Shown piece after piece: positions 1-64,000 of a stretch of 64,000 bases of DNA (positions within the stretch are counted from its first letter, which is position 1; each line of letters starts with the position of its first letter). The notes below the pieces were generated by a model. It did not search any database, was not told where the DNA came from, and saw only the letters and a program-made list of their open reading frames with translations. This stretch comes from a virus: the IMG/VR virus record IMGVR_UViG_3300032257_000004, positions 1 to 64,000 of that record. The stretch is one strand, 5' to 3'. The position numbers and the translations under genes are program-made.

Positions 1-1
1 C

Positions 2-136
2 ATCGAGAACCCTCGCGCCACGGCACTTCGCCACGCCCTCTACGGAAGCGGCGACTGGCACCTCGAAGAACTTTGCCACCTCGAAGACGAACAACTGATT
101 CGTCTGGAACGCATCATGAAACGGAGCTACCCATGA
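2..136 (+). CDS. Hypothetical protein, 5'-truncated by the window edge
   Basis: Frame 2 is open to TGA at 134-136, which overlaps the next ATG (ATGA). Confidence 0.6.
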   Translation: MENPRATALRHALYGSGDWHLEELCHLEDEQLIRLERIMKRSYP

Positions 137-537
137 ACACGTACCTTGTTATTAGCGCCAGCCAACTGGCAGACGGAGACGAATACCCGGACGTACGGAG
201 GTTCGTCTTCCACACAAAGACAGGATTCGCGGAATTCTGCGAAGACTGGGTCAAGGCGCGAGCCTACGAATGGAACTGCGACCCCGACCACGTGTGGGCC
301 GAGTGGGCCTTCTTCGATCTCACTTCGGATACCATAGGCCGAGACGCGAACCGACGAATGGGATACGGCCAATTCATGGACGAAGACGGCGATAACTACG
401 GATCGTTCCGCGTCTACCTGAGTTCTGAGGGCTGGCGCTGGGTGTCCGAACAACCCGATTGCCTGCCGGATGGCGAACCCTCAGAGCCATTCGCAACAAG
501 CGAAGACGCGTGGACGAACGCTAGATGCTATGGCTAA
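133..537 (+). CDS. Hypothetical acidic early protein
   Basis: GGAG SD and ATG at 133; followed by a terminator. Confidence 0.75.
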   Translation: MNTYLVISASQLADGDEYPDVRRFVFHTKTGFAEFCEDWVKARAYEWNCDPDHVWAEWAFFDLTSDTIGRDANRRMGYGQFMDEDGDNYGSFRVYLSSEGWRWVSEQPDCLPDGEPSEPFATSEDAWTNARCYG

Positions 538-571
538 CGTATTCTAACACCAACTCCTTCGTTGGCAACCT

Positions 572-607
572 AGGGCCGTGGGTATCCTTCCCCACGGCCC
601 TTTTTTT
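572..607 (+). terminator. Rho-independent terminator
   Basis: AGGGCCGTGGG stem pairs with CCCACGGCCCT, followed by a T-run. Confidence 0.9.
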
Positions 608-673
608 GTTTCTGGAATCAATGTCTATTCCGAAGCGGGTGGTGGGTTGGAATAGACCCCTATTCTAGAACAC

Positions 674-689
674 TGTTTCACGTGAAACA
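674..689. promoter_or_regulatory. parS: parS site (ParB/Spo0J binding palindrome)
   Basis: TGTTTCACGTGAAACA, a perfect 16-bp palindrome matching the canonical bacterial chromosomal parS consensus; intergenic. Confidence 0.85.
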
Positions 690-703
690 AAGCAGAATAG
701 ACA

Positions 704-732
704 TTGCGCGCAGCCCCCTAGCGTGGTAGGAT
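704..732 (+). promoter_or_regulatory. Early sigma70-like promoter with CAGCCCCC box
   Basis: TTGCGC-N17-TAGGAT, TG extended -10, GCAGCCCCC in the spacer. Confidence 0.7.
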
Positions 733-757
733 GGGGAGATCGAAAAGGGAGACTACC

Positions 758-1162
758 ATGATCAGAATTGACTCCAGCGACCTGAGCATTTCGGCTGCAG
801 GTTATTCCACCTAAATCTCGGGCAACGGCGGCGAAGAAGAATTCACCGTGATGGGTTGCATTCGGCAGGGCCATCGCGCCTCATTCTTGGTTCTGCGGGC
901 CACGGTCGACGGAGAATGCAGCTTGATACGCGGGTTCGACCTACCGACCCGAACAGAACACGACCGAGGAAAAGTCATCAGAACCATCGGGCATTACCTG
1001 ATCGAATGGGTTCTGGGCGGGATTCCACCGACCGAGGACGAACACGAGGAAAACTTCCTCGCCATCGAGCGGGTTCTACAGAACATGGTCGAGCACTACA
1101 GCCTCGAACCAACTTCTATGGACTGGCTCGCCTACGAATACCTCAAACAATCCAAGCAGTAA
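758..1162 (+). pseudogene. Hypothetical protein with an in-frame TAA at 812-814 (alternatively a CDS at 848-1162)
   Basis: GGGAG SD and ATG 758 are in frame with ORF 848-1162; a single stop at codon 19 interrupts it. Confidence 0.55.
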
Positions 1163-1280
1163 ATTCTGCGACGCGAACACTACCCCTAGACTATAGGGAA
1201 TCTGGGGGTAGTATGGGGTTCCCCCAGATTCGACATTATTTGTTCTAATTCCACCAGAACCCAAGCAGAATGCAGAATTT
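1161..1280. repeat. Intergenic nested inverted repeats
   Basis: GAATCTGGGGG 1198-1208 / CCCCCAGATTC 1221-1231; AAATTCTGC 1161-1169 / GCAGAATTT 1272-1280. Confidence 0.7.
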
Positions 1281-1393
1281 CGAGAGGCGACCCCTAACCA
1301 AATTGGGTTGAATAATGGAATTACCAGCCTAGAATACCTCAACTCTAGCCAACTTCTTTAGAACTAGCTAGTAGAACCCAATCGGAATCGACG

Positions 1394-1422
1394 TTGACGG
1401 TGGGGGCTGGGCGTGGTACGAT
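1394..1422 (+). promoter_or_regulatory. Early promoter with the box in reverse orientation
   Basis: TTGACG-N17-TACGAT; spacer contains GGGGGCTG. Confidence 0.75.
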
Positions 1423-1462
1423 TTGGATGCGGTCGATTTTGGCCGATATGAAGGAGAATGTA

Positions 1463-1789
1463 ATGCCTAAATTGAAAGCGGTTAGCGCCGCCAGCTACAT
1501 TCAGGCAATGCTGTCCGATACCGGATGGCGTCTGGAAATCAAACTGAATCAAGATCAGCTGCGACAGTGGGTCGACGCGATCGAATCGGGGCCAATAGGC
1601 GCATCTTACGATGAATTGATACGGCTGTTCCCACCCAGTGGACCGGACGATTTCCAACACGCGGTCGAAACGGTGGGCGAAGGGCTTCTATCATTCCTGG
1701 GCCACGCCGAAGGCGAGGGGGCTGACAGGGCCACGGTGGCACTAATTCTGGCCACCACCACAGTTGATACGAAGATATACGTGGGGTGA
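1463..1789 (+). CDS. Hypothetical protein
   Basis: AAGGAG SD, ATG at 1463. Confidence 0.7.
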   Translation: MPKLKAVSAASYIQAMLSDTGWRLEIKLNQDQLRQWVDAIESGPIGASYDELIRLFPPSGPDDFQHAVETVGEGLLSFLGHAEGEGADRATVALILATTTVDTKIYVG

Positions 1790-1800
1790 ACGTAGCCGGA

Positions 1801-1836
1801 ACGGGGGTTGCGCGATCGCAGCCCCCGTGTTACGAT
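1801..1836 (+). promoter_or_regulatory. Early promoter with a palindromic double box
   Basis: ACGGGGGTTGCG-CGAT-CGCAGCCCCCGT; TTGCGC-N17-TACGAT. Confidence 0.75.
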
Positions 1837-1878
1837 ACGATACTGACAACGGCAACAGCCAACAACGAAAGTAAGAAA

Positions 1879-2109
1879 ATGAAAGCGAAGAAAAGCAACA
1901 CCGAGGCCGTCAAGCACCTGATGGAGTACAGCCGAAGCGGGGCACTGTTTCAGATGTTCCTGATACAGGCGCTGAAGCGATACGGCGACGATGTTCTGGC
2001 CTCCGAGTCCAAGGATTGGACCAACGGCATGATCTCGTACGAAGCTTGGCGGCGATGCGCCCAAGAAGCAGTCGACTTTTACGCTGAACGCACGGATGGT
2101 GTGCGATGA
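1879..2109 (+). CDS. Hypothetical protein
   Basis: ATG at 1879 downstream of the promoter; ATGA coupling to the next gene. Confidence 0.7.
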   Translation: MKAKKSNTEAVKHLMEYSRSGALFQMFLIQALKRYGDDVLASESKDWTNGMISYEAWRRCAQEAVDFYAERTDGVR

Positions 2110-2564
2110 AACAGGGACAGCAATACATCGGGGTGGGGGGAGTTCTCCACCCCGACGATCTTGAGGCGAACGTGAAAACGGTGTCCCAAGGCGTGGCCCT
2201 AGAGTCGAAGGGGCGGAGCGATGTGAACCCCGCCGAGGCTATCTATTCAATCGAGGTGGGGTACACTTCGGGCACCCTCTATTTGTATGAACGGCAGACC
2301 TGCTTCATACCGAACGACACCGGAAAATACCAACACCTGAACGAATTTTTGGCCCTCAACTTCGGCATCGTTCTGATTGGGCCCTCACATCCGGCTTACC
2401 AGTCATTCATGACCCGAGAGGCCAGTGGCTTCGAACGGGTGGCTCTGATGATTCACAGTCTGGGAGAGGACGACATCGAATCGGTGATTGAATTGGCCGA
2501 AGACCTGCGGCGCGTTGTTAACTACCACACCCTTTACCAATCCGACGTGGAAAGGACAACGTAA
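2106..2564 (+). CDS. Hypothetical protein
   Basis: ORF coupled at both ends. Confidence 0.7.
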   Translation: MKQGQQYIGVGGVLHPDDLEANVKTVSQGVALESKGRSDVNPAEAIYSIEVGYTSGTLYLYERQTCFIPNDTGKYQHLNEFLALNFGIVLIGPSHPAYQSFMTREASGFERVALMIHSLGEDDIESVIELAEDLRRVVNYHTLYQSDVERTT

Positions 2565-2812
2565 TGACTGGACAACTCGACTTCTCGGTTGAAATCAAAT
2601 CCGGCGATGCCGCATTCGACGCCAAGAACTACCAGCGCGAAGTGGCGAGAATACTTCGTGAATTGGCAGACCGAATTGAAGCCATTTACGACCCCGTGGA
2701 CGAAGGCGTTGAAGAAGTGTCCGATTTTGGATTTTTCCACGATATAAACGGCAACCGGTGTGGTAAATTCTGGATGACGAAACAACTAACAGAAGAAGAC
2801 TGGGGGAATTAA
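2564..2812 (+). CDS. Hypothetical acidic protein
   Basis: TAATG coupling, AGGA SD. Confidence 0.7.
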   Translation: MTGQLDFSVEIKSGDAAFDAKNYQREVARILRELADRIEAIYDPVDEGVEEVSDFGFFHDINGNRCGKFWMTKQLTEEDWGN

Positions 2813-2820
2813 CACGCAAT

Positions 2821-2854
2821 AGGGGTTGCGTGAGCGCAGCCCCTGTGGTTTAAT
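2821..2854 (+). promoter_or_regulatory. Early promoter with a palindromic double box
   Basis: AGGGGTTGCG-TGAG-CGCAGCCCCT; TTGCGT-N17-TTTAAT. Confidence 0.7.
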
Positions 2855-2883
2855 AGTCTCACGATCAACGAAGGAGAGACGGC

Positions 2884-3258
2884 ATGACCAAACTCAGATA
2901 CAACGAACTCACAGTGCGGACCGGTGGATACCGGGCACAGTACGACCACCTGAACAGCCACAAATACATTGGCGACTACGCAATGCTCGCCTCAGGGAAG
3001 CACGACGTGGTGTCGGACGACGACGACGATCAGGACTTCTGCGAGCCGATCGGATACAATCACCTAGTCCGAGTGAAGAAGGTCGATGACAGCGTCACTG
3101 ACGATGAAATCAAACAAGCCTTCTATCAAGAGTTCTCAGTCAGTGGTTGCGATCACGACTACGACTGTTGCGGATGTCGCAGCTTCCACGCCGGTCCGGT
3201 GGAGAAGGTAGGTGAAACCGACTGGGCCATTACGGTTCACTCAAGTCGCAACTTCTAG
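2884..3258 (+). CDS. Hypothetical protein with a CxHxxDCCGC motif
   Basis: AAGGAG SD; Cys-rich putative metal site. Confidence 0.75.
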   Translation: MTKLRYNELTVRTGGYRAQYDHLNSHKYIGDYAMLASGKHDVVSDDDDDQDFCEPIGYNHLVRVKKVDDSVTDDEIKQAFYQEFSVSGCDHDYDCCGCRSFHAGPVEKVGETDWAITVHSSRNF

Positions 3259-3267
3259 GGGGCCGAT

Positions 3268-3498
3268 ATGGCATTCTTCGACGAGACCAACACGCGAGAA
3301 GACAAAACGCACGAATTCAGTGCTATGGCTTCAGACATCGGGCTCCAACCGGGAAGATGGCCCGTGGACATTTACACTTCGCTGGGCAACGGGTCGACAA
3401 CGGTTCAGGTCGGCAGAAAGTACCACAAGGGGGAACTGGTCAGCGTCCTCTACAAGCAGTCACTCGGTTGCATAAAGATTGAGGTATTCAATGACTAA
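3268..3498 (+). CDS. Hypothetical protein
   Basis: ORF in operon. Confidence 0.7.
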   Translation: MAFFDETNTREDKTHEFSAMASDIGLQPGRWPVDIYTSLGNGSTTVQVGRKYHKGELVSVLYKQSLGCIKIEVFND

Positions 3499-3721
3499 TT
3501 CAATCCTGAGCCACGCGCAGCTGGAAGCGCGATCAAAGCTGAGAATAATCGGCTGGAAATGGGACCACGAAACGGTCCAACTGGGGGTTCTTAGACTTAA
3601 GGTCTACCCCCAACAATTCGAACAATCCGAACTGAAAACCAAGGGCTACAGCCTGAAATCTGGCGTTCTGGTCGCTGAAATCCTCGCAGATGGACGAGTG
3701 AAAATGGGAGAAGTCAAATGA
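3491..3721 (+). CDS. Hypothetical protein
   Basis: GAGG SD, overlaps both neighbours. Confidence 0.65.
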   Translation: MTNSILSHAQLEARSKLRIIGWKWDHETVQLGVLRLKVYPQQFEQSELKTKGYSLKSGVLVAEILADGRVKMGEVK

Positions 3722-4011
3722 CCTCGAAGAGTACAATATACTTTCCTGATGGAACGGTCGACGTTAAAACGCACGACAAAGAAAAGGGATTTGATCTTGC
3801 CCGTGAATGGATTGGGGGATACATAGAACGACTACACCCCGACTACCTATTGGGTGCTAAATATGAAGACCGACAACGGCAAATATTCGTCAACGAGGAC
3901 GGGAACATTCTTCAACTCGAACGAAACCGAAACCCGGAATTCATAAAACGATTCGGCCACATACCTCTGTGCGGAATCATTGTGGTGGCTGAAGACTGGA
4001 AGATGACCTGA
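3718..4011 (+). CDS. DUF3846-like protein
   Basis: IGGYIE...FVNEDG...LERN...LCGIIVV pattern. Confidence 0.65.
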   Translation: MTSKSTIYFPDGTVDVKTHDKEKGFDLAREWIGGYIERLHPDYLLGAKYEDRQRQIFVNEDGNILQLERNRNPEFIKRFGHIPLCGIIVVAEDWKMT

Positions 4012-4024
4012 ATCAGCCCGAATA

Positions 4025-4058
4025 GGGGGTTGTGGACACGCAGCCCCCGTGGTATAGT
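4025..4058 (+). promoter_or_regulatory. Early promoter with a palindromic double box
   Basis: GGGGGTTGTG-GACA-CGCAGCCCCC; TTGTGG-N17-TATAGT. Confidence 0.75.
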
Positions 4059-4142
4059 AGTGTTGATCGAGGGGCACGGTGCCCCTCACCAAACAGGAGC
4101 AAGGTGCTCCACTAAATCGGACTTAACGCAAGGGAGTTTGCA

Positions 4143-4646
4143 ATGTCCAATACTCAAGTCTTCGCCGGACCAAATGGCGACGTCGAACTTGACCTCGATA
4201 TGGTCAACATCGACACTCTTCGGGCTCAGTTGAAAGAGGCTGAGATTAAGTTCCACGGTCGGGCTGGCCTTCAAAAGCTTTTGGTTCTCGCCATCGAGAA
4301 CGAGCTTGAAGTCGATCAAGTCGACCCCTCGACCGGCAATGTCATCGGCAAGGATTATCGCAGCAAATACGGTCGCGATCAAAATTGCGGTGATCAGGTG
4401 GTTGCGGCGTTCAAGGACGCGGTGGTCGGTGACGACGAAGACGCTCGATGCGATGCTCTTCGGGCCGTTGCCAATGCGAACGACATCAACTACGACCGTT
4501 GGTCGCACCTGAACATCGGCATGCGCCGGATGAACCTCGGCAACGTGTTGCGCGGCATGATCAAGCGCGGCGAGGCCGTTACCATTGGTTCCCAGACTTG
4601 GGAAGCAACGGACATCGAGGACGAAGACACCGCTCAGGCGCTGTAA
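4143..4646 (+). CDS. Hypothetical protein (SHLNxGM family, paralog of 38099-38548)
   Basis: GGGAG SD; C-terminal WSHLNIGMRRMNLGNVLRGMIKRGE. Confidence 0.8.
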   Translation: MSNTQVFAGPNGDVELDLDMVNIDTLRAQLKEAEIKFHGRAGLQKLLVLAIENELEVDQVDPSTGNVIGKDYRSKYGRDQNCGDQVVAAFKDAVVGDDEDARCDALRAVANANDINYDRWSHLNIGMRRMNLGNVLRGMIKRGEAVTIGSQTWEATDIEDEDTAQAL

Positions 4647-4667
4647 TTCAACCCTCACAATCAGCAG

Positions 4668-4693
4668 AGGGGCCGGGAGTAATTCCGGCCCCC
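4668..4693 (+). terminator. GC-rich hairpin, possible terminator or processing site
   Basis: GGGGCCGG...CCGGCCCC, weak T-tail. Confidence 0.5.
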
Positions 4694-4719
4694 TAGTTGT
4701 CTTCTAGGGAGACACTGAA

Positions 4720-5214
4720 ATGGAAACGATCGAAACACAATGTGGTCATCAGATCACTATTCGTCCGGATGCGGACGCAATGGACCCGAGAGACTGGTCC
4801 GAACAACTGATCGCCGTACGTAAATCGAACAGATACCTGCGCGGCGACATCGACATTGATGGGTACGAAAACTACGAAGACTTCGTTCAAGAGCGGGAAC
4901 GATTGGGCGATTCAGTCTTTCCTCTGTACATGTACGTCCATTCAGGCGTAGCACTCAGCACCTCTCCATTCGGCTGTCAATGGGACAGTGGGCTGGCCGG
5001 TGCGGTTGTTGTACCGAACGACCTAAAACAACACTTCTGCAACGATGAAGAAATCCAGAACAGTGTGGAGTCATTTCTGAGGATTATGACGGCTTGGATG
5101 AATGGCGACTGTTACTGGTACGAAACCTCCAAAAATGGGATGTTGGTCGATTCCTGTTCCGGCTACTACTCCTTCGATGAAGCAGAACAGGCAGCAAAGG
5201 AAAACATAGCATGA
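4720..5214 (+). CDS. Conserved phage hypothetical protein
   Basis: PLYMYVHSG...WDSG...DSCSGYY motifs typical of a phage/plasmid family. Confidence 0.75.
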   Translation: METIETQCGHQITIRPDADAMDPRDWSEQLIAVRKSNRYLRGDIDIDGYENYEDFVQERERLGDSVFPLYMYVHSGVALSTSPFGCQWDSGLAGAVVVPNDLKQHFCNDEEIQNSVESFLRIMTAWMNGDCYWYETSKNGMLVDSCSGYYSFDEAEQAAKENIA

Positions 5215-5717
5215 ACTTTCGAGGTGATGCACCTGATTTCAAACGTGGACCCGACTCATTCGCGTCCGCATTTCATCGGCAGGACGAGGCTCTTATTCGT
5301 AAAGCCTTTACTAAACCGAAAAACCCCAACAATATGGGACACATTCTTGAAGCCCGACTAAAACTGGAACGGCTACTTGAGTTCATGGCCCAAGACCTGA
5401 ACGTTACAAAAAGCCAAATTATTCATGCGTTCAGGACCAACCGAATCGACAAACTGCACGAAGCGATCGATCGAAAATGGCACTATGGTTCTACCCAATT
5501 CGCTGTCATCAACGACGACCTTCGTGCGCGCAAACTTCCCGACACCCAATGGGTGCGGGACATGAAACGCACACGCTCTCTGGCCGGAATGCCTCGCAAC
5601 GTGTTTGCTGGGCAAGTCACCAAGTCATGGAACGCCGCTAGTGGGCTGGGTAAGCCCGACGTGGACACGGCGTCGTCTGGGACAACGGATGGGTCACCCG
5701 TGGCCGCTACAGCATAG
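5211..5717 (+). CDS. Hypothetical protein
   Basis: ATGA coupling. Confidence 0.65.
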   Translation: MNFRGDAPDFKRGPDSFASAFHRQDEALIRKAFTKPKNPNNMGHILEARLKLERLLEFMAQDLNVTKSQIIHAFRTNRIDKLHEAIDRKWHYGSTQFAVINDDLRARKLPDTQWVRDMKRTRSLAGMPRNVFAGQVTKSWNAASGLGKPDVDTASSGTTDGSPVAATA

Positions 5718-5767
5718 CGGGCTATACCACCAGCCCGTCCACCGATAACGGACAAGGGAGACACACC

Positions 5768-5998
5768 GTGTCAGACATAAAAGTGCAATCTATACTGGAC
5801 GACTTCATCAACCCTTCCAAGACAATCGAAGGCGCTGAACGATTCGTCATCAACAATGCGAAGAGAGTAGTTACTGTTAACTACAGAAAGGGGTCCATAG
5901 ACTTCGACATGGCATGCGTTAAACCCGTGTACTTCGAGCGCATGGAGTCCTTCATACGAACTCACTTCGAAGGAGCGTCCATCACGATTGTAGACTAA
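5768..5998 (+). CDS. Hypothetical protein
   Basis: GGGAG SD, GTG start. Confidence 0.65.
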   Translation: MSDIKVQSILDDFINPSKTIEGAERFVINNAKRVVTVNYRKGSIDFDMACVKPVYFERMESFIRTHFEGASITIVD

Positions 5999-6005
5999 CC
6001 GGCCC

Positions 6006-6034
6006 TAGCACACGCACGGCCCCCGTGCTATACT
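6006..6034 (+). promoter_or_regulatory. Early promoter with a variant box
   Basis: TAGCAC-N17-TATACT; CGGCCCCC in the spacer. Confidence 0.6.
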
Positions 6035-6056
6035 AGGCGATGTGGAGGGTCTACAT

Positions 6057-6236
6057 ATGGACAGTCCAGACTACGAAGACGATGAGGAGGACGATGAGGA
6101 GTGTTTAGAGTTGATACGAGCCGGAGAGGCTGATGGTGAACATCCCATCAACGAAGCCTGCGAGGTAGTTGTTAACTCCCTAGGTTCCATAGCTTGGTTC
6201 ATAGGGGCACTAACCGGAGGACTTTCTCGGGAGTAA
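6057..6236 (+). CDS. Small, highly acidic protein
   Basis: GGAGG SD; DYEDDEEDDEE. Confidence 0.65.
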   Translation: MDSPDYEDDEEDDEECLELIRAGEADGEHPINEACEVVVNSLGSIAWFIGALTGGLSRE

Positions 6237-6239
6237 TGG

Positions 6240-6270
6240 GAGGCGCGGGTTTCGGCCCGCGCCTTCTTTG
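6240..6270 (+). terminator. Rho-independent terminator, copy 1
   Basis: AGGCGCGGG-TTTCGG-CCCGCGCCT then TCTTTG. Confidence 0.85.
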
Positions 6271-6290
6271 TAATCCGATCGGAATTAAGC

Positions 6291-6319
6291 TTGACGCGCA
6301 GCCCCCGCGCTGCTAAAAT
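6291..6319 (+). promoter_or_regulatory. Early promoter with box
   Basis: TTGACG-CGCAGCCCCCGCGCTGC-TAAAAT. Confidence 0.8.
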
Positions 6320-6364
6320 CAACGAGTCGCTAAAGGAGCGACGCGCAAATGAAGGAGAGCAGAA

Positions 6365-6562
6365 ATGCACAAGCGCACATTCAAACTCGAAGACAAAACG
6401 ATCGCGGTGATCGAAACCGACAGCCTGTCGACTCTGGCGAATTTAACGTCCGCCTTTTTCTGCAGCCACAAAGCTTTCGGCTTCCCGGTAGAGAAAGACT
6501 TTCTACTCGCGGTCGACTTTCAGGACGACGTTCCGGCCTACTCGGACTTGAACGACTTCTGA
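6365..6562 (+). CDS. Hypothetical protein (monocistronic)
   Basis: AAGGAG SD; lies between a promoter and a terminator. Confidence 0.7.
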   Translation: MHKRTFKLEDKTIAVIETDSLSTLANLTSAFFCSHKAFGFPVEKDFLLAVDFQDDVPAYSDLNDF

Positions 6563-6585
6563 TCTCGCACAGATTCTGAACTTTG

Positions 6586-6617
6586 AAGGCGCGGGTTTCG
6601 GCCCGCGCCTTCTTTGT
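6586..6617 (+). terminator. Rho-independent terminator, copy 2 (same as copy 1)
   Basis: AGGCGCGGGTTTCGGCCCGCGCCTTCTTTGT repeated. Confidence 0.85.
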
Positions 6618-6680
6618 ATTCAGCTGGAATCAATGTCTACTCGGGGAATGCAGTATACTTCCCCATCATCTTTCATTCTA

Positions 6681-7383
6681 GAAAGCCGGGTTAACAGGCG
6701 GAGGCCGGAAAGCCGGGTTAACAGACGGAGGTTGTGCCCGACTGGGCCTTTAATCTCTCCAAATTTGGAAAGAGTTGGGAAAGGGTTGGGGATCGAGTTG
6801 GGCGAGATTGGGAGTTGGCCAAATTTGGGGGCCCGCGTCCCGTGCGGCTTGTCGGCGTGTCGACACTCTCCGAGTTGGGCTTCGACCCCTCCAACCCGTG
6901 TCTCCACCCACTTTTTCCCGTTTTTTACATACCACCAACCACAACACCCGTTACTTTCTTGCCACATGGGGGCCGCGACCATTACTATATCTCAAACCCA
7001 AAAAAAATTAAAGAAAAAAGGGTTGGGAAAAAAAGACAAGATTGGGCAGTTGGCCAAACTATTGGGCAGATTGGGCAGTTGGTTAAATTTGAAAAGAGCC
7101 GCGTCCCGTGCGGCTGATGCCCTTATCGCCCAACTAATATATAGGTTGGCCAAATTTGGGACTCCAGATATCTCAGAGTCCCAACTCGCCCAACTCAAAG
7201 CCTAACCCTTTCCCAACTTTTTCCAAATTTGGTCCCTCCAAATTTAACCAAATTTGGGCGGAGTTGCGTCGCAATACTCGTGCAACTGACGCTTGCGTCG
7301 CAACCCCCGCGCATTGGGGCCGCGTCTGTGTCCCTTTTGCCACACCCTCTCCAGACCTGCTCTCCAAATTTGGCCAACTTTGG
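6681..7383. repeat. Gene-free repeat/palindrome element (candidate ori, packaging or injection-stop site)
   Basis: Six exact CCAAATTTGG palindromes, imperfect ~55-bp inverted arms, 17-bp and 15-bp direct repeats, a 27-bp-period tandem and central A-tracts. Confidence 0.8.
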
Positions 7384-7398
7384 CCCTAAACCCACCCC

Positions 7399-7427
7399 TT
7401 ATGCCACAGCCCCCATCGTGGTATAGT
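7399..7427 (+). promoter_or_regulatory. Early promoter with box
   Basis: TTATGC-CACAGCCCCCATCGTGG-TATAGT. Confidence 0.7.
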
Positions 7428-7450
7428 ATACTACACAAGGGAGAGTTGCA

Positions 7451-7813
7451 ATGCCTAGATATATCCGTCAAATACCTCGCGACCTGTTCAATGAGGCCAG
7501 TTTACTGAATTCCATAGGCCACCTCTATTTGAAGGTGGAGGATAACCCCAATTGCGAGGTTATTTACGATGGATACGATGCCCCCTTCGACGTTTACCAA
7601 GACCCGGCTTCCGGGGATTTGACCGTCGATAACCTTTACTTTGTATTGCGGGGGGTACGGATGGTATTTTCCCGGCCCCTCAACAGTCGCGACAAACACC
7701 CGCTCTATATCAGCATTGAGGGCGACGACGACACTCGCATGCAGGTTTTCCATGCCGATGGCGTGATGACGCCCGACATGCAGCATTTAATTCTCGGAGA
7801 TGGCAATGATTAA
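7451..7813 (+). CDS. Conserved phage hypothetical protein
   Basis: GGGAG SD; IPRDLFNEASLL motif. Confidence 0.75.
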   Translation: MPRYIRQIPRDLFNEASLLNSIGHLYLKVEDNPNCEVIYDGYDAPFDVYQDPASGDLTVDNLYFVLRGVRMVFSRPLNSRDKHPLYISIEGDDDTRMQVFHADGVMTPDMQHLILGDGND

Positions 7814-8288
7814 GAAGTTGGAGTGGATTCGAGTCGATCCGGTCACGTACAGGGCTAATAGCCGATTCGGAGCGTACTTATCTTCCTACGAACCGTGGGA
7901 GGGCTATACCCTTCGCGGTCCGGGGATTGAGGATATATGCGTTTGCGATTCCATAGACGCGGCCCACCGAGTTGGGCAAGAGATTTACGAGAACTTGCTG
8001 GACAGCCACCCTATCCGGGTCGAATGGACCGCATGGGACCACGAGTTAGCCCGCAAGGAGGGGTGGGGTATTTGCCAAGTCGATCACGAGGGCCACCCGC
8101 CGTGGGAACTATCCAAACTCGACGAGATGGAAAAGTTCCCCGGCGACTGCGAAGTCTGGGTCCATGTATTCGTCCACGCAGTATTGGGCAGTAGCCTGCA
8201 TATTCGGGCACTGGCGTACTTAAGGGAAGTGTCGCCGCAGGAATTCGTCCAAATCGCGAAGTATTTAAGCAAAATGGGGACTAAATGA
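7800..8288 (+). CDS. Hypothetical protein
   Basis: Coupled ORF. Confidence 0.7.
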   Translation: MAMIKKLEWIRVDPVTYRANSRFGAYLSSYEPWEGYTLRGPGIEDICVCDSIDAAHRVGQEIYENLLDSHPIRVEWTAWDHELARKEGWGICQVDHEGHPPWELSKLDEMEKFPGDCEVWVHVFVHAVLGSSLHIRALAYLREVSPQEFVQIAKYLSKMGTK

Positions 8289-8809
8289 TGACTAGCACAC
8301 CATTCCAAAATGGAACTCCGACCGGTCGCGTCGATATGCACGGGATTGAAATCCGGTGCGGCGATATTGTCCGCTACAATCTTGAGGGCTCCCACACCAA
8401 GAAAGAATACTGGAACCCTGAGTACCGCGTCATTTGGCGATCGCCAAAGTTCACGCTGGAGCATACTGGCGGAGGCAAACCGGGGGATAGTTTTGATTTC
8501 ATACTGACATACGGTGGGACGAATGGCGATTTGGAAATTATTGAGCCGTGGGAAGAGCCCGGACCCTTAAATAAATGCAAAGCGTGGAACGACCTGCTTA
8601 TGTTCCACGCCCTGCCCCCTTACGATACCGGGTCCAATATTGTTGCAGGAGATGGGTACTTCTTAAAGAGTTTCGAAAAAGAGCATGGTATGAAAATGGA
8701 AGAAGTCGAGCAAATGTTGGGTTTTGGCACCCTTAGTAGTCGGTTCCGAAGTATGAAGGACAGATTAGCAACTGCCATACTAAAGAACCCTTATTTGGAG
8801 GACGAATGA
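8285..8809 (+). CDS. Protein with a YopX-like N-terminal domain
   Basis: TGRVDMHGIEIRCGDIVRY resembles the YopX TGxxDxNGxEIYEGDIV motif. Confidence 0.6.
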   Translation: MMTSTPFQNGTPTGRVDMHGIEIRCGDIVRYNLEGSHTKKEYWNPEYRVIWRSPKFTLEHTGGGKPGDSFDFILTYGGTNGDLEIIEPWEEPGPLNKCKAWNDLLMFHALPPYDTGSNIVAGDGYFLKSFEKEHGMKMEEVEQMLGFGTLSSRFRSMKDRLATAILKNPYLEDE

Positions 8810-8867
8810 TGACGACGATGGGACTAAGAGACGTAATCGCCGCACTCACAACGGATGGAGAACCGTA

Positions 8868-9164
8868 ATGAATACGACCAACTTGAACGTCGCAAGAGCG
8901 GTTAAAGCAGACGATAATCGTTTGGTGAGCCCTTTAGACTTGCTAGACCTCGCTCGCGAAGAATTGCACGAACTGGAAGCGTCGGGGAAGCCCGCGAACA
9001 AAGCCATTGTAATTCTATTGCGAGATGTCCCGCCTGATAAAGCGGGCAATGGATCATTCATCACCGATTGGATGGTGGCGGGCTTGCGCGTCTCTGAAAC
9101 CATTGCGCTCTTGGATGTCGTAAAGGCCGACTTCCATGCGCTAATATCAGGGGGATTAGACTAA
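8868..9164 (+). CDS. Hypothetical protein
   Basis: GGAG SD. Confidence 0.7.
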   Translation: MNTTNLNVARAVKADDNRLVSPLDLLDLAREELHELEASGKPANKAIVILLRDVPPDKAGNGSFITDWMVAGLRVSETIALLDVVKADFHALISGGLD

Positions 9165-9304
9165 TGTATATCGGATGGCTTTGGTATTCGTGGGCTTTGC
9201 CCCTGTTAATTGAGGTTAGGCCCTACACGGACGGGCGCGTGTGGACGGTCCAGATCGGGCCGGTCAGCTTCGTCATTGGTCAACACAAGATAAAGAAAAC
9301 GTAA
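9164..9304 (+). CDS. Small 46-aa protein (not in the ORF track)
   Basis: MYIGWLWYSWALPLL...; TAATG coupling at both ends. Confidence 0.6.
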   Translation: MYIGWLWYSWALPLLIEVRPYTDGRVWTVQIGPVSFVIGQHKIKKT

Positions 9305-9609
9305 TGACCCGGTGTCCGAAAATTGTCCCGGTTTCAACCTACGAACTTGCTGAACTTATGAATCTCACCACTGACAATGGCAAGGCTGTTCAAGGCGTCA
9401 TACCGAGTGGCAATATTGATGTTTCAGGGGACGGCGAATGGATGATTGAGGCTCTAATGGCGATCAGAAGCAGGGGTCCGTTTGAGGAGATCGACGGAGA
9501 AAGATTTTGGCGCGCTACGGACGGGGAGCTTATCGGACCCCTCGACCCATCTGCACCCACCGAACAAGATATGCGACCGCTGCAACGGCGAAGGCTTAGT
9601 GAGGATTAG
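9304..9609 (+). CDS. Hypothetical protein
   Basis: ATG 9304 coupled to the upstream stop. Confidence 0.65.
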   Translation: MTRCPKIVPVSTYELAELMNLTTDNGKAVQGVIPSGNIDVSGDGEWMIEALMAIRSRGPFEEIDGERFWRATDGELIGPLDPSAPTEQDMRPLQRRRLSED

Positions 9610-9611
9610 AT

Positions 9612-9941
9612 ATGACTGACACACCCATGACATCTGCTGAAGCACTCATGGCGGCGCACCAGATTGAGAATTGTTTACCGCACCATAAGGAACAATTACC
9701 TGCCACCCTTCGCGCTTACGCCGACCTTCTGGACCACAAGGTTCCCGATAGATTGAGTGAGGCTGTCTTTGATGCGATATATGACCACGAAAAACCGACG
9801 AGCGACGTGCCCCTGTCCAGCGCGCTAGATGTTAGTGCTGCCACAGACGCCATCCTTGCTCTTATCCCCCCCGCCATTCGTGACGCCGCCGAGTTATATC
9901 GTGCCATAATTGGTAGTGATGGAGAACAATCCAGTGAATAG
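9612..9941 (+). CDS. Hypothetical protein (shares an AILALIPP module with 13937-14455)
   Basis: GAGG SD; 18-bp exact DNA match to 14218-14235. Confidence 0.7.
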   Translation: MTDTPMTSAEALMAAHQIENCLPHHKEQLPATLRAYADLLDHKVPDRLSEAVFDAIYDHEKPTSDVPLSSALDVSAATDAILALIPPAIRDAAELYRAIIGSDGEQSSE

Positions 9942-10503
9942 TAACGACAGAGCAATTGAACGAGCGAGGTCCGCAACCAGTGGACATCGCGCCGAAAGTC
10001 TAACCGATGGGGACGAGTGGGGAGTATGGAGGTTTTCCAATCCCGAGACTTGGGTGTACGGCTTCTATGTAGCGTTCGCCCCCGGCCACGTATTCGTCGG
10101 TGGGGATATTGGTGAAATGGTAGTAACCCATTATGGTGCCGCTAAAACCATGCAGGAAGCGCTGAATTGGTTGATCTCCGATCGCCCCGATTTGGATTAT
10201 TTATTGGGAAAGTCCAATAAAGAGGAGGTGATTGATATGCGAGCGACGCTGGAGTTTGTTAAATCGGAACGCAAAAATTACGTCGACGATGGCGACCCCG
10301 ACGAACCGACCCTCAGAGGATTCGACCAATTAATTGAGGACATCCCCGCCACTGAACCGACCGAAGTGCCGAGGATGATCTACGACAGTGGGTTGTTTGA
10401 TGGCTACGCATGGTACGGTTCGATGTCGTTCGACAGCACTGCAAGATTCCAAATGGCCTGCCTCCTGCAGGCCGCTGAAGCCATCCGAGAGGAAATACTA
10501 TGA
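9934..10503 (+). CDS. Conserved phage hypothetical protein
   Basis: PGHVFVGGDIGE...DYLLGK motif. Confidence 0.7.
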   Translation: MNSNDRAIERARSATSGHRAESLTDGDEWGVWRFSNPETWVYGFYVAFAPGHVFVGGDIGEMVVTHYGAAKTMQEALNWLISDRPDLDYLLGKSNKEEVIDMRATLEFVKSERKNYVDDGDPDEPTLRGFDQLIEDIPATEPTEVPRMIYDSGLFDGYAWYGSMSFDSTARFQMACLLQAAEAIREEIL

Positions 10504-10703
10504 AACGCTTTTTTGACATTATATCAATAGGGGTGGTGGTACTATTTGCCCTGTCCCTATTGGGGTATTTGGTTTATATCGCGCTGAACCACTGGGTATT
10601 CGCGTCGATGGTAGTAGGATTTTTCCTGCTATCCATGCTGCTCTTTTGGTCGATTGCCAGAGTCAAGTCTATGGTCGAGGGAAGGCCGGATAGTTACGAC
10701 TGA
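10500..10703 (+). CDS. Small two-TM membrane protein
   Basis: Two hydrophobic helices. Confidence 0.7.
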   Translation: MKRFFDIISIGVVVLFALSLLGYLVYIALNHWVFASMVVGFFLLSMLLFWSIARVKSMVEGRPDSYD

Positions 10704-10704
10704 A

Positions 10705-10740
10705 GGGGGTCTAGCGTCGCAGCCCCCGCCGTGGTATAGT
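10705..10740 (+). promoter_or_regulatory. Early promoter with box
   Basis: GGGGGT...TAGCGT-CGCAGCCCCCGCCGTGG-TATAGT. Confidence 0.75.
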
Positions 10741-10766
10741 AGTGTATCGATCAAGGGAGACTACTG

Positions 10767-11261
10767 ATGAACAAGGAACTGCTACTCAAGTCCGCCGAGA
10801 TAATGGACAATTTGGACCCGAAAATTTACAACCAGTCGGACTGGTTTACCCGCCCGAAATTCGAGAGAAAAGACCCTGAAACGGGCCTGCCCGAGGGATT
10901 TTGTGGAACAGCGGCCTGCTGGTTGGGCCACATGGCGATCAGCCCTGAAATCCCCGGCATCCAAGTAATGGACAGGGGTGAAAGCCACCCCAACCCGGAT
11001 TACCGGTACTATGCTGGGAACGGAAATCCTAGTCAAAGTTCCGGGCAAATCGCGTCGAAAGTCTTTGATATTCCCTACGAGCATGTAATGGAGATGGTAG
11101 GTTCAATGGCCAACCGGCCCGGAGGGTTCTTCTGGTACGCCTCCGATGCCGGTGTCGCTTCGCCTACCAAGATGGTGGCCTCAGCCATTCGCAATTACGT
11201 CGAGACAAATGGCGAGATTATGGACCAGTTCGAGGCTGAAAGACGGAGGACGAACCGATGA
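10767..11261 (+). CDS. CxTAAC-family protein, paralog 1
   Basis: MNKELLL...EGFCGTAACWLG. Confidence 0.8.
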   Translation: MNKELLLKSAEIMDNLDPKIYNQSDWFTRPKFERKDPETGLPEGFCGTAACWLGHMAISPEIPGIQVMDRGESHPNPDYRYYAGNGNPSQSSGQIASKVFDIPYEHVMEMVGSMANRPGGFFWYASDAGVASPTKMVASAIRNYVETNGEIMDQFEAERRRTNR

Positions 11262-11662
11262 CTACACCAGCTGCTGCCAACGCTTATTTAGCCAACCACC
11301 TATGGCGAATGGAGGACAAGCGCCCCGCCGTTTACAACCCCAAAAACCGACCAATCGAGGAGTTACCTTTCATATTGGGTTTCAATAATGGAGGAAGTCC
11401 CCGCTGGTACAGTGCAATCGCCATAGCCCAAGACGGAACAGCATTGGGGGGTCACGTTTGTTCCGATGAAGGGTACATGCCCCACGACCTTGGCATTCTG
11501 GAGGGTACTCGGCCTGATCGCCACGAAAAAGAGTACCAGAAGCATTATCCGGACGGTTATCGTATGGATTTTATTCCATCGGACAAAATCGAGTCGTGCG
11601 AATTATTGCAAGAGGCGTTCCGCCTGAACGCGCTGCTGCCAAAGGATAAGGACGATGAATAA
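11258..11662 (+). CDS. Hypothetical protein
   Basis: Coupled ORF; GHVCS...HDLG. Confidence 0.75.
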   Translation: MTTPAAANAYLANHLWRMEDKRPAVYNPKNRPIEELPFILGFNNGGSPRWYSAIAIAQDGTALGGHVCSDEGYMPHDLGILEGTRPDRHEKEYQKHYPDGYRMDFIPSDKIESCELLQEAFRLNALLPKDKDDE

Positions 11663-12212
11663 GGAACTACTACTCAGAACTGCCGAGGTCATGGACCGGG
11701 TCGAGTACTACGACCAATCCGAATGGATAGACCAAATGGTACTGGAGTCCCAACGCTTCGAAGAAGACGGCAAGATGATTTATCCGGAGGAGGGCTTTTG
11801 CAATACCGCCGCCTGCTGGTTGGGCAGTTGCGCAGTTAGTCCCATAGTGCCCGAGATTTGGATCAAACGCTGGGGCACAGACCGGGACCGGGGGCCGGGA
11901 ATGCCAGCCGCACAACGTTTCACCATTGAGAATGCCAACGGGGACCCGAGGATGGCGTACGGGGACGAGGATTTAGTCTCCCTGTTCGATATACCGAGGA
12001 CCCACTATAACTCTCTAGTCGATGGTTCAGCCGATTGTAATTACGGCTTCTTCCACTGGGCCAACAACTACGGCCACGAGGGCGATTTGCCGAGAAACAA
12101 ACGAGCGGGCCCGAAACATGTTGCCACTGCAATTCGCAAGTACGTCGAGACCGATGGGCAGATTATGGAAGACTATCTGGACTGGAAGGTAATGGGGAAG
12201 TACCATGACTGA
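11655..12212 (+). CDS. CxTAAC-family protein, paralog 2
   Basis: MNKELLL...EGFCNTAACWLG. Confidence 0.8.
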   Translation: MNKELLLRTAEVMDRVEYYDQSEWIDQMVLESQRFEEDGKMIYPEEGFCNTAACWLGSCAVSPIVPEIWIKRWGTDRDRGPGMPAAQRFTIENANGDPRMAYGDEDLVSLFDIPRTHYNSLVDGSADCNYGFFHWANNYGHEGDLPRNKRAGPKHVATAIRKYVETDGQIMEDYLDWKVMGKYHD

Positions 12213-12588
12213 ATTTTCCGACACGACGCACCTGCCCCCATACTGGTGGGAGGAAAAGGACCCATCGGGTTGGATGTACGAGGGTGCCAAGCCCGAGGAC
12301 GTGCGGATAGTCAGCGCCGCGATACGCATTACTCGCCGGGGCTTTATGCCCCATGTAATTCCGGGCGCAAGACACTTCTCCCCCGGTATGCGAAAAATCG
12401 TCGACAGGATGGTGCACGAGGGGGTATTCAAGCAGAAGCACGTGCTGGCGGCTGAACAAGGCTTCATCGATCAGTACGACCGGTATTGGACCCGTGAACA
12501 GGCTTGGGAAATCGTAATGTTTACCGGCCAACCGCTCACCGATCGCGCCAAACAAACCGGAACCCTGTACAGCGAGGACCTATACTAA
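12205..12588 (+). CDS. Widespread conserved phage protein
   Basis: IVSAAI...GARH...QGFIDQ...TREQA...LYSEDLY. Confidence 0.75.
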   Translation: MTEFSDTTHLPPYWWEEKDPSGWMYEGAKPEDVRIVSAAIRITRRGFMPHVIPGARHFSPGMRKIVDRMVHEGVFKQKHVLAAEQGFIDQYDRYWTREQAWEIVMFTGQPLTDRAKQTGTLYSEDLY

Positions 12589-12881
12589 TGGCGAAGTTGT
12601 TCGAACCCCAAGCGACAATGACGCACTACGCCATGGCGCTGCCGGATGGGGATGTTACTATATTGGACCAGAACGAACTGGACCATCCGGACGGGGCCCT
12701 GAGCGACATTATTGACGAATACGATGGGGTGGACAGTTGCGACTACAACGGGCATTTCGGTGAGTTTATTTTCTATCGGGTAGAACTTGAATATGACACC
12801 CCGGAACTCCATGCCAGTATTATTGCCACCACCAAAGAGTATTTAAGGGAGATAAAATCATGGCCTACTCACAAGAAGTAA
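12588..12881 (+). CDS. Hypothetical acidic protein
   Basis: TAATG coupling, GAGG SD. Confidence 0.7.
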   Translation: MAKLFEPQATMTHYAMALPDGDVTILDQNELDHPDGALSDIIDEYDGVDSCDYNGHFGEFIFYRVELEYDTPELHASIIATTKEYLREIKSWPTHKK

Positions 12882-13156
12882 GAGAAAAAGCGTACGCTCT
12901 CGACCCCGAATGCTGGATATCCTACTCCGGTAAACCCCGCCGTTTCAAACAGGAGATGGACAGTCGGAGGAGCGAAGCGCTCGCGAAAGCCAGCTGGATG
13001 CTGCGAGAGTATGAGGTGCCGGAAGAAATCGAAAAAGCGGATATTGTCGAGCGCCTAGAAGAGCTGGAGAATCGACTGGACACTGCAATGAGCGCCTTGA
13101 ACCGCACAGTGAAGATTTTAGAGGAACTGATGGAATCCGAAGGGTACTTGAAATAA
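12860..13156 (+). CDS. Hypothetical protein with a C-terminal coiled coil
   Basis: GGGAG SD; heptad pattern. Confidence 0.7.
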   Translation: MAYSQEVREKAYALDPECWISYSGKPRRFKQEMDSRRSEALAKASWMLREYEVPEEIEKADIVERLEELENRLDTAMSALNRTVKILEELMESEGYLK

Positions 13157-13244
13157 CCCCATCGGCGGAGAAGCAATCCCTTGACCATCAGGTATTGAGG
13201 GGTGTGTAGTCTCCCCTTTAAGCTAGATAGAAGAGGACTGAAAC

Positions 13245-13490
13245 ATGACCAAGACAGTTGAAGAGCAAGTGGACGAAACGTCCGGAATGAGCGAGGGTTT
13301 GGTAAAGCGGTTGTCGGTCATGGGTTTGCTATGGGCGGCTACCGTCCGAATTTCCGAGTCGATTTATCATCGCGTCGTGATTGCCGGGTCCGCAGACGCG
13401 GCCCTAGCGCTTATTAAAAAGCAAGGCTGGGAATTGCACGAGGGCGGTGGACCGGGCCACGATATTGGCCGGTATTTAGTGCTGGACTAG
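13245..13490 (+). CDS. Hypothetical protein
   Basis: GAGG SD. Confidence 0.65.
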   Translation: MTKTVEEQVDETSGMSEGLVKRLSVMGLLWAATVRISESIYHRVVIAGSADAALALIKKQGWELHEGGGPGHDIGRYLVLD

Positions 13491-13492
13491 GG

Positions 13493-13732
13493 ATGGGACG
13501 GAGGATCACCAAAAAACTGGTTCAAGACAAGGTGCGGGAGTGTACACATACTTCCACACCGCAGATAAACACCAACAGTGACCAGTCCAGAGGTGAACCC
13601 CGGTTCCACTACGTGACCTGCAACCACGAACACTGCAGGTGTGCAGTAGATGGAAGCGAAAATTTTCGGGTCGTGGAGCGCCGAGCGGGTTATATAATTG
13701 AAGCGTGGAAGAATAGAGGCAGCGAGCGATGA
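13493..13732 (+). CDS. Small Cys/His protein, weakly Lar-like
   Basis: YVTC...C and C-terminal EAWKNR resemble the Lar-family AWNxR ending. Confidence 0.45.
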   Translation: MGRRITKKLVQDKVRECTHTSTPQINTNSDQSRGEPRFHYVTCNHEHCRCAVDGSENFRVVERRAGYIIEAWKNRGSER

Positions 13733-13932
13733 ACCACCCAGAACAACAGCACTACCATGATCGACGCAGGCAGGGGTGGTACTATGTTTATAGCCACCGC
13801 CACAATTCCGTCAAAACGGGGCTAATGTCCAAGGCGGAGGCCCGAGCGTGGATGCGGAATAGTGTTTTTGTCAAAACGCTGAGGGTTGCTAAACATCCCA
13901 ATTGCCCCAAATGGTGGCAGATATGGAGGTAG
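13729..13932 (+). CDS. Hypothetical basic protein
   Basis: ATGA coupling. Confidence 0.6.
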   Translation: MNHPEQQHYHDRRRQGWYYVYSHRHNSVKTGLMSKAEARAWMRNSVFVKTLRVAKHPNCPKWWQIWR

Positions 13933-13936
13933 GGCA

Positions 13937-14455
13937 ATGAGTAAACCTATGACACCAGAAGAAGCGCGGAATGTTGCTAACGGGATTGCCGCGCTTTGCG
14001 AAACAGACGAGGGGCTGGACACTCCGAAAGGCCGCATCGACTTGCGCGAAGTCGTTAAAAGCCTCAATGAACACGCCGACATGCTGGAGCGTCAGACCGT
14101 GGATAGGGAGGCTGTCAAGCGAATACTTTACCGGCTATATGGTGATGCTTGCGCTAACGAGCAGGCACTCTCAACAGGCGCAAAGATAAACATCCCTGAC
14201 ATTGACGGCGTTGCAGCCGCCATCCTTGCTCTTATTCCGCCATCTTGTGCATCAGATAGCACCGTAAGTGAGCCACAAGAGGATTTGTCTCGCACCATGT
14301 TGGTTCCGAGCGAAATCATCCACGCGGCGAGCGCCCTATGGGATGCGGTAGATGAAGCCTCGATTGCTCATAGGGTGGCAGAGGAACACGACCGGCTTGG
14401 TAAGGCTTTTGGAATACTCGAAGATATGAAGCCCGCCCCTACAGGAGGTGAGTGA
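13937..14455 (+). CDS. Hypothetical protein
   Basis: GGAGG SD, ATG at 13937. Confidence 0.7.
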   Translation: MSKPMTPEEARNVANGIAALCETDEGLDTPKGRIDLREVVKSLNEHADMLERQTVDREAVKRILYRLYGDACANEQALSTGAKINIPDIDGVAAAILALIPPSCASDSTVSEPQEDLSRTMLVPSEIIHAASALWDAVDEASIAHRVAEEHDRLGKAFGILEDMKPAPTGGE

Positions 14456-14685
14456 TGCCGACAGCTAGTCCAGAATTACGCGACGAATGGCACGACGAAG
14501 GTGACATCGGATCAATCAGATTTCTTGAGCAAGCTGGATACGTTTTGGGCCGGGATTGGCAATGGCGACACCCAATGAACAAGACGCCTACCGAGAGGGA
14601 AGGACGCGCCATGTCGTATCTAATCGAGGAATGGGACTTCGGACAATTCACCACCACCCCGCCGCAGGAGAACAACAATGACTGA
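14452..14685 (+). CDS. Hypothetical protein
   Basis: AGGAGG SD. Confidence 0.7.
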   Translation: MMPTASPELRDEWHDEGDIGSIRFLEQAGYVLGRDWQWRHPMNKTPTEREGRAMSYLIEEWDFGQFTTTPPQENNND

Positions 14686-14938
14686 CAAGATTGTAGAGGC
14701 CGCGCTTCCCGCTTTGATGGATTACGCAGAAGCGTATGACATGTTCCCAGATGTTGACCCTGACCCAAGACACGCCGTCGAGAAAATTATCAACGCTGTC
14801 CGTCCAATGATCGAGGCCGCAGCCTTCGAGCGTTTGGCTAAGGTGGCGGAGGCCGATGGTTATTTGTGGGCCGTTAGGGATGACCAATCTATTGAAGAAA
14901 AACTAGAAGATTGGATTAGATCACAGGTGAAGCCATGA
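14678..14938 (+). CDS. Hypothetical protein
   Basis: AGGAG SD. Confidence 0.7.
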   Translation: MTDKIVEAALPALMDYAEAYDMFPDVDPDPRHAVEKIINAVRPMIEAAAFERLAKVAEADGYLWAVRDDQSIEEKLEDWIRSQVKP

Positions 14939-15213
14939 GCGATTTTTATTTCCCCGTAAAAACAGGGCGCGGGCTTCCCGCCGATTGCCGCGAGTTATGC
15001 CGCCGCCTTGTATTGCGAGAGATGCGGAAGGGGTCTAGCGCAGAGAATATCGCTCGCCGCATTAACTGGACGCCCGCCCGCTTGTGGAATTGCTTGGCCG
15101 CGTCCGAAAGGAAATGGGGCAGATCACAGCAAGCATTAAATTGGTTCTCTGATATTTGCCTATCGTGCGGTTGCACTCCGCACCTCTCTGTTGAGCCGCA
15201 GGTGACGCCATGA
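14935..15213 (+). CDS. Hypothetical protein, possible HTH
   Basis: SSAENIARRINWTPARLWN helix-turn-helix-like segment. Confidence 0.55.
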   Translation: MSDFYFPVKTGRGLPADCRELCRRLVLREMRKGSSAENIARRINWTPARLWNCLAASERKWGRSQQALNWFSDICLSCGCTPHLSVEPQVTP

Positions 15214-15542
15214 GTTCATATTTCAGACTCACCAAGGCAAAGAATGGTGAATATTATTTCACACTGTACGCGGCCAATGGAAAGCCTCTCGGCCAGTCTG
15301 ACACCTACAAGGCCAAGGCCAGCGCGATACACGGCATTGAGGTTGTCAGACGCGAGGCGGGCAATCCAGATCGGTTTTTTTATAAATCTGCTCCGAACGG
15401 CAAAACGTACCTCTCACTCAAGGCGGGCAATGGGGAAGTCATGCTGACAGGTCGCGGATACACTTCAGAGGACGGAGCAAAGGCGGGGGCAGAGGCAATT
15501 ACCAGAGCCGCCAAAACTTTAGACATATGGGATGCAACATGA
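15210..15542 (+). CDS. YegP/DUF1508 tandem-domain protein
   Basis: Two repeats of L(Y/K)AxNG..(S/G)xxY.S...A..G. Confidence 0.85.
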   Translation: MSSYFRLTKAKNGEYYFTLYAANGKPLGQSDTYKAKASAIHGIEVVRREAGNPDRFFYKSAPNGKTYLSLKAGNGEVMLTGRGYTSEDGAKAGAEAITRAAKTLDIWDAT

Positions 15543-15576
15543 TCGACCTACTCGTAGTGGTTGACGAAACATGACA

Positions 15577-15605
15577 TAGACGCAGCCCCATGGTCATGGT
15601 ATACT
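15577..15605 (+). promoter_or_regulatory. Early promoter with box
   Basis: TAGACG-CAGCCCCATGGTCATGG-TATACT. Confidence 0.7.
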
Positions 15606-15630
15606 GTACGTAAGATAAGGGAGACTCAAC

Positions 15631-15972
15631 ATGAGTTACAGCATCACTCTTGCCATTCCAAACCAGAAGGATTTGGAGTACGGCTTCACTTTCAACCTGT
15701 CGCCGTTCTTTAAAAAGCACGTTCGGCTGGGCAAAGAAAGCGGACTTTATGCCCTTTCGGGTTTATCAGCTAGTGCCGCTCGTTTGGTTCTCAGGGCAGC
15801 ACTGGATTCGATATTGGACGAACAACACCAAATGTCCGCCAACCCCGATCAAATTTCCAAGCTTTACGAAGTGTCGGGTTATGGAAGAGTCCACGAGGCC
15901 ATTGCGTTCCTTTGGCGGTTGTACTGCGATTGCGGCGACCATCCTTTCGGTGAATTGGAGGTAGTAGGATGA
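15631..15972 (+). CDS. Hypothetical protein
   Basis: GGGAG SD. Confidence 0.7.
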   Translation: MSYSITLAIPNQKDLEYGFTFNLSPFFKKHVRLGKESGLYALSGLSASAARLVLRAALDSILDEQHQMSANPDQISKLYEVSGYGRVHEAIAFLWRLYCDCGDHPFGELEVVG

Positions 15973-16475
15973 ACAAGGAACAGTTCCTAGATGAAATCTT
16001 TCGTATGTCACCGTCCCAGCGAAAAGCTGTGGATGTTGCTATTGCCACGCAGCAGATCAAGCGCCAGATTCCGAAAGAGGAAAAGATTGATGCCGCTATC
16101 GACGCCGTAAATGGTGGCGGGTTTTCATACACCGATTATTTAGTGGGAGAATTAGAAGTGACCAAATTTGAACGAACAGAAGAAACAGCGCGAAGGCTCT
16201 ACGAGCGACTGGCCGACGATCTGGAATTGACTTTCAGTGATGATTATTCGGGTCGTGCAATGTACGGCGAAACATGCTGGGGAGTTTCCGGCGACGCCAG
16301 AGATGCCGAGATCGGTTTCACTTTTTTCGAGGCGGCGGTTGAAGAGGGCATGGACCCCACGGACTATGAGGAAGTGCGCTGGGTGCGGTCCCTATTACCC
16401 CTTCGCACCGATTCGATGGGTCGCGGAGTGATCTGGTATAATCCATCAGTTCCAAGGATGCTTCGCAATGAATAA
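15969..16475 (+). CDS. Conserved phage hypothetical protein
   Basis: YSGRAMYGETCWG...DSMGRGVIWY motif. Confidence 0.75.
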   Translation: MNKEQFLDEIFRMSPSQRKAVDVAIATQQIKRQIPKEEKIDAAIDAVNGGGFSYTDYLVGELEVTKFERTEETARRLYERLADDLELTFSDDYSGRAMYGETCWGVSGDARDAEIGFTFFEAAVEEGMDPTDYEEVRWVRSLLPLRTDSMGRGVIWYNPSVPRMLRNE

Positions 16476-16884
16476 GGACAGGATAGAGCGACTGGCGGAT
16501 TTCATTGAGAAGTCCGAAACTGAAATCCAAATGAGGCGAGAGTTCGAGCCGCCTTTCCTTGAACAAGACCCTCGCAGCCATCCAATCGAGTGTTACACAG
16601 CGGCTTGCATTGCCGGTTTTGCTTGCGCAATGGGGCAGGCGAATGGAGAGTTGGTTATCCAATCGAACGACAACCACTACATGGGTATCGCGGCGGGATA
16701 CTTGGGCATTGATCCGGATGGAGAGTTTGACAATGTCCGCGATCTGTTCATGCCGAGTCTACCCCGGTATCGTTGGAGTTCCGGTCCCGAAGCGTTGGGC
16801 TATATTACCAAGAAAATGGCGGTGAAAACACTTCGGCATTTGGCCCAAACTGGAGACATAGATTGGGAGGCGGCTAATGGATAG
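16468..16884 (+). CDS. CxTAAC-family protein, paralog 3
   Basis: MNKDRIERLA...ECYTAACIAG. Confidence 0.75.
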   Translation: MNKDRIERLADFIEKSETEIQMRREFEPPFLEQDPRSHPIECYTAACIAGFACAMGQANGELVIQSNDNHYMGIAAGYLGIDPDGEFDNVRDLFMPSLPRYRWSSGPEALGYITKKMAVKTLRHLAQTGDIDWEAANG

Positions 16885-17278
16885 CAAATGTCCCCATATC
16901 GCAAAGCTGGACTATAGGACAATATTTTCCTTCGATTCCAACCTACCGGAGAAGTACCATCTGCTGATGAACGACTATTTTCAGCATTTCGTACAGTTGG
17001 ATTTCCGCGACAGTGACGACGGGAAGTCTAAGCGAGACCTCCAACCGGTCCATTGCGTGAATTGTGGAGCGCCTTGGTCGGGTGCTGAGGGCTCCATCGA
17101 GTGGGGGGCTAAGCACGGGGAGGTCCATTGTAAGGACTGCCAATGGCCCGGACGCGCCATCCACATTGTCCAAGACCCTGAAACGGGTGAGAAAATAGCC
17201 ACTCTTCGCAACTTCCCGTTGATGGTACACCCCGACTATGTAACGAAAGTTTTAGACGGAGGCTTGCCGAAACTATGA
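16877..17278 (+). CDS. Zinc-binding protein
   Basis: CVNC...CKDC. Confidence 0.7.
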   Translation: MDSKCPHIAKLDYRTIFSFDSNLPEKYHLLMNDYFQHFVQLDFRDSDDGKSKRDLQPVHCVNCGAPWSGAEGSIEWGAKHGEVHCKDCQWPGRAIHIVQDPETGEKIATLRNFPLMVHPDYVTKVLDGGLPKL

Positions 17279-17550
17279 AGATGACTCAAGACCTCACTTA
17301 TTCACTGATTCCAGATCAAGTGATGAAAGAGAAAGGGATGCCCCCTATTGGAATTGTTATGTGGGCCTTAGGGAGGTCTAGTCATTCTCACAGTTTCGAC
17401 ACGATTAAAAACGGACTTGAATATTTTTTGCGATTGGGGAAGTATTCGGTCCTAGCAGACGGAGGCTGGGGAGGCCCGCCGGGACCGTGGTTGTTCCATT
17501 GGAATGCAAAACACAATCTTTGGACATTTGGAGGGTATTATGCAGGTTAG
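17275..17550 (+). CDS. Hypothetical protein
   Basis: Coupled ORF. Confidence 0.6.
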   Translation: MKMTQDLTYSLIPDQVMKEKGMPPIGIVMWALGRSSHSHSFDTIKNGLEYFLRLGKYSVLADGGWGGPPGPWLFHWNAKHNLWTFGGYYAG

Positions 17551-17716
17551 TTTCGACCCCTTTGAGATTCGCGAGATACAGACGGCGATGAACATTCGCA
17601 TCAAATACTACGAGGACCGGAACGAGGGCGACAAAGCCGAGTATGTGCGGTATATCAAGGGCAATTTAGATATGCTGTTGGAGGCGAACGCCCGGTATGG
17701 ACCGCAAGAGGGCTGA
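17540..17716 (+). CDS. Hypothetical protein
   Basis: GGAGG SD, ATG at 17540. Confidence 0.6.
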   Translation: MQVSFDPFEIREIQTAMNIRIKYYEDRNEGDKAEYVRYIKGNLDMLLEANARYGPQEG

Positions 17717-17717
17717 C

Positions 17718-17746
17718 TAGCACCGCAGCCCCCGGCGTGGTACACT
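17718..17746 (+). promoter_or_regulatory. Early promoter with box
   Basis: TAGCAC-CGCAGCCCCCGGCGTGG-TACACT. Confidence 0.75.
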
Positions 17747-17768
17747 GTGCACAGATAGGGAGATAGGC

Positions 17769-17966
17769 ATGCACGAGTACGCAAAGTTGTTGGTTTTGGT
17801 GTTCAACCGCCATCTGGTGAAATTCAACATCCACTTCAAGACGAGGGAGATCAAATTGGAGCCGAAAGAAGAGGGCGATGACCCCACGAACAAGTGGGCG
17901 GACAATGTCCTTGTCGTGTCGAGTAAAATGTATGCACAGATCAGGATTTTGGGAGGAAGAGCATGA
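17769..17966 (+). CDS. Hypothetical protein
   Basis: GGGAG SD. Confidence 0.6.
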   Translation: MHEYAKLLVLVFNRHLVKFNIHFKTREIKLEPKEEGDDPTNKWADNVLVVSSKMYAQIRILGGRA

Positions 17967-18616
17967 ATCCGGTAGCACAAATGTTAGGTTCCAATTCGTT
18001 GGACAAACTGATCCCCAGCGTGGACTGGCCGGAGGGCGAGAGCGGAGTTTGGAAAATCCAGAAGTTTGAAATCAGTGAACATGGTGCCACCATGTTCAAC
18101 ATGCGCGCCGCGCTGGACCCCGGAAATAGGTGCGTTGTTCCCGGATCGTACACCCGTTTGGTTCGCGGCAGAACGACTGTCATGTCGGATACTCCCGCCG
18201 AGAAGCGGGACCATTATAGTTTTATTCGCGCCGCTCACGGAAAAGTCCTAGTTAATGGACTGGGTCTGGGAATGGCCACTAATGCGTTGCTTCTAAAGAG
18301 CAACGTGGAGCGGGTGGTTGTGGTCGAAAATAGTGAGGACGTCATCTCCCTTGTCGCCCCTCACTTTCGATCCAACCCCCGCTTCGAACTTGTTGTAGGC
18401 GACGCGCTGGAGTTGAAGCCCAAAGATTTTGATGTCAAATTCGATTGCGCATGGCATGATATTTGGGACAGCACCACCCCCGAGGAGTACGAGGAGATGA
18501 AATTCCTCAACCGCCGATGGGGCAGGGCAGTGGGTTTCCAAGGTACGTGGTGCAAGGAAGAGGCAGCGAGAAATGCTGCAGAGGAGCGCCGGAGTGAACG
18601 AGGCTACTATTGGTGA
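17963..18616 (+). CDS. Class I SAM-dependent methyltransferase (spermidine-synthase-like fold)
   Basis: VLVNGLGLG motif I, VVVVE, VGDA, FDCAWHDIW. Confidence 0.8.
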   Translation: MNPVAQMLGSNSLDKLIPSVDWPEGESGVWKIQKFEISEHGATMFNMRAALDPGNRCVVPGSYTRLVRGRTTVMSDTPAEKRDHYSFIRAAHGKVLVNGLGLGMATNALLLKSNVERVVVVENSEDVISLVAPHFRSNPRFELVVGDALELKPKDFDVKFDCAWHDIWDSTTPEEYEEMKFLNRRWGRAVGFQGTWCKEEAARNAAEERRSERGYYW

Positions 18617-18783
18617 ACGGGTGTCGATGCAAAGAGCCTTATACGGTAGCCGTGCGGGTGGTAAATCGTGGCACCGGAGAATGGTGGCCTTATACCAAGT
18701 GTACCGCCTGTGGTTGGATGCAAAAGAGAGAGGGGCCCACGGAGGGCCCCGCCAACAGCAAAAATCAGGAAGTAAAAGCATGA
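18613..18783 (+). CDS. 56-aa zinc-ribbon protein (not in the ORF track)
   Basis: GTG start; CRC...CTACG; GTGA and ATGA coupling. Confidence 0.6.
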   Translation: MNGCRCKEPYTVAVRVVNRGTGEWWPYTKCTACGWMQKREGPTEGPANSKNQEVKA

Positions 18784-19043
18784 GCGAGTCTAATGAAAAT
18801 AGTGGATCACTGGACCCCAATTATCCTCATAAAATGGTGTTGCAAGACGATGCAACCCCCGGCGAGATTGTCGATATTCTCAATTCACTGGGAATGGTGT
18901 GCAACGATATCACATATGAAAGCCTACCGGAGCGGTCCCGTCGACATGTCCAAAGAGACTCAAACTTTCTGGAAAGCTTTGCCGGTCTTGAACTCGAAAA
19001 CAACCACGTAGTCAACAGCGAGGACGACGATGGCTCTGCCTAA
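18780..19043 (+). CDS. Hypothetical protein
   Basis: ATG at 18780. Confidence 0.6.
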   Translation: MSESNENSGSLDPNYPHKMVLQDDATPGEIVDILNSLGMVCNDITYESLPERSRRHVQRDSNFLESFAGLELENNHVVNSEDDDGSA

Positions 19044-19335
19044 ACAGCAGGTATACGGCGATTCGGGCAAAAGGTTGGGGGTTTCGAAGGCTCAGTTCTA
19101 TAGTTCCGCATGGTTTAGGTTCCGCCGCAAGGAAGACGGCAAGTGGTTGGCGCTGGACGGCGAGTCTTTAGTAGATAACGACTTCTGGGCCTATACAGGC
19201 AACGCACAGCAGGCGGAGGCTTTAATGAAAAAGAACCCCGAGTTGTCGAACCCCGAAAAGTGGACCAAGATGAATGTAACCAAACAGTTGCGGTCCGATG
19301 CGATTAATAACAAAGCGAAAGTGAGACAGTTATGA
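19030..19335 (+). CDS. Hypothetical protein
   Basis: GAGG SD. Confidence 0.7.
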   Translation: MALPKQQVYGDSGKRLGVSKAQFYSSAWFRFRRKEDGKWLALDGESLVDNDFWAYTGNAQQAEALMKKNPELSNPEKWTKMNVTKQLRSDAINNKAKVRQL

Positions 19336-19586
19336 GAACGAGCTTTTTTGGAGATATTTACTACGAACCCGGCGATGATTGGACTGCCGACGAGGGTTTT
19401 GGTGACATTGATTCGGTCGATGTTAATCCCGCCCATCTGGATGATCTACCCTATGCCGAGTTCCGGGACCACGAGGGGGAAACGCTGTTCAATGTTGAGT
19501 TTAGACTGGACACCCCCGTTGAACACATAAAAGTGGAGTTGGAAAAGGCTCTCGGGTCGTCGGTCATGATAGAGGTGATGGGATGA
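19332..19586 (+). CDS. Hypothetical acidic protein
   Basis: Coupled ORF. Confidence 0.7.
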   Translation: MRTSFFGDIYYEPGDDWTADEGFGDIDSVDVNPAHLDDLPYAEFRDHEGETLFNVEFRLDTPVEHIKVELEKALGSSVMIEVMG

Positions 19587-20206
19587 AAATTTATGTCGCC
19601 ACCGGGAATGAACACAAGTATCTAGAGATTCGCCGCATATTGTCCTTCATGAACTCCGAATTTGTGAAGGTGGACTGCGAGGCCAGCGAAAATTTCGACT
19701 GCCCCGGCAAAATCGCCCGCAACAAGACGCTAAAGGCCCAAGAGGTGCTGGGGGACAAGTTGGAGGGGAACGACTGGATGATACTGGCCGAGGACAGTTT
19801 CATGGAGTTTGTCTTCGCCAATCGCGCCTGTAATTTCATCAATTGTTCCAAAGTATGGGAAGACGAAGATTTCGCGGTCGAGCATATTAGGCACCATCTT
19901 AATCTACAGCAGGAGTTGGATGGGGAAATCCTCGATGCCTTAACGTATACAGGAGTGGTGGTTGGATGCGCTGTATCCGTTATCACTCCCGATGTCCCGC
20001 AGAGCATTGTCCAGAACGTTGCATATGGACATTATGATTCTATACCTGCGGGAGATGGATGGGGGTTTGACAATTATGTCGCCATACCACCGTTTGAAGA
20101 TCGGACAATGGGCCAGTGGACGGACGAGATGAAAGCGGTGCATTCGCCTAGGTCCAAGGCTATCATACGCGCGGTTTCCGATGTCTTGGCGAGTTCCGGT
20201 GAATGA
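19583..20206 (+). CDS. Divergent HAM1/ITPase-family (non-canonical purine NTP pyrophosphatase) protein
   Basis: VATGNEHKYLE, IARNK, LAEDS, GWGFD, HSPR correspond to HAM1 motifs. Confidence 0.8.
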   Translation: MKIYVATGNEHKYLEIRRILSFMNSEFVKVDCEASENFDCPGKIARNKTLKAQEVLGDKLEGNDWMILAEDSFMEFVFANRACNFINCSKVWEDEDFAVEHIRHHLNLQQELDGEILDALTYTGVVVGCAVSVITPDVPQSIVQNVAYGHYDSIPAGDGWGFDNYVAIPPFEDRTMGQWTDEMKAVHSPRSKAIIRAVSDVLASSGE

Positions 20207-20580
20207 GGCCCCAGTTTTTCGTTTCGGAGTCTATCCTTGAGGACCTGTCCAACCAAGCCAACAAGGTAGGGCACTCGCAGCCTTCTATACAGTTGTCTTC
20301 GGCAATGGTTAAGGGTCTGCTGGCCGACCTGTCCACCCTGAAACTCCGTCTGCAGCGGTACGATTCTACGATCGGGATACTGCTACCGGGCGTGAACCCG
20401 GATGATTACGACAAGGCAGTTGCTGTGCTAAAGTCGACTATCGACCAAGCCTGCCAGTGGCCGGATGAAATGTACGCAAAGCACTGGCAATCCCGCGAAA
20501 TGCACAGGGTTTGGTTCAATGATGACACAGGAGACTGGGAAATTGACCAACATGCTTACGGACGGAAGGTGGAGGATTGA
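20203..20580 (+). CDS. Hypothetical protein
   Basis: Coupled ORF. Confidence 0.65.
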   Translation: MRPQFFVSESILEDLSNQANKVGHSQPSIQLSSAMVKGLLADLSTLKLRLQRYDSTIGILLPGVNPDDYDKAVAVLKSTIDQACQWPDEMYAKHWQSREMHRVWFNDDTGDWEIDQHAYGRKVED

Positions 20581-20593
20581 AACCACCTACACC

Positions 20594-20791
20594 ATGCTGA
20601 ATACCGAACAAACTTTTCTTTTTTGCGTGGACGAACTGTCCGATCTACACGACATCGTGGAGCAGGGGCCGGATTTCAACGCTCTGAAGTCCGTCCATAT
20701 TGAGTACGCTTTCCGGGATGAATCCACTATCAACGAGGGCGAACTCGCCAAGGAGTTAATCGAATTTCAGAGCCAACTCGAATCGAAGTAG
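20594..20791 (+). CDS. Hypothetical protein
   Basis: Start uncertain (20576 or 20594). Confidence 0.55.
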   Translation: MLNTEQTFLFCVDELSDLHDIVEQGPDFNALKSVHIEYAFRDESTINEGELAKELIEFQSQLESK

Positions 20792-20799
20792 GCACCGGG

Positions 20800-21183
20800 G
20801 TGCTGATATTCTCAGTGGTAGGGGGCAAGAGATTTCCCTCTCTAATCACTGAAGTTTCTCATATTGGGGAGTGGGGTATCGTCTCACTGGCCGACACGAA
20901 CAAAAAGTACATTCTCAGCGAGGATCGTACCGTGTTGAGGGAGCCAAACGATGCTCAACTTTATTCCTCGGACTATGGCGTCGCGTTGACCGGCGAGGTT
21001 CGAGAGCAGTGCGACAGGTACTACAGGTCCAACGACCTTCTAAACGAAATTCGAAAGTCGGCTCAGGAATTGGTGTCTACAGTCAATGTTCACCTGTCCC
21101 GGCACGAGTTTAGTGCAGACGATATAGAGACTTACCAGAAGCTTATAAAGAAAATGAGGAAGATATGTCAAAATTTCACGTAA
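20800..21183 (+). CDS. Hypothetical protein
   Basis: ORF in operon. Confidence 0.6.
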   Translation: MLIFSVVGGKRFPSLITEVSHIGEWGIVSLADTNKKYILSEDRTVLREPNDAQLYSSDYGVALTGEVREQCDRYYRSNDLLNEIRKSAQELVSTVNVHLSRHEFSADDIETYQKLIKKMRKICQNFT

Positions 21184-21731
21184 TGACAGACATTGAGACG
21201 ATGGGCGTTGGGTCCAACAGCCCCATCATCGCGATCGGCGCAGTTTCGTTCGACATCAATGCGGAGCCTGGAACATTCGACGAATTGTTCTACGAGCGCG
21301 TAAATTTGGATTCGAACCTGAAAGCGGGTCGGCAAGTTCGCGCCGATACAGTCGCGTGGTGGTTCCGGCAAAATGACAATGCACGACATGAAGCCGCCGA
21401 TGCAATTGAACGGGGCATGGACCTCGATAAGGCTCTCCAGAGTTTTAGGGTGTTTTTCGATGTAGTCGTGTCGAAGGGCCAGATAGACGGGGTGTGGTCG
21501 CACGGTGCCAGCTTTGACCTGCCTATACTAGAGGACGCCTACGCGGCCAACGGAGATACCGCCCCGTGGCCCTTTTGGGCTGACCGGTGCTCACGCACCC
21601 TAGCGGCGCTGACGGACGCCCGCAGTGTATCCGTGGACCGCCCCCGGCCTACCACGGCGCACGACGCACTAGAGGATTCCAAGGCACAGGCCGAGTGGGT
21701 CCAGAGGATGTGGCAATCCTTAAGTCGATAA
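21165..21731 (+). CDS. DEDDh 3'-5' exonuclease (phage 3'-5' exoribonuclease-like)
   Basis: MTDIETMG, HGASFD, HDALED. Confidence 0.85.
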   Translation: MSKFHVMTDIETMGVGSNSPIIAIGAVSFDINAEPGTFDELFYERVNLDSNLKAGRQVRADTVAWWFRQNDNARHEAADAIERGMDLDKALQSFRVFFDVVVSKGQIDGVWSHGASFDLPILEDAYAANGDTAPWPFWADRCSRTLAALTDARSVSVDRPRPTTAHDALEDSKAQAEWVQRMWQSLSR

Positions 21732-21847
21732 GGCCAGCTGAGAGAACCGACAGTAGGGATGTTCACCACAATGTGCCACTCCCTACTGTATTCTATGGGG
21801 ACCAGTTCCGATGGATGTGTATCAACGACAAGAGGAGGTTATTTCGC

Positions 21848-22402
21848 ATGAGATACCCTCTTTACAAGAGATACCTAGTAACGGACAAAACCACGGTTCA
21901 CTTGTTCGAAAAACTCGAACGAGACGCTTCCAAGTGGCTAAACGAGATGGCTCAGTATATGGAAGCGGAGGGCGTAGTAGTCACCTCCCACATCGCCGGT
22001 TTGATTTTCGACAACGATGCAGCCCCCGAAGAATCTAATAATTCCCTCGGAACGTTTGGCTGGTATAAAGTGGGCGATGCACCCGATACCAAGGGTGCTA
22101 TTCGGGCCTACTTCATGCCGAGGCGAGATACTGAGGCCGGAAAGTACCAGTTTCAAACCATCTCGCTGTGGATTAAGCCCACTTGGGCTCACTTCCAGAG
22201 ACTGGTGGGTTTGACCTCCTCTCCCGAAGAAAGGGACGGGGAAATTCTATGGGCCCATTACGAGAGAATGAAGGGCGCTATTGTGATCAACGTGCCGTTC
22301 AATATAAAAAAGCACCCCAAGGACACTATACCCATTAAAGAGTCCGAATACTGGAAAATGAGAGAAGAAAATGTCCAAAGCCCCTATAACACTGACGCCT
22401 GA
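21848..22402 (+). CDS. Hypothetical protein
   Basis: AGGAGG SD before ATG 21848. Confidence 0.7.
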   Translation: MRYPLYKRYLVTDKTTVHLFEKLERDASKWLNEMAQYMEAEGVVVTSHIAGLIFDNDAAPEESNNSLGTFGWYKVGDAPDTKGAIRAYFMPRRDTEAGKYQFQTISLWIKPTWAHFQRLVGLTSSPEERDGEILWAHYERMKGAIVINVPFNIKKHPKDTIPIKESEYWKMREENVQSPYNTDA

Positions 22403-22607
22403 ACAAGCGAGTCACCTCCGAGATATTCTTCTAGTGGTTGGAGTCAGCGACGACGTAACCAATAGCGTTGCGGCGCTGAATGGAGAGTTTGTTAACAGGT
22501 GCCCCCTTGGTCCCCACAACCAAGAGGGCGTGTCGAACTGGATCAACAACATCACCAGCGAAGCCCGGAAGGTTTTGGTTCCCCTCGTATGGAAGCCCGA
22601 AGACTAA
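22371..22607 (+). CDS. Hypothetical protein
   Basis: ORF in operon. Confidence 0.6.
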   Translation: MSKAPITLTPEQASHLRDILLVVGVSDDVTNSVAALNGEFVNRCPLGPHNQEGVSNWINNITSEARKVLVPLVWKPED

Positions 22608-22674
22608 ACGGATACTGGTGCTGCGCGCACCGATCTGATAAGATAGCGCATAGACAACTGTTAGGTATCAAGAG

Positions 22675-23382
22675 ATGGCCGAAGCCAAACTAGTTAATGT
22701 TGGAAACTTCTACACCGTCATACTGTCCGCGTGGAGAAGCTTCAAAAACTTCAAGGGCCCCAATGCCGAGGCCCTAACTCTCGCGGCTAAAACTTCTATG
22801 GGCATAGACCGGGAAGCGGCGATCGATCGGATGATCAAGACGGCTTCCGAGATTAACAAAATTCGCAAGCAGGATTCGTTTATATCAAGCCTGATTGAGG
22901 ATGCGATTAGGGAAGCGGATGTAACTTACGGGCACAATGGTAATCTTTTGTCGCTCGCCAACGTCTTCTCCGAGATTTCTATGATGCTGTTGTCGAAAGG
23001 GTATCATGTCCGCGCTGCCGAGGGTCTGGCCACCAATTGCGACGAATTGAGTGTGTTCTTCGTAGAATTATCAGAGGCAGACGAAGCCGTGGCTGCGGAG
23101 ATCGACACCCGCATTGTGGTCAAAGATATGTACGGCGTCAAACTTCGCGCCTTTGTGACGGGCGACCAGCCGTCGCAAAATACCAAGCTGGGGTTGGACC
23201 CGGCTATTGCGAAGAAGCGAATGGATGCCGTCATCATCAACTCAAGTAAAGAGTTGTTGAGCCTTTTCGCCCGAGTCCTGAAGCCCCACTTAGCTGAGTT
23301 CATATCGAGCCGAGTAGAGGGGGCGACACCGTCCATGGTGGAAGAGGCCGTAGACGAATTCATTGACGGATATGGTATTTAA
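22675..23382 (+). CDS. Hypothetical helical protein
   Basis: 235-aa ORF. Confidence 0.75.
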   Translation: MAEAKLVNVGNFYTVILSAWRSFKNFKGPNAEALTLAAKTSMGIDREAAIDRMIKTASEINKIRKQDSFISSLIEDAIREADVTYGHNGNLLSLANVFSEISMMLLSKGYHVRAAEGLATNCDELSVFFVELSEADEAVAAEIDTRIVVKDMYGVKLRAFVTGDQPSQNTKLGLDPAIAKKRMDAVIINSSKELLSLFARVLKPHLAEFISSRVEGATPSMVEEAVDEFIDGYGI

Positions 23383-23404
23383 AGTGTAGCATGGAGTTTT
23401 AGTT

Positions 23405-23710
23405 GTGGAGAATATAATGCACTGTTTTCAAATCAGTTTTAATGCCGGTTCCGAAATGCAGTTCTTCATTTCCAATGAACTCCATGCAGCGAAGATCAAA
23501 GAGTCGATTTTATTTCGAGTAAAAAATTGGGCGAACTCGGATATAGACTATTTGTTCCATATTGAATCCGACGAGGGCGATTTTATGTTCTACGCTTCTC
23601 AAGTCACTTCATTCAAGTGCTACCGGCCAGCCGATGCCCAACGCGCTTTTGACGAAGCGGACATAGAGTCCGAGTTGGCGTCGATGGAAATTCCGGGAGA
23701 AGCGAATTGA
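23405..23710 (+). CDS. Hypothetical protein
   Basis: ORF in operon. Confidence 0.65.
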   Translation: MENIMHCFQISFNAGSEMQFFISNELHAAKIKESILFRVKNWANSDIDYLFHIESDEGDFMFYASQVTSFKCYRPADAQRAFDEADIESELASMEIPGEAN

Positions 23711-23901
23711 TTTTCTTTTGGATTGCAGTTGTAGTGGAGTTTCTCGTCGGAGCATTCCTGTACGGCATGTCTATTCGACACGCCTATTATCTGCTAACAT
23801 TCGAGTGGAGGCAGGACTTGATAGCCAAAGCCGTTCTTGAGGTCGTGTTTGGATCGGCCTTTATATCTATTGCAACAGTGTCTATGGTAATCGCTCAATG
23901 A
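23707..23901 (+). CDS. Small two-TM membrane protein
   Basis: Two hydrophobic segments. Confidence 0.6.
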   Translation: MIFFWIAVVVEFLVGAFLYGMSIRHAYYLLTFEWRQDLIAKAVLEVVFGSAFISIATVSMVIAQ

Positions 23902-24329
23902 CTAAAGAAAAAATTCTCCTTGTTGCGTTCATGGGGGTGGTAACTCTCGCGGCGTTTGTCTTCACCGTTGTTATGTCCAACCGAGACATCTACATTCAGG
24001 TTCCCAAAGGCTATTCCAGCCCCGCTGAGTACGCGGCGGATTTGGCGGTTTCGCACGAATCTGTTGTTGATGACATGGAAGCCAGTGTTGAACGGTTTAA
24101 TCGAGTAGGCGCGCTCTACTATGTTACTGACGAGGAGCGGTTCGCCGTGCACCGGCAGTTGTCCCAGATTCGAATGCAAATCCTCGCGTCGCGGATAGAG
24201 TGCCACACCTACGTACTGGAATTACAGTCGTTGTCGGAGTCGATGTCCACGCCGATCGACGTACCGAGCGCCAGTACATGCAACGTTTTCCTTCCCGAGG
24301 GCTCTAATGAGACTTTACAAACAGAATAA
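23898..24329 (+). CDS. Membrane-anchored protein
   Basis: N-terminal TM helix. Confidence 0.7.
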   Translation: MTKEKILLVAFMGVVTLAAFVFTVVMSNRDIYIQVPKGYSSPAEYAADLAVSHESVVDDMEASVERFNRVGALYYVTDEERFAVHRQLSQIRMQILASRIECHTYVLELQSLSESMSTPIDVPSASTCNVFLPEGSNETLQTE

Positions 24330-24795
24330 GCCCGCCACCTGCGGGTTGGTGGCTTTTGCCCACGCCATTCATTCCGAAAGGGACCTAGAGTTCCTGCAAA
24401 CCGATGTGGAAAAATTTCTAGGTCGGAGATTGGGGGAGAAGTTCATCGACCCCGAGACCAAGAACGAAATGGTGTCGGGTGTCACAACCGCAGAAATGTC
24501 CTGCCTTCTTTCCAAAGAGCGGAAGGTTCATTCGGTATTCGACCTTCAAGCCTACTCCGCTAGGTCCCTGTACGGGTACAATATCGACAGGTTGTCGGGA
24601 ACCCGATGGCCGGACCATGTCTTCATGAATGGCATGCCAGCGGTACTGGGGGTAATCCGAACGGACGAACTCTATAATTCGGTTGGACACTGGATTTATG
24701 TGGAGGAGGGAAAGATTATTGATGGGCTTAAAGATAGCCCATTTGGCGACTGGGACGGAATCCAAGTTCTAATGGGGTGCTTGATAAGGCCCTGA
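24307..24795 (+). CDS. Papain-like (C39-like) cysteine peptidase domain protein
   Basis: Q-x5-CG and GHWIYV...IID nucleophile/His/Asp pattern. Confidence 0.6.
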   Translation: MRLYKQNKPATCGLVAFAHAIHSERDLEFLQTDVEKFLGRRLGEKFIDPETKNEMVSGVTTAEMSCLLSKERKVHSVFDLQAYSARSLYGYNIDRLSGTRWPDHVFMNGMPAVLGVIRTDELYNSVGHWIYVEEGKIIDGLKDSPFGDWDGIQVLMGCLIRP

Positions 24796-24844
24796 AGGTG
24801 TGTTAAATTCTTCGAATTGTTAATCCATCTCAGGAGATAAAAAG

Positions 24845-25057
24845 ATGGCCGCTACTAAGATGTCTTCCGAAGAGTACCAAGCCCGTTTGGCGGGTGCCCG
24901 TGCTGCGTTCAACACAATGTCGAACCAGTTTTCAAATGCTCCAACAGCAAAGAACCAATCCCTTTTGAGTTCTATGAGCAACGAGTTTCAGGCGTACCAC
25001 AACGCCGCTTCAAACTCCGATAAAACCGAATATTCAGTGAATCTCACTGCATCCTAA
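24845..25057 (+). CDS. Small helical protein with its own promoter
   Basis: TTGATA-N17-TAAATT at 24781-24809; AGGAG SD. Confidence 0.7.
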   Translation: MAATKMSSEEYQARLAGARAAFNTMSNQFSNAPTAKNQSLLSSMSNEFQAYHNAASNSDKTEYSVNLTAS

Positions 25058-25120
25058 AATGGGTGCGTTGACGGACCGGCCTGCCGTGTGATAATCTGTG
25101 TCTCCCCCTCGGAGATGACC

Positions 25121-27298
25121 ATGAACAGATCGCCCTTTGACACCGTAGCACCGAAAATCAGGCAAGCCGGTCTAGCACCCATCCCCCTCGGAAAACCTGA
25201 ATCCGGCGACTCAGCTAAGGGTTCGAATATCAAAGGGTGGACCAAGTTCGCCCGAGACCTCCCATCGGAACAGATGGTTGAGACGTGGTGCAGGACCTAT
25301 AAAGGCCACAATATTGGCGTAGGGCTTGGCACCAGAATTGGAAACTTCCAATTAGTCGCGGTGGATATCGACCACAACGACTTTCAAGAAAAAATCGAAT
25401 ATGCACTGGGCCGCAAAATCTGCGGTAAGGTCGGGAAAAAGGGAGCCACTTGGTTCTGCCTAGCTAATCCAGACATGAAGAACAAATCCTTCAAGACGAA
25501 GGAACACGGGATGATCGTCGAAATCCTGTGCAACGGTCGGCAGACCGTGATTCCACCATCCATTCACCCGGAAACGAACAAACCCTACGAGTGGCTGGGC
25601 GAGACCACTATCCAGAAAGTCGATCTGGAGTCGTTGCCGGTACTGTCCGACAGTTCCATGATCGAGATAAACGAAATCGTCAACGGGGACGACGTTTACT
25701 TCAACGGTGGCAAAGTCTCTTTTGGCAAGATCGAGGAAATCGTCGATGGCATCAACCACATGGTGTGGGCCGGAGTAGGTGGAGGCGGGACCACGCACGA
25801 CAACCGCTTACGCTGTGCGGGGCACATGGTGGCCACGGGGTGGTCGGACGACGACGCTGTGCGCCGGTTGGACCACGCGATGCGCGAGGCTTGGAGGCGG
25901 TCGGACTCTGATGATGAACCCGATTGGTCGTCAGTAACCAAAGAACACCAAGACATGATCAAGGGAGCCCGCGAGAAGGGCTTCGACGAGAGACCAGCTT
26001 CTAAGGGCAGAAAGAAAAAGCCCGCCGAGCGCGTTCTAGCCGATTGGGCAGAGGACGAGTGGAACCCACTGGTCTACTTTGGCAGCAAGTTCCTGAAATA
26101 CAAAGATGGCCACTGGCCAGAGTTTGCCACCGAACTCATGATGAAGGAAATGTATCAAGTCGACGACTATATTAAGTCGTCCGATGTGAATAACGCCATG
26201 AACGTTCTGTCGGTTATGACCCACTCCTTCGAGTTCGGGGCGGATGCCTCCGACAAAATCTGTTTTACCAACGGCACTCTGGACACCAAATCCAAAACAC
26301 TCCGTCCGTGGGATTCGGATGACCAAATTCTCCACCAGTTGGATTTCGATTGGTCGGAAGATGCCGCGTGTCCGTCATACGACGATTTTATCCAGTGGGT
26401 GTTCGACGGGGACGAGAAGGCGATCGCATGCTTTGAAGAGTACGCGGGCCTGACTCTAGTGGACGATATTCGATACCAGAAGATGCTTTATTTGATCGGG
26501 CCCGGTTCGAATGGTAAATCCACCTTGGCCAATCTGATTGCCACGATGCACGACCCGGAAGCAATTTCCAACGTTCCCATCACTTCACTTGATGACGAAC
26601 GGATGCTCACGTCGTTGGTCGGCAAACTGGTGAACATCAGTTCCGAGCAATCCCGCCTTAATATGGTGTCGGATGACATTCTTAAAAGGATTACGGGTGG
26701 CGACCCCGTTGCAGTGCGCAAGTTGTTCAAAGAGGTGGAAAACAAGGTAATCTTGAAGGTCCGATTCCTCTGCGTGGCGAACGATATGCCCGCCACCAAC
26801 GATTCATCCTATGCCATGCGCCGTCGATTGATGATCCTCGAATGCCCGAACATCATGCCGGAGCATAAACAGGACACCACCCTGTTTTCCAGACTGGTGG
26901 AAGAACGGGCGGGCATTATGCGCCGCTGGGTGTCGGCTCTGGCCAATCTCCGTGCGCGCGGCAGATTTGACGAGCCCGATTCATCTAAGAAAGCCGTCGA
27001 CGCTTATCTTCGGGAAAACGACTCAGTCGCTCAATGGCTGGAGGCGAAGACTATCGCCCGCCCAGAGGCTTGGACAACACTCGAAGACGCATACATGGAC
27101 TATCAGGACTACGCGAAGGCGATCGGGTACAACAGGCCCTTCACCATGCCCGTCTTCCGCAGTAAACTCCGGCAAGGCAACGTCCCGGTCAAGAGGGAAG
27201 TGTTGGAACACGGAGATGTGACGTCCATAGCATTTATGGTCAACATCGCTCTCAAGAACGAAGTTCCGGGACTTAGCGAGACTGGCACTAGGTTCTAG
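25121..27298 (+). CDS. Bifunctional primase-polymerase fused to a D5/P4-type SF3 helicase
   Basis: N-terminal NIG...VAVDID and VIPPSIHP; Walker A GPGSNGKS; ITGGD; start may be 25115. Confidence 0.9.
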   Translation: MNRSPFDTVAPKIRQAGLAPIPLGKPESGDSAKGSNIKGWTKFARDLPSEQMVETWCRTYKGHNIGVGLGTRIGNFQLVAVDIDHNDFQEKIEYALGRKICGKVGKKGATWFCLANPDMKNKSFKTKEHGMIVEILCNGRQTVIPPSIHPETNKPYEWLGETTIQKVDLESLPVLSDSSMIEINEIVNGDDVYFNGGKVSFGKIEEIVDGINHMVWAGVGGGGTTHDNRLRCAGHMVATGWSDDDAVRRLDHAMREAWRRSDSDDEPDWSSVTKEHQDMIKGAREKGFDERPASKGRKKKPAERVLADWAEDEWNPLVYFGSKFLKYKDGHWPEFATELMMKEMYQVDDYIKSSDVNNAMNVLSVMTHSFEFGADASDKICFTNGTLDTKSKTLRPWDSDDQILHQLDFDWSEDAACPSYDDFIQWVFDGDEKAIACFEEYAGLTLVDDIRYQKMLYLIGPGSNGKSTLANLIATMHDPEAISNVPITSLDDERMLTSLVGKLVNISSEQSRLNMVSDDILKRITGGDPVAVRKLFKEVENKVILKVRFLCVANDMPATNDSSYAMRRRLMILECPNIMPEHKQDTTLFSRLVEERAGIMRRWVSALANLRARGRFDEPDSSKKAVDAYLRENDSVAQWLEAKTIARPEAWTTLEDAYMDYQDYAKAIGYNRPFTMPVFRSKLRQGNVPVKREVLEHGDVTSIAFMVNIALKNEVPGLSETGTRF

Positions 27299-27309
27299 AG
27301 AGACCCATA

Positions 27310-27338
27310 TAGCGCGGCCCCTGATCGTGTGCTACACT
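27310..27338 (+). promoter_or_regulatory. Promoter with a variant box
   Basis: TAGCGC-GGCCCC...-TACACT, 17-bp spacer. Confidence 0.55.
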
Positions 27339-27367
27339 AGACAGATAGCGCAAACAGGAGACACCGC

Positions 27368-27697
27368 ATGGACGGGTTCTACGAGACAATTAGTGAAATT
27401 GAGTTGGCACCAACGCTGTTGGACATGCCTCATGCAATGCAGTGGTCTGGACCATTTGGGGGCAACTCCAAGGTCGAGGTCAATTGTTGGTCGATAAACG
27501 GCCTGAACCCCTCCATGAAGATGGAATTTCCCAAAACCATAGACGAGTTGGTCGATATTTTCGACGAGGTGTACGCCTTCGTGGTGACGGACAATGGGGA
27601 GATTGTCCAGCAGGGCTTAATGACTGGTGACAGCGATCTTCCGGACAACGTGGAGCCAATCGCCCTGCACCGTCTGTCTCGACGAATGATGACTTGA
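27368..27697 (+). CDS. Hypothetical protein
   Basis: AGGAG SD. Confidence 0.7.
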   Translation: MDGFYETISEIELAPTLLDMPHAMQWSGPFGGNSKVEVNCWSINGLNPSMKMEFPKTIDELVDIFDEVYAFVVTDNGEIVQQGLMTGDSDLPDNVEPIALHRLSRRMMT

Positions 27698-27722
27698 TCG
27701 CAGCCCCCCGCTGTGGTATAGT
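27694..27722 (+). promoter_or_regulatory. Promoter with box
   Basis: TTGATC-GCAGCCCCCCGCTGTGG-TATAGT; inverted box GGGGCTG immediately downstream. Confidence 0.75.
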
Positions 27723-27746
27723 GGGGCTGTGATTAGGGAGACAGTC

Positions 27747-28010
27747 ATGGATTACCAAACACTGGTTAAGGGTCTCGGAGATGGCCTTATTTTTAGCGTC
27801 ACGTTCACCAAGGTGGACGGTACGCTTCGCGAGATGGTGTGCCGGATGGGCGTAAAGTCTCGTCTTGCGGGCGGCAAAAAGTCGTTCAACGACGAGGAGA
27901 AAAACATCCTCACGGTTTTCGATATGGAAAACGAGGGTTATCGATCGATCAAGATCGAAAATATCGTTAAGATCGTCGCCCACGGCGAAATTATCTACGA
28001 GGTGAAATAA
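27747..28010 (+). CDS. SH3/WYL-like beta-barrel protein (DUF2693-like)
   Basis: SVTFTKVDGTLREM...VFDMENEGYRSI. Confidence 0.75.
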   Translation: MDYQTLVKGLGDGLIFSVTFTKVDGTLREMVCRMGVKSRLAGGKKSFNDEEKNILTVFDMENEGYRSIKIENIVKIVAHGEIIYEVK

Positions 28011-28013
28011 GTC

Positions 28014-28439
28014 GTGGACTATAAATATTCAGACGGAGGCCGGGAAGCGGCGGGATACAAGGGCAAGACTGGAGACTGTTTTGTTCGCGCCGCAGCCATC
28101 GCTACTGGTAAATCGTACGAGGAGGTTTATAATTTGGTCCTTCTTCGGTGCCGGGAAACGAACCACCGCAAGCGAAAGCGCCGGAACACCCCCTCCGGTG
28201 GCATTTATCGGGAGTTTGCCGACACCATTATGGCCGAATACGGATGGGAGTGGGTCCCGATAGTTAAACCCGGATGTTCAGATCGGCCCAAACTCAAAGC
28301 AGGCGATTTGCCGAAGGGTCGAATTTTAGCTCGCGTCACGCGCCATTTCTGCGCGGTAATTGACGATGTAGTGCACGACACCCACGACCCTCGCCGGGGA
28401 GGAACCCGTCTCGTGTACGGATATTACAGGAAGAAGTGA
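28014..28439 (+). CDS. Conserved phage protein with papain-like Cys/His motif
   Basis: GDCFVRAAAIATGKSY...RHFCAVIDD. Confidence 0.7.
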   Translation: MDYKYSDGGREAAGYKGKTGDCFVRAAAIATGKSYEEVYNLVLLRCRETNHRKRKRRNTPSGGIYREFADTIMAEYGWEWVPIVKPGCSDRPKLKAGDLPKGRILARVTRHFCAVIDDVVHDTHDPRRGGTRLVYGYYRKK

Positions 28440-28603
28440 TGAAAAACAAACATCTTGACTCTGACGAATTGTACCTTTTCTACGTTGAACTTTGCCACAA
28501 GATACAAAAATTGGTAGAAGACGAAATCGGGGACTTGATGGCCTCCGATCAAAACGAAATCCGAGAACTTTTGTGCGAACAGTTTCGCTTCGACGCGGGA
28601 TAG
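28439..28603 (+). CDS. 54-aa hypothetical protein (not in the ORF track)
   Basis: TGATG coupling; MKNKHLDSDELYLF... Confidence 0.55.
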   Translation: MKNKHLDSDELYLFYVELCHKIQKLVEDEIGDLMASDQNEIRELLCEQFRFDAG

Positions 28604-28609
28604 ACAGCG

Positions 28610-28650
28610 TAAATATGCAGACGGAGGCCTTAAATATGCAGACGGAGGCC
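28610..28650. repeat. 21-bp-period tandem duplication
   Basis: TAAATATGCAGACGGAGGCC twice; near-copy at 28022-28041. Confidence 0.9.
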
Positions 28651-28872
28651 GGAGTAGTCCCAGCCGTCCATTTCGTCGGGTTCAAAGGCGACGAATACTG
28701 GAGCGCTGTTAAAGTTTGGGGTAAACCGGCTTTCATCCACCGGGGATGGGACAACCGGGCCCAAAGAGAAATCCACGTGTCGGATACCGTGGTGTTTGCA
28801 ACCGGGCCCCACGACCAAAAGCCCAAAAAGCGTAGCTTCAACGACGTTGAACCCCGCAATGAGTGGGGCTGA
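28636..28872 (+). CDS. Hypothetical protein
   Basis: GGAGG-N8-ATG at 28636; VHFVGF...AVKVWG motif. Confidence 0.65.
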   Translation: MQTEAGVVPAVHFVGFKGDEYWSAVKVWGKPAFIHRGWDNRAQREIHVSDTVVFATGPHDQKPKKRSFNDVEPRNEWG

Positions 28873-28967
28873 TAGGGGCCGGAATAAAATTAGTTGGCGG
28901 GGCCCTCTCGGTGTGATAGTCTGTACGATCCTGTCCACCTATTGTCGATCCAACCATGGGGCCCCCT

Positions 28968-30761
28968 ATGAAAGAAGTTCCTTTTGTCTCCGAATTTGAA
29001 TCTAACCTAACAGATTTTGGAAAGCGAACTTTAAAGGACAGATACCTAGTGGGGGACGAAGGATTCGACGGTTTAGTCGATCGAGTTACCGGCGCTTACA
29101 GCAACGACCCTTTCCACGCCGCCCGACTCAGAGGTTATATCAGCCGAATGTGGTTTATGCCAGCAACCCCGGTTCTGGCCAACGGTGGCACTGATCGAGG
29201 CTTACCGATCTCCTGCTATTTGAATTCAGTCAATGATAACATGAATTCGATCCTTGACTCGTTTACTGAAGTCGGCTGGTTGTCGTGTCGTGGTGGTGGA
29301 GTTGGAACATACTGGGGTGGAGTCCGAGAAGTCGGGTCGAAAGTCAAGGGGCGTCCCGGCGCTGAGGGCATAATCCCATTCCTACAGATTCAAAACACGT
29401 ACACCAAGGCGATGAATCAGGGAACGGTTCGAGGGGCATCATCCGCTTTTTACATCGATGTTGACCATCCCGAGATTGAAGAGTTCATTGAAATCCGGAA
29501 AACTACCGGTGGAGACCCCAACCGCAAAACCCTTTATTCTCACCACGGTGTCATCGTCAATGACGAATTCATGGATGCCGTGAAAAAAGACCTCCCGTTC
29601 AACCTGATTTCCCGCGAGCATGGTGGGGTGATTAAAACGATTAGTGCCCGGTCGCTTTGGACCAAGATTCTGGCGACCCGAATGGAACAGGGCGAGCCGT
29701 ATTTGATGTTCCGCACCGCCATCGACGAGGGAAGACCGGACGTCTACAAGAAACTGGGCCTAAATGTTACTCAGTCGAATCTCTGCACCGAAATCACTTT
29801 AGCTACTGGGCCCGACCACGAGGAAAAAGATAGAACGGCGGTGTGCTGCCTCTCTTCCCTCAATCTCGAAAAATTCGACGAGTGGAAGGACGACGAAAAG
29901 TTTATACTGGACGTAATGTACTTCTTGGACAACGTCCTTCAGGACTTCATCGATCGCGCCTCTAAACTGCCCGGATTTGACAAGGCCGTCTATTCGGCAA
30001 CGAGAGAGCGGGCGGTGGGCCTAGGGGTGATGGGATTCCATGGATATTTGATGTCCAAAATGATTCCGGTAGAATCTCCGATGGCTATTGGTCAAAACAA
30101 GATCATATTCGAGCACATACACAAGCGGACGGAGGAGGCAGACCGGGTCATCTGTATCGATCGGGGACCATGCCCCGATGCCAAGGAGGCGGGTATCCTT
30201 AAGCGTTTTAGCCATAAGACGGCCATCGCCCCCACCGCGACCATCAGCACCATCTGTGGACAGTCCACGCCCGGTGTAGAAATGATTCCAGCCAACCAGT
30301 TTATCCACAAAACCGATTCCGGCACCCACACGGTGATGAACAAGTATCTCAGAGCCTTGATGGAAGAAAAAACGAAGGACGACACTTTCCCTAGAGAAAT
30401 GTGGAGTTGGTTTTGGGAGCAGGTCCGTGAACACAGCGGTTCGGTGCAATGGGCAACCGACTACCTGAGCGAACACGAACTAGCGGTGTTCAAAACTGCG
30501 TTTGAAGTCGACCAGCGATACATCATTGATTTGGCCGCAGATCGCGGACAGTTTATCGACCAAGGGCAATCCGTAAACCTATACTTTGCGGGCGACGCCG
30601 ACAAGCGTTATATTAATGAGGTCCATCTTAGGGGATACGACAAGGGGCTCAAAACCCTTTATTATTGCCGTTCCAATTCCGTCGCCAGAGCCAAGACGGT
30701 TGGACACGACAGTATCGGTTCACCAATCGTTGAGCCGGATGAATGCTTAGCCTGTCAGTAG
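28968..30761 (+). CDS. nrdA: Ribonucleotide reductase class I alpha subunit (no ATP-cone)
   Basis: PATPVLAN, ISCYL, QSNLCTEI, APTAT, TLYYCR, C-terminal CLACQ. Confidence 0.95.
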   Translation: MKEVPFVSEFESNLTDFGKRTLKDRYLVGDEGFDGLVDRVTGAYSNDPFHAARLRGYISRMWFMPATPVLANGGTDRGLPISCYLNSVNDNMNSILDSFTEVGWLSCRGGGVGTYWGGVREVGSKVKGRPGAEGIIPFLQIQNTYTKAMNQGTVRGASSAFYIDVDHPEIEEFIEIRKTTGGDPNRKTLYSHHGVIVNDEFMDAVKKDLPFNLISREHGGVIKTISARSLWTKILATRMEQGEPYLMFRTAIDEGRPDVYKKLGLNVTQSNLCTEITLATGPDHEEKDRTAVCCLSSLNLEKFDEWKDDEKFILDVMYFLDNVLQDFIDRASKLPGFDKAVYSATRERAVGLGVMGFHGYLMSKMIPVESPMAIGQNKIIFEHIHKRTEEADRVICIDRGPCPDAKEAGILKRFSHKTAIAPTATISTICGQSTPGVEMIPANQFIHKTDSGTHTVMNKYLRALMEEKTKDDTFPREMWSWFWEQVREHSGSVQWATDYLSEHELAVFKTAFEVDQRYIIDLAADRGQFIDQGQSVNLYFAGDADKRYINEVHLRGYDKGLKTLYYCRSNSVARAKTVGHDSIGSPIVEPDECLACQ

Positions 30762-30771
30762 GAGAGAGACA

Positions 30772-31137
30772 ATGACACCGGCAGAATCGAAACAACAGTT
30801 AGATGTACTTCGGGACGAATTCTTCCTGACTTGGGGAGCGATGTGCGATTGCATGTCCTCCATTGCCAAGTCCAAAGGATTCTACGAGGGGGAGCATAAC
30901 CCCGGCGAGTTGATCGCCCTTATGCACTCGGAACTGTCCGAGTTGTTGGAATACGTCCGCAAACCGGCGAACGATAGCCATGTCACCGATATGGATGGTC
31001 GCGCCGTGGAACTTGCGGATTTGATAATTCGAGCGATGGACTTTTCGTCCAGATTCGATCTTAACGTTGCCGACGCCATCATCGCGAAGGCCAAATACAA
31101 CGCTGACCGTCCATATAAGCACGGCAAAAAATTCTAG
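30772..31137 (+). CDS. MazG-like NTP pyrophosphohydrolase
   Basis: LMHSELSELLE...VELADLIIR...KAKYNADR. Confidence 0.85.
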   Translation: MTPAESKQQLDVLRDEFFLTWGAMCDCMSSIAKSKGFYEGEHNPGELIALMHSELSELLEYVRKPANDSHVTDMDGRAVELADLIIRAMDFSSRFDLNVADAIIAKAKYNADRPYKHGKKF

Positions 31138-31146
31138 GAGGAACAA

Positions 31147-32100
31147 ATGTCTCTAACGGAGGCCAGACTCGCGCTTCGCCCATACGAATACCCGTGGGCG
31201 ATCGAAGCTACTACCAAACAGCAAAAAGCCCACTGGCTTCCGGATGAAATCCCCATGTCCAAGGACGTGAAGGACTGGAACAGCAACATGACCCCCGGCG
31301 AGATTAGTCTAGCCAAAAACATCATGTTGTTGTTTACCCAGTCGGATATCGACGTTGGAAACGGGTATCTGGACCACTACCTTCGAGTGATGAAAAATCC
31401 CGAGATTCGGTTCATGTTGACCACCTTTGCGGGTCAGGAAGTGATACATGTACTGGCGTACAGTCATTTGATCGAATCGCTAGGTCTACCCGAGTCCACA
31501 TATACTGAGTTCTTGAATTACAAGTCGATGCTGGACAAGCACGAACACATCATGTCGATGAAATCCGACACCCCCCAAGAACTGGCCTTGACCATGGCCG
31601 TCTTCGGAGGATTTGTGGAGGGCTTGCAGTTGTTCGCGTCGTTCATCATGCTACTGAACTTCCAGAGGTTTGGGAAGCTTAAGGGCATGGGTCAAGTAGT
31701 GGCGTGGAGTGTTCGCGACGAGACTATCCATTGCGAGGGCGTTTGCCACATGTTCCGGCAATACGTGGAGGAAAATTCCGATTCGATCGACAAGGGCCTG
31801 TTGCAGGCGGAGGTCGAGCGCCATTGCAAGATGGCGGTGTTCCACGAGGATGCGTTCATCGACAAGGCATTCGAAATGGGGGATGTTGAGGGATTGACCT
31901 CGGACCGCGTGAAGGGTTATATTCGATACGTGGCCGACCGCAGAATGGAAATGCTGGGTTATCCGCCCGTCTACGGAGTCAGTGTCGACCCCGAGCCTTG
32001 GTTCGAAGAGGCTATTGGCGGAGTAGAACACGTCAATTTCTTCGAAAACAAATCTACCGCGTATTCGAAGGCATCAACCACGGGAACAGATTGGTTCTAA
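31147..32100 (+). CDS. nrdB: Ribonucleotide reductase class I beta subunit
   Basis: HWLPDEI, QEVIHVLAYS, EGLQLF, RDETIH, NFFE. Confidence 0.95.
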   Translation: MSLTEARLALRPYEYPWAIEATTKQQKAHWLPDEIPMSKDVKDWNSNMTPGEISLAKNIMLLFTQSDIDVGNGYLDHYLRVMKNPEIRFMLTTFAGQEVIHVLAYSHLIESLGLPESTYTEFLNYKSMLDKHEHIMSMKSDTPQELALTMAVFGGFVEGLQLFASFIMLLNFQRFGKLKGMGQVVAWSVRDETIHCEGVCHMFRQYVEENSDSIDKGLLQAEVERHCKMAVFHEDAFIDKAFEMGDVEGLTSDRVKGYIRYVADRRMEMLGYPPVYGVSVDPEPWFEEAIGGVEHVNFFENKSTAYSKASTTGTDWF

Positions 32101-32480
32101 TGCAAAGAGTTAACGCCGACTACCCCGAAGATTCTCCATACTGGAGACTTCGCTACAAACTGATTGGAGACCTCAGCATGTTTCAGCTGGGCTCCGACTA
32201 TAAATTGGTGGATTTAGTCGAGGGTAGAGCGGCGTTAATTGCTATCGGGCAAGTGGACGAAGACGAATACGATGTGGCAGTCCGATATAGAAGTTGGTTG
32301 ACAGAGGAAACTCCAGAGGGTACATTCAGGTTGGATGATATGCTCGTAAAGAAAATCTATATAGCGGGCAAAACCAAATATGGTTCCAACGACTGGATAG
32401 ATAGAGATGAATCCGTCAGAGAAATTTTCGACTCCCTCGCGCCCAAACGTGTTCATAACACACTGGACCCCGACATTTGA
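32100..32480 (+). CDS. Hypothetical protein
   Basis: TAATG coupling. Confidence 0.6.
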   Translation: MQRVNADYPEDSPYWRLRYKLIGDLSMFQLGSDYKLVDLVEGRAALIAIGQVDEDEYDVAVRYRSWLTEETPEGTFRLDDMLVKKIYIAGKTKYGSNDWIDRDESVREIFDSLAPKRVHNTLDPDI

Positions 32481-32757
32481 TTATTCAGATGCCCTGCGGT
32501 TCGGGGATTTAAACCAAATAGTTTCTAATCAGTATTTCCAACCCTTCTTATTGGAGGGTCAGATGCAGGATTTCTTGGACCTATACAAACCCGAGAACGA
32601 CTACTTGCTCCTGTCTGGAGACCCTGTCATAATCGGTATGTCGATCCACGCGGCTTTTAGTCGCTCCGATACGATCCAAGTCTTGAAGTTCGAGAAACGA
32701 CTCAAGATGTATACAGATATTGAATTGAGGAACCCGTTGAAAAATGTCGAAATTTGA
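32407..32757 (+). CDS. Conserved phage protein
   Basis: FDYSDALRFG...DYLLLSGDP. Confidence 0.7.
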   Translation: MNPSEKFSTPSRPNVFITHWTPTFDYSDALRFGDLNQIVSNQYFQPFLLEGQMQDFLDLYKPENDYLLLSGDPVIIGMSIHAAFSRSDTIQVLKFEKRLKMYTDIELRNPLKNVEI

Positions 32758-33253
32758 ACATATGGAGGCCGTCGCACTTGTCGAACGAGCCGTGGCAACT
32801 GCCAAAGAGATGGACGAAATCCGGAAAGCCATGACGAAAATGGCCGAGGATACTGTCCGAGTTCCGGACATGTCGGAAGTGTTTGTAATGTCTCGCCAAA
32901 TTCGGGACGTGCTCGACTCCGCACTGAAGGAAATCACCAAACAGCGGGATGTGATTTCGTATAACACCCTTCCAAATATGATGGAAGACGAGGGCCTTAC
33001 ATCCTTCACCACAGAGTCCGGATATCGGGTCTCAGTGGCGCGGCGTTTCAGCGCTTCGTTTGTTGATAAGGAAGCGGGCTTCCAGTGGCTGAGAGATAAC
33101 GGCCTTGAGGACATCATCAAGGAAACTGTTCCTTCGCAGACACTTTCGGCCCAAATCCGCGAGATGATCGAATCGGAAAACATGGAACCGCCGGATGATG
33201 TCATCAAAACGTCCATCGCGCCGTACACCTCAGTAACTAAAGTCAAGAAGTAG
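32744..33253 (+). CDS. Conserved replication-module phage protein
   Basis: WLRDNGLEDIIKETVPSQTLSA motif typical of siphovirus replication clusters. Confidence 0.75.
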   Translation: MSKFEHMEAVALVERAVATAKEMDEIRKAMTKMAEDTVRVPDMSEVFVMSRQIRDVLDSALKEITKQRDVISYNTLPNMMEDEGLTSFTTESGYRVSVARRFSASFVDKEAGFQWLRDNGLEDIIKETVPSQTLSAQIREMIESENMEPPDDVIKTSIAPYTSVTKVKK

Positions 33254-33256
33254 ATA

Positions 33257-33285
33257 TTGCTTAGCCCCTAGGGGCTTGGTAGTAT
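33257..33285 (+). promoter_or_regulatory. Promoter with a palindromic box in the spacer
   Basis: TTGCTT-AGCCCCTAGGGGCTTGG-TAGTAT. Confidence 0.65.
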
Positions 33286-33310
33286 GTGTCATCGTCCACA
33301 GGAGATAAGC

Positions 33311-34156
33311 ATGACGAAAAAATCCACAGCTGTCGCTAAGAAAAACGAGGGCCAAGTTTCGGCGGTCCCCGATTTTATGAAAGGGGCAGAGGTCGTTAAG
33401 TCCAATCTGGACTCCGACGACATTGAACTGCCGCGCATGAAGCTGCTGCAGTCTCTATCACCCGAACTTGAAGACGGCCACAAGGCCGGTGATCTGTTCC
33501 ACCATGTGATGGAACAGTCCTTTGGTAGTTCGGTCCGGGTAATCCCGATCTTCCATTTCAAATCCTATATCCTTTGGAATCCGCGTAAATCCGGTGGTGG
33601 CATCCTTGCCCGCGCCGATGACGGCCAAGAGTGGGATCGCCTTGGTGAGTGGGAAGTCACTCTGGACTCCAATAAGCAGAAGCGTACCTGGGCCATTGAA
33701 CACAAGAGTGTTCGCAAATCCGGTCTCGCTGAATGGGGCACGTCCGACGATCAGGACGAAAACTCCCCTCCGGCTGCTACCAAGCTGCTGAACGTGGTTG
33801 CGTGGCTCCCGGATTTCCCGGAACTGTCACCGATCGTCATTCCGTTCCAGCGCGGTCTTCTCAAAGCTGGTACTCGTTGGGTTTCGAAAATCGAGATGTC
33901 CAACGCACCGGAATTCGGCCAGACTTACGAACTGCTGAGTGAAAAGGTCTCCAACAACGACGGGGACGAATACTTCGCGTTCAAAACCAAGGGCACCGGG
34001 CTTTTGCAGGACGAGGACTTGTTCAACAATCTCGCTCAAATGCACAAGCGCTTTGCCGACATGACCATTCGCGTCGTGGATGCAGAGGATATGGCATCGG
34101 ATGGGGATTCCAACACGGCGGCGTCTGAGGACTCGGAGATTGCTGATCGGATTTAA
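33311..34156 (+). CDS. Putative ssDNA-binding/annealing protein
   Basis: DIELPRMKLLQSLSPE motif, acidic tail, replication context. Confidence 0.55.
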   Translation: MTKKSTAVAKKNEGQVSAVPDFMKGAEVVKSNLDSDDIELPRMKLLQSLSPELEDGHKAGDLFHHVMEQSFGSSVRVIPIFHFKSYILWNPRKSGGGILARADDGQEWDRLGEWEVTLDSNKQKRTWAIEHKSVRKSGLAEWGTSDDQDENSPPAATKLLNVVAWLPDFPELSPIVIPFQRGLLKAGTRWVSKIEMSNAPEFGQTYELLSEKVSNNDGDEYFAFKTKGTGLLQDEDLFNNLAQMHKRFADMTIRVVDAEDMASDGDSNTAASEDSEIADRI

Positions 34157-34169
34157 CGACGGGCCTGAA

Positions 34170-34511
34170 TTGCCCCGACTTGAATCCGCAGTAGCTTGCC
34201 CCAAATGCGGAAACCAGAAATCGAGAGTAGTTAAGTCCTCTCGGGGTCTGGTTTCCAAGGGCATTCGGCGCGGAACCAGAAGGCGGAGACGTTGTCAATC
34301 GTGCAAAGAGGTGTGGTCTACGATCGAACTTAACTTGGAAGATGTACTGACTACTGACATCGACCATATGGAGTTAATCACTAGATTGCAGCTAGCGGTG
34401 GCTAGTTTCCAAGAAACCAATTTATCGTCAATGCGGCAGGTACTGAAAGCTACTAGAGAGTTGGAAGCTGCAGCGGGGGCGATCAAACAGGAGAATGCAG
34501 ATGGGATATAA
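34170..34511 (+). CDS. NrdR-like zinc-ribbon protein lacking the ATP-cone
   Basis: CPKCG...SRVVKS...RRRRRCQSC...WSTIE parallels the NrdR N-terminus; start uncertain. Confidence 0.7.
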   Translation: MPRLESAVACPKCGNQKSRVVKSSRGLVSKGIRRGTRRRRRCQSCKEVWSTIELNLEDVLTTDIDHMELITRLQLAVASFQETNLSSMRQVLKATRELEAAAGAIKQENADGI

Positions 34512-34512
34512 A

Positions 34513-34797
34513 ATGCACAATCTTTGCGTCCCGCGTCCAAAAAAGGACGGCGGAACGTGGTGGCAAACAATCGGAGTTCAGTTCGAGAAAGACGACGGTA
34601 CTCCCGGCGACATCATTCTCAATTGCATTCCGGTTGGCGATGTCATTGATAACAACGGCGACATCTTTCCGTTCGATGGTAAGATCAAGGTCTTCCCGAA
34701 GGACAACGACGGTAATAAAGGCTCCAAGCGGTCCAATACCCGCAAGGTGTCGTCCAAGACTCGCAACGACTCTCTCGATGACGAAATCCCATTCTAG
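34513..34797 (+). CDS. Small SSB-like protein
   Basis: WQTIG beta strands and C-terminal DDEIPF SSB tip. Confidence 0.65.
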   Translation: MHNLCVPRPKKDGGTWWQTIGVQFEKDDGTPGDIILNCIPVGDVIDNNGDIFPFDGKIKVFPKDNDGNKGSKRSNTRKVSSKTRNDSLDDEIPF

Positions 34798-34804
34798 TGG
34801 GGGG

Positions 34805-34990
34805 ATGCACATTGTCAGCGACGGTAACAAGCTGACAGTGCGGGAAGTCTCGGAGCCCATAGTGGAACTGAGAAGCTGGGGGGTTGGAAACGGCCCCCCT
34901 CTTCCTATAATAAATACAATTGTTAGTAAAGATCGTGCCCGATCGATACTGAAAGACGTTCTTCCCGGTGACTACAATAGGATCAAGTAA
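34805..34990 (+). CDS. Hypothetical protein
   Basis: Fills the gap and is coupled to the polymerase. Confidence 0.5.
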   Translation: MHIVSDGNKLTVREVSEPIVELRSWGVGNGPPLPIINTIVSKDRARSILKDVLPGDYNRIK

Positions 34991-36879
34991 TGGATAATGT
35001 CGAGGAATGCCTCTCCAGATTAGAGGAAGCGGATGTCGTCGGGATTGATGTCGAGACCAGCGGTCTTTCTTGGCACGAAAATTTTGTCGTGGGCTGGGTT
35101 TTTTCCTTCGGGCCTAAAGACGAAGACACTTATTACTTGCCGGTGCGGCATCTTGGAGGCGGAAACATTCCGGGTGGGATTACTCCTACCAAGGGGGACC
35201 AATATTATGGCACCGAACATTTCCATCCAATCGAAAAACGAATTAAAAAGATTCTAGAGTCGAAACCTCGGCAGTATTACGCACACAACGCCAAATTCGA
35301 TATGCATATGATCGCGTCGCTAGGCATTTGGCTCAGAGGCGATTTTGAAGACACCGCAGTCAACGCGGCCCTATTGAACGAAAACCAAGGCCGATACGAC
35401 TTAGACACTTGTTGCCGCCGGACGGGGGTTACTCCCAAAGTAGGGGAAATCTACGAGGCGATTTCTAAATACATGTCCCGCAAGCATAGTATCGAAGTAC
35501 CTGCCACTCGCGCCGCGATGGCCTATTTTTGGTATTTGCCGGGAGATGGTGTTGCCGCTGAATACGCTAGAGGCGATGGGATTTCCATGTCCTTGCTTCG
35601 CGACGCTCAGCATAAGGCTTTGGACGAGCGGGAGATGCGGCCAATCTGGGAGTTGGAGCGCCGAGTAACTCGGACACTATTTCGGATGGAACGGAGGGGG
35701 GTCCCCGTTGACGAGAAAGTGTTGGTCGGGGTTGAGGCCCGCGTAGAAAAAATGCTTAAGGACGCCACTCTCCGTCTCCCAAACGCGATAAATGTCCGAT
35801 CGATGCCCCAAGTCAAACAAGCGTTTTTGGAGAAGGGCTACAAGGAAGAGGACTTCCTGCGAACCGAAAAAGGGAACGTCAGCTTTCCGGAAGAATGGCT
35901 CACGGGCGAAGGCGGACAACTCGGTCAAGACATTATTACGGTCCGGAAGTATTCGAATCTTGTTAACACTTTCATCAACGGTGCTATCAAAAAGAATGTC
36001 ATCCGGGGTCGAGTGCACGGCAATTTCAACCAAACCAAGGGAGATGAATACGGGGTTGTAACCGGGCGTTTATCCTGTTCCAAACCCAATTTCCAGCAAA
36101 TCCCTAAGAGGGACAAGGTGCTAGCGCCTCTTCTCCGACAAGTGTTCAGGGCGGACGGTTTCCATTGGTGGTCCTCGGATTATTCGCAGCAGGAGTACCG
36201 CGTATTTGCGGAATATGCGCGTTCAAAGTTCGTTTTGGAGGCATACGCCGAAGACCCCAACACCGATTACCACCAACTGGTTGCCGACATGCTAGGGGTG
36301 GAACGGGACCCAGCGGCTAAGCGCATTAATCTAGGGGTTATCTACAATATGGGGGCCCCATCCCTCGCCCGCAATTTAGGTGTCGTGGTGGATATTGCTC
36401 GCGGCTATCTGCTCCGGATGCGCCGGATGATGCCTGAAGCCACGAAATTCAACAAGACTGCTCAAAAGGTTGCAGAGCGCCGGGGGTATGTCAAAACTAT
36501 TATGGGTCGCCGTAGAAGGTTCCCGAACGGCGAATTTGCCCACAAAGCCGGAAACTCAATCATTCAGGGTTCATCAGCCGACATCACCAAGGTTAAGATG
36601 GCAGAGTGCGACGAATACCTGATGGGAGAGGCCGAAAAGGACAACCTCAACATCTATGCCAGCGAAAGTAAGTCGAATCTTATACTTCAAATTCACGATT
36701 CTCTGGAGTTTTTGTTTGTGGAAGAGGAGCGGGCTAAAATGGAGCGCGTGGTGCAAATTATGGAATCGTTCGGTGAGAGCGATTTAATTCAGTTAAGCGT
36801 TCCAATGTCGGTCGATACCGATTTCGGAATTTCTTGGGGACACGCAACGTTTAAAAGCTATGAGGAGTGGGTGGAATGA
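34990..36879 (+). CDS. polA: Family A DNA polymerase (3'-5' exonuclease + polymerase)
   Basis: DVET, HNAKFD, TGRLSCSKPNFQQIP, DYSQQE, KRINLGVIY, IHDS. Confidence 0.95.
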   Translation: MDNVEECLSRLEEADVVGIDVETSGLSWHENFVVGWVFSFGPKDEDTYYLPVRHLGGGNIPGGITPTKGDQYYGTEHFHPIEKRIKKILESKPRQYYAHNAKFDMHMIASLGIWLRGDFEDTAVNAALLNENQGRYDLDTCCRRTGVTPKVGEIYEAISKYMSRKHSIEVPATRAAMAYFWYLPGDGVAAEYARGDGISMSLLRDAQHKALDEREMRPIWELERRVTRTLFRMERRGVPVDEKVLVGVEARVEKMLKDATLRLPNAINVRSMPQVKQAFLEKGYKEEDFLRTEKGNVSFPEEWLTGEGGQLGQDIITVRKYSNLVNTFINGAIKKNVIRGRVHGNFNQTKGDEYGVVTGRLSCSKPNFQQIPKRDKVLAPLLRQVFRADGFHWWSSDYSQQEYRVFAEYARSKFVLEAYAEDPNTDYHQLVADMLGVERDPAAKRINLGVIYNMGAPSLARNLGVVVDIARGYLLRMRRMMPEATKFNKTAQKVAERRGYVKTIMGRRRRFPNGEFAHKAGNSIIQGSSADITKVKMAECDEYLMGEAEKDNLNIYASESKSNLILQIHDSLEFLFVEEERAKMERVVQIMESFGESDLIQLSVPMSVDTDFGISWGHATFKSYEEWVE

Positions 36880-37406
36880 ACGACAATAAATGGATGACCC
36901 GAGCCTACATTGCGGCTTCGATGTCGATGGACTCTCGGACTAAGATTGGGTGTGTTTTCGTCCATAAATGGCACGGAGATTTGAATTTCGTGTCGGCCAA
37001 CAGGCCACCGGCTAATTCTCGGCCCGCTAGTTACGAGGGAACGAGCCTCACTAAACATGACTATATGGAACATGCTGAGAGGCTCGCCATCTACGACATA
37101 TTCCGAAATGCGATAGACGAGGGAGCCGAATCCCTGGACTTCTCGGATTACACGGTGTACGTAAACGAAACTCCCTGCTCCGATTGCATGAGGGCGATGG
37201 TGGAGGTAGGTATTCGAGATGTCCGGATTTGCGATCGATGGTTCAACCATTGTCGAACTCACGGTCCCGATCCGAACGACAAATATGAAAAGTCGGCCAC
37301 TATAATGACTATGGCCGGGGGTATGGTCACTCGCGGAGCGTTCGAACTAGAAGAGGCCGTTGTTGCTAGACGGGACGACTTAAATTTCAACCCCATGGAT
37401 TACTGA
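36876..37406 (+). CDS. dCMP deaminase-like protein
   Basis: HAE and PCSDC zinc deaminase motifs. Confidence 0.85.
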   Translation: MNDNKWMTRAYIAASMSMDSRTKIGCVFVHKWHGDLNFVSANRPPANSRPASYEGTSLTKHDYMEHAERLAIYDIFRNAIDEGAESLDFSDYTVYVNETPCSDCMRAMVEVGIRDVRICDRWFNHCRTHGPDPNDKYEKSATIMTMAGGMVTRGAFELEEAVVARRDDLNFNPMDY

Positions 37407-38050
37407 TGTATATATTCTATGATACTGAGACGACAGGGCTTGTGAACCACAAGCAACCGGCGCACCATCCGGACCAACCGCACATTGTTCAAATGGGCGC
37501 GATTTTAACTGACTCTCAGTTCCGAGAACAGGCGCGGTTGAATTGTGTTGTTCGCCCAGACGGGTGGGAAGTGCCGCCCTCGGTCACTGAAACCCACGGT
37601 ATCTCGATCGAAGAGGCCGTAGAGCAGGGAATCAGGCTCGCGGCCTGCGATATCCACGGGATTACTCAGGACATCGCAATGGATAAGGGTATACCCCTAA
37701 TTTTGGCAATGGGCCTGTTCAACGAAATGTGCGGTTTGGCGGACGTGGCCGTCGCCCACAACGTGGATTTCGACAAAAAGATGGTGGAGTGCGAATACCA
37801 CCGGCTGGAGTGGGGCTTTTATTATCCCCCGGTCTCGGTCTGCACGATGAAATCCACCACTGACCTGTGCAAGCTGCCCGGAAGGTTTAGTAACTACAAG
37901 TGGCCTAAGTTGCAGGAACTACACGAATTTCTTTTTGGTGAAGGGTTCGCTGACGCTCACGACGCTATGGTGGATATCGAAGCCACCATCCGGTGTTACA
38001 TCGAATTGAAAAAACGGGGCCACGACGAATGGCACGTGGTCAACACGTAG
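37406..38050 (+). CDS. DnaQ-like DEDDh 3'-5' exonuclease
   Basis: YDTETTG, AHNVDFD, AHDAMVD. Confidence 0.9.
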   Translation: MYIFYDTETTGLVNHKQPAHHPDQPHIVQMGAILTDSQFREQARLNCVVRPDGWEVPPSVTETHGISIEEAVEQGIRLAACDIHGITQDIAMDKGIPLILAMGLFNEMCGLADVAVAHNVDFDKKMVECEYHRLEWGFYYPPVSVCTMKSTTDLCKLPGRFSNYKWPKLQELHEFLFGEGFADAHDAMVDIEATIRCYIELKKRGHDEWHVVNT

Positions 38051-38079
38051 TTGACTGTCACGCAGCCCCATGGTACTAT
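38051..38079 (+). promoter_or_regulatory. Promoter with box
   Basis: TTGACT-GTCACGCAGCCCCATGG-TACTAT. Confidence 0.8.
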
Positions 38080-38098
38080 ATAGTCAGGAGGACTAAGT

Positions 38099-38548
38099 AT
38101 GAGTAAAACCAAAGATGTCGAGTGGAACGACACGCACGAACTGGTTGGAAAGAGTGTGTATACCAATCGTCTGCCCGGAAAGATCGTGTCGGTCGACGAG
38201 GAAAACGGCAAATACAAGGTAGAGCAGACGGACGGAAAGGTCAGAATTCTGTCCGAGGGGTCGTTTTCGTTTACGGCCCGAGTTCTGGACTACAGGTACG
38301 AAAAAATCGACGGCAAAATGATTCGGGACGGTCGCCCATCTCGCGGCGTGAACGATGCGATCGGTCGCGCACTGGACGGGGACGAAATCGCTTTGGAGCA
38401 GGTCTGCGACGAAAACGGTATTGATTTCGGGAAGTACTCCCACCTCAACCCCGGCATGAAACGTATGGCGGTCGGCAACATTCTTAGGGCTCGAATCAAA
38501 CGCGGCGAGCGAGTAACAGTCTTTGAAGAGGAAATAACTGATGACTGA
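38099..38548 (+). CDS. Hypothetical protein (SHLNxGM family, paralog of 4143-4646)
   Basis: YSHLNPGMKRMAVGNILRARIKRGERVTV. Confidence 0.8.
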   Translation: MSKTKDVEWNDTHELVGKSVYTNRLPGKIVSVDEENGKYKVEQTDGKVRILSEGSFSFTARVLDYRYEKIDGKMIRDGRPSRGVNDAIGRALDGDEIALEQVCDENGIDFGKYSHLNPGMKRMAVGNILRARIKRGERVTVFEEEITDD

Positions 38549-38780
38549 GGCGATAGAATTTCTTAAGGCGTTCGGGATGTGGTATGCAGCCAACGTCGTT
38601 CTGTTTGCGCTCCTGATTTTGGGTTTCATGTCCTATCAGAAGTTCAAAACCATGAATCGCGGAAATTTTGACGGATTCTGGGGTCCGTTGGTGTTTCTCA
38701 TTTATTTACTTGTAGTTTTGGTGTTTTCAGTTTTGTGGCCCTACAGCCTATTCCAAATAGCTAAAAACGCCAAGGACTAA
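38541..38780 (+). CDS. Small two-TM membrane protein
   Basis: Two hydrophobic helices. Confidence 0.7.
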   Translation: MTEAIEFLKAFGMWYAANVVLFALLILGFMSYQKFKTMNRGNFDGFWGPLVFLIYLLVVLVFSVLWPYSLFQIAKNAKD

Positions 38781-38815
38781 GGGGGCTGCACAAACCCCAT
38801 CTCACTGATATACGA

Positions 38816-39175
38816 CTATTTTTGGTCGTCACTCTCAGCCCCTAGGGCCTCAGTGGTCAATCGGAATGCTTCGAGTATACCGACTACCTCTCCGAGACGC
38901 CCCGAGCAGTTTGAATACTGCTCCTCATAATCAGTCATCATATCCGACAAACCGCCCCGGTTGACTTCGTGTTCGAACAACTCCTCCTGAGTCAGGAACG
39001 GGTGTTCGATTCCGTCGCACTGGGACAGACGGTCCGGGATTTCTGGCACCAAAAATCTAACTTCAGTCACTAAAGTCGGAGGTTCGTTGGATTGGAGGAA
39101 GTCCCCTAATCCGGCGCAACTCGTTAATGGTATCCAGCAAAACGCCGTTAACAGGAGTGTCGTAGTCTTCCGCAT
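38816..39175 (-). CDS. o-spanin (Rz1-like lipoprotein)
   Basis: Signal peptide with lipobox LTSC; overlaps the i-spanin 3' end. Confidence 0.75.
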   Translation of the reverse strand: MRKTTTLLLTAFCWIPLTSCAGLGDFLQSNEPPTLVTEVRFLVPEIPDRLSQCDGIEHPFLTQEELFEHEVNRGGLSDMMTDYEEQYSNCSGRLGEVVGILEAFRLTTEALGAESDDQK

Positions 39176-39509
39176 CTCTAAGTCCTTCATCTATTAGATC
39201 GAATTCACTGGCCCGATTTCTTTCGCGGAGCGCAGTTCTTTGGACGGATTCCAGTATGATATCTCGCCTCTCCAGTTCTCGATCGAATTCGTTAAGGTTT
39301 TGTTCGTTCAGGGACGACAACTGGGAAACCTGTCCTCTCAGCAAATTGGACAGTTCCTGTTCTTTTTCGAGATCGGCCTGAACCCGTTGGTAGTCTCTCC
39401 ACGTCAAAACTAGCCAGCCGATTATAAGGGTTCCGGCCCCTATAAGGGCGTATCGAACCACTGCTCCGACTACGGACTCACCCGCTAGTTTTGTTAGAAA
39501 CGACATCAT
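39063..39509 (-). CDS. i-spanin (Rz-like)
   Basis: N-terminal TM followed by coiled coil, in the lysis cassette. Confidence 0.75.
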   Translation of the reverse strand: MMSFLTKLAGESVVGAVVRYALIGAGTLIIGWLVLTWRDYQRVQADLEKEQELSNLLRGQVSQLSSLNEQNLNEFDRELERRDIILESVQRTALRERNRASEFDLIDEGLRDAEDYDTPVNGVLLDTINELRRIRGLPPIQRTSDFSD

Positions 39510-39750
39510 ATTCTGAACCGGCCCCGTTGCCCCTGCGCTGTCGGCGGTGTACGTAGTTACCGACAGCCACTAGCTGTGCCCCGGCTACCCCTATAAGGGT
39601 CGTGGCGTCCTCGCCTCTCCAGACCGCACCGACGACGGCGAGAGACGTAGCCCACATCATGACCTTAGATATACTAAGGACGTGTGTACCGGGCTCCATT
39701 ATATTGATAAAGGAGAGAAAGTTGAAAAACTTAACCCAAAAGGTGGCCAA
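39478..39750 (-). CDS. Putative holin
   Basis: 2-3 hydrophobic segments and a basic C-terminal tail; next to the endolysin. Confidence 0.65.
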   Translation of the reverse strand: MATFWVKFFNFLSFINIMEPGTHVLSISKVMMWATSLAVVGAVWRGEDATTLIGVAGAQLVAVGNYVHRRQRRGNGAGSEYDVVSNKTSG

Positions 39751-40303
39751 AGTAGTTCTCCATTTCGCTATCCACGTCGCGAAGAGTTTTACCGTCTTTG
39801 GTTGGCGACCCTTTTTGGCTGAGTTGGATGTGTGGCCAATCCCCGAATTCGGAACCTAGTCCACGCATCCCCATGGATTCGGCCACGGCTTCCATAACTC
39901 GGTACGCGTTGTGGTCGTATCCGTACTTTTTGGTGGAAGACCATGCGGCGACACCGGGTCGAACTTCCCAGAACGAATCTACGGCTTCACCCCACTGGTG
40001 CCAAGAGAGGCCCGGAATGGCGTAAGTTACGTGGGATTTTCGACCGTTGGAGGATTGAGGCCCCACGAATTCGACACAATCAGCTAGAAAGTTGCAGTCC
40101 TTTTTACGAAGTTCTGAAACTTTTCGCTTCACGACAGCGGAGGATCGCGTCGAACGCCACTCTCTCGCTTGTTGCAGTGGATCGCGAAGTGTGCAGTACG
40201 GCACGACAACCAAACCGTAGTCATCCTTGATTTTTTCTTTCATTTCCAGATATTTGTCGCGAAATTCTGGAACCAGTAGATTAAGGTCTCGTGAACAACT
40301 CAT
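39731..40303 (-). CDS. Endolysin, peptidase M15 family (L-Ala-D-Glu-type)
   Basis: R...Q, SWHQWGEAVD, DWPHIQL. Confidence 0.85.
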   Translation of the reverse strand: MSCSRDLNLLVPEFRDKYLEMKEKIKDDYGLVVVPYCTLRDPLQQAREWRSTRSSAVVKRKVSELRKKDCNFLADCVEFVGPQSSNGRKSHVTYAIPGLSWHQWGEAVDSFWEVRPGVAAWSSTKKYGYDHNAYRVMEAVAESMGMRGLGSEFGDWPHIQLSQKGSPTKDGKTLRDVDSEMENYFGHLLG

Positions 40304-40911
40304 TATCCCACACTCTTCCATGCTCCGGACCCAGTTTTAATCACCCGAACCAATGTTGATGGGGTAATAGTCGAGCCCCCGTCGATCGTCTCGGAGGCGT
40401 TGGGGTCCACGGTTACGGTTTGACCGTTTGGGTCAAGCCAGAATGACCAGCCGTCCTCTAGCCCTGAAGTCGCTGGAAGGGCGATGGTGCAAGTGCCGGT
40501 CGCTTTAATAACTTTGCCCCTGTCCCCCACCACCATGGTTTCAGTCCCGGAGGAAACTTCTTCATAGGGAGGAGACAGAGCCTGCTTGAACAAAGATTCG
40601 ATATCAGCTATTGCTCTCTTTAGAATGGTGGCAGTGTCGATATCGCCCTGTTCTGGGTACGGAATGGCATAGATTGAGGTGAAGGATGTAGAAATGGCGT
40701 ACAGCTGGCTGGAAGCAGTTACCCCGGCGTAGTTGGCCGTGAGCGTTATCTGAGTGTCCGAATCCACGGAGCCAACAACATAGTAAATCCCGGAATTCTT
40801 AACCGAGAATACATCCCCTGCAGTGGCCTTGGTTGACCACGAAGTTCCGCTGCCGGTTACGACAGCGGACCCATTCGTTACAGTGACTGTTCCTGCAGTG
40901 TACTGGGACAT
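40303..40911 (-). CDS. Accessory tail fibre/adapter protein
   Basis: N-terminal GTVTVTNGSAVVTGSGTSW typical of fibre proteins; Thr/Ser/Gly-rich. Confidence 0.65.
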   Translation of the reverse strand: MSQYTAGTVTVTNGSAVVTGSGTSWSTKATAGDVFSVKNSGIYYVVGSVDSDTQITLTANYAGVTASSQLYAISTSFTSIYAIPYPEQGDIDTATILKRAIADIESLFKQALSPPYEEVSSGTETMVVGDRGKVIKATGTCTIALPATSGLEDGWSFWLDPNGQTVTVDPNASETIDGGSTITPSTLVRVIKTGSGAWKSVG

Positions 40912-41237
40912 TACTGTTTCGTTTCACCTTCACCGGATTTGAAAGCCGCGATTTCGGAGGCTTGTTGAGCCACCGTATTGCGGAGAGTTTCCATTTCCGC
41001 TTTGAGTTGTTCGGCGTGGGCCGAAACCATCGCGGCGCGATTGTTGGCTTCGTCGCGCTGGTTTTGCAGCGATGCCATAATGTACTGGGGTTCGATGTTG
41101 ACCTGACCCGGCTGTCCCTGTTGTTGGCCCTGTTGTTGGCCCTGCATCGGAACCGCTTGAGGCGGAATCGCAGTGTCGGATCGTGCGGGTGCAGGTTGGG
41201 GTTTGGCCGCTTGGGCTCTAGCGTTGTTCTTAGCCAT
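40911..41237 (-). CDS. Q-rich coiled-coil protein (possible fibre chaperone)
   Basis: GGAG SD; follows the giant fibre gene. Confidence 0.6.
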   Translation of the reverse strand: MAKNNARAQAAKPQPAPARSDTAIPPQAVPMQGQQQGQQQGQPGQVNIEPQYIMASLQNQRDEANNRAAMVSAHAEQLKAEMETLRNTVAQQASEIAAFKSGEGETKQ

Positions 41238-41274
41238 TGAGTTTCTCCATTTTGGCTTGTCTCTAAACGAACCT

Positions 41275-41303
41275 ATCTTATCACATTTGAGGTCTTTAGT
41301 CTA
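41275..41303 (-). promoter_or_regulatory. Late-arm sigma70-like promoter without box
   Basis: TAGACT-N17-TAAGAT with extended TG on the minus strand. Confidence 0.5.
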
Positions 41304-44300
41304 GACCCACTGCCTTTTTAATCATTGCGATTTGCGCCTTCAGTTGGTCGACTTCGGATTTCAGGTCTTGTATTTCGTCGTCCTTCTCCTGAATAGCCTT
41401 CACCATCGGGGCTATTAAGCCCTTGTAGTTCATCGTCATGTAGTCGTCGGGTTCGGTCGGATTTTGGACCAACCAAGGCCCGACTTTCTCGATTTCCTGC
41501 GCGACGAATCCCTCTTCGTAGGATTGGGTCAGGAAGTTGAAGTATTTCCGAGGATTTAGACTCCGGATGAAGTCCATTCCATTGGTGATGTCTTCAATGT
41601 TGCCCTTGACGCGACGGTCCGAAGTCTCATTGACCGTACCGGTGACGGTAATACCGCTGGTGGTTGTCTGGAACTTCTTCAGGTTATTGAAGTAGAGGAG
41701 TACATCACTGTTGCCACTGTTCTCGCGCATAAGGATGCAAAGATCGGTTTCGTTACCGATGGTGCATTGTGAGTTGTTTTGCGCCCAAAGCCAGTCACTT
41801 TGCCCGCTTTCCCCCTCAAGGATGATGGAACCACCTGTACTACCAACGGGCAAGGCTGTGATGCCAGATGTGGACAGCAACATAACGTCTGTGCTGTTAC
41901 ATGTAGCTGTAATCTGATGGGCCGTGGCAAGGTTGAAACCCGTAGCATTATTGACTGCTGCCCAAAGGTAGTCAGATATTACGTATTTACCAGTAGGTAT
42001 GATTAAGCCACTGGTGTTGATTGTTGCTCGCACAGTAGCTGTTTGGTTGTCAGCGGTAGTCGTATCAACAGAGCAGAACTCAAAACCACCAGCCAAATTA
42101 CCTCTAAGCACTGACCCTTTGAGGCCGAAGGTGCGGTAGCTACTGGCAGTCGATGTCCCGTGGCCCGCGCTGAACCCGATAAAAGGCCTGCCCGTGCCGC
42201 TCTCATATCCGAGGACTGAGCCATATCCTGCGGTGTTGCCGTGACCCCATTCGAAGGCGTCTCCTGCGCTCGCTCCTCGTGCTGTCAGGAGCGCGCCATA
42301 CTGGCCCACCGTGGTGCCGATACGAGCCCCTCCATCGACAGTCAAATCCGTCGAGAACGTGCTGGTCGTCGAGTTGATCGTGAGGCGGGTGGCACCGTTT
42401 TGGCGAAGGTAAATTGTCGCCGCCCCGGTGCCGCCCATATACAGCGCACTAGAGGCATTAGATTGCATATACGCGGAGCCTGATTGGTAGGCGATATGCT
42501 GGATATAGATCGAGCCACCATAAATGATAGCTTGACCAGCCCCTCCTGTCGCGGCGTTCTGGACAAGAACCTGAGTGGTGCCAGCGTAATCCCGGCGAAC
42601 CGTCAAAGCGGATGGTTGCCACATCCCAATTTCAACATCATCGACACGGTGGACTTGTATGTCAGGTGCAACATCAAAGCGGTCAGTGTGATCGCCGTTA
42701 TTTGCGAGGATGCGAACGCCATTTTGCCCGGTCAGGTAGGTCGTTGTGTCAGCAAGCGTCGAATCGAAGACGAGGCGATAAACGCCTCCGGTTGTCATCA
42801 AGCCGGTGTAGGACGCACCATATTCACCGACCTGCATCGAGCGATTTGCGCCACCAATAACCGCACCATTGCTGGCAGAGGTGATATTCGCCACAGCGTT
42901 ATCACCAGAGAATATCTGGACAGGACCAGCCGTGAGTGCCTGCCAAGCAATTTTCGTCGTGGTGGCGTTGACGAGGGAGAGCAGGTTCGAGCCAGAGCCT
43001 TGTGCAGCCAGCGTCCAATCATCTTGAGACGTGAAGCCTTGAATTGAGAGCTTGCCACCGAGCGAGCCCGTTCGCATGAGTTTGAGCGCATCGGCTACGG
43101 TTTGGGCAACGGTTGTAGACTGGTATTTCAAGTAGGCGCGGTTCGCATCGACAGTGAAGTTGATGTAGCCACCTGTCACCAGATCAATAATGTCCGCGCC
43201 GCCCCAGCGAAGATAGGTGTTACTGTCGGAAGACCAGTTGGGGTAAATTGCAGCATTGGCGGCATCTAATACAATGCCATCTGTGTCGTCGCCGCGCCTA
43301 TAATAGAACAGTCCGTTGGGGGCTTTGAAGTAAGTTTGACCTCCCGAAATATAGTAGGTTCTGTCAGCACCGTTCGTGTCGGTGTGCCAAATGGTGTGGT
43401 CGATGGATGTGGAGCCGTTGATTTTTACCCGCGCGAAGGTGTTAAAGATTGCTTCACCAGCACCACCATTCCCGCCGTTAAATTCAATACCCCCCGGATT
43501 GGTCCCGGTACTGATGCCGCGTAGGACTACAGTTGAACTTGTTTCCGTCCATCCACTACCGCCAGAAAGAACAAGATAACCGTCATTGACTGTCCGTTTG
43601 ATATAAGGATCGGCGTTGGACATGCGGATATGACCTTCAAACAAAAAGTCTCCGCCACCCGTGAACGTGAAGTATTTATTGGAGCCAGATGCGCCGGTTC
43701 TGACAACAAAATCATTTGGCGATCCTTCGTAAAGATAGATGTCCGTGTCGGCACCTATGCTAAGGCCCGCAAATCGAGAATTACTATTTGTATTGATTAA
43801 GGCACCCGTCATCGTTCCGCCAGCGAGGGGCAGATAATTACCGGGAGTGAAGTTGCCTTCGTGGAAAATCTTGTAGCTGGTGGTCCCCATAGACCAACCA
43901 CCGACGACGAAATCATTCCTAGACCCGTCAAGTCCGAAATACGCTGCGTAGTTGCCTGCTACGTGGAAGCACATCAACGCGTCTGTACCAGAGGTGGGCT
44001 GATAGATTTGTAACTGTGTGGCTATTTGACCCGTTGCGGCCTCTATAGTCTGGCCTGTTGTGGTGTAAAACAGACTTATACCAGAAGTAGCGTTCAACGC
44101 GCCCGTCAGCGTTCCGCCTGCGAGAGGCAGATAATTACCGGGGGTGAAGTTGCCAGCATGCCAAACTAGGTTTGTGGCGTTGGCGTAGATTTCGCTCTTC
44201 GCGCGGAGAACGCCCGAACTGCCACTCAAAGACATAAGGGTAGTGTCCCCACCGTTTTCCCATATAAAGCCCTGACTGTTGTTGTTAGCAACACGGAAGC

Positions 44301-47300
44301 GAATATGGTGGTAGGTCTGCCCATCAAGCGACGTTGGGGCGTAGCCACCGTTGAGTGCCTTTCCGCTGCCTGATTGGGCCATGTAAATGCCCCAATTAGT
44401 GTCGGCACTTGTCCACATAAACAGGCCGCGTGTGCTGCCTCCATCTGTACCGTTCTGAACAACAATTTTAGCACCTGCGCTCGCAGTCAGCACTCCCGTC
44501 ATCGTTCCGCCAGTGAGGGGCAAGTAATTACCGGGAGTGAAGTTGCCACTGTGCCACAGCGTGTTCCATGTTGGAGTTACGGTCGCACCGGCTGTTGTCG
44601 CTCCGCTGAAAGTGGCAACTTGCGCGTTCCCATATCCAAAGCGAAGCGCACCGTATCCTACCGAAGCGTGTGTAAGACTGGTACGGTAGGATACCGCAGC
44701 CCCGTCCCAATTAGCATAGAGATTACCTCCGAATACGCCGTAACCCCCGGCATCGGACGACATATCAGCCCAAATCATCCCCAGCATTCGGGAATTGAGG
44801 TGGTTGGCCACATTGATCTGGCCGTTGCAGGTTACATTACTATCAAAGGTCCATGCGCCGTAACCAACCACACCGGCAGAGTTCGCCGCGATACGGACAG
44901 AGTTGCCGCCATAAAGATAAGTGGTCTGAATATCGTCATCGAACATCAAGTAAGATGCGCCGGAACCGAGTAAGTTTGTGAAAGCCAACTGGTTAGCTGG
45001 GTCTGGCTGGGCTACAATTGTCCAATCAGTGTTCGTTCCGTGACCCTCAAAGCGGATTTTACCACCGACCGAGGCTGTTTCCATAAGCTGTAAACGATCA
45101 CTGTACGTTTGGGCAATTACGTTCCCTTGGTATTGAAGGTAGACACGGTTCGCATCTATGGAGAGATTGACGTTGCCGCCCGCAATCCATCGTTGAGCGT
45201 CTGCAACATGTCGTTCCCAATATGTGTTGCTGTCCGCACCACTAGGATAAATGCGGAAATTGGCAGGATCGAGCCTGATATGGTCGGCAGTTCCATCATG
45301 GGCGTAGAACTCATGCCCCGCGCCAGAGGCCGCACCAGCGTACAGGTTGTCTCCGTTTAGAACAAACTGTAACCGCCCATCGGTATCATCGTCAGTGTGC
45401 CAAGTGCTTGTCCCCATGCCGACAATGCGGTTGCCGTTAAGATCAAAGTCAGACCGGAGGGTGACAATGGCATCAGCCGTGCCGAGGTATAAGAGCCCCG
45501 CCGAATGATCACGCCAGATGATATTGGTTACGCCATCTGTGCTATCCCAAACACAGAAGTCCTGATCGTTCACCTGTATGTAGACACCGCCGCCATCGCC
45601 CGACAGACCGTTGGAGGTCCCTCCGTCCACGACAAGTCGTCCGGTCAGCGTCCCGCCAGTGAGCGGAAGGAATGGCCCGCCTGTCGTATAGCCTTGGCTG
45701 GACACCCACGTTTGGGTCGCTACAGAAGCGCCACCAATTTGCAGGTTAGTCGTGGCGTTCCACGTACCTGTCAACGTACCACCGGCAGAAGTCGTCTCGG
45801 CGCGAATACCACCGTCATAATAGATCGCGGTTGATCCGTTTTTGTTAGCTGCCAGATAGTTCTTGGCCGTGATAATGTCTTGAAGGACAAACTGATCGGC
45901 ACCGATTGGTGAGACCAAGCCCCATGTTCGTGTACCCGACTGGTTCTCAAGAATGATGCGAGCCCCATACGTACCAATGCTATTAACCGTGGTGCCATCA
46001 ATCGCAGTAATCAGCCGATCAACGCCTGCATAACGCGCACGAACCACGTTGGCGTTGATAATCATGTTTTCTACAGTGCCAGCGTAGAAGTTTATTGTGT
46101 CGTCTGCTGACGAATAGATATAGGTGTCGTTGTCGGCATCGAGGTCGATACGCTGACCATCCATATCCAGAACACCAGACATGATCCCACCCGCGAGGGG
46201 AAGGTAGGAGTGAGTGTGTCCGGTGTCAGACTTACCATCAAGCGCCGTTTGTAGGCCGGTCACATTAGCGATGGTGTGCGTATGGGAGGATGCAGCTTTG
46301 CCGTCCAGCGCGGTCTGTAGCCCTGTTACGTCAGAGATCGCGTGGGCGTGACCTGCGAGGGAGACAGCAGTACCCCCAACAGTCAGGGCTGTAGTAGCGT
46401 TCCACGTTCCAGTCAGCGTACCACCGGCAGAAGTCGTGGATAGCTTAATAGCTGTGTCATAGAAAAGATCGACGCCGCCGCCCTGATAGAAATTCGCCAT
46501 CGTTTCGATAGCGGAGCCGTCATAGCTTTGAATAGCGATCTGACCGTTAGCCGCGTGATTTAGATAACCTACATAGGCACCGCTTGGGCCTTGCAACTGT
46601 ATCTGTGCGCCCGCTCCACTAATTCTGGCGGCGTAGATAGACGAATTTACAAACTGCGTGAGTGATGCACCGAACTTGATGCGATTAGCGCCGCTGTACT
46701 GAAGCGAACTGGTCGAAGTCAGGTTGACTGTCGGTGCGACCAGCGTCCCTGTCATAGTATCGCCAGCAAGAGCAACCTTACCGTCCAATGCGGTTTGGAG
46801 CCCCGTTACATTTGCAATGGTGTGAGTGTGGCCCGCAACAGAAACAGCCGTACCACCCACGGTAAGGGAGGACGTGACGTTCCACGCGCCTGTGAGTGTC
46901 CCGCCTGCATCTGTCCATGTTAGAGCAGTGCCGCCGTCCGCAATCAATCGGCCTTGGGTATCGCTGTCACGAACAGCGAAGATGCCGGGTCCGAGTTGCA
47001 GATTATCTTCGTACAGTTGCGAAGATGTGCCGCGAACCACAAACGAAGTCAGAGCCTCCAATCCACCGCTATGCGTAGCTGCTACATCCACGTTGTTATA
47101 GTAAAGATTAACCGAACTACTTCTGTTCGCAATTATGTGGTAGTCGAATTCAAAATCTACATCGCCCGCGTCGTAACTTTGGACGGCGAACTGACCATTG
47201 TTAGAGTGACGTAGGTACATGATGTGGTCGTTGTCACTAGGGGCTTGAAATTGAATGTCCCCGCCCTGAATACCTGACTTACCAACGTAGAGGGGCACGT

Positions 47301-50300
47301 TTACAACGGCTACGTTTGCCACCTGTACACGTAGTTTGTCTTGCCCGTCAGCTTGGAAATCCATTCTACCGGCACTATGGAAGTCGATACCGGTGTCAGT
47401 ATCGTCCAGAGCGAACAGACCATTCTTCGTATAGACCTCAGTTCCGTAAGCCGCGAACAACGCTGTGCCTTCGACGGAAATGCGGTAGTCATCATTACCG
47501 TTCCAGAACGGACCCGTTTGCGTAGTCCCCGTAGCCAGACGCATAATAGGGACAGTTTCCGACCCACCGCCTGCGAGAATGAACCCGCCTGCGTTGTGTA
47601 CTGTGCCTCCACCCATGTTGAGACCGTGGCCGGAAGTCAGAACAATATCGGTGTCACCGATGTTGAACGCCTCGTGACCCGATTCATCGTACATAATCAG
47701 AGTGCCAGCATCATTTATAATCAGTCGGTTGTTACCGCTCGTGTCTTTGAACTCAAGCTGGCCTTGACGGAACATATTGAACCGAATGTTGCCCTCGTGG
47801 TCCCGCATCGACAGCATCCCGTCGTTGCCAAGCTGGCCGATAAAGGCGCTGTAGGAACCATCAGTCTTGGGTTTGAATTCGACTTCACCACCAACACTGG
47901 TATTCTTTCCACTGATCGTGTGACGCCAGTAGGCAATGTCGTTTGCGTTACCGCTAGTGTCTGCGACGTTGGTGTCAATGTTATTGGTGAAACGGTTGCC
48001 GTGACCGACATAGCTTCCAGAACCACCTGCAATAAGGATTGCGTTGTTGACCGTATTATCGCCGTTAGCATCGCCAATGAATTGATTGTGATCGACAATC
48101 GTATGATCGGCATCTACATAAAGATGTGTGACATTGCCAGTTTTGCCTGAAGGGATAGACTCGGTGACGAAGGTGTTACCAATGATGATACCTTCTTCAG
48201 TGTAGGCTGGGTCACCGTCATTGATGACGTTCAGACCAATGAAGGCTTGACCATTAAAGCTGGCTTCGACCGTTGCATCATTCCAGTAAGAGAAGCTGTT
48301 GCTATCTACGTGGAACTGAGAATAACCATCGATCTGCATTGCCATAGATGCAGCGTTAATATGGTTATGGTGAACAACCAGTGAAGGCTGCGTAGTACCG
48401 GTCTTGGCCGTGGCGGTGATACCGATACGAGCGCGCACAATATTGGAATGACTGATATACTGACCTTCAGGGAAACCGAAGATGTTGACACCAATATTGC
48501 AATCACTGGCCGTCAAATGGTCGATGTGGCCTTCAAGGCTTTGACCGTGTGAATTATCATCGGCGTCGATCTGAGTCGTGATGTCGATGGCCGTACCATC
48601 GTAGTAAACAGGTGAGCCGTGAGTTGCATCAGCGTTCGAACCAATGTACCGGATAGATTTCAAGTCGTAGTAAGCTACGTTCTTGAGCATGATACCTTTT
48701 TTGAAGTAGTTGCCGACACCAGTACCGTAAATATTAATGTGTTCAGCGTAGACTCTGGACTCGTTAACGAACGCAATATTACGGTCGAACCAAATGGCTT
48801 CGCCCGTGTCGTCGTTATTATAGATTTCATCCCCAGCTACAGGGCTATAAACACCTACGCTGCGAGGGTCGTAGTCTTCATTCGTTACGAAGAAGCGGCT
48901 AGTTGCTCCGTCATAGCTGGTGATCTGTGCAGTCCAAGTTCTATTAGCCCACGTCCCGTCAGTCGAAGTGAAGATCACATCATCTGCGCTGAAGTTACCG
49001 GTTTCATTGGTGACAGAGATACCAGTTTGGAGATCGGGCCAAGCGACCTTGATAGCCTCGTCCCAAACACCACTGGTAGTGATGGAGAAATCTTTGAATG
49101 CGGCACCAGCGTTGTAACCGTTTACGTTATAAGGCTCCAAACAGAAGGCGGCGTCGGCTACACTGCCTTCGAACAGGAAGGTTGTGGAGTTCTGGCCCGA
49201 ACCATAGAGCATGATACTTTCGGGCAAGAAGACTACATCGTCAAACCGGTAGGTGCCGGGTGGAGCAAAGATAACCGCTTTAGCGCCGCTAGACGTGTAG
49301 AGTTCGTCCGCCACATCCCTTATTCGGGCCAGCATGTCCTCGTAGTTGCCTTGGTTGACTGTAGCCGAATTCTCGGGCCGAATATCAAAGTCCCACAGGC
49401 TATAGACGCGAGAGATTTCGGATACAGATTTGAAGAACATCCGGCCCGGAGACGACACGTCCTCAACCATCGGAACGTTTCTGCGGGAACCGGAATAGTT
49501 CAGCGGCGTATCAGTAAGGTGGGTAAACGTGTTCTCTTCACCTGCCGAACCGGTGGTGTCCCCACTATCTTCCAAGATGAACGAACCGCTACCTGTAGCG
49601 AGCAAGACGATTTCTCGACCTAGTTTGTCGGAGTCGGCAGCTTCAATGTCGCCTTCCGCATCGTAGACTTTCACTCTGAAATAGTGAGTTCCAGCGGTAT
49701 AAGTAGCCTCGGTATCAGTTTGGTCGTAAACGTACTGGCTGAATGTATCGGAGTCTGGCACCGAAGTGTCGTTGTGATCAGACTTAGAGACGTTTTTAAT
49801 TTGGTAGTAATCCGTCGCAGGCTCACCGAAGAGTGAAGCACCGGGGAAAGTATTAACATCGAACTGGTTGGCCGTCGCCCCAGCAGTCGCAACCTTGGTG
49901 TAATCACGATTGGCAATCTTGGTAGCGTTTGCTGTCCACCACGCGTCGTTCTGACCATCAGGGTCGCTGGTGGTGTGCCAGATTTCGATAGTAATTGTGG
50001 CCGGGGGAGTATTGGATTGAATCAGTACATCATATACGGCGTGGCGCGCGGCAACGCGAACGTCGTCAATGTCGTCATCCAAAGTAATCGTATAGAAGTC
50101 GAGGTTGTTGTTCAGCTTGCCAGTGATCTGCTTGGTGCTATAGTTCTGTTTCGAGAAAATCTGGCTGCGCAGATATTCGGGAATCTCGCCAGAACGAAGA
50201 ATAATGTTTCCGACGTCATCCATAAGGGTGAACGAACGCATAGTAACGTGGCCGTTTTTGTCGACCGAGAACGGAGCTCCAGCGCCGAGGAAGCTACCTG

Positions 50301-53300
50301 CCCAAATGCGCCAGTCGTACGAAGAGTTGCCTGACAGGCCAACGAACGAATTCGCGTCAGAGCCAATCTTGATTTCACTTTCAGCGAAGATATGCGTACC
50401 AGTGATGGAATCTGCAACAATGCCCTGACCGTCAATACGGGTTCCGCCTGCGGGAGTCCAGTCGGACAAGACCGTTTGGTTGGCAGTGGCCTTGGAGACC
50501 ATCAGCCTGCGGAATTTGGCAACTTCGGTATTCTCAAGAGATAGACCATTTAATAGAATTCGCATCCGGACAGCGGTGGCCGGGACAGTAAACACTCCTC
50601 CCAGCCGATCCATGTTAGCCAGAGTGCCATCCGTGCTAGCAGTGGTGTTCGAATACGTGAAGTCCTCGCCTGACAGATATCCGCCCGCGTATGCGCTGTA
50701 GAATTGTACAACTAATTGCGCGTTTCCGGCGTTGGTAGCCTGCGCATAAACGGAGGCTTCATACTTTTCGCCTGCCGTAACGTCGTAGTCGTGTCGGTTG
50801 GCTCCGGAAGCGTCGCCCGGTCCTGCATTGTCCGTTTGGTCAGCGGCGGTGGAAGTCAGGACCAAAGCCTGTTCACTGCCGAACGCAGTACCCTCGGCTG
50901 CGGATTCGAACGTCTTGGTTACGTTCGCATTGGTGCCAATTTTGATGCTGGAAAAGTCTGCGGAGAAATCCGAGTTTTGAACCAAATTACGGCTAAAGCC
51001 CACGTTCATAGCGGCGGCGGAGACTGTACCGGCTACCAAAAGGTTGCCATCTATTTCAACATTAGTGGCGTCCATCCGAATCTTGGTGCCAGTAACTTGG
51101 AATACTGGAAGATTGGCAGCGGCGTTGGAATTCCAAATGGAGAAGTCGTCGGCTTGGAAACCGATTTCCGACATCAGGGCACCGTCGCCCCCGGCGCGCG
51201 AAGTCAACCAAGCGCGAGCAACGGTATTCGCATTTCCGGTCCCGGCCTGAGTCTGGAGCATAATGGTGGCGGTGGATGTTCCGCCATCGAACAGAGCCTC
51301 TTGGAAGATATCTGCCCGAGCCTTGGTCTCAGAATAGGACAAATCGCCGTACGCCACAAACGCGGATTTGTGGATTCGCCACTTGTCGTTGGTAGTTTGG
51401 TCGGAAGAATCAGCTGGGGCGATCCACCATACAGTGGGATCAGCAGTCCCCCAAGCCACGGCTCCGGCATCGGTCGACCCCTCCAGATCGAACACGAACG
51501 TGTACATTTTGCCGGTTTCGTAATAGGCGTTTTCGTTTTTATTGACGGCATGCAACCATGCACCACCGTTGTTGGTGCCGGAGCGCCAGTTGAATTCCGG
51601 GGTGACGGGAATATCCGCTTGTCCACTCACGAATTCCATCACGACTACTGCGTACCGAACCCTCTCCCAGTCGACAGCGGCTTGTTGATCGGCGGAAAGG
51701 GCCCAACCAGCGTAGATTTGTCCAGTGTCGGCAGTGGCGGTGATCTCGATCCCATTATTGGCCAGAGCAGTAGTTACTGACGCCTTGGACGTGGCGTCTC
51801 CAGAACCGGTTCCGTCGTTCCACTGCCAGACAAGATCGGGGTGAACGTCTGTCAGGTTCGGCAAGACAGCGCCTGCTTCAACAGTATCTAGGCGATACGC
51901 GAGTGCAGTATCGCCATTTTGGCGACCCAAAATCTCTTGCGCGATTCGGGCGTATACAGAACCTCCGGCATCGGCGGTGTCACCAGCATCGCCCACCAGA
52001 ATTTCGGTGTTGGAAACTCTTTGCTCAAGCGGAGCGTTTACTCCGACCAGCGAGCGCATCGAATCGATTCCGCCAGAGACGCTTTCCTTTGTCCCAACGG
52101 CCAGCAGCACGTCTGTATTGGCCGGAGTAAACGCAACCCCCGCCGTGTTGGTGTTGTCGTGAGCGTACCATTGGTCATTAACGTCGTCGTAGGTTACTAC
52201 ACCCACGTATGCATTGCCGGTGGCCGGGTCAGTCAGACCCCCGCCAAATCTCGAACTCCAATCGGAATTGGAGTACATGATATAGAAGCGCTCGCCCCGT
52301 GGAACAGTCGAACCCTCCCATGGGGTGAGGATGTTGAAGGGAGTGTGGAAAATCTGGCCATTAGTACCAGTTTCGTCGATTCGGCCAAGAGTCGGGTGGT
52401 TGAACCAACCATCGCCGCCATCGTCTACACCATTCGATACTCGAATCTCTCCGTCGTCCGCCCCAGTAGTGAGTTCGTTCTTGTGGAAATAAGCGTCGCC
52501 ATTTACACCGCCAGAGATGCCGGGGGGAATGACGGATTTACCGATTTCCATCACCCGGTTGATTTCGTCTTGGACCGTACCTGCAAGTTTGGTCAGAGTG
52601 ATTGAACCATCGGGAATGTCGTCGATCGGTTCCAGAGTGGTAATGCTGCCCTCGTCCGAAGCCACCAGCCCATCAGTTCCGAATTCGTCGTACACCGCGT
52701 ACTTGTAGTAATAGGTCGTGTCGGCGCTGGCGCTAAACGAGGGTTTGCCGGGGCCCTTAAAAACGACATTTCCATCGGTGGTAGAAACGCTGGGGGAAGT
52801 GTCCGCCCAAACAATCATTCCCCGGAAGTCGGGGTCGTTAGGCTCCAGATAATCGAAGTAAATTTCGCGATACGACGCCGTAATGGTTACGTCTGGAAGG
52901 GCGGGTTTAGTATTCGTTACAGTCAGCGATTCGGTTCGACCAACTTCGTTGTACCGATTTACATACGACACTTCCACTTCGAAAGATCGAAGGGGTGCGC
53001 CATTGTTGTCGTCGAAATTGTTTTCGTACGTATAAGTATAGAAGTTGTCAGTAACGAATTCTCGACGGAGCAGATTTCCGTTTCCATCCCGGACGTCCAC
53101 TTGGTAGTGTTGAAACAGAGGGTCCGTGGAGGACGAATCCCCACCGAAGCGTTCGGCACCGGGGCTCTGCGCCATTCCGGAGGCTCTGCGCCACGTGAAC
53201 ACCGCGTCCTTGCCCTCGAATTCCGTGTTGTTGCCCTGTTCGAACAACTCCAGACCGCTGACCGATGGGGCGGGAATAGGGGAGGTAGATTCGACCGTGA

Positions 53301-55488
53301 TCGTGCCCTCGACCGGAGTGGAGGACAAAACTCCAAACACGTTCCGGGCGTACACCCGAACGGTATAGGTGTCCGCGTATGGGAAATCGATACGAGCGCT
53401 ATTGGAGACCGTAGTTCCCAACTCTTTCCACTCGGGATCGCCAGTTCGGCTGTAAGTGATGAAATACCGGTCAATGTACCGATCGTCGGACTGCGACCAG
53501 CCAATGTCGATATAGTCGTCCACCGCTTGGGGGCTAATTACTTCGATCTGGCGCGAAAGCGAAATAGTGGACGGAGGGTCCATCTTGTTCATCGCGGGGA
53601 GTTTGGTGTAACTCTCGACCGGGAAGTCGATGCCCTCTTCTACCGACGCGAATTTGTCGTTGTTGTATTCGAGAGCAGTGACTTCGTAGCACTTGACTTC
53701 GTTGACTTCAACTTCGCGGATGGACAGAACCCGGTACTGCGGTAGAGTAACGTCCGTGCCAAGAATAGCGAAAGCCTCACCAACAAGCGGAGTTCTACTA
53801 GGAGAGCCCAACATCACTACGGTGTCAGTCGAAGTAGTTCCCGGATTGGTCAGATTCACCAGTTCTGGAGCGCCCGATGCGTCGAGTACAGAGATTTGGT
53901 AAGTTTCGCCAGCGTCGAAATCGTAAGCTTTGTCCAGCGTCAGAGTGGAACCCGAAACGCCTGCAATCCGGCCAGCGTTGCGAACACCTAGTCTTTCAGG
54001 GTCCGACAAACGGATGACCGAACCGGGACGGACGTTCAGGTGGTCAGCGTGGCAGACGTACGAGACCGTTTCGGTTTCGTTGAGTTCGGAATAAATGATC
54101 CAGCGAGCGGCCCGGTGAGCCATTGCTCTGGAGGTACAACCGTGGAGAACAACGTCTTTGCGACGATAACCCAGCGTGGCGATGCCGACACGGTCCTCTA
54201 CTACTTCGACTGCGGGCCGACCAAAATTGTTGGGGTCGGTCCAAGTGACGAACACAGCAGTGTGGCGCGCTTTTTTAGCCGATTTCTGGTATCGGAACAT
54301 CCCGCCGATAACGCGGGTCTGGTTGACTTCGATCTCCGGAGATTTCGGGCTATCCTGAATCAGAGTGACCGAACCCGAACCCCAGTACATCATACCACGG
54401 AAGGTGGAGGCCAGAACGTTCAGAACTTCCCAAGCTTCCCTCTGCTCCTGAATTACGCCTTTAAACGTAAACCGGGGTTCAGTTCCGCCTTGTCCATCGT
54501 CCACGTTTCCGTCGCAATAGACGCCGATATTGTACACGGCCCATTTGTCGACATTCGATATACCCAGTTCTTCGCCCAAGCCGTATCGATCGTGAGTCGC
54601 TAGATCGAACCAAATCCACGCGGGGTTGGAAGTGATGGCCTCGATGAAAGTACCATCCCATATGCCGGTATAAACCCGAGTCGCAGCGTCGTAGTTGCTT
54701 GGGACCTTAACTTTCCGGCCCTTCAGGCGATACGCGCGCTTTGGTGGCTGCGAACCAAACTGCTGCGCGTCAATTTCGATACCAATGAGGGCGGAATCCG
54801 GGTATGAAAACTTGGACTCGTTGATGGCAGTGTACGAAGACCATATCGTGCCATTCTGGATGTCGATGGTCTCCGAATCCGGAGTAATACGTTGGACTTC
54901 GAGCGTGTAAGTGTCCGTCCCCGGAAGTTCCAAATAGTAGGAGCGTTCGTAGGGGGATGTGGTTTTGCCGGATATCGTGACGGTCTGTTCGGTGATGACG
55001 GAGCCACCGGGATTGGTTTTCCAAATGAATTTAAGGGAAACCGTGGTGCCCGTGATAACTTGCTCTTCCTGCTTAACGTGCTGGAGACCGGTAACTTTAA
55101 TTGCGAGACGCAGGGCGTCCATTGTCGATCCATCGATCGATCGAGTGACAGGAATCGCGGCTTTGACTTCAGCCCCAACCGCGATGGTAGCTTCGGCCTC
55201 AGAGAATCCCGGAATAGAGGTCTGATCGGGCAGACCCTCTCTAGTTACCCACCTGAAGCCTTGGAAGTTGTACGAATCGTCGGAATTCTGGAGCGGAACT
55301 TCATTCAAGTAAATAGACTTGGCACCATCGACCAGACCGCCGATTTCGCCTTCCGACACAAGGTCGATAATCTTTGCTTTGGACGTTGACCGAAGAGTGT
55401 TCGGGGCCTCTCGGACCCCACCCTCTCCGGTGCTGCCTTTGCCTTTGCGGCCAGTAAGTAAGTCGAGGTCTGGATATTGATCTCTCAC
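41296..55488 (-). CDS. Giant host-specificity protein: lambda J-like tip fused to a CBM-like domain, beta-helix depolymerase, fibre repeats and an S74 chaperone (4730 aa)
   Basis: N-terminal LVSEGEIGGL / SNPAW motifs of gpJ; FAPPGTYRF pectate-lyase-like start; HTH fibre repeats; C-terminal TSDRRVKGNI. Confidence 0.9.
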   Translation of the reverse strand: MRDQYPDLDLLTGRKGKGSTGEGGVREAPNTLRSTSKAKIIDLVSEGEIGGLVDGAKSIYLNEVPLQNSDDSYNFQGFRWVTREGLPDQTSIPGFSEAEATIAVGAEVKAAIPVTRSIDGSTMDALRLAIKVTGLQHVKQEEQVITGTTVSLKFIWKTNPGGSVITEQTVTISGKTTSPYERSYYLELPGTDTYTLEVQRITPDSETIDIQNGTIWSSYTAINESKFSYPDSALIGIEIDAQQFGSQPPKRAYRLKGRKVKVPSNYDAATRVYTGIWDGTFIEAITSNPAWIWFDLATHDRYGLGEELGISNVDKWAVYNIGVYCDGNVDDGQGGTEPRFTFKGVIQEQREAWEVLNVLASTFRGMMYWGSGSVTLIQDSPKSPEIEVNQTRVIGGMFRYQKSAKKARHTAVFVTWTDPNNFGRPAVEVVEDRVGIATLGYRRKDVVLHGCTSRAMAHRAARWIIYSELNETETVSYVCHADHLNVRPGSVIRLSDPERLGVRNAGRIAGVSGSTLTLDKAYDFDAGETYQISVLDASGAPELVNLTNPGTTSTDTVVMLGSPSRTPLVGEAFAILGTDVTLPQYRVLSIREVEVNEVKCYEVTALEYNNDKFASVEEGIDFPVESYTKLPAMNKMDPPSTISLSRQIEVISPQAVDDYIDIGWSQSDDRYIDRYFITYSRTGDPEWKELGTTVSNSARIDFPYADTYTVRVYARNVFGVLSSTPVEGTITVESTSPIPAPSVSGLELFEQGNNTEFEGKDAVFTWRRASGMAQSPGAERFGGDSSSTDPLFQHYQVDVRDGNGNLLRREFVTDNFYTYTYENNFDDNNGAPLRSFEVEVSYVNRYNEVGRTESLTVTNTKPALPDVTITASYREIYFDYLEPNDPDFRGMIVWADTSPSVSTTDGNVVFKGPGKPSFSASADTTYYYKYAVYDEFGTDGLVASDEGSITTLEPIDDIPDGSITLTKLAGTVQDEINRVMEIGKSVIPPGISGGVNGDAYFHKNELTTGADDGEIRVSNGVDDGGDGWFNHPTLGRIDETGTNGQIFHTPFNILTPWEGSTVPRGERFYIMYSNSDWSSRFGGGLTDPATGNAYVGVVTYDDVNDQWYAHDNTNTAGVAFTPANTDVLLAVGTKESVSGGIDSMRSLVGVNAPLEQRVSNTEILVGDAGDTADAGGSVYARIAQEILGRQNGDTALAYRLDTVEAGAVLPNLTDVHPDLVWQWNDGTGSGDATSKASVTTALANNGIEITATADTGQIYAGWALSADQQAAVDWERVRYAVVVMEFVSGQADIPVTPEFNWRSGTNNGGAWLHAVNKNENAYYETGKMYTFVFDLEGSTDAGAVAWGTADPTVWWIAPADSSDQTTNDKWRIHKSAFVAYGDLSYSETKARADIFQEALFDGGTSTATIMLQTQAGTGNANTVARAWLTSRAGGDGALMSEIGFQADDFSIWNSNAAANLPVFQVTGTKIRMDATNVEIDGNLLVAGTVSAAAMNVGFSRNLVQNSDFSADFSSIKIGTNANVTKTFESAAEGTAFGSEQALVLTSTAADQTDNAGPGDASGANRHDYDVTAGEKYEASVYAQATNAGNAQLVVQFYSAYAGGYLSGEDFTYSNTTASTDGTLANMDRLGGVFTVPATAVRMRILLNGLSLENTEVAKFRRLMVSKATANQTVLSDWTPAGGTRIDGQGIVADSITGTHIFAESEIKIGSDANSFVGLSGNSSYDWRIWAGSFLGAGAPFSVDKNGHVTMRSFTLMDDVGNIILRSGEIPEYLRSQIFSKQNYSTKQITGKLNNNLDFYTITLDDDIDDVRVAARHAVYDVLIQSNTPPATITIEIWHTTSDPDGQNDAWWTANATKIANRDYTKVATAGATANQFDVNTFPGASLFGEPATDYYQIKNVSKSDHNDTSVPDSDTFSQYVYDQTDTEATYTAGTHYFRVKVYDAEGDIEAADSDKLGREIVLLATGSGSFILEDSGDTTGSAGEENTFTHLTDTPLNYSGSRRNVPMVEDVSSPGRMFFKSVSEISRVYSLWDFDIRPENSATVNQGNYEDMLARIRDVADELYTSSGAKAVIFAPPGTYRFDDVVFLPESIMLYGSGQNSTTFLFEGSVADAAFCLEPYNVNGYNAGAAFKDFSITTSGVWDEAIKVAWPDLQTGISVTNETGNFSADDVIFTSTDGTWANRTWTAQITSYDGATSRFFVTNEDYDPRSVGVYSPVAGDEIYNNDDTGEAIWFDRNIAFVNESRVYAEHINIYGTGVGNYFKKGIMLKNVAYYDLKSIRYIGSNADATHGSPVYYDGTAIDITTQIDADDNSHGQSLEGHIDHLTASDCNIGVNIFGFPEGQYISHSNIVRARIGITATAKTGTTQPSLVVHHNHINAASMAMQIDGYSQFHVDSNSFSYWNDATVEASFNGQAFIGLNVINDGDPAYTEEGIIIGNTFVTESIPSGKTGNVTHLYVDADHTIVDHNQFIGDANGDNTVNNAILIAGGSGSYVGHGNRFTNNIDTNVADTSGNANDIAYWRHTISGKNTSVGGEVEFKPKTDGSYSAFIGQLGNDGMLSMRDHEGNIRFNMFRQGQLEFKDTSGNNRLIINDAGTLIMYDESGHEAFNIGDTDIVLTSGHGLNMGGGTVHNAGGFILAGGGSETVPIMRLATGTTQTGPFWNGNDDYRISVEGTALFAAYGTEVYTKNGLFALDDTDTGIDFHSAGRMDFQADGQDKLRVQVANVAVVNVPLYVGKSGIQGGDIQFQAPSDNDHIMYLRHSNNGQFAVQSYDAGDVDFEFDYHIIANRSSSVNLYYNNVDVAATHSGGLEALTSFVVRGTSSQLYEDNLQLGPGIFAVRDSDTQGRLIADGGTALTWTDAGGTLTGAWNVTSSLTVGGTAVSVAGHTHTIANVTGLQTALDGKVALAGDTMTGTLVAPTVNLTSTSSLQYSGANRIKFGASLTQFVNSSIYAARISGAGAQIQLQGPSGAYVGYLNHAANGQIAIQSYDGSAIETMANFYQGGGVDLFYDTAIKLSTTSAGGTLTGTWNATTALTVGGTAVSLAGHAHAISDVTGLQTALDGKAASSHTHTIANVTGLQTALDGKSDTGHTHSYLPLAGGIMSGVLDMDGQRIDLDADNDTYIYSSADDTINFYAGTVENMIINANVVRARYAGVDRLITAIDGTTVNSIGTYGARIILENQSGTRTWGLVSPIGADQFVLQDIITAKNYLAANKNGSTAIYYDGGIRAETTSAGGTLTGTWNATTNLQIGGASVATQTWVSSQGYTTGGPFLPLTGGTLTGRLVVDGGTSNGLSGDGGGVYIQVNDQDFCVWDSTDGVTNIIWRDHSAGLLYLGTADAIVTLRSDFDLNGNRIVGMGTSTWHTDDDTDGRLQFVLNGDNLYAGAASGAGHEFYAHDGTADHIRLDPANFRIYPSGADSNTYWERHVADAQRWIAGGNVNLSIDANRVYLQYQGNVIAQTYSDRLQLMETASVGGKIRFEGHGTNTDWTIVAQPDPANQLAFTNLLGSGASYLMFDDDIQTTYLYGGNSVRIAANSAGVVGYGAWTFDSNVTCNGQINVANHLNSRMLGMIWADMSSDAGGYGVFGGNLYANWDGAAVSYRTSLTHASVGYGALRFGYGNAQVATFSGATTAGATVTPTWNTLWHSGNFTPGNYLPLTGGTMTGVLTASAGAKIVVQNGTDGGSTRGLFMWTSADTNWGIYMAQSGSGKALNGGYAPTSLDGQTYHHIRFRVANNNSQGFIWENGGDTTLMSLSGSSGVLRAKSEIYANATNLVWHAGNFTPGNYLPLAGGTLTGALNATSGISLFYTTTGQTIEAATGQIATQLQIYQPTSGTDALMCFHVAGNYAAYFGLDGSRNDFVVGGWSMGTTSYKIFHEGNFTPGNYLPLAGGTMTGALINTNSNSRFAGLSIGADTDIYLYEGSPNDFVVRTGASGSNKYFTFTGGGDFLFEGHIRMSNADPYIKRTVNDGYLVLSGGSGWTETSSTVVLRGISTGTNPGGIEFNGGNGGAGEAIFNTFARVKINGSTSIDHTIWHTDTNGADRTYYISGGQTYFKAPNGLFYYRRGDDTDGIVLDAANAAIYPNWSSDSNTYLRWGGADIIDLVTGGYINFTVDANRAYLKYQSTTVAQTVADALKLMRTGSLGGKLSIQGFTSQDDWTLAAQGSGSNLLSLVNATTTKIAWQALTAGPVQIFSGDNAVANITSASNGAVIGGANRSMQVGEYGASYTGLMTTGGVYRLVFDSTLADTTTYLTGQNGVRILANNGDHTDRFDVAPDIQVHRVDDVEIGMWQPSALTVRRDYAGTTQVLVQNAATGGAGQAIIYGGSIYIQHIAYQSGSAYMQSNASSALYMGGTGAATIYLRQNGATRLTINSTTSTFSTDLTVDGGARIGTTVGQYGALLTARGASAGDAFEWGHGNTAGYGSVLGYESGTGRPFIGFSAGHGTSTASSYRTFGLKGSVLRGNLAGGFEFCSVDTTTADNQTATVRATINTSGLIIPTGKYVISDYLWAAVNNATGFNLATAHQITATCNSTDVMLLSTSGITALPVGSTGGSIILEGESGQSDWLWAQNNSQCTIGNETDLCILMRENSGNSDVLLYFNNLKKFQTTTSGITVTGTVNETSDRRVKGNIEDITNGMDFIRSLNPRKYFNFLTQSYEEGFVAQEIEKVGPWLVQNPTEPDDYMTMNYKGLIAPMVKAIQEKDDEIQDLKSEVDQLKAQIAMIKKAVGLD

Positions 55489-56225
55489 CGCAAATACCTA
55501 TCTATATCTTGGAGCAGCGTTCCACCGCCAACTTGCGAACCACCACCCGGCCCGCTTGAGTAACCGCCGCCACCGCCGTAAGTTCCGGAACCGATGGCGA
55601 TATCTTCAATGACGATGGATGTGTGAACAACTACCGAGCCAGCCCAAACGTCGTCGCCATAAACCACTGGGATAACTGTGCCTTGTTCGGCCCGGTTTTC
55701 GGGACCATTGAACATGAACGACGACTGCTCTTCTCGGTCGCCGTAGTTGCCGACCTCGGGGGTGGGAGTCATCATCATAGCAACGCCGCCCAGTGCCAAC
55801 GAAGCTCCAAACATGGCGATGTGCCCGAACGTCACTCCTGTACCGAATACAGAAAACGCCGTCTGAGCCAGACCCTTCATCAGGCCAATACCGACCGTCT
55901 GCATGCCGGGGATAATGAGGGTAGCGCCAATCAGGGCGATGCCAAGCAGAACCTTGCCCACGCCCTTTTTACCACCGGATAGTTCGGGAATAATGTGAAG
56001 CTGTTTTGTTCGGCCCAAGCCGATAGCCATCATTGGAAGTGTTTGGTCGAATCCGGTCTCGATATCGCCCTTACGAATTCGGTAAAGACCTTCGCGCAGG
56101 TGGTTTTCAAAACCCTTCAGTTGGGAACACAAGGCTCTAATAGCCTCGGAGGGAGACTCTACGTGGAAGTTGAACGGGCCACCAAACTCATTGGCCAATT
56201 CCCCGTGAAGAACGATTTCCGTCAT
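55485..56225 (-). CDS. Tail assembly protein I
   Basis: LHGELA..FG, EAIRAL, QGTVIPVVYG; gene order. Confidence 0.9.
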   Translation of the reverse strand: MTEIVLHGELANEFGGPFNFHVESPSEAIRALCSQLKGFENHLREGLYRIRKGDIETGFDQTLPMMAIGLGRTKQLHIIPELSGGKKGVGKVLLGIALIGATLIIPGMQTVGIGLMKGLAQTAFSVFGTGVTFGHIAMFGASLALGGVAMMMTPTPEVGNYGDREEQSSFMFNGPENRAEQGTVIPVVYGDDVWAGSVVVHTSIVIEDIAIGSGTYGGGGGYSSGPGGGSQVGGGTLLQDIDRYLR

Positions 56226-56985
56226 ATCTCAACCAGTGCGTTACGTATCGATTCCAAGGTCCTAGTGCAGTTTTGCAACTCAAACGTCCAACGTAGTGTT
56301 GAAGAACCACTCCGTTCCCTAGATAGATGCCTCCGTGGTTCGGGACATCAGACCGTATTTGGGAAAGAAATACGTCGCCTCTCTTTACGTCTTTCGCCTC
56401 AATCGGGACGAACCCAGCTTTAGAAATCCCATCTCTATACAGGTCTTTCTCCAGCCACCATTCCCAGTCTCTAGGGAACTCCGGTAGTATAACACATTCT
56501 TCAATCTCATAGAAGTCCCTGATGATAGCGTAGCAGTCCCCCATTCCATCCGACCCTGAGGGGCCGTGGCGAAACTCTCTGCCTTCAAGGGGTGGGGTTG
56601 CGATATCGGGACCCCAATAAACGACATCACGGCAATAACCGGGCGTCACGTTGGCCACTCCAAACGTCTTGTCAAACGCCTTTTGGGTTTTCATGTCGTG
56701 TTCAGATATATAGAGTTCTGGTTGATCGGGGTGGCTGTGCACGAATGCGACGCACTGGAACATAAATCGATCCACATCGGCTTGGGACACGACAAATTCG
56801 TTATAAGGGTCCTCGTGAATGTTCTCCACGATCTCGACACTGCCGTCTGGCATAACGAAGGCGCACCCCTCATGGGGGTACACATTCAGAAAGTGTTGTT
56901 TTAGCTGGTCCTGAACCTTAGAACCGGTTAAGAGCAACTGCTGGGAAGAAATAACCGGGGAGGTCTTGGTCTGGGAATCGGGCAT
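56188..56985 (-). CDS. Tail assembly protein K (MPN + NlpC/P60)
   Basis: HSHP, GDCY, PNHGGIYLG; start uncertain (56985 or 56937). Confidence 0.85.
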   Translation of the reverse strand: MPDSQTKTSPVISSQQLLLTGSKVQDQLKQHFLNVYPHEGCAFVMPDGSVEIVENIHEDPYNEFVVSQADVDRFMFQCVAFVHSHPDQPELYISEHDMKTQKAFDKTFGVANVTPGYCRDVVYWGPDIATPPLEGREFRHGPSGSDGMGDCYAIIRDFYEIEECVILPEFPRDWEWWLEKDLYRDGISKAGFVPIEAKDVKRGDVFLSQIRSDVPNHGGIYLGNGVVLQHYVGRLSCKTALGPWNRYVTHWLRYDGNRSSRGIGQ

Positions 56986-57634
56986 TACACCCTCCGGGAG
57001 TTTGACTGCAGCTATCGTTAGCCTTGGTGGAGGAATCGTCCGCACCATCGAAATAATTCGACCCGGCATAAGGACAAGCCCATGGAGTGCTGTCAGTGTC
57101 GAAATCATCACTAGTAGAGTTGTAACGGCGATAGCGCCGGAGGCACACCTCTTTAGTAACAATTCGCTTGGGGAGTTTCACCCCGCGCTGGTCCAGAATA
57201 GACGACAGAACGAACTGTACGGAGTCCTTGTCCTGATGCTTCAACTGTTCAAAGTAAAATACTTCGTCGGGGAATTTTTGGGAAGTGTCGGGTTCGGCAC
57301 CATCGTCGAGGAATCGCTCAAAGGTACGAATACGGGTTAACTTCAAGCCGATGAAATCGTTGTAAGTGTTCAGCATGGCTGTAGCCAGAGCGTTCAGGTT
57401 GCCCAAACTGAGGGTTGGACTCGGGAAGCTGCTCTGCCCATCCCACTGAATTCCTTCGAGTTTGATGGGGAACAGGCTGTAGGTGTTGCTTCCCCACTCT
57501 ACCCCACTGGACCCATCGCGCGAAAAGTTGCTAAATCGCAGAGTGCCGCCGCCCAACGAACTGACATCAATCTCGAACAATTCGACTTCGCTACCGAGTT
57601 CCGCCCCATAAACGTATAATTCAATATCAGGCAT
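56918..57634 (-). CDS. Minor tail protein L
   Basis: VELFEID, RIRTFERFLD, conserved Cys cluster. Confidence 0.9.
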   Translation of the reverse strand: MPDIELYVYGAELGSEVELFEIDVSSLGGGTLRFSNFSRDGSSGVEWGSNTYSLFPIKLEGIQWDGQSSFPSPTLSLGNLNALATAMLNTYNDFIGLKLTRIRTFERFLDDGAEPDTSQKFPDEVFYFEQLKHQDKDSVQFVLSSILDQRGVKLPKRIVTKEVCLRRYRRYNSTSDDFDTDSTPWACPYAGSNYFDGADDSSTKANDSCSQTPGGCNARFPDQDLPGYFFPAVALNRF

Positions 57635-57980
57635 TGGGTACACTCCGAATCGCCATGTTGATACTCCAGTACCCCGGCTTGGTAGGAGTGCGTTCCATTT
57701 CGTCCGAGACTAGAAGTACGTCGTTCGGTATGATTTCCGGCACCCCCAAGTAGAAGGAAATGTAGCCCCGGCGCGTCTGCCAAAACGATTCAATCGTGTC
57801 CGCCTCTGAATCAGTAAGGGAAGGCCACATCAAGCTTCCTTGATATTTCGGATCGGTAAATACGCCGCGAGGTGCCCGCATCTCGTAATCGTCGCCAAAC
57901 GCCACAGTTTTAGCACCGTGGGTCTGTTTGACCGACGAATTCCAAGTGGGGTTAATAGAAGGGTTCATTGAATCTGGCAT
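57627..57980 (-). CDS. Minor tail protein M
   Basis: FGDDYE..G motif; lies between TMP and L. Confidence 0.8.
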   Translation of the reverse strand: MPDSMNPSINPTWNSSVKQTHGAKTVAFGDDYEMRAPRGVFTDPKYQGSLMWPSLTDSEADTIESFWQTRRGYISFYLGVPEIIPNDVLLVSDEMERTPTKPGYWSINMAIRSVPNA

Positions 57981-60900
57981 CAGAGTTTAGTAACCTTTCC
58001 GCCCATGCCCGGACTATTGGACATTTCCATAACTGTCTCAGCCACCAAGCCCTTGAGCGCTTCGCGTGTCTGGCCGGAAGTCTTGCGGGCAATCTCTTCG
58101 GCGTCCGCGTCACCCTCGACATGCACATGCGTCTCGTTGTTTATCACGAGGGACGAGAGACCGCCTCCCGTGGCCTGTCCGTGCATCTGGACCCCCAGTG
58201 CCCCGTCTCGTCCTCTCGCTAACGGGAGGATAGCCTCTGGCCCCGCCTCGCCCATAAGACCCATGCGACCCCCGCCGTAGCCAAACATGGTGGGTTCGTT
58301 CATGACACCACCACGAGCAAAGGCTCTAACCGGACCGTCGAATACACCACCCTGAGCGAATGGCATAAAGGGCAACGCCCGCATGGCCGATTTGACAATC
58401 GGTAGAATCACCTGCATGCGCAGAACTTCCAGTATGGCGTCGTTTACGGCCCGAATGATGTCCAGCAGAAATTCGTTGATACTCTGGCGCGGACGAGTAA
58501 AATCGAAAGCCCCCATGATGGTGGTGGAAATGCTATCTGCCACACCTTCCCAAAGTTTTTCCATCTCCTCGGCAGCTTCGCGCATCACTTCCAACGAATC
58601 CTCGGCCTGTTGCGCCGTTCTCTCGTTGCGAAGCTGCAGGTCTGCCCCCGCGATGATGGCGTCTCGTTCCCCCGGAGTCAGGTAAGGGTTGCTGCGGTTT
58701 CCAAGTTCGTGTTGTTCCTCAGCCGCTGATCGGGCTTCGGATAGCCTCTCATTGATAAGTCTCTGACGCTCCAGTTGCTTCAAGGCTTCGCCCGTGGCTA
58801 GTGCCTGTTCGGCTTCCAGCGCGTACCTAGCGGTCACTTGGGCTACAGTTTCGCCCTCCGTTTGCATCTGCGCGATTGTGCGTTCGCGGTACTGATTGTT
58901 CAAGTCCAGCTGAGTGCCATATTGAGCCAGAACTGCAGTCAGCTCTTCGGTGACTAGGGTTTCGTCCCGACCTGCGCCAATTTGGCGCTCGGCTTCAGTG
59001 TTCGCCTCCGCTATCATAGCGGTGATACGTTCCCTTTCCTCGCGGTGCTGACGAATAACGCCCTCATAGCGAGTTTCACCGATCGAACCGACTCGGGACC
59101 GCGAACGGTCCGTTTGAGACTGGGCCCGCGTCAACATGTCTGTCAGTTGGCGGAATTGGTCGTTCAGAGCCTCAATTTTCCGAGCAGTGTCCGCGCTAAC
59201 CAAGGCACGAATCTCTTCCTCGGACATACCTAGCGCGCCCGCCATTTCCAGCAACTCTTCAGTCGTTGCAGCAGCGGCGCGTTCAATAGTGGCGATTTCG
59301 CCCGCCATTTGGGTCATGGCCCCGACTTGCAAGCCGAACACGGTGTTTTCAGCCGACACTCTACCGGCTTCCACCCTCAGGATACCGAGATTATCAATAA
59401 TACTCTGCAGCAGTTCCAAATCCTCAGGGCTTCTAGGGATTAGGGCCCCTTCGGCTCCCTCTACCGGGTTCATCATCAGTCGATACCGGTGCATATCCGC
59501 TTCGAAGCTGTCCATTCCGATAGTATCGACCCGGAATTGAATACTTTCGGCATCAGAATTGAGACTGTTCATTACGTCCCGGTCAAAAGCAGCAAAATTC
59601 CTCAGGTCCTCTTCTACCTGATCGAAATGTTCAGTAGTGTTGGCGGCGGTTTCTCCCAGCTGCTCCATAATGGCTTGGGCGTCCTGCAGGTGCTGGTTTT
59701 GGTCCGCGATTCGATCGTTGATGCCCTGAAGAGCGTTCTCGCGAATACCCTCCATTACGGCATCACTGTTCATCCACTCGGCTGCATCCTCACCATATCG
59801 GTCCTGATTAAACAATGAAGGGTTTTCGGCCCTTGCTCGGGCTTGGTTTAATTCTTCGATTAACCGCTGAGACAAATCTATTCTTGCTTGCGCTGTGCGA
59901 ATATGCTCATTGAGCGCATCCATAACCTCAGTCCGCTCCTCCGCCACCTCAGTTAGTTGCTCGGCATTGGCGGGAAGAAGAGAGGCTTCATTGGTCTCAG
60001 CCATAATGGCCTGTAGTTCTTCAAATTCCCGAGTCACGGCAGCGCGTCTACGATTCTCCATGAACGACGACACGGCGAAAGTACCAATTCCGCCTAGAAC
60101 CAAGCCTACTGGACCACCAACAAACCGCAGGAGCATTCCCATGGACCTGAGGACAGTGGATAGAACCCCTGCCAGTCCCGCAGCGGCCCTAGTCATAAAT
60201 CCGAATAGACCGCCGATTCGGGAGCCACTCCGCATAATTCTAGCAAAAGCGCGGCTATTCAACCCCACCACACTTAGCAGACCCCGCATTGCTTTGGAAA
60301 GAACCCCGGTTCGACGCGCGCTGGATGTCATCCGGGCACCAAACCTGCGACTGTTTCTATCGAACAAACTCATGGTAGCACTAAAACCCGCAGCGAAACC
60401 ACTTGCTGTATAAGCCATAGTCCCGGCGCGAGCAGCGCCAGCGCCAGCCCCTCTTACCGCGCCTAAGGCTCTTCCGCCAAAGGCCCTAACCGCCCCTATA
60501 GCGGCAACAGCTTGAGAACTCGCCAAAGCCCGGTTAGCGGCAATAGCCACACCGTTGAAAGCCGCAGCAAGTCCGAGGACCGCCAAGGTCATTGTTTGCC
60601 AGTTCATTTGTTCGGCAACGGTTCTGTAGTCGCTTTGCGTCTCCACCGCTTCCCGAGTTGAATACTTCAGGATGTCGATTGAATCCTTCAACTGGTTGGT
60701 CCGGTCTTTTTGGTCATCCAGTGCCTTGGACAAATCGATGCTAACATCCAAATAGTCGGTTGAAAGTTCTGCAGCATCCTCTACCGAGGAAGACGACGAA
60801 TTAACGTTGTCTCCAAGAAACCCGAATGCGGTGGCTGCTGCAGTAGCGACTGCGGCCAGTACCGCAATGATTCCGACAATACCTCCGCTTCCCGATGCCG

Positions 60901-62146
60901 TAAGAACAAAGGAAGCCATGGCGGCGAGTAGCCTGCCCGCAATGAAAACCGAAGCGAACGAAGTAAGGGCTGCTAGCGCCGGGACGATTACCGCTCGGAA
61001 TCGGTAAATCGTGCCCGTCACCGCTTCAAACATCGCCGCCGTACCACGAACGATCTGAATCAAATTCTCACTCTCAAACAAAGACCGCAGCGTGTTGGAT
61101 ACATTGATAACGGTGCGTTCGAATCCAGCTTCCCAGCCCGACAATGCCAAAAGCCGGAAAGCTGTAACCATCCGGTTCATCTCGGCTTGGGCAGACCTGC
61201 GGGAAGCTTCAAGACCGGGTCCAAAGGTACGTCTCAACTCCTCGGCCACTCGGGGCAAGACTTCAGCCGACACCAACTGCCCTGTACGCATCAGGGTGTT
61301 GAATTCGCGGCGCAGACTCTCCGTGGCCGTTTCGACTCCAAAATACGCGCGTACAAACAAGTTGAAAGCACCGGGAAGCCGGTCGCCCAACTGGTTTCTC
61401 AATTCCTCGGCCTGAACTGTACCCTTCGATATCATCTGCTCGAAGGCTTTAATCACGCCTCGCGTTTGCTCCAGATTGAATCGCAGAACGGTGGATGCCT
61501 CGGCCACCGACAAGAAGATATCCCGCGTAGCCTCGCCCGCCAACTGAGTACCAGCGGAAGCGGCGGACATTTGGGCGTACATGTCCGCCAAAGCGAAGAT
61601 GTCGGCACCCAAGTAGTTGGCAATTCCGCGCATATCTTCGAATGCGGCATTAGCCGCTTCTACGGAGCCGAATACTGAGTGCATGACGTTTCGAATACGG
61701 TCGAAACTTGTACCCATCTCGACAATGTGTCGAGCCAGCATTCCTAGGCCGATACCGGCGATGATGCCACGCATAGACCCAAGGGTATTGTTCAGCTGGT
61801 GGATGGACCCCTTCGCCCTTCTAGACGAAGCGGCGGCTCGACCAGCTTTGGCCGAATACCTGTCCAATTGTTTACCAGACCTAAGAAGGGCGGACCCTGC
61901 AGCGTTGACGGCACGGGACATCTTCAATGTTCCGTTTGTCATTTTATCTTGGCCGACTTCAGCCCGTTTCACGGTTTTTGCTAGATCGGACTGTTGTTGA
62001 GCCAGTTTTCTGGTTCTCGACTCAAGAGTTCTAGCGGCTTTAGTTGTGTCTCGTCCAGCGCGACTTAAACGGTCAAGGCGGGTCGACGCCCGCTTTACAG
62101 ACTCTGTCTGTACCTGAAGTTCAAGTGTTGCCGTGTTACTAGCCAT
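57980..62146 (-). CDS. Tape measure protein
   Basis: SKGTVQAEELRNQLG domain, Ala-rich helices, C-terminal MGEAGPEAILPL. Confidence 0.95.
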   Translation of the reverse strand: MASNTATLELQVQTESVKRASTRLDRLSRAGRDTTKAARTLESRTRKLAQQQSDLAKTVKRAEVGQDKMTNGTLKMSRAVNAAGSALLRSGKQLDRYSAKAGRAAASSRRAKGSIHQLNNTLGSMRGIIAGIGLGMLARHIVEMGTSFDRIRNVMHSVFGSVEAANAAFEDMRGIANYLGADIFALADMYAQMSAASAGTQLAGEATRDIFLSVAEASTVLRFNLEQTRGVIKAFEQMISKGTVQAEELRNQLGDRLPGAFNLFVRAYFGVETATESLRREFNTLMRTGQLVSAEVLPRVAEELRRTFGPGLEASRRSAQAEMNRMVTAFRLLALSGWEAGFERTVINVSNTLRSLFESENLIQIVRGTAAMFEAVTGTIYRFRAVIVPALAALTSFASVFIAGRLLAAMASFVLTASGSGGIVGIIAVLAAVATAAATAFGFLGDNVNSSSSSVEDAAELSTDYLDVSIDLSKALDDQKDRTNQLKDSIDILKYSTREAVETQSDYRTVAEQMNWQTMTLAVLGLAAAFNGVAIAANRALASSQAVAAIGAVRAFGGRALGAVRGAGAGAARAGTMAYTASGFAAGFSATMSLFDRNSRRFGARMTSSARRTGVLSKAMRGLLSVVGLNSRAFARIMRSGSRIGGLFGFMTRAAAGLAGVLSTVLRSMGMLLRFVGGPVGLVLGGIGTFAVSSFMENRRRAAVTREFEELQAIMAETNEASLLPANAEQLTEVAEERTEVMDALNEHIRTAQARIDLSQRLIEELNQARARAENPSLFNQDRYGEDAAEWMNSDAVMEGIRENALQGINDRIADQNQHLQDAQAIMEQLGETAANTTEHFDQVEEDLRNFAAFDRDVMNSLNSDAESIQFRVDTIGMDSFEADMHRYRLMMNPVEGAEGALIPRSPEDLELLQSIIDNLGILRVEAGRVSAENTVFGLQVGAMTQMAGEIATIERAAAATTEELLEMAGALGMSEEEIRALVSADTARKIEALNDQFRQLTDMLTRAQSQTDRSRSRVGSIGETRYEGVIRQHREERERITAMIAEANTEAERQIGAGRDETLVTEELTAVLAQYGTQLDLNNQYRERTIAQMQTEGETVAQVTARYALEAEQALATGEALKQLERQRLINERLSEARSAAEEQHELGNRSNPYLTPGERDAIIAGADLQLRNERTAQQAEDSLEVMREAAEEMEKLWEGVADSISTTIMGAFDFTRPRQSINEFLLDIIRAVNDAILEVLRMQVILPIVKSAMRALPFMPFAQGGVFDGPVRAFARGGVMNEPTMFGYGGGRMGLMGEAGPEAILPLARGRDGALGVQMHGQATGGGLSSLVINNETHVHVEGDADAEEIARKTSGQTREALKGLVAETVMEMSNSPGMGGKVTKL

Positions 62147-62510
62147 CGCTCTTTGGGGCCTTAAAATGTTTCAGGTATTGACCGTCTACGGTCTTCAACC
62201 ACTCTATCTCACTCCATTTTAACACAAGACCCGAATAACGACAATAAGCGTCGATGTCCGGCAGAGATATACCGTTAGGCCCCATTCCGTTCGAAGTACG
62301 GAACTTGGAGATGTCCCAGAATAAGTCTATGATTGTCTTGGTGGCGGTGAGTTGCTCCGGCTCAATGTCCTCCGGAGCAACTTCCATACCGGCATCAATG
62401 CGCTCACTGATGTATTCCAACAAATCTTTACCGTTGTCTCCCCCAAAGAGCAGCCTGAATCTCCATTCAGACCATTCAGTCAGGTTGTCAGAGACTTCTA
62501 CGTAAAATTT
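62139..62510 (-). CDS. Tail assembly chaperone, -1 frameshift extension (gpT-like)
   Basis: The -1 frame is open from slippery A AAT TTT (62510-62504) into ORF 62139-62423. Confidence 0.75.
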   Translation of the reverse strand, partial: KFYVEVSDNLTEWSEWRFRLLFGGDNGKDLLEYISERIDAGMEVAPEDIEPEQLTATKTIIDLFWDISKFRTSNGMGPNGISLPDIDAYCRYSGLVLKWSEIEWLKTVDGQYLKHFKAPKSDG

Positions 62511-62905
62511 GTATCGTCCTCCATGAACTCTTCAACCTGATCGCGAAGCCATCGGAAAGTAGGGTCCATAAGAACTTTGTACGCGTTGTCAAAATTGCAA
62601 GGAAGAGCCTCGCCATAAGCGACGATGTTCCAATCGACTACGCACCGGGCTACGGTCTCGGTGTTTTCGTTTTCGATTTGCTCAGCTGAAAGGGAGATTT
62701 TTCTCCGGCCCTTCTGTTTCGAAAGGCGGCGATCCATCACCGTCCGTGAAGATTTTTGGTAATGGTCGGAATAAAGTCCAGCGACGCGAATGTACATCGC
62801 ATCCCCCTCGTTATTCTTCAGAATTTCCCCGGTGGTCGGGTGGGTCAATTCCATTCTGGCACCGTCGTTAGACTTGCCAACTACGTCGATTTCTGAAAGG
62901 TCCAT
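62498..62905 (-). CDS. Tail assembly chaperone (gpG-like)
   Basis: ELTHPTTGE, WLRDQV..F...NF; upstream of the TMP. Confidence 0.85.
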   Translation of the reverse strand: MDLSEIDVVGKSNDGARMELTHPTTGEILKNNEGDAMYIRVAGLYSDHYQKSSRTVMDRRLSKQKGRRKISLSAEQIENENTETVARCVVDWNIVAYGEALPCNFDNAYKVLMDPTFRWLRDQVEEFMEDDTNFT

Positions 62906-62935
62906 GTCTCTATCCTCATTGGTTGAACTAATTCA

Positions 62936-62964
62936 ACCATACCACACTGGGATAACTAAGTCAA
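62936..62964 (-). promoter_or_regulatory. Late-arm sigma70-like promoter without box
   Basis: TTGACT-TAGTTATCCCAGTGTGG-TATGGT on the minus strand. Confidence 0.55.
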
Positions 62965-63416
62965 TAAAATGGAAAGAGAAGAAACAATGTAGCAACTATG
63001 CCCACCGCAAGGAAAGCAAACGAGGTCCAGTTTAGGCGAGCAGAGTCAAAGTTGGGCTGAACCATGTACGATGCTCGAATATGGCCATACGCAGCCAAAA
63101 CCACTGCCACTTCCCTCGATGGAAGATTGGCAACTACTCCCCACTTTATTAAAAACTCTTCAAAGGGGAGACCATAATAAACGGACACCCAAGTTACGAA
63201 CCAATAAAGACCGTCTGTAAATTCCCCCAAAAAGCCTATAAAAATTCCGAGCCCAATCCAATCAGTAGGGCTGACTCCGTGGAAGTTTCGGAACCGAATA
63301 CAATCTTTGGAAATACACTTGAAAGTGTTGTGGTAGCGAATCATGACCCACAAACAAAAAGCCAGAGCCGGAAGAGTCATTCCAATGGACAGGGCCGACA
63401 AAAACTCATAAAACAC
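62961..63416 (-). CDS. Multi-pass (about 4 TM) membrane protein
   Basis: Four hydrophobic segments. Confidence 0.7.
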   Translation of the reverse strand: MFYEFLSALSIGMTLPALAFCLWVMIRYHNTFKCISKDCIRFRNFHGVSPTDWIGLGIFIGFLGEFTDGLYWFVTWVSVYYGLPFEEFLIKWGVVANLPSREVAVVLAAYGHIRASYMVQPNFDSARLNWTSFAFLAVGIVATLFLLFPFY

Positions 63417-63576
63417 CAGAAATACCCCTGACCAAAAGAGCCTCTAGCAACTCTTTAGTGTTATTCTTCTCTGCAGCCTTCTGCACAACTTCTTTTTTCA
63501 ACGTTTTAAGCTGCCCTTCGAGGCGAGAGATTTCGTTCTCCGTGTCTTCTCGTTTTTTCCGTCTACGGGGAAGCAT
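63406..63576 (-). CDS. 56-aa basic coiled-coil protein (not in the ORF track)
   Basis: MLPRRRKKREDTENEISRLEGQLKTLK...; overlaps both neighbours. Confidence 0.55.
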   Translation of the reverse strand: MLPRRRKKREDTENEISRLEGQLKTLKKEVVQKAAEKNNTKELLEALLVRGISGVL

Positions 63577-63751
63577 CCATCTGACCCCTGAGTTCGATCC
63601 AAGTATTAATTTGGTCTTTTAAGTTGGCGAGATACTCTTTTTCAATTTCCCGTTTAGCCTCAGCCTCTTTTCTCCATAGCCAGAAGAAAAGACCCGCCAT
63701 AAAGAAGCCCGGTCCGTTTTCAAATAAATATGGGACAAGGGCGGCTTCCAT
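63563..63751 (-). CDS. Single-TM + coiled-coil protein (holin-like topology)
   Basis: GPGFFMAGLFFWLW followed by a charged helix. Confidence 0.6.
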   Translation of the reverse strand: MEAALVPYLFENGPGFFMAGLFFWLWRKEAEAKREIEKEYLANLKDQINTWIELRGQMDASP

Positions 63752-63779
63752 GGCGGATGCTTTCTAACTCAGGGAGAAT

Positions 63780-64000
63780 TTACGCTGATAGGAACCAGAC
63801 AAGAGCCTTAGTACCGAGAGTTGGGTCTTCCTCTGCGTAGAACGTGATGTTCTCCACAACGGACTGGCCAGAGTTACCCTTAGGCGCAGCCGTGATGACT
63901 ACATTCGGGAATTCCATGACCATAACATGCCCATCCTTCTGATCCTTCAGAGTGACGATCAGACGGAATCGAGTACCAGCGATGTATTTTTGGCGCATCG
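63780..64000 (-). CDS. Major tail tube protein, C-terminal part
   Basis: Beta-rich ...LKDQKDG..MEFPNV...; position upstream of the chaperones; runs off the window. Confidence 0.65.
   Translation of the reverse strand, partial: MRQKYIAGTRFRLIVTLKDQKDGHVMVMEFPNVVITAAPKGNSGQSVVENITFYAEEDPTLGTKALVWFLSA

Follow-up and report, generated by a model that had tools for sequence, protein, structure and literature searches.

Plasmid-prophages of the P1 and N15 type supply both ParA and ParB themselves and use parS sequences of their own. The consensus site of the chromosomal ParB/Spo0J proteins is the 16-bp palindrome TGTTTCACGTGAAACA (PMC7022226, PMC7383237). It is exactly the parS of Hyphomonas neptunium (PMC7022226) and the parS co-crystallized with Caulobacter crescentus ParB (PMC7383237); Caulobacter sites as a group read t/cGTTt/cCACGTGAAAca (PMC7022226), and the B. 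subtilis spo0J parS is TGTTCCACGTGAAACA (PMC4333373). Host-type sites are also found on the virulent Bacillus phages phi29 and Nf, with five parS sites in phi29 and Spo0J-dependent entrapment in spores (PMC2731898). The integrative island SGI1, by the account given in PMC10954446, hijacks the ParABS system of its IncC helper plasmid; it is a mobile element whose centromere sites serve a partition protein that the plasmid encodes. The literature that we searched gave no general description of orphan host parS sites in phages, which are documented there only for phi29 and Nf.

Here we describe such a site on an uncultured phage, represented by a 91,316-bp IMG/VR virus genome with 127-bp terminal repeats that is estimated to be complete; the window is the whole 64,000-nucleotide stretch of DNA analysed, bases 1-64000 of this record. 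The phage lies far from cultured phages: the best match to its DNA polymerase among GenBank phages is 32% identical, and neither megablast nor blastn detected a DNA match to the phage in this set. The tail-gene region of the window contains a single 4,730-aa ORF (41296-55488, minus strand).

The features of the locus are collected in Table 1. The sequence read and a pattern scan confirmed the claim of an earlier note on this DNA that an intact TGTTTCACGTGAAACA stands between genes, and the proposed identity as a chromosomal ParB/Spo0J loading site agrees with the published consensus, tGTTTCACGTGAAACa, at every position (PMC7022226, PMC7383237). No second match is found at up to three mismatches in the 64-kb window, or when up to four are allowed across all 91,316 bp of the genome. 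The site has a strong terminator on its upstream side and a promoter of a phage-specific family downstream. Its 3' end is, as the note had also stated, 14 bp before the -35 box that starts at 704, and 7 bp separate it from palindrome B.

Table 1. The parS locus and the genome features used to interpret it (window positions unless marked genome)
Feature	Position	Strand	Details
Upstream early gene	133-537	+	ORF call; 134 aa, no known family; 40% identical to the syntenic L161 gene
Intrinsic terminator of upstream gene	572-611	+	11-bp stem (572-601, 9 G-C pairs), then TTTTTTTGTTT; T-run to 611
Palindrome A, GGAAT-N8-ATTCC	614-631	.	GGAAT-N8-ATTCC kept in L161, spacer differs
Palindrome B, GGAATAG-N4-CTATTCT	649-666	.	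15/18 bases same in L161
parS, TGTTTCACGTGAAACA	674-689	.	perfect consensus, 16/16, intergenic
Third/fourth GAATAG copy	694-706	+	motif census; right arm common to both inverted repeats
Early promoter	704-732	+	-35 TTGCGC 704-709, 17-bp spacer, TG 724-725, -10 TAGGAT 727-732; CAGCCCCC box
Downstream early gene	758-1162	+	RBS AAGGGAG 745-751, ATG 758, in-frame TAA 812-814
Permuted tmRNA	genome 80296-80793 (L162 16290-16745)		Rfam alpha_tmRNA, 99 bits; predicted tag VNDNDIVEQEQLLAA
Candidate 2-aminoadenine pathway	genome ~75.1-76.84 kb; window 30772-31137; window 34990-36879		PurZ-like, adjacent HD-domain, MazG-like and DpoZ-like genes

Each of the described systems shares part of this arrangement. 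The precedent of phi29, which the earlier note had invoked, is borne out by its five sites and their Spo0J-dependent use in spore entrapment (PMC2731898). Like phi29 and Nf, the present phage carries a host chromosomal parS without a ParB gene, and it would likewise use the partition protein of its host. However, it has one site where phi29 has five, and phi29 is a 19-kb protein-primed podovirus, whereas this genome is 91 kb long, encodes a tape-measure protein and PurZ/DpoZ-like genes, and probably contains 2-aminoadenine (Z). Furthermore, entrapment in spores is a Firmicute use, and for a probable alphaproteobacterial, non-sporulating host that purpose probably does not apply. The centromere-like site on a phage genome recalls P1 and N15, but this phage encodes no parA or parB and its site is the chromosomal consensus. 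With the chromosomal sites of alphaproteobacteria it shares the 16-mer itself, but here a phage carries it, outside the context of oriC and parAB, as a single, probably Z-substituted copy without a partner gene in cis; the clustering around an origin and parAB that is typical of chromosomal parS is absent from the whole genome. SGI1, as presented in PMC10954446, is an integrative island that exploits a plasmid system, whereas the target of this phage would be chromosomal ParB.

About 6 kb downstream of parS, six exact CCAAATTTGG palindromes fall within 615 bp (window 6759-7373), against 0.11 expected. This cluster is a candidate iteron-type replication origin or a second operator array; if it is an origin, parS would be origin-proximal.

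The earlier note saw neither parA nor parB in the window, and this holds for the entire genome: six-frame searches with the ParB_N, HTH_ParB, AAA_31 and CbiA families gave no match at E up to 1. In control searches of 14 genomes, ParB_N was matched in 11, and HTH_ParB, AAA_31, CbiA and Phage_integrase were matched in all 14. The phage has no ParA or ParB of its own. A phage ParB elsewhere in the genome that accounts for the site, named in the note as a possible refutation, does not appear among ParB family matches, and an explanation by phage-encoded ParB or ParA is rejected because these searches were empty. Phage_integrase, the family of tyrosine integrases, was likewise without a match (E up to 1) in all six frames of the whole genome.

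From the base composition, about 2e-5 copies of TGTTTCACGTGAAACA are expected in the genome. As a control we used the reversed palindrome ACAAAGTGCACTTTGT, which has a composition identical to that of parS. The control is present in 2 IMG/VR contigs and parS in at least 119, an enrichment of at least 60-fold. Because the control palindrome occurs in only 2 contigs, the 16/16 match is not a coincidence to be expected, and a chance origin of the site is very unlikely. A combined pattern of parS and GAATAG was found in 43 IMG/VR contigs, with flanks unrelated to the phage locus.

The earlier note had proposed a check of positional conservation in related phages, and the one relative found provides it. 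This is L161, a 1,893-bp JGI contig that encodes P0003, a protein 64-68% identical to the product of the downstream gene. It has the same order as the phage: a homologue of the 133-537 gene, a terminator with an equivalent hairpin and T-run, two GGAAT-N8-ATTC palindromes, a parS variant, a 12-bp insertion, the promoter and the orthologous gene. The variant, TGTTTCACGTGGAACA (1302-1317), occupies the same place and differs at a single base (15/16). Read on the opposite strand it is exactly the B. subtilis spo0J parS TGTTCCACGTGAAACA (PMC4333373), and it falls within the range of C. crescentus parS sites. Indeed, the changed position, 5/12, is one that varies among natural Caulobacter and B. subtilis sites. 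With an intergenic background identity of 69% between phage and L161, the probability of 15 or more matches in 16 is about 0.02, and when a 16-column window is slid along the alignment, 15/16 is attained nowhere except at parS and at the RBS/start codon. Judged from this one relative, parS appears to have been kept under selection, with change only at a tolerated position.

Other searches returned no further copy of the locus. No relatives emerged from IMG/VR when it was scanned with the primase, an aligned set for the downstream protein or an unbiased pattern of promoter, RBS and ATG, and this last pattern had no match in bacterial genomes either. The DNA polymerase identified one 21-kb fragment, L121, at 80% identity, which does not cover the parS region. 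A 99%-identical protein, P0002, is encoded on a 6.6-kb contig. For the protein of the 133-537 gene, a word search returned only the protein itself, and no relatives were found in IMG/VR or in a set of 5.8 billion protein clusters. In L161, the 12-bp insertion beside parS creates a second half-site-like sequence, CGTGAACA (1318-1331), and the contig end (1-100) consists of about 3.6 tandem copies of the 28-bp unit TCTGGCTATGTCTATCCGTATAGGTGTT.

The reading that we favour, and consider probable though well short of certain, is that this parS is a predicted loading site for host ParB on a phage without partition proteins. The earlier note had likewise proposed recruitment of host ParB, to a site that it described as enclosed by nested repeats and abutting the first early promoter. 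The consensus match, the lack of phage ParA and ParB, the phi29 precedent and the conservation in L161 uphold the recruitment, whereas the nested enclosure and the first-promoter status do not stand, as set out below. Recruitment of SMC, protection of the genome and sensing of the host state, which the note also suggested, would be speculative consequences. Points against loading by host ParB are that the phage has one site only, where chromosomes usually carry several, that conservation is seen in one relative, that the host is indicated by a single clue, and that the putative Z substitution would alter the site.

We infer both ParB binding and the type of host from the sequence. The host is probably an alphaproteobacterium; this is based on the alpha-type tmRNA, the only host clue. 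The 3' end of the tmRNA, scanned against bacterial genomes, had matches in every phylum and thus gave no host information. A Ro60-type protein with TROVE and Ro60 vWA domains is encoded at genome positions 81132-82895 (L162 17132-18895) on the minus strand.

The genome also contains candidate genes for a 2-aminoadenine pathway. A PurA-like gene with the motif GSTGKG has NCBIfam PurZ as its best family (237 bits, below the cut-off of 300), and its best phage matches are annotated as PurZ; the adjoining gene has an HD-domain match (75396-75608). The phage furthermore encodes a MazG-like pyrophosphatase, and the best family for its DNA polymerase is DpoZ (350 bits, below the cut-off of 500). Because of these PurZ-like, DpoZ-like, HD-domain and MazG-like genes, the phage DNA is probably Z-substituted, with 2-aminoadenine in place of A, and in that case 10 of the 32 bases of duplex parS would be 2-aminoadenine. 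What is new here is an orphan parS on a phage with PurZ/DpoZ-like genes, so that the parS itself probably contains this base. A dNMP kinase gene (genome 76827-77417) and ThyX (77414-78268) are also present. Z leaves the major groove of DNA unaltered, and Z:T pairs are triple-bonded and stiffer; the stiffer pairs might change ParB release or the dynamics of the clamp. It is mainly through a helix in the major groove that ParB recognizes parS (PMC7383237). Of 147 restriction enzymes tested, according to the results given in PMC12944874, about half fail on DNA containing dZ. Should ParB not load on Z-parS, something else must be the ligand of the conserved site.

In the mechanism that we propose, host ParB dimers would nucleate on the phage parS, close as CTP clamps and slide onto neighbouring phage DNA, and the phage genome would thereby be plugged into the host ParABS machinery. 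The outcome that we favour would be the positioning or partition of unintegrated phage genomes; as the phage replicates, titration of ParB could stall segregation and division of the host. We favour these outcomes because in alphaproteobacteria ParB is essential, is bound up with the cell pole and, through its partners, places the division site. It is an essential protein of both Caulobacter and Hyphomonas, where its depletion blocks division (PMC7022226). That Z-parS serves as a sink, with each replicated phage genome titrating ParB if host ParB loads on it, we consider quite improbable.

Loading of ParB might also have a modest effect on the adjacent promoter, which we regard as secondary. 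If this effect were instead the main role of the site, bound ParB would damp or time the 704-732 promoter, or block read-through from upstream, in a way coupled to host ParB/CTP. We think this unlikely, although the position of parS close to the -35 box and insulated by a terminator would suit it. An alignment with two paralogous promoter modules would suit it as well, since parS and palindrome B together form an insert unique to the 704 promoter. There is also a precedent in S. pneumoniae, where ParB-parS is described in PMC4488948 as modulating a nearby operon. However, parS is upstream of the -35 box and not over the core promoter, and its spacing to the -35 box changes from 14 bp in the phage to 26 bp in L161, which argues against an operator role with fixed geometry. 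Chromosomal ParB usually has only weak effects on transcription. Furthermore, the gene that the promoter would serve has an in-frame stop in the phage. In its L161 orthologue P0003 (128 aa) this TAA is replaced by TCA (Ser), so the L161 gene reads through; the interrupted phage gene splits into an 18-aa peptide and a 103-aa protein that restarts at ATG 851. The stop codon could reflect a genuine nonsense mutation, mark a site of read-through or be an error of sequencing.

The promoter itself belongs to a family of about 20 in this phage, with the pattern TTGCGC(G)CAGCCCCC...TGGTAyGGT, and shares 24 of its 29 bases with the L161 promoter. A generic sigma-70 scan does not call it, because the -35 box matches at only 3 of 6 positions. 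The family is characterized by a near-palindromic GGGGGTTGCGCGCAGCCCCC over the -35 box and spacer and by an extended -10, TGGTAyGGT, and its members on the plus strand include those at 704, 1808, 2826, 4030, 10712 and 27694 and at genome positions 89016-90900. The 704 promoter and its L161 orthologue both have no left GGGGG arm of the family element. The earlier note took the 704 promoter for the first early promoter; it is the first in the window only, and five promoters of the same family lie just upstream of it, on the other side of the arbitrary contig start, at 89.03, 89.69, 90.17, 90.49 and 90.88 kb. A chimeric assembly with host DNA is rejected, as parS lies within this phage-specific promoter module and is common to L161.

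The motifs around parS raise another alternative, namely that the 16-mer is the operator of a phage regulator other than ParB, combined with the two GGAAT-N8-ATTC palindromes in a single control region, and that its identity with parS is coincidental. The genome contains five GAAT-N8-ATTC palindromes where about 1.4 are expected, and all are in the early region (615, 650, 88842, 88927 and 89630, the last three being L163 5842, 5927 and 6630). Most of them closely follow the T-run of a terminator and precede a family promoter; the palindrome A module, for instance, is also found after terminators at 88.8-89.6 kb. In L161, palindrome B is the perfect 16-bp palindrome GAATAGATATCTATTC, which is also the best form of the whole palindrome family. 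These palindromes, which are conserved in L161, are probably the operator of an early regulator. A type II hammerhead ribozyme (41.6 bits, above the Rfam gathering threshold) is also located in the early region, at genome positions 87400-87468 (L163 4400-4468).

A phage regulator could thus be the real ligand in this composite region, which is dense in regulatory repeats and in which a conserved palindrome lies 7 bp away from parS; the majority of early phage proteins belong to no known family, so a DNA-binding protein may be among them. We nevertheless consider this quite unlikely. The match to the ParB consensus is exact, where the control palindrome turns up in just 2 IMG/VR contigs, and the only change in L161 is at a position that ParB tolerates. 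In addition, parS occurs once, whereas the operator-like motif occurs five times in the early region.

The repeats themselves do not form a conserved enclosure of parS. The arms reported in the earlier note are present, with CTATTCT at 660-666 and AGAATAG at 694-700 for one repeat and CAATGTCTATTC at 619-630 and GAATAGACATTG at 695-706 for the other. However, the two repeats share the right arm 694-706 and are alternatives, not nested structures. Both arise because GAATAG is present in four copies in 623-702, and the region holds three of the eight genome copies of GAATAGAC. The counterpart of the shared arm in the paralogous promoters is the GGAATCGG element; in L161 the arm is poorly kept, and the outer 12-bp repeat is not conserved. 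The conserved neighbours of parS are the two GGAAT-N8-ATTC palindromes, not the outer inverted repeat. A conserved cruciform is rejected, as the DNA fold is only modestly better than that of shuffled sequences (z = -2.5) and L161 does not keep the outer stem.

Finally, that parS is a non-functional relic, either a scrap of a host origin region or a chance palindrome that has not decayed, would fit a single site compared with a single relative across a fairly conserved intergenic region (69%), but is very improbable given that the 16-mer sits in a phage-specific promoter module without host-like flanks, that 15 of its 16 bases were kept while the neighbouring gene drifted to 40% protein identity, and that parS is at least 60-fold enriched over the control in IMG/VR.

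We return to parS as a predicted loading site for host ParB, a reading that may extend beyond this phage. Seven of ten further large IMG/VR records that carry a perfect parS lack a ParB_N match (L027, L154, L019, L020, L153, L056 and L076). They carry one to three perfect sites each, some having two or three, and five of the seven are at least 92% complete, several of them 92-100%. Four of the parS records were compared with this phage (L027, L154, L153 and L139), and they share no terminase with it. Because of the enrichment in IMG/VR and the several complete parS phages without ParB, an orphan host-type parS looks like a strategy that recurs across phage lineages.

A 16-bp site that captures a centromere-binding protein of the host would be a very cheap viral route into the biology of the host chromosome. 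The strategy of phi29 would thereby be extended to a large tailed phage whose host is probably an alphaproteobacterium, where ParB is essential, and whose genome probably contains Z in place of A. The phage thus raises directly the question of whether ParB recognizes and loads on a parS substituted with 2-aminoadenine, and if the site does act as a ParB sink, a DNA sequence of 16 bp would be a protein-free inhibitor of host division and segregation.
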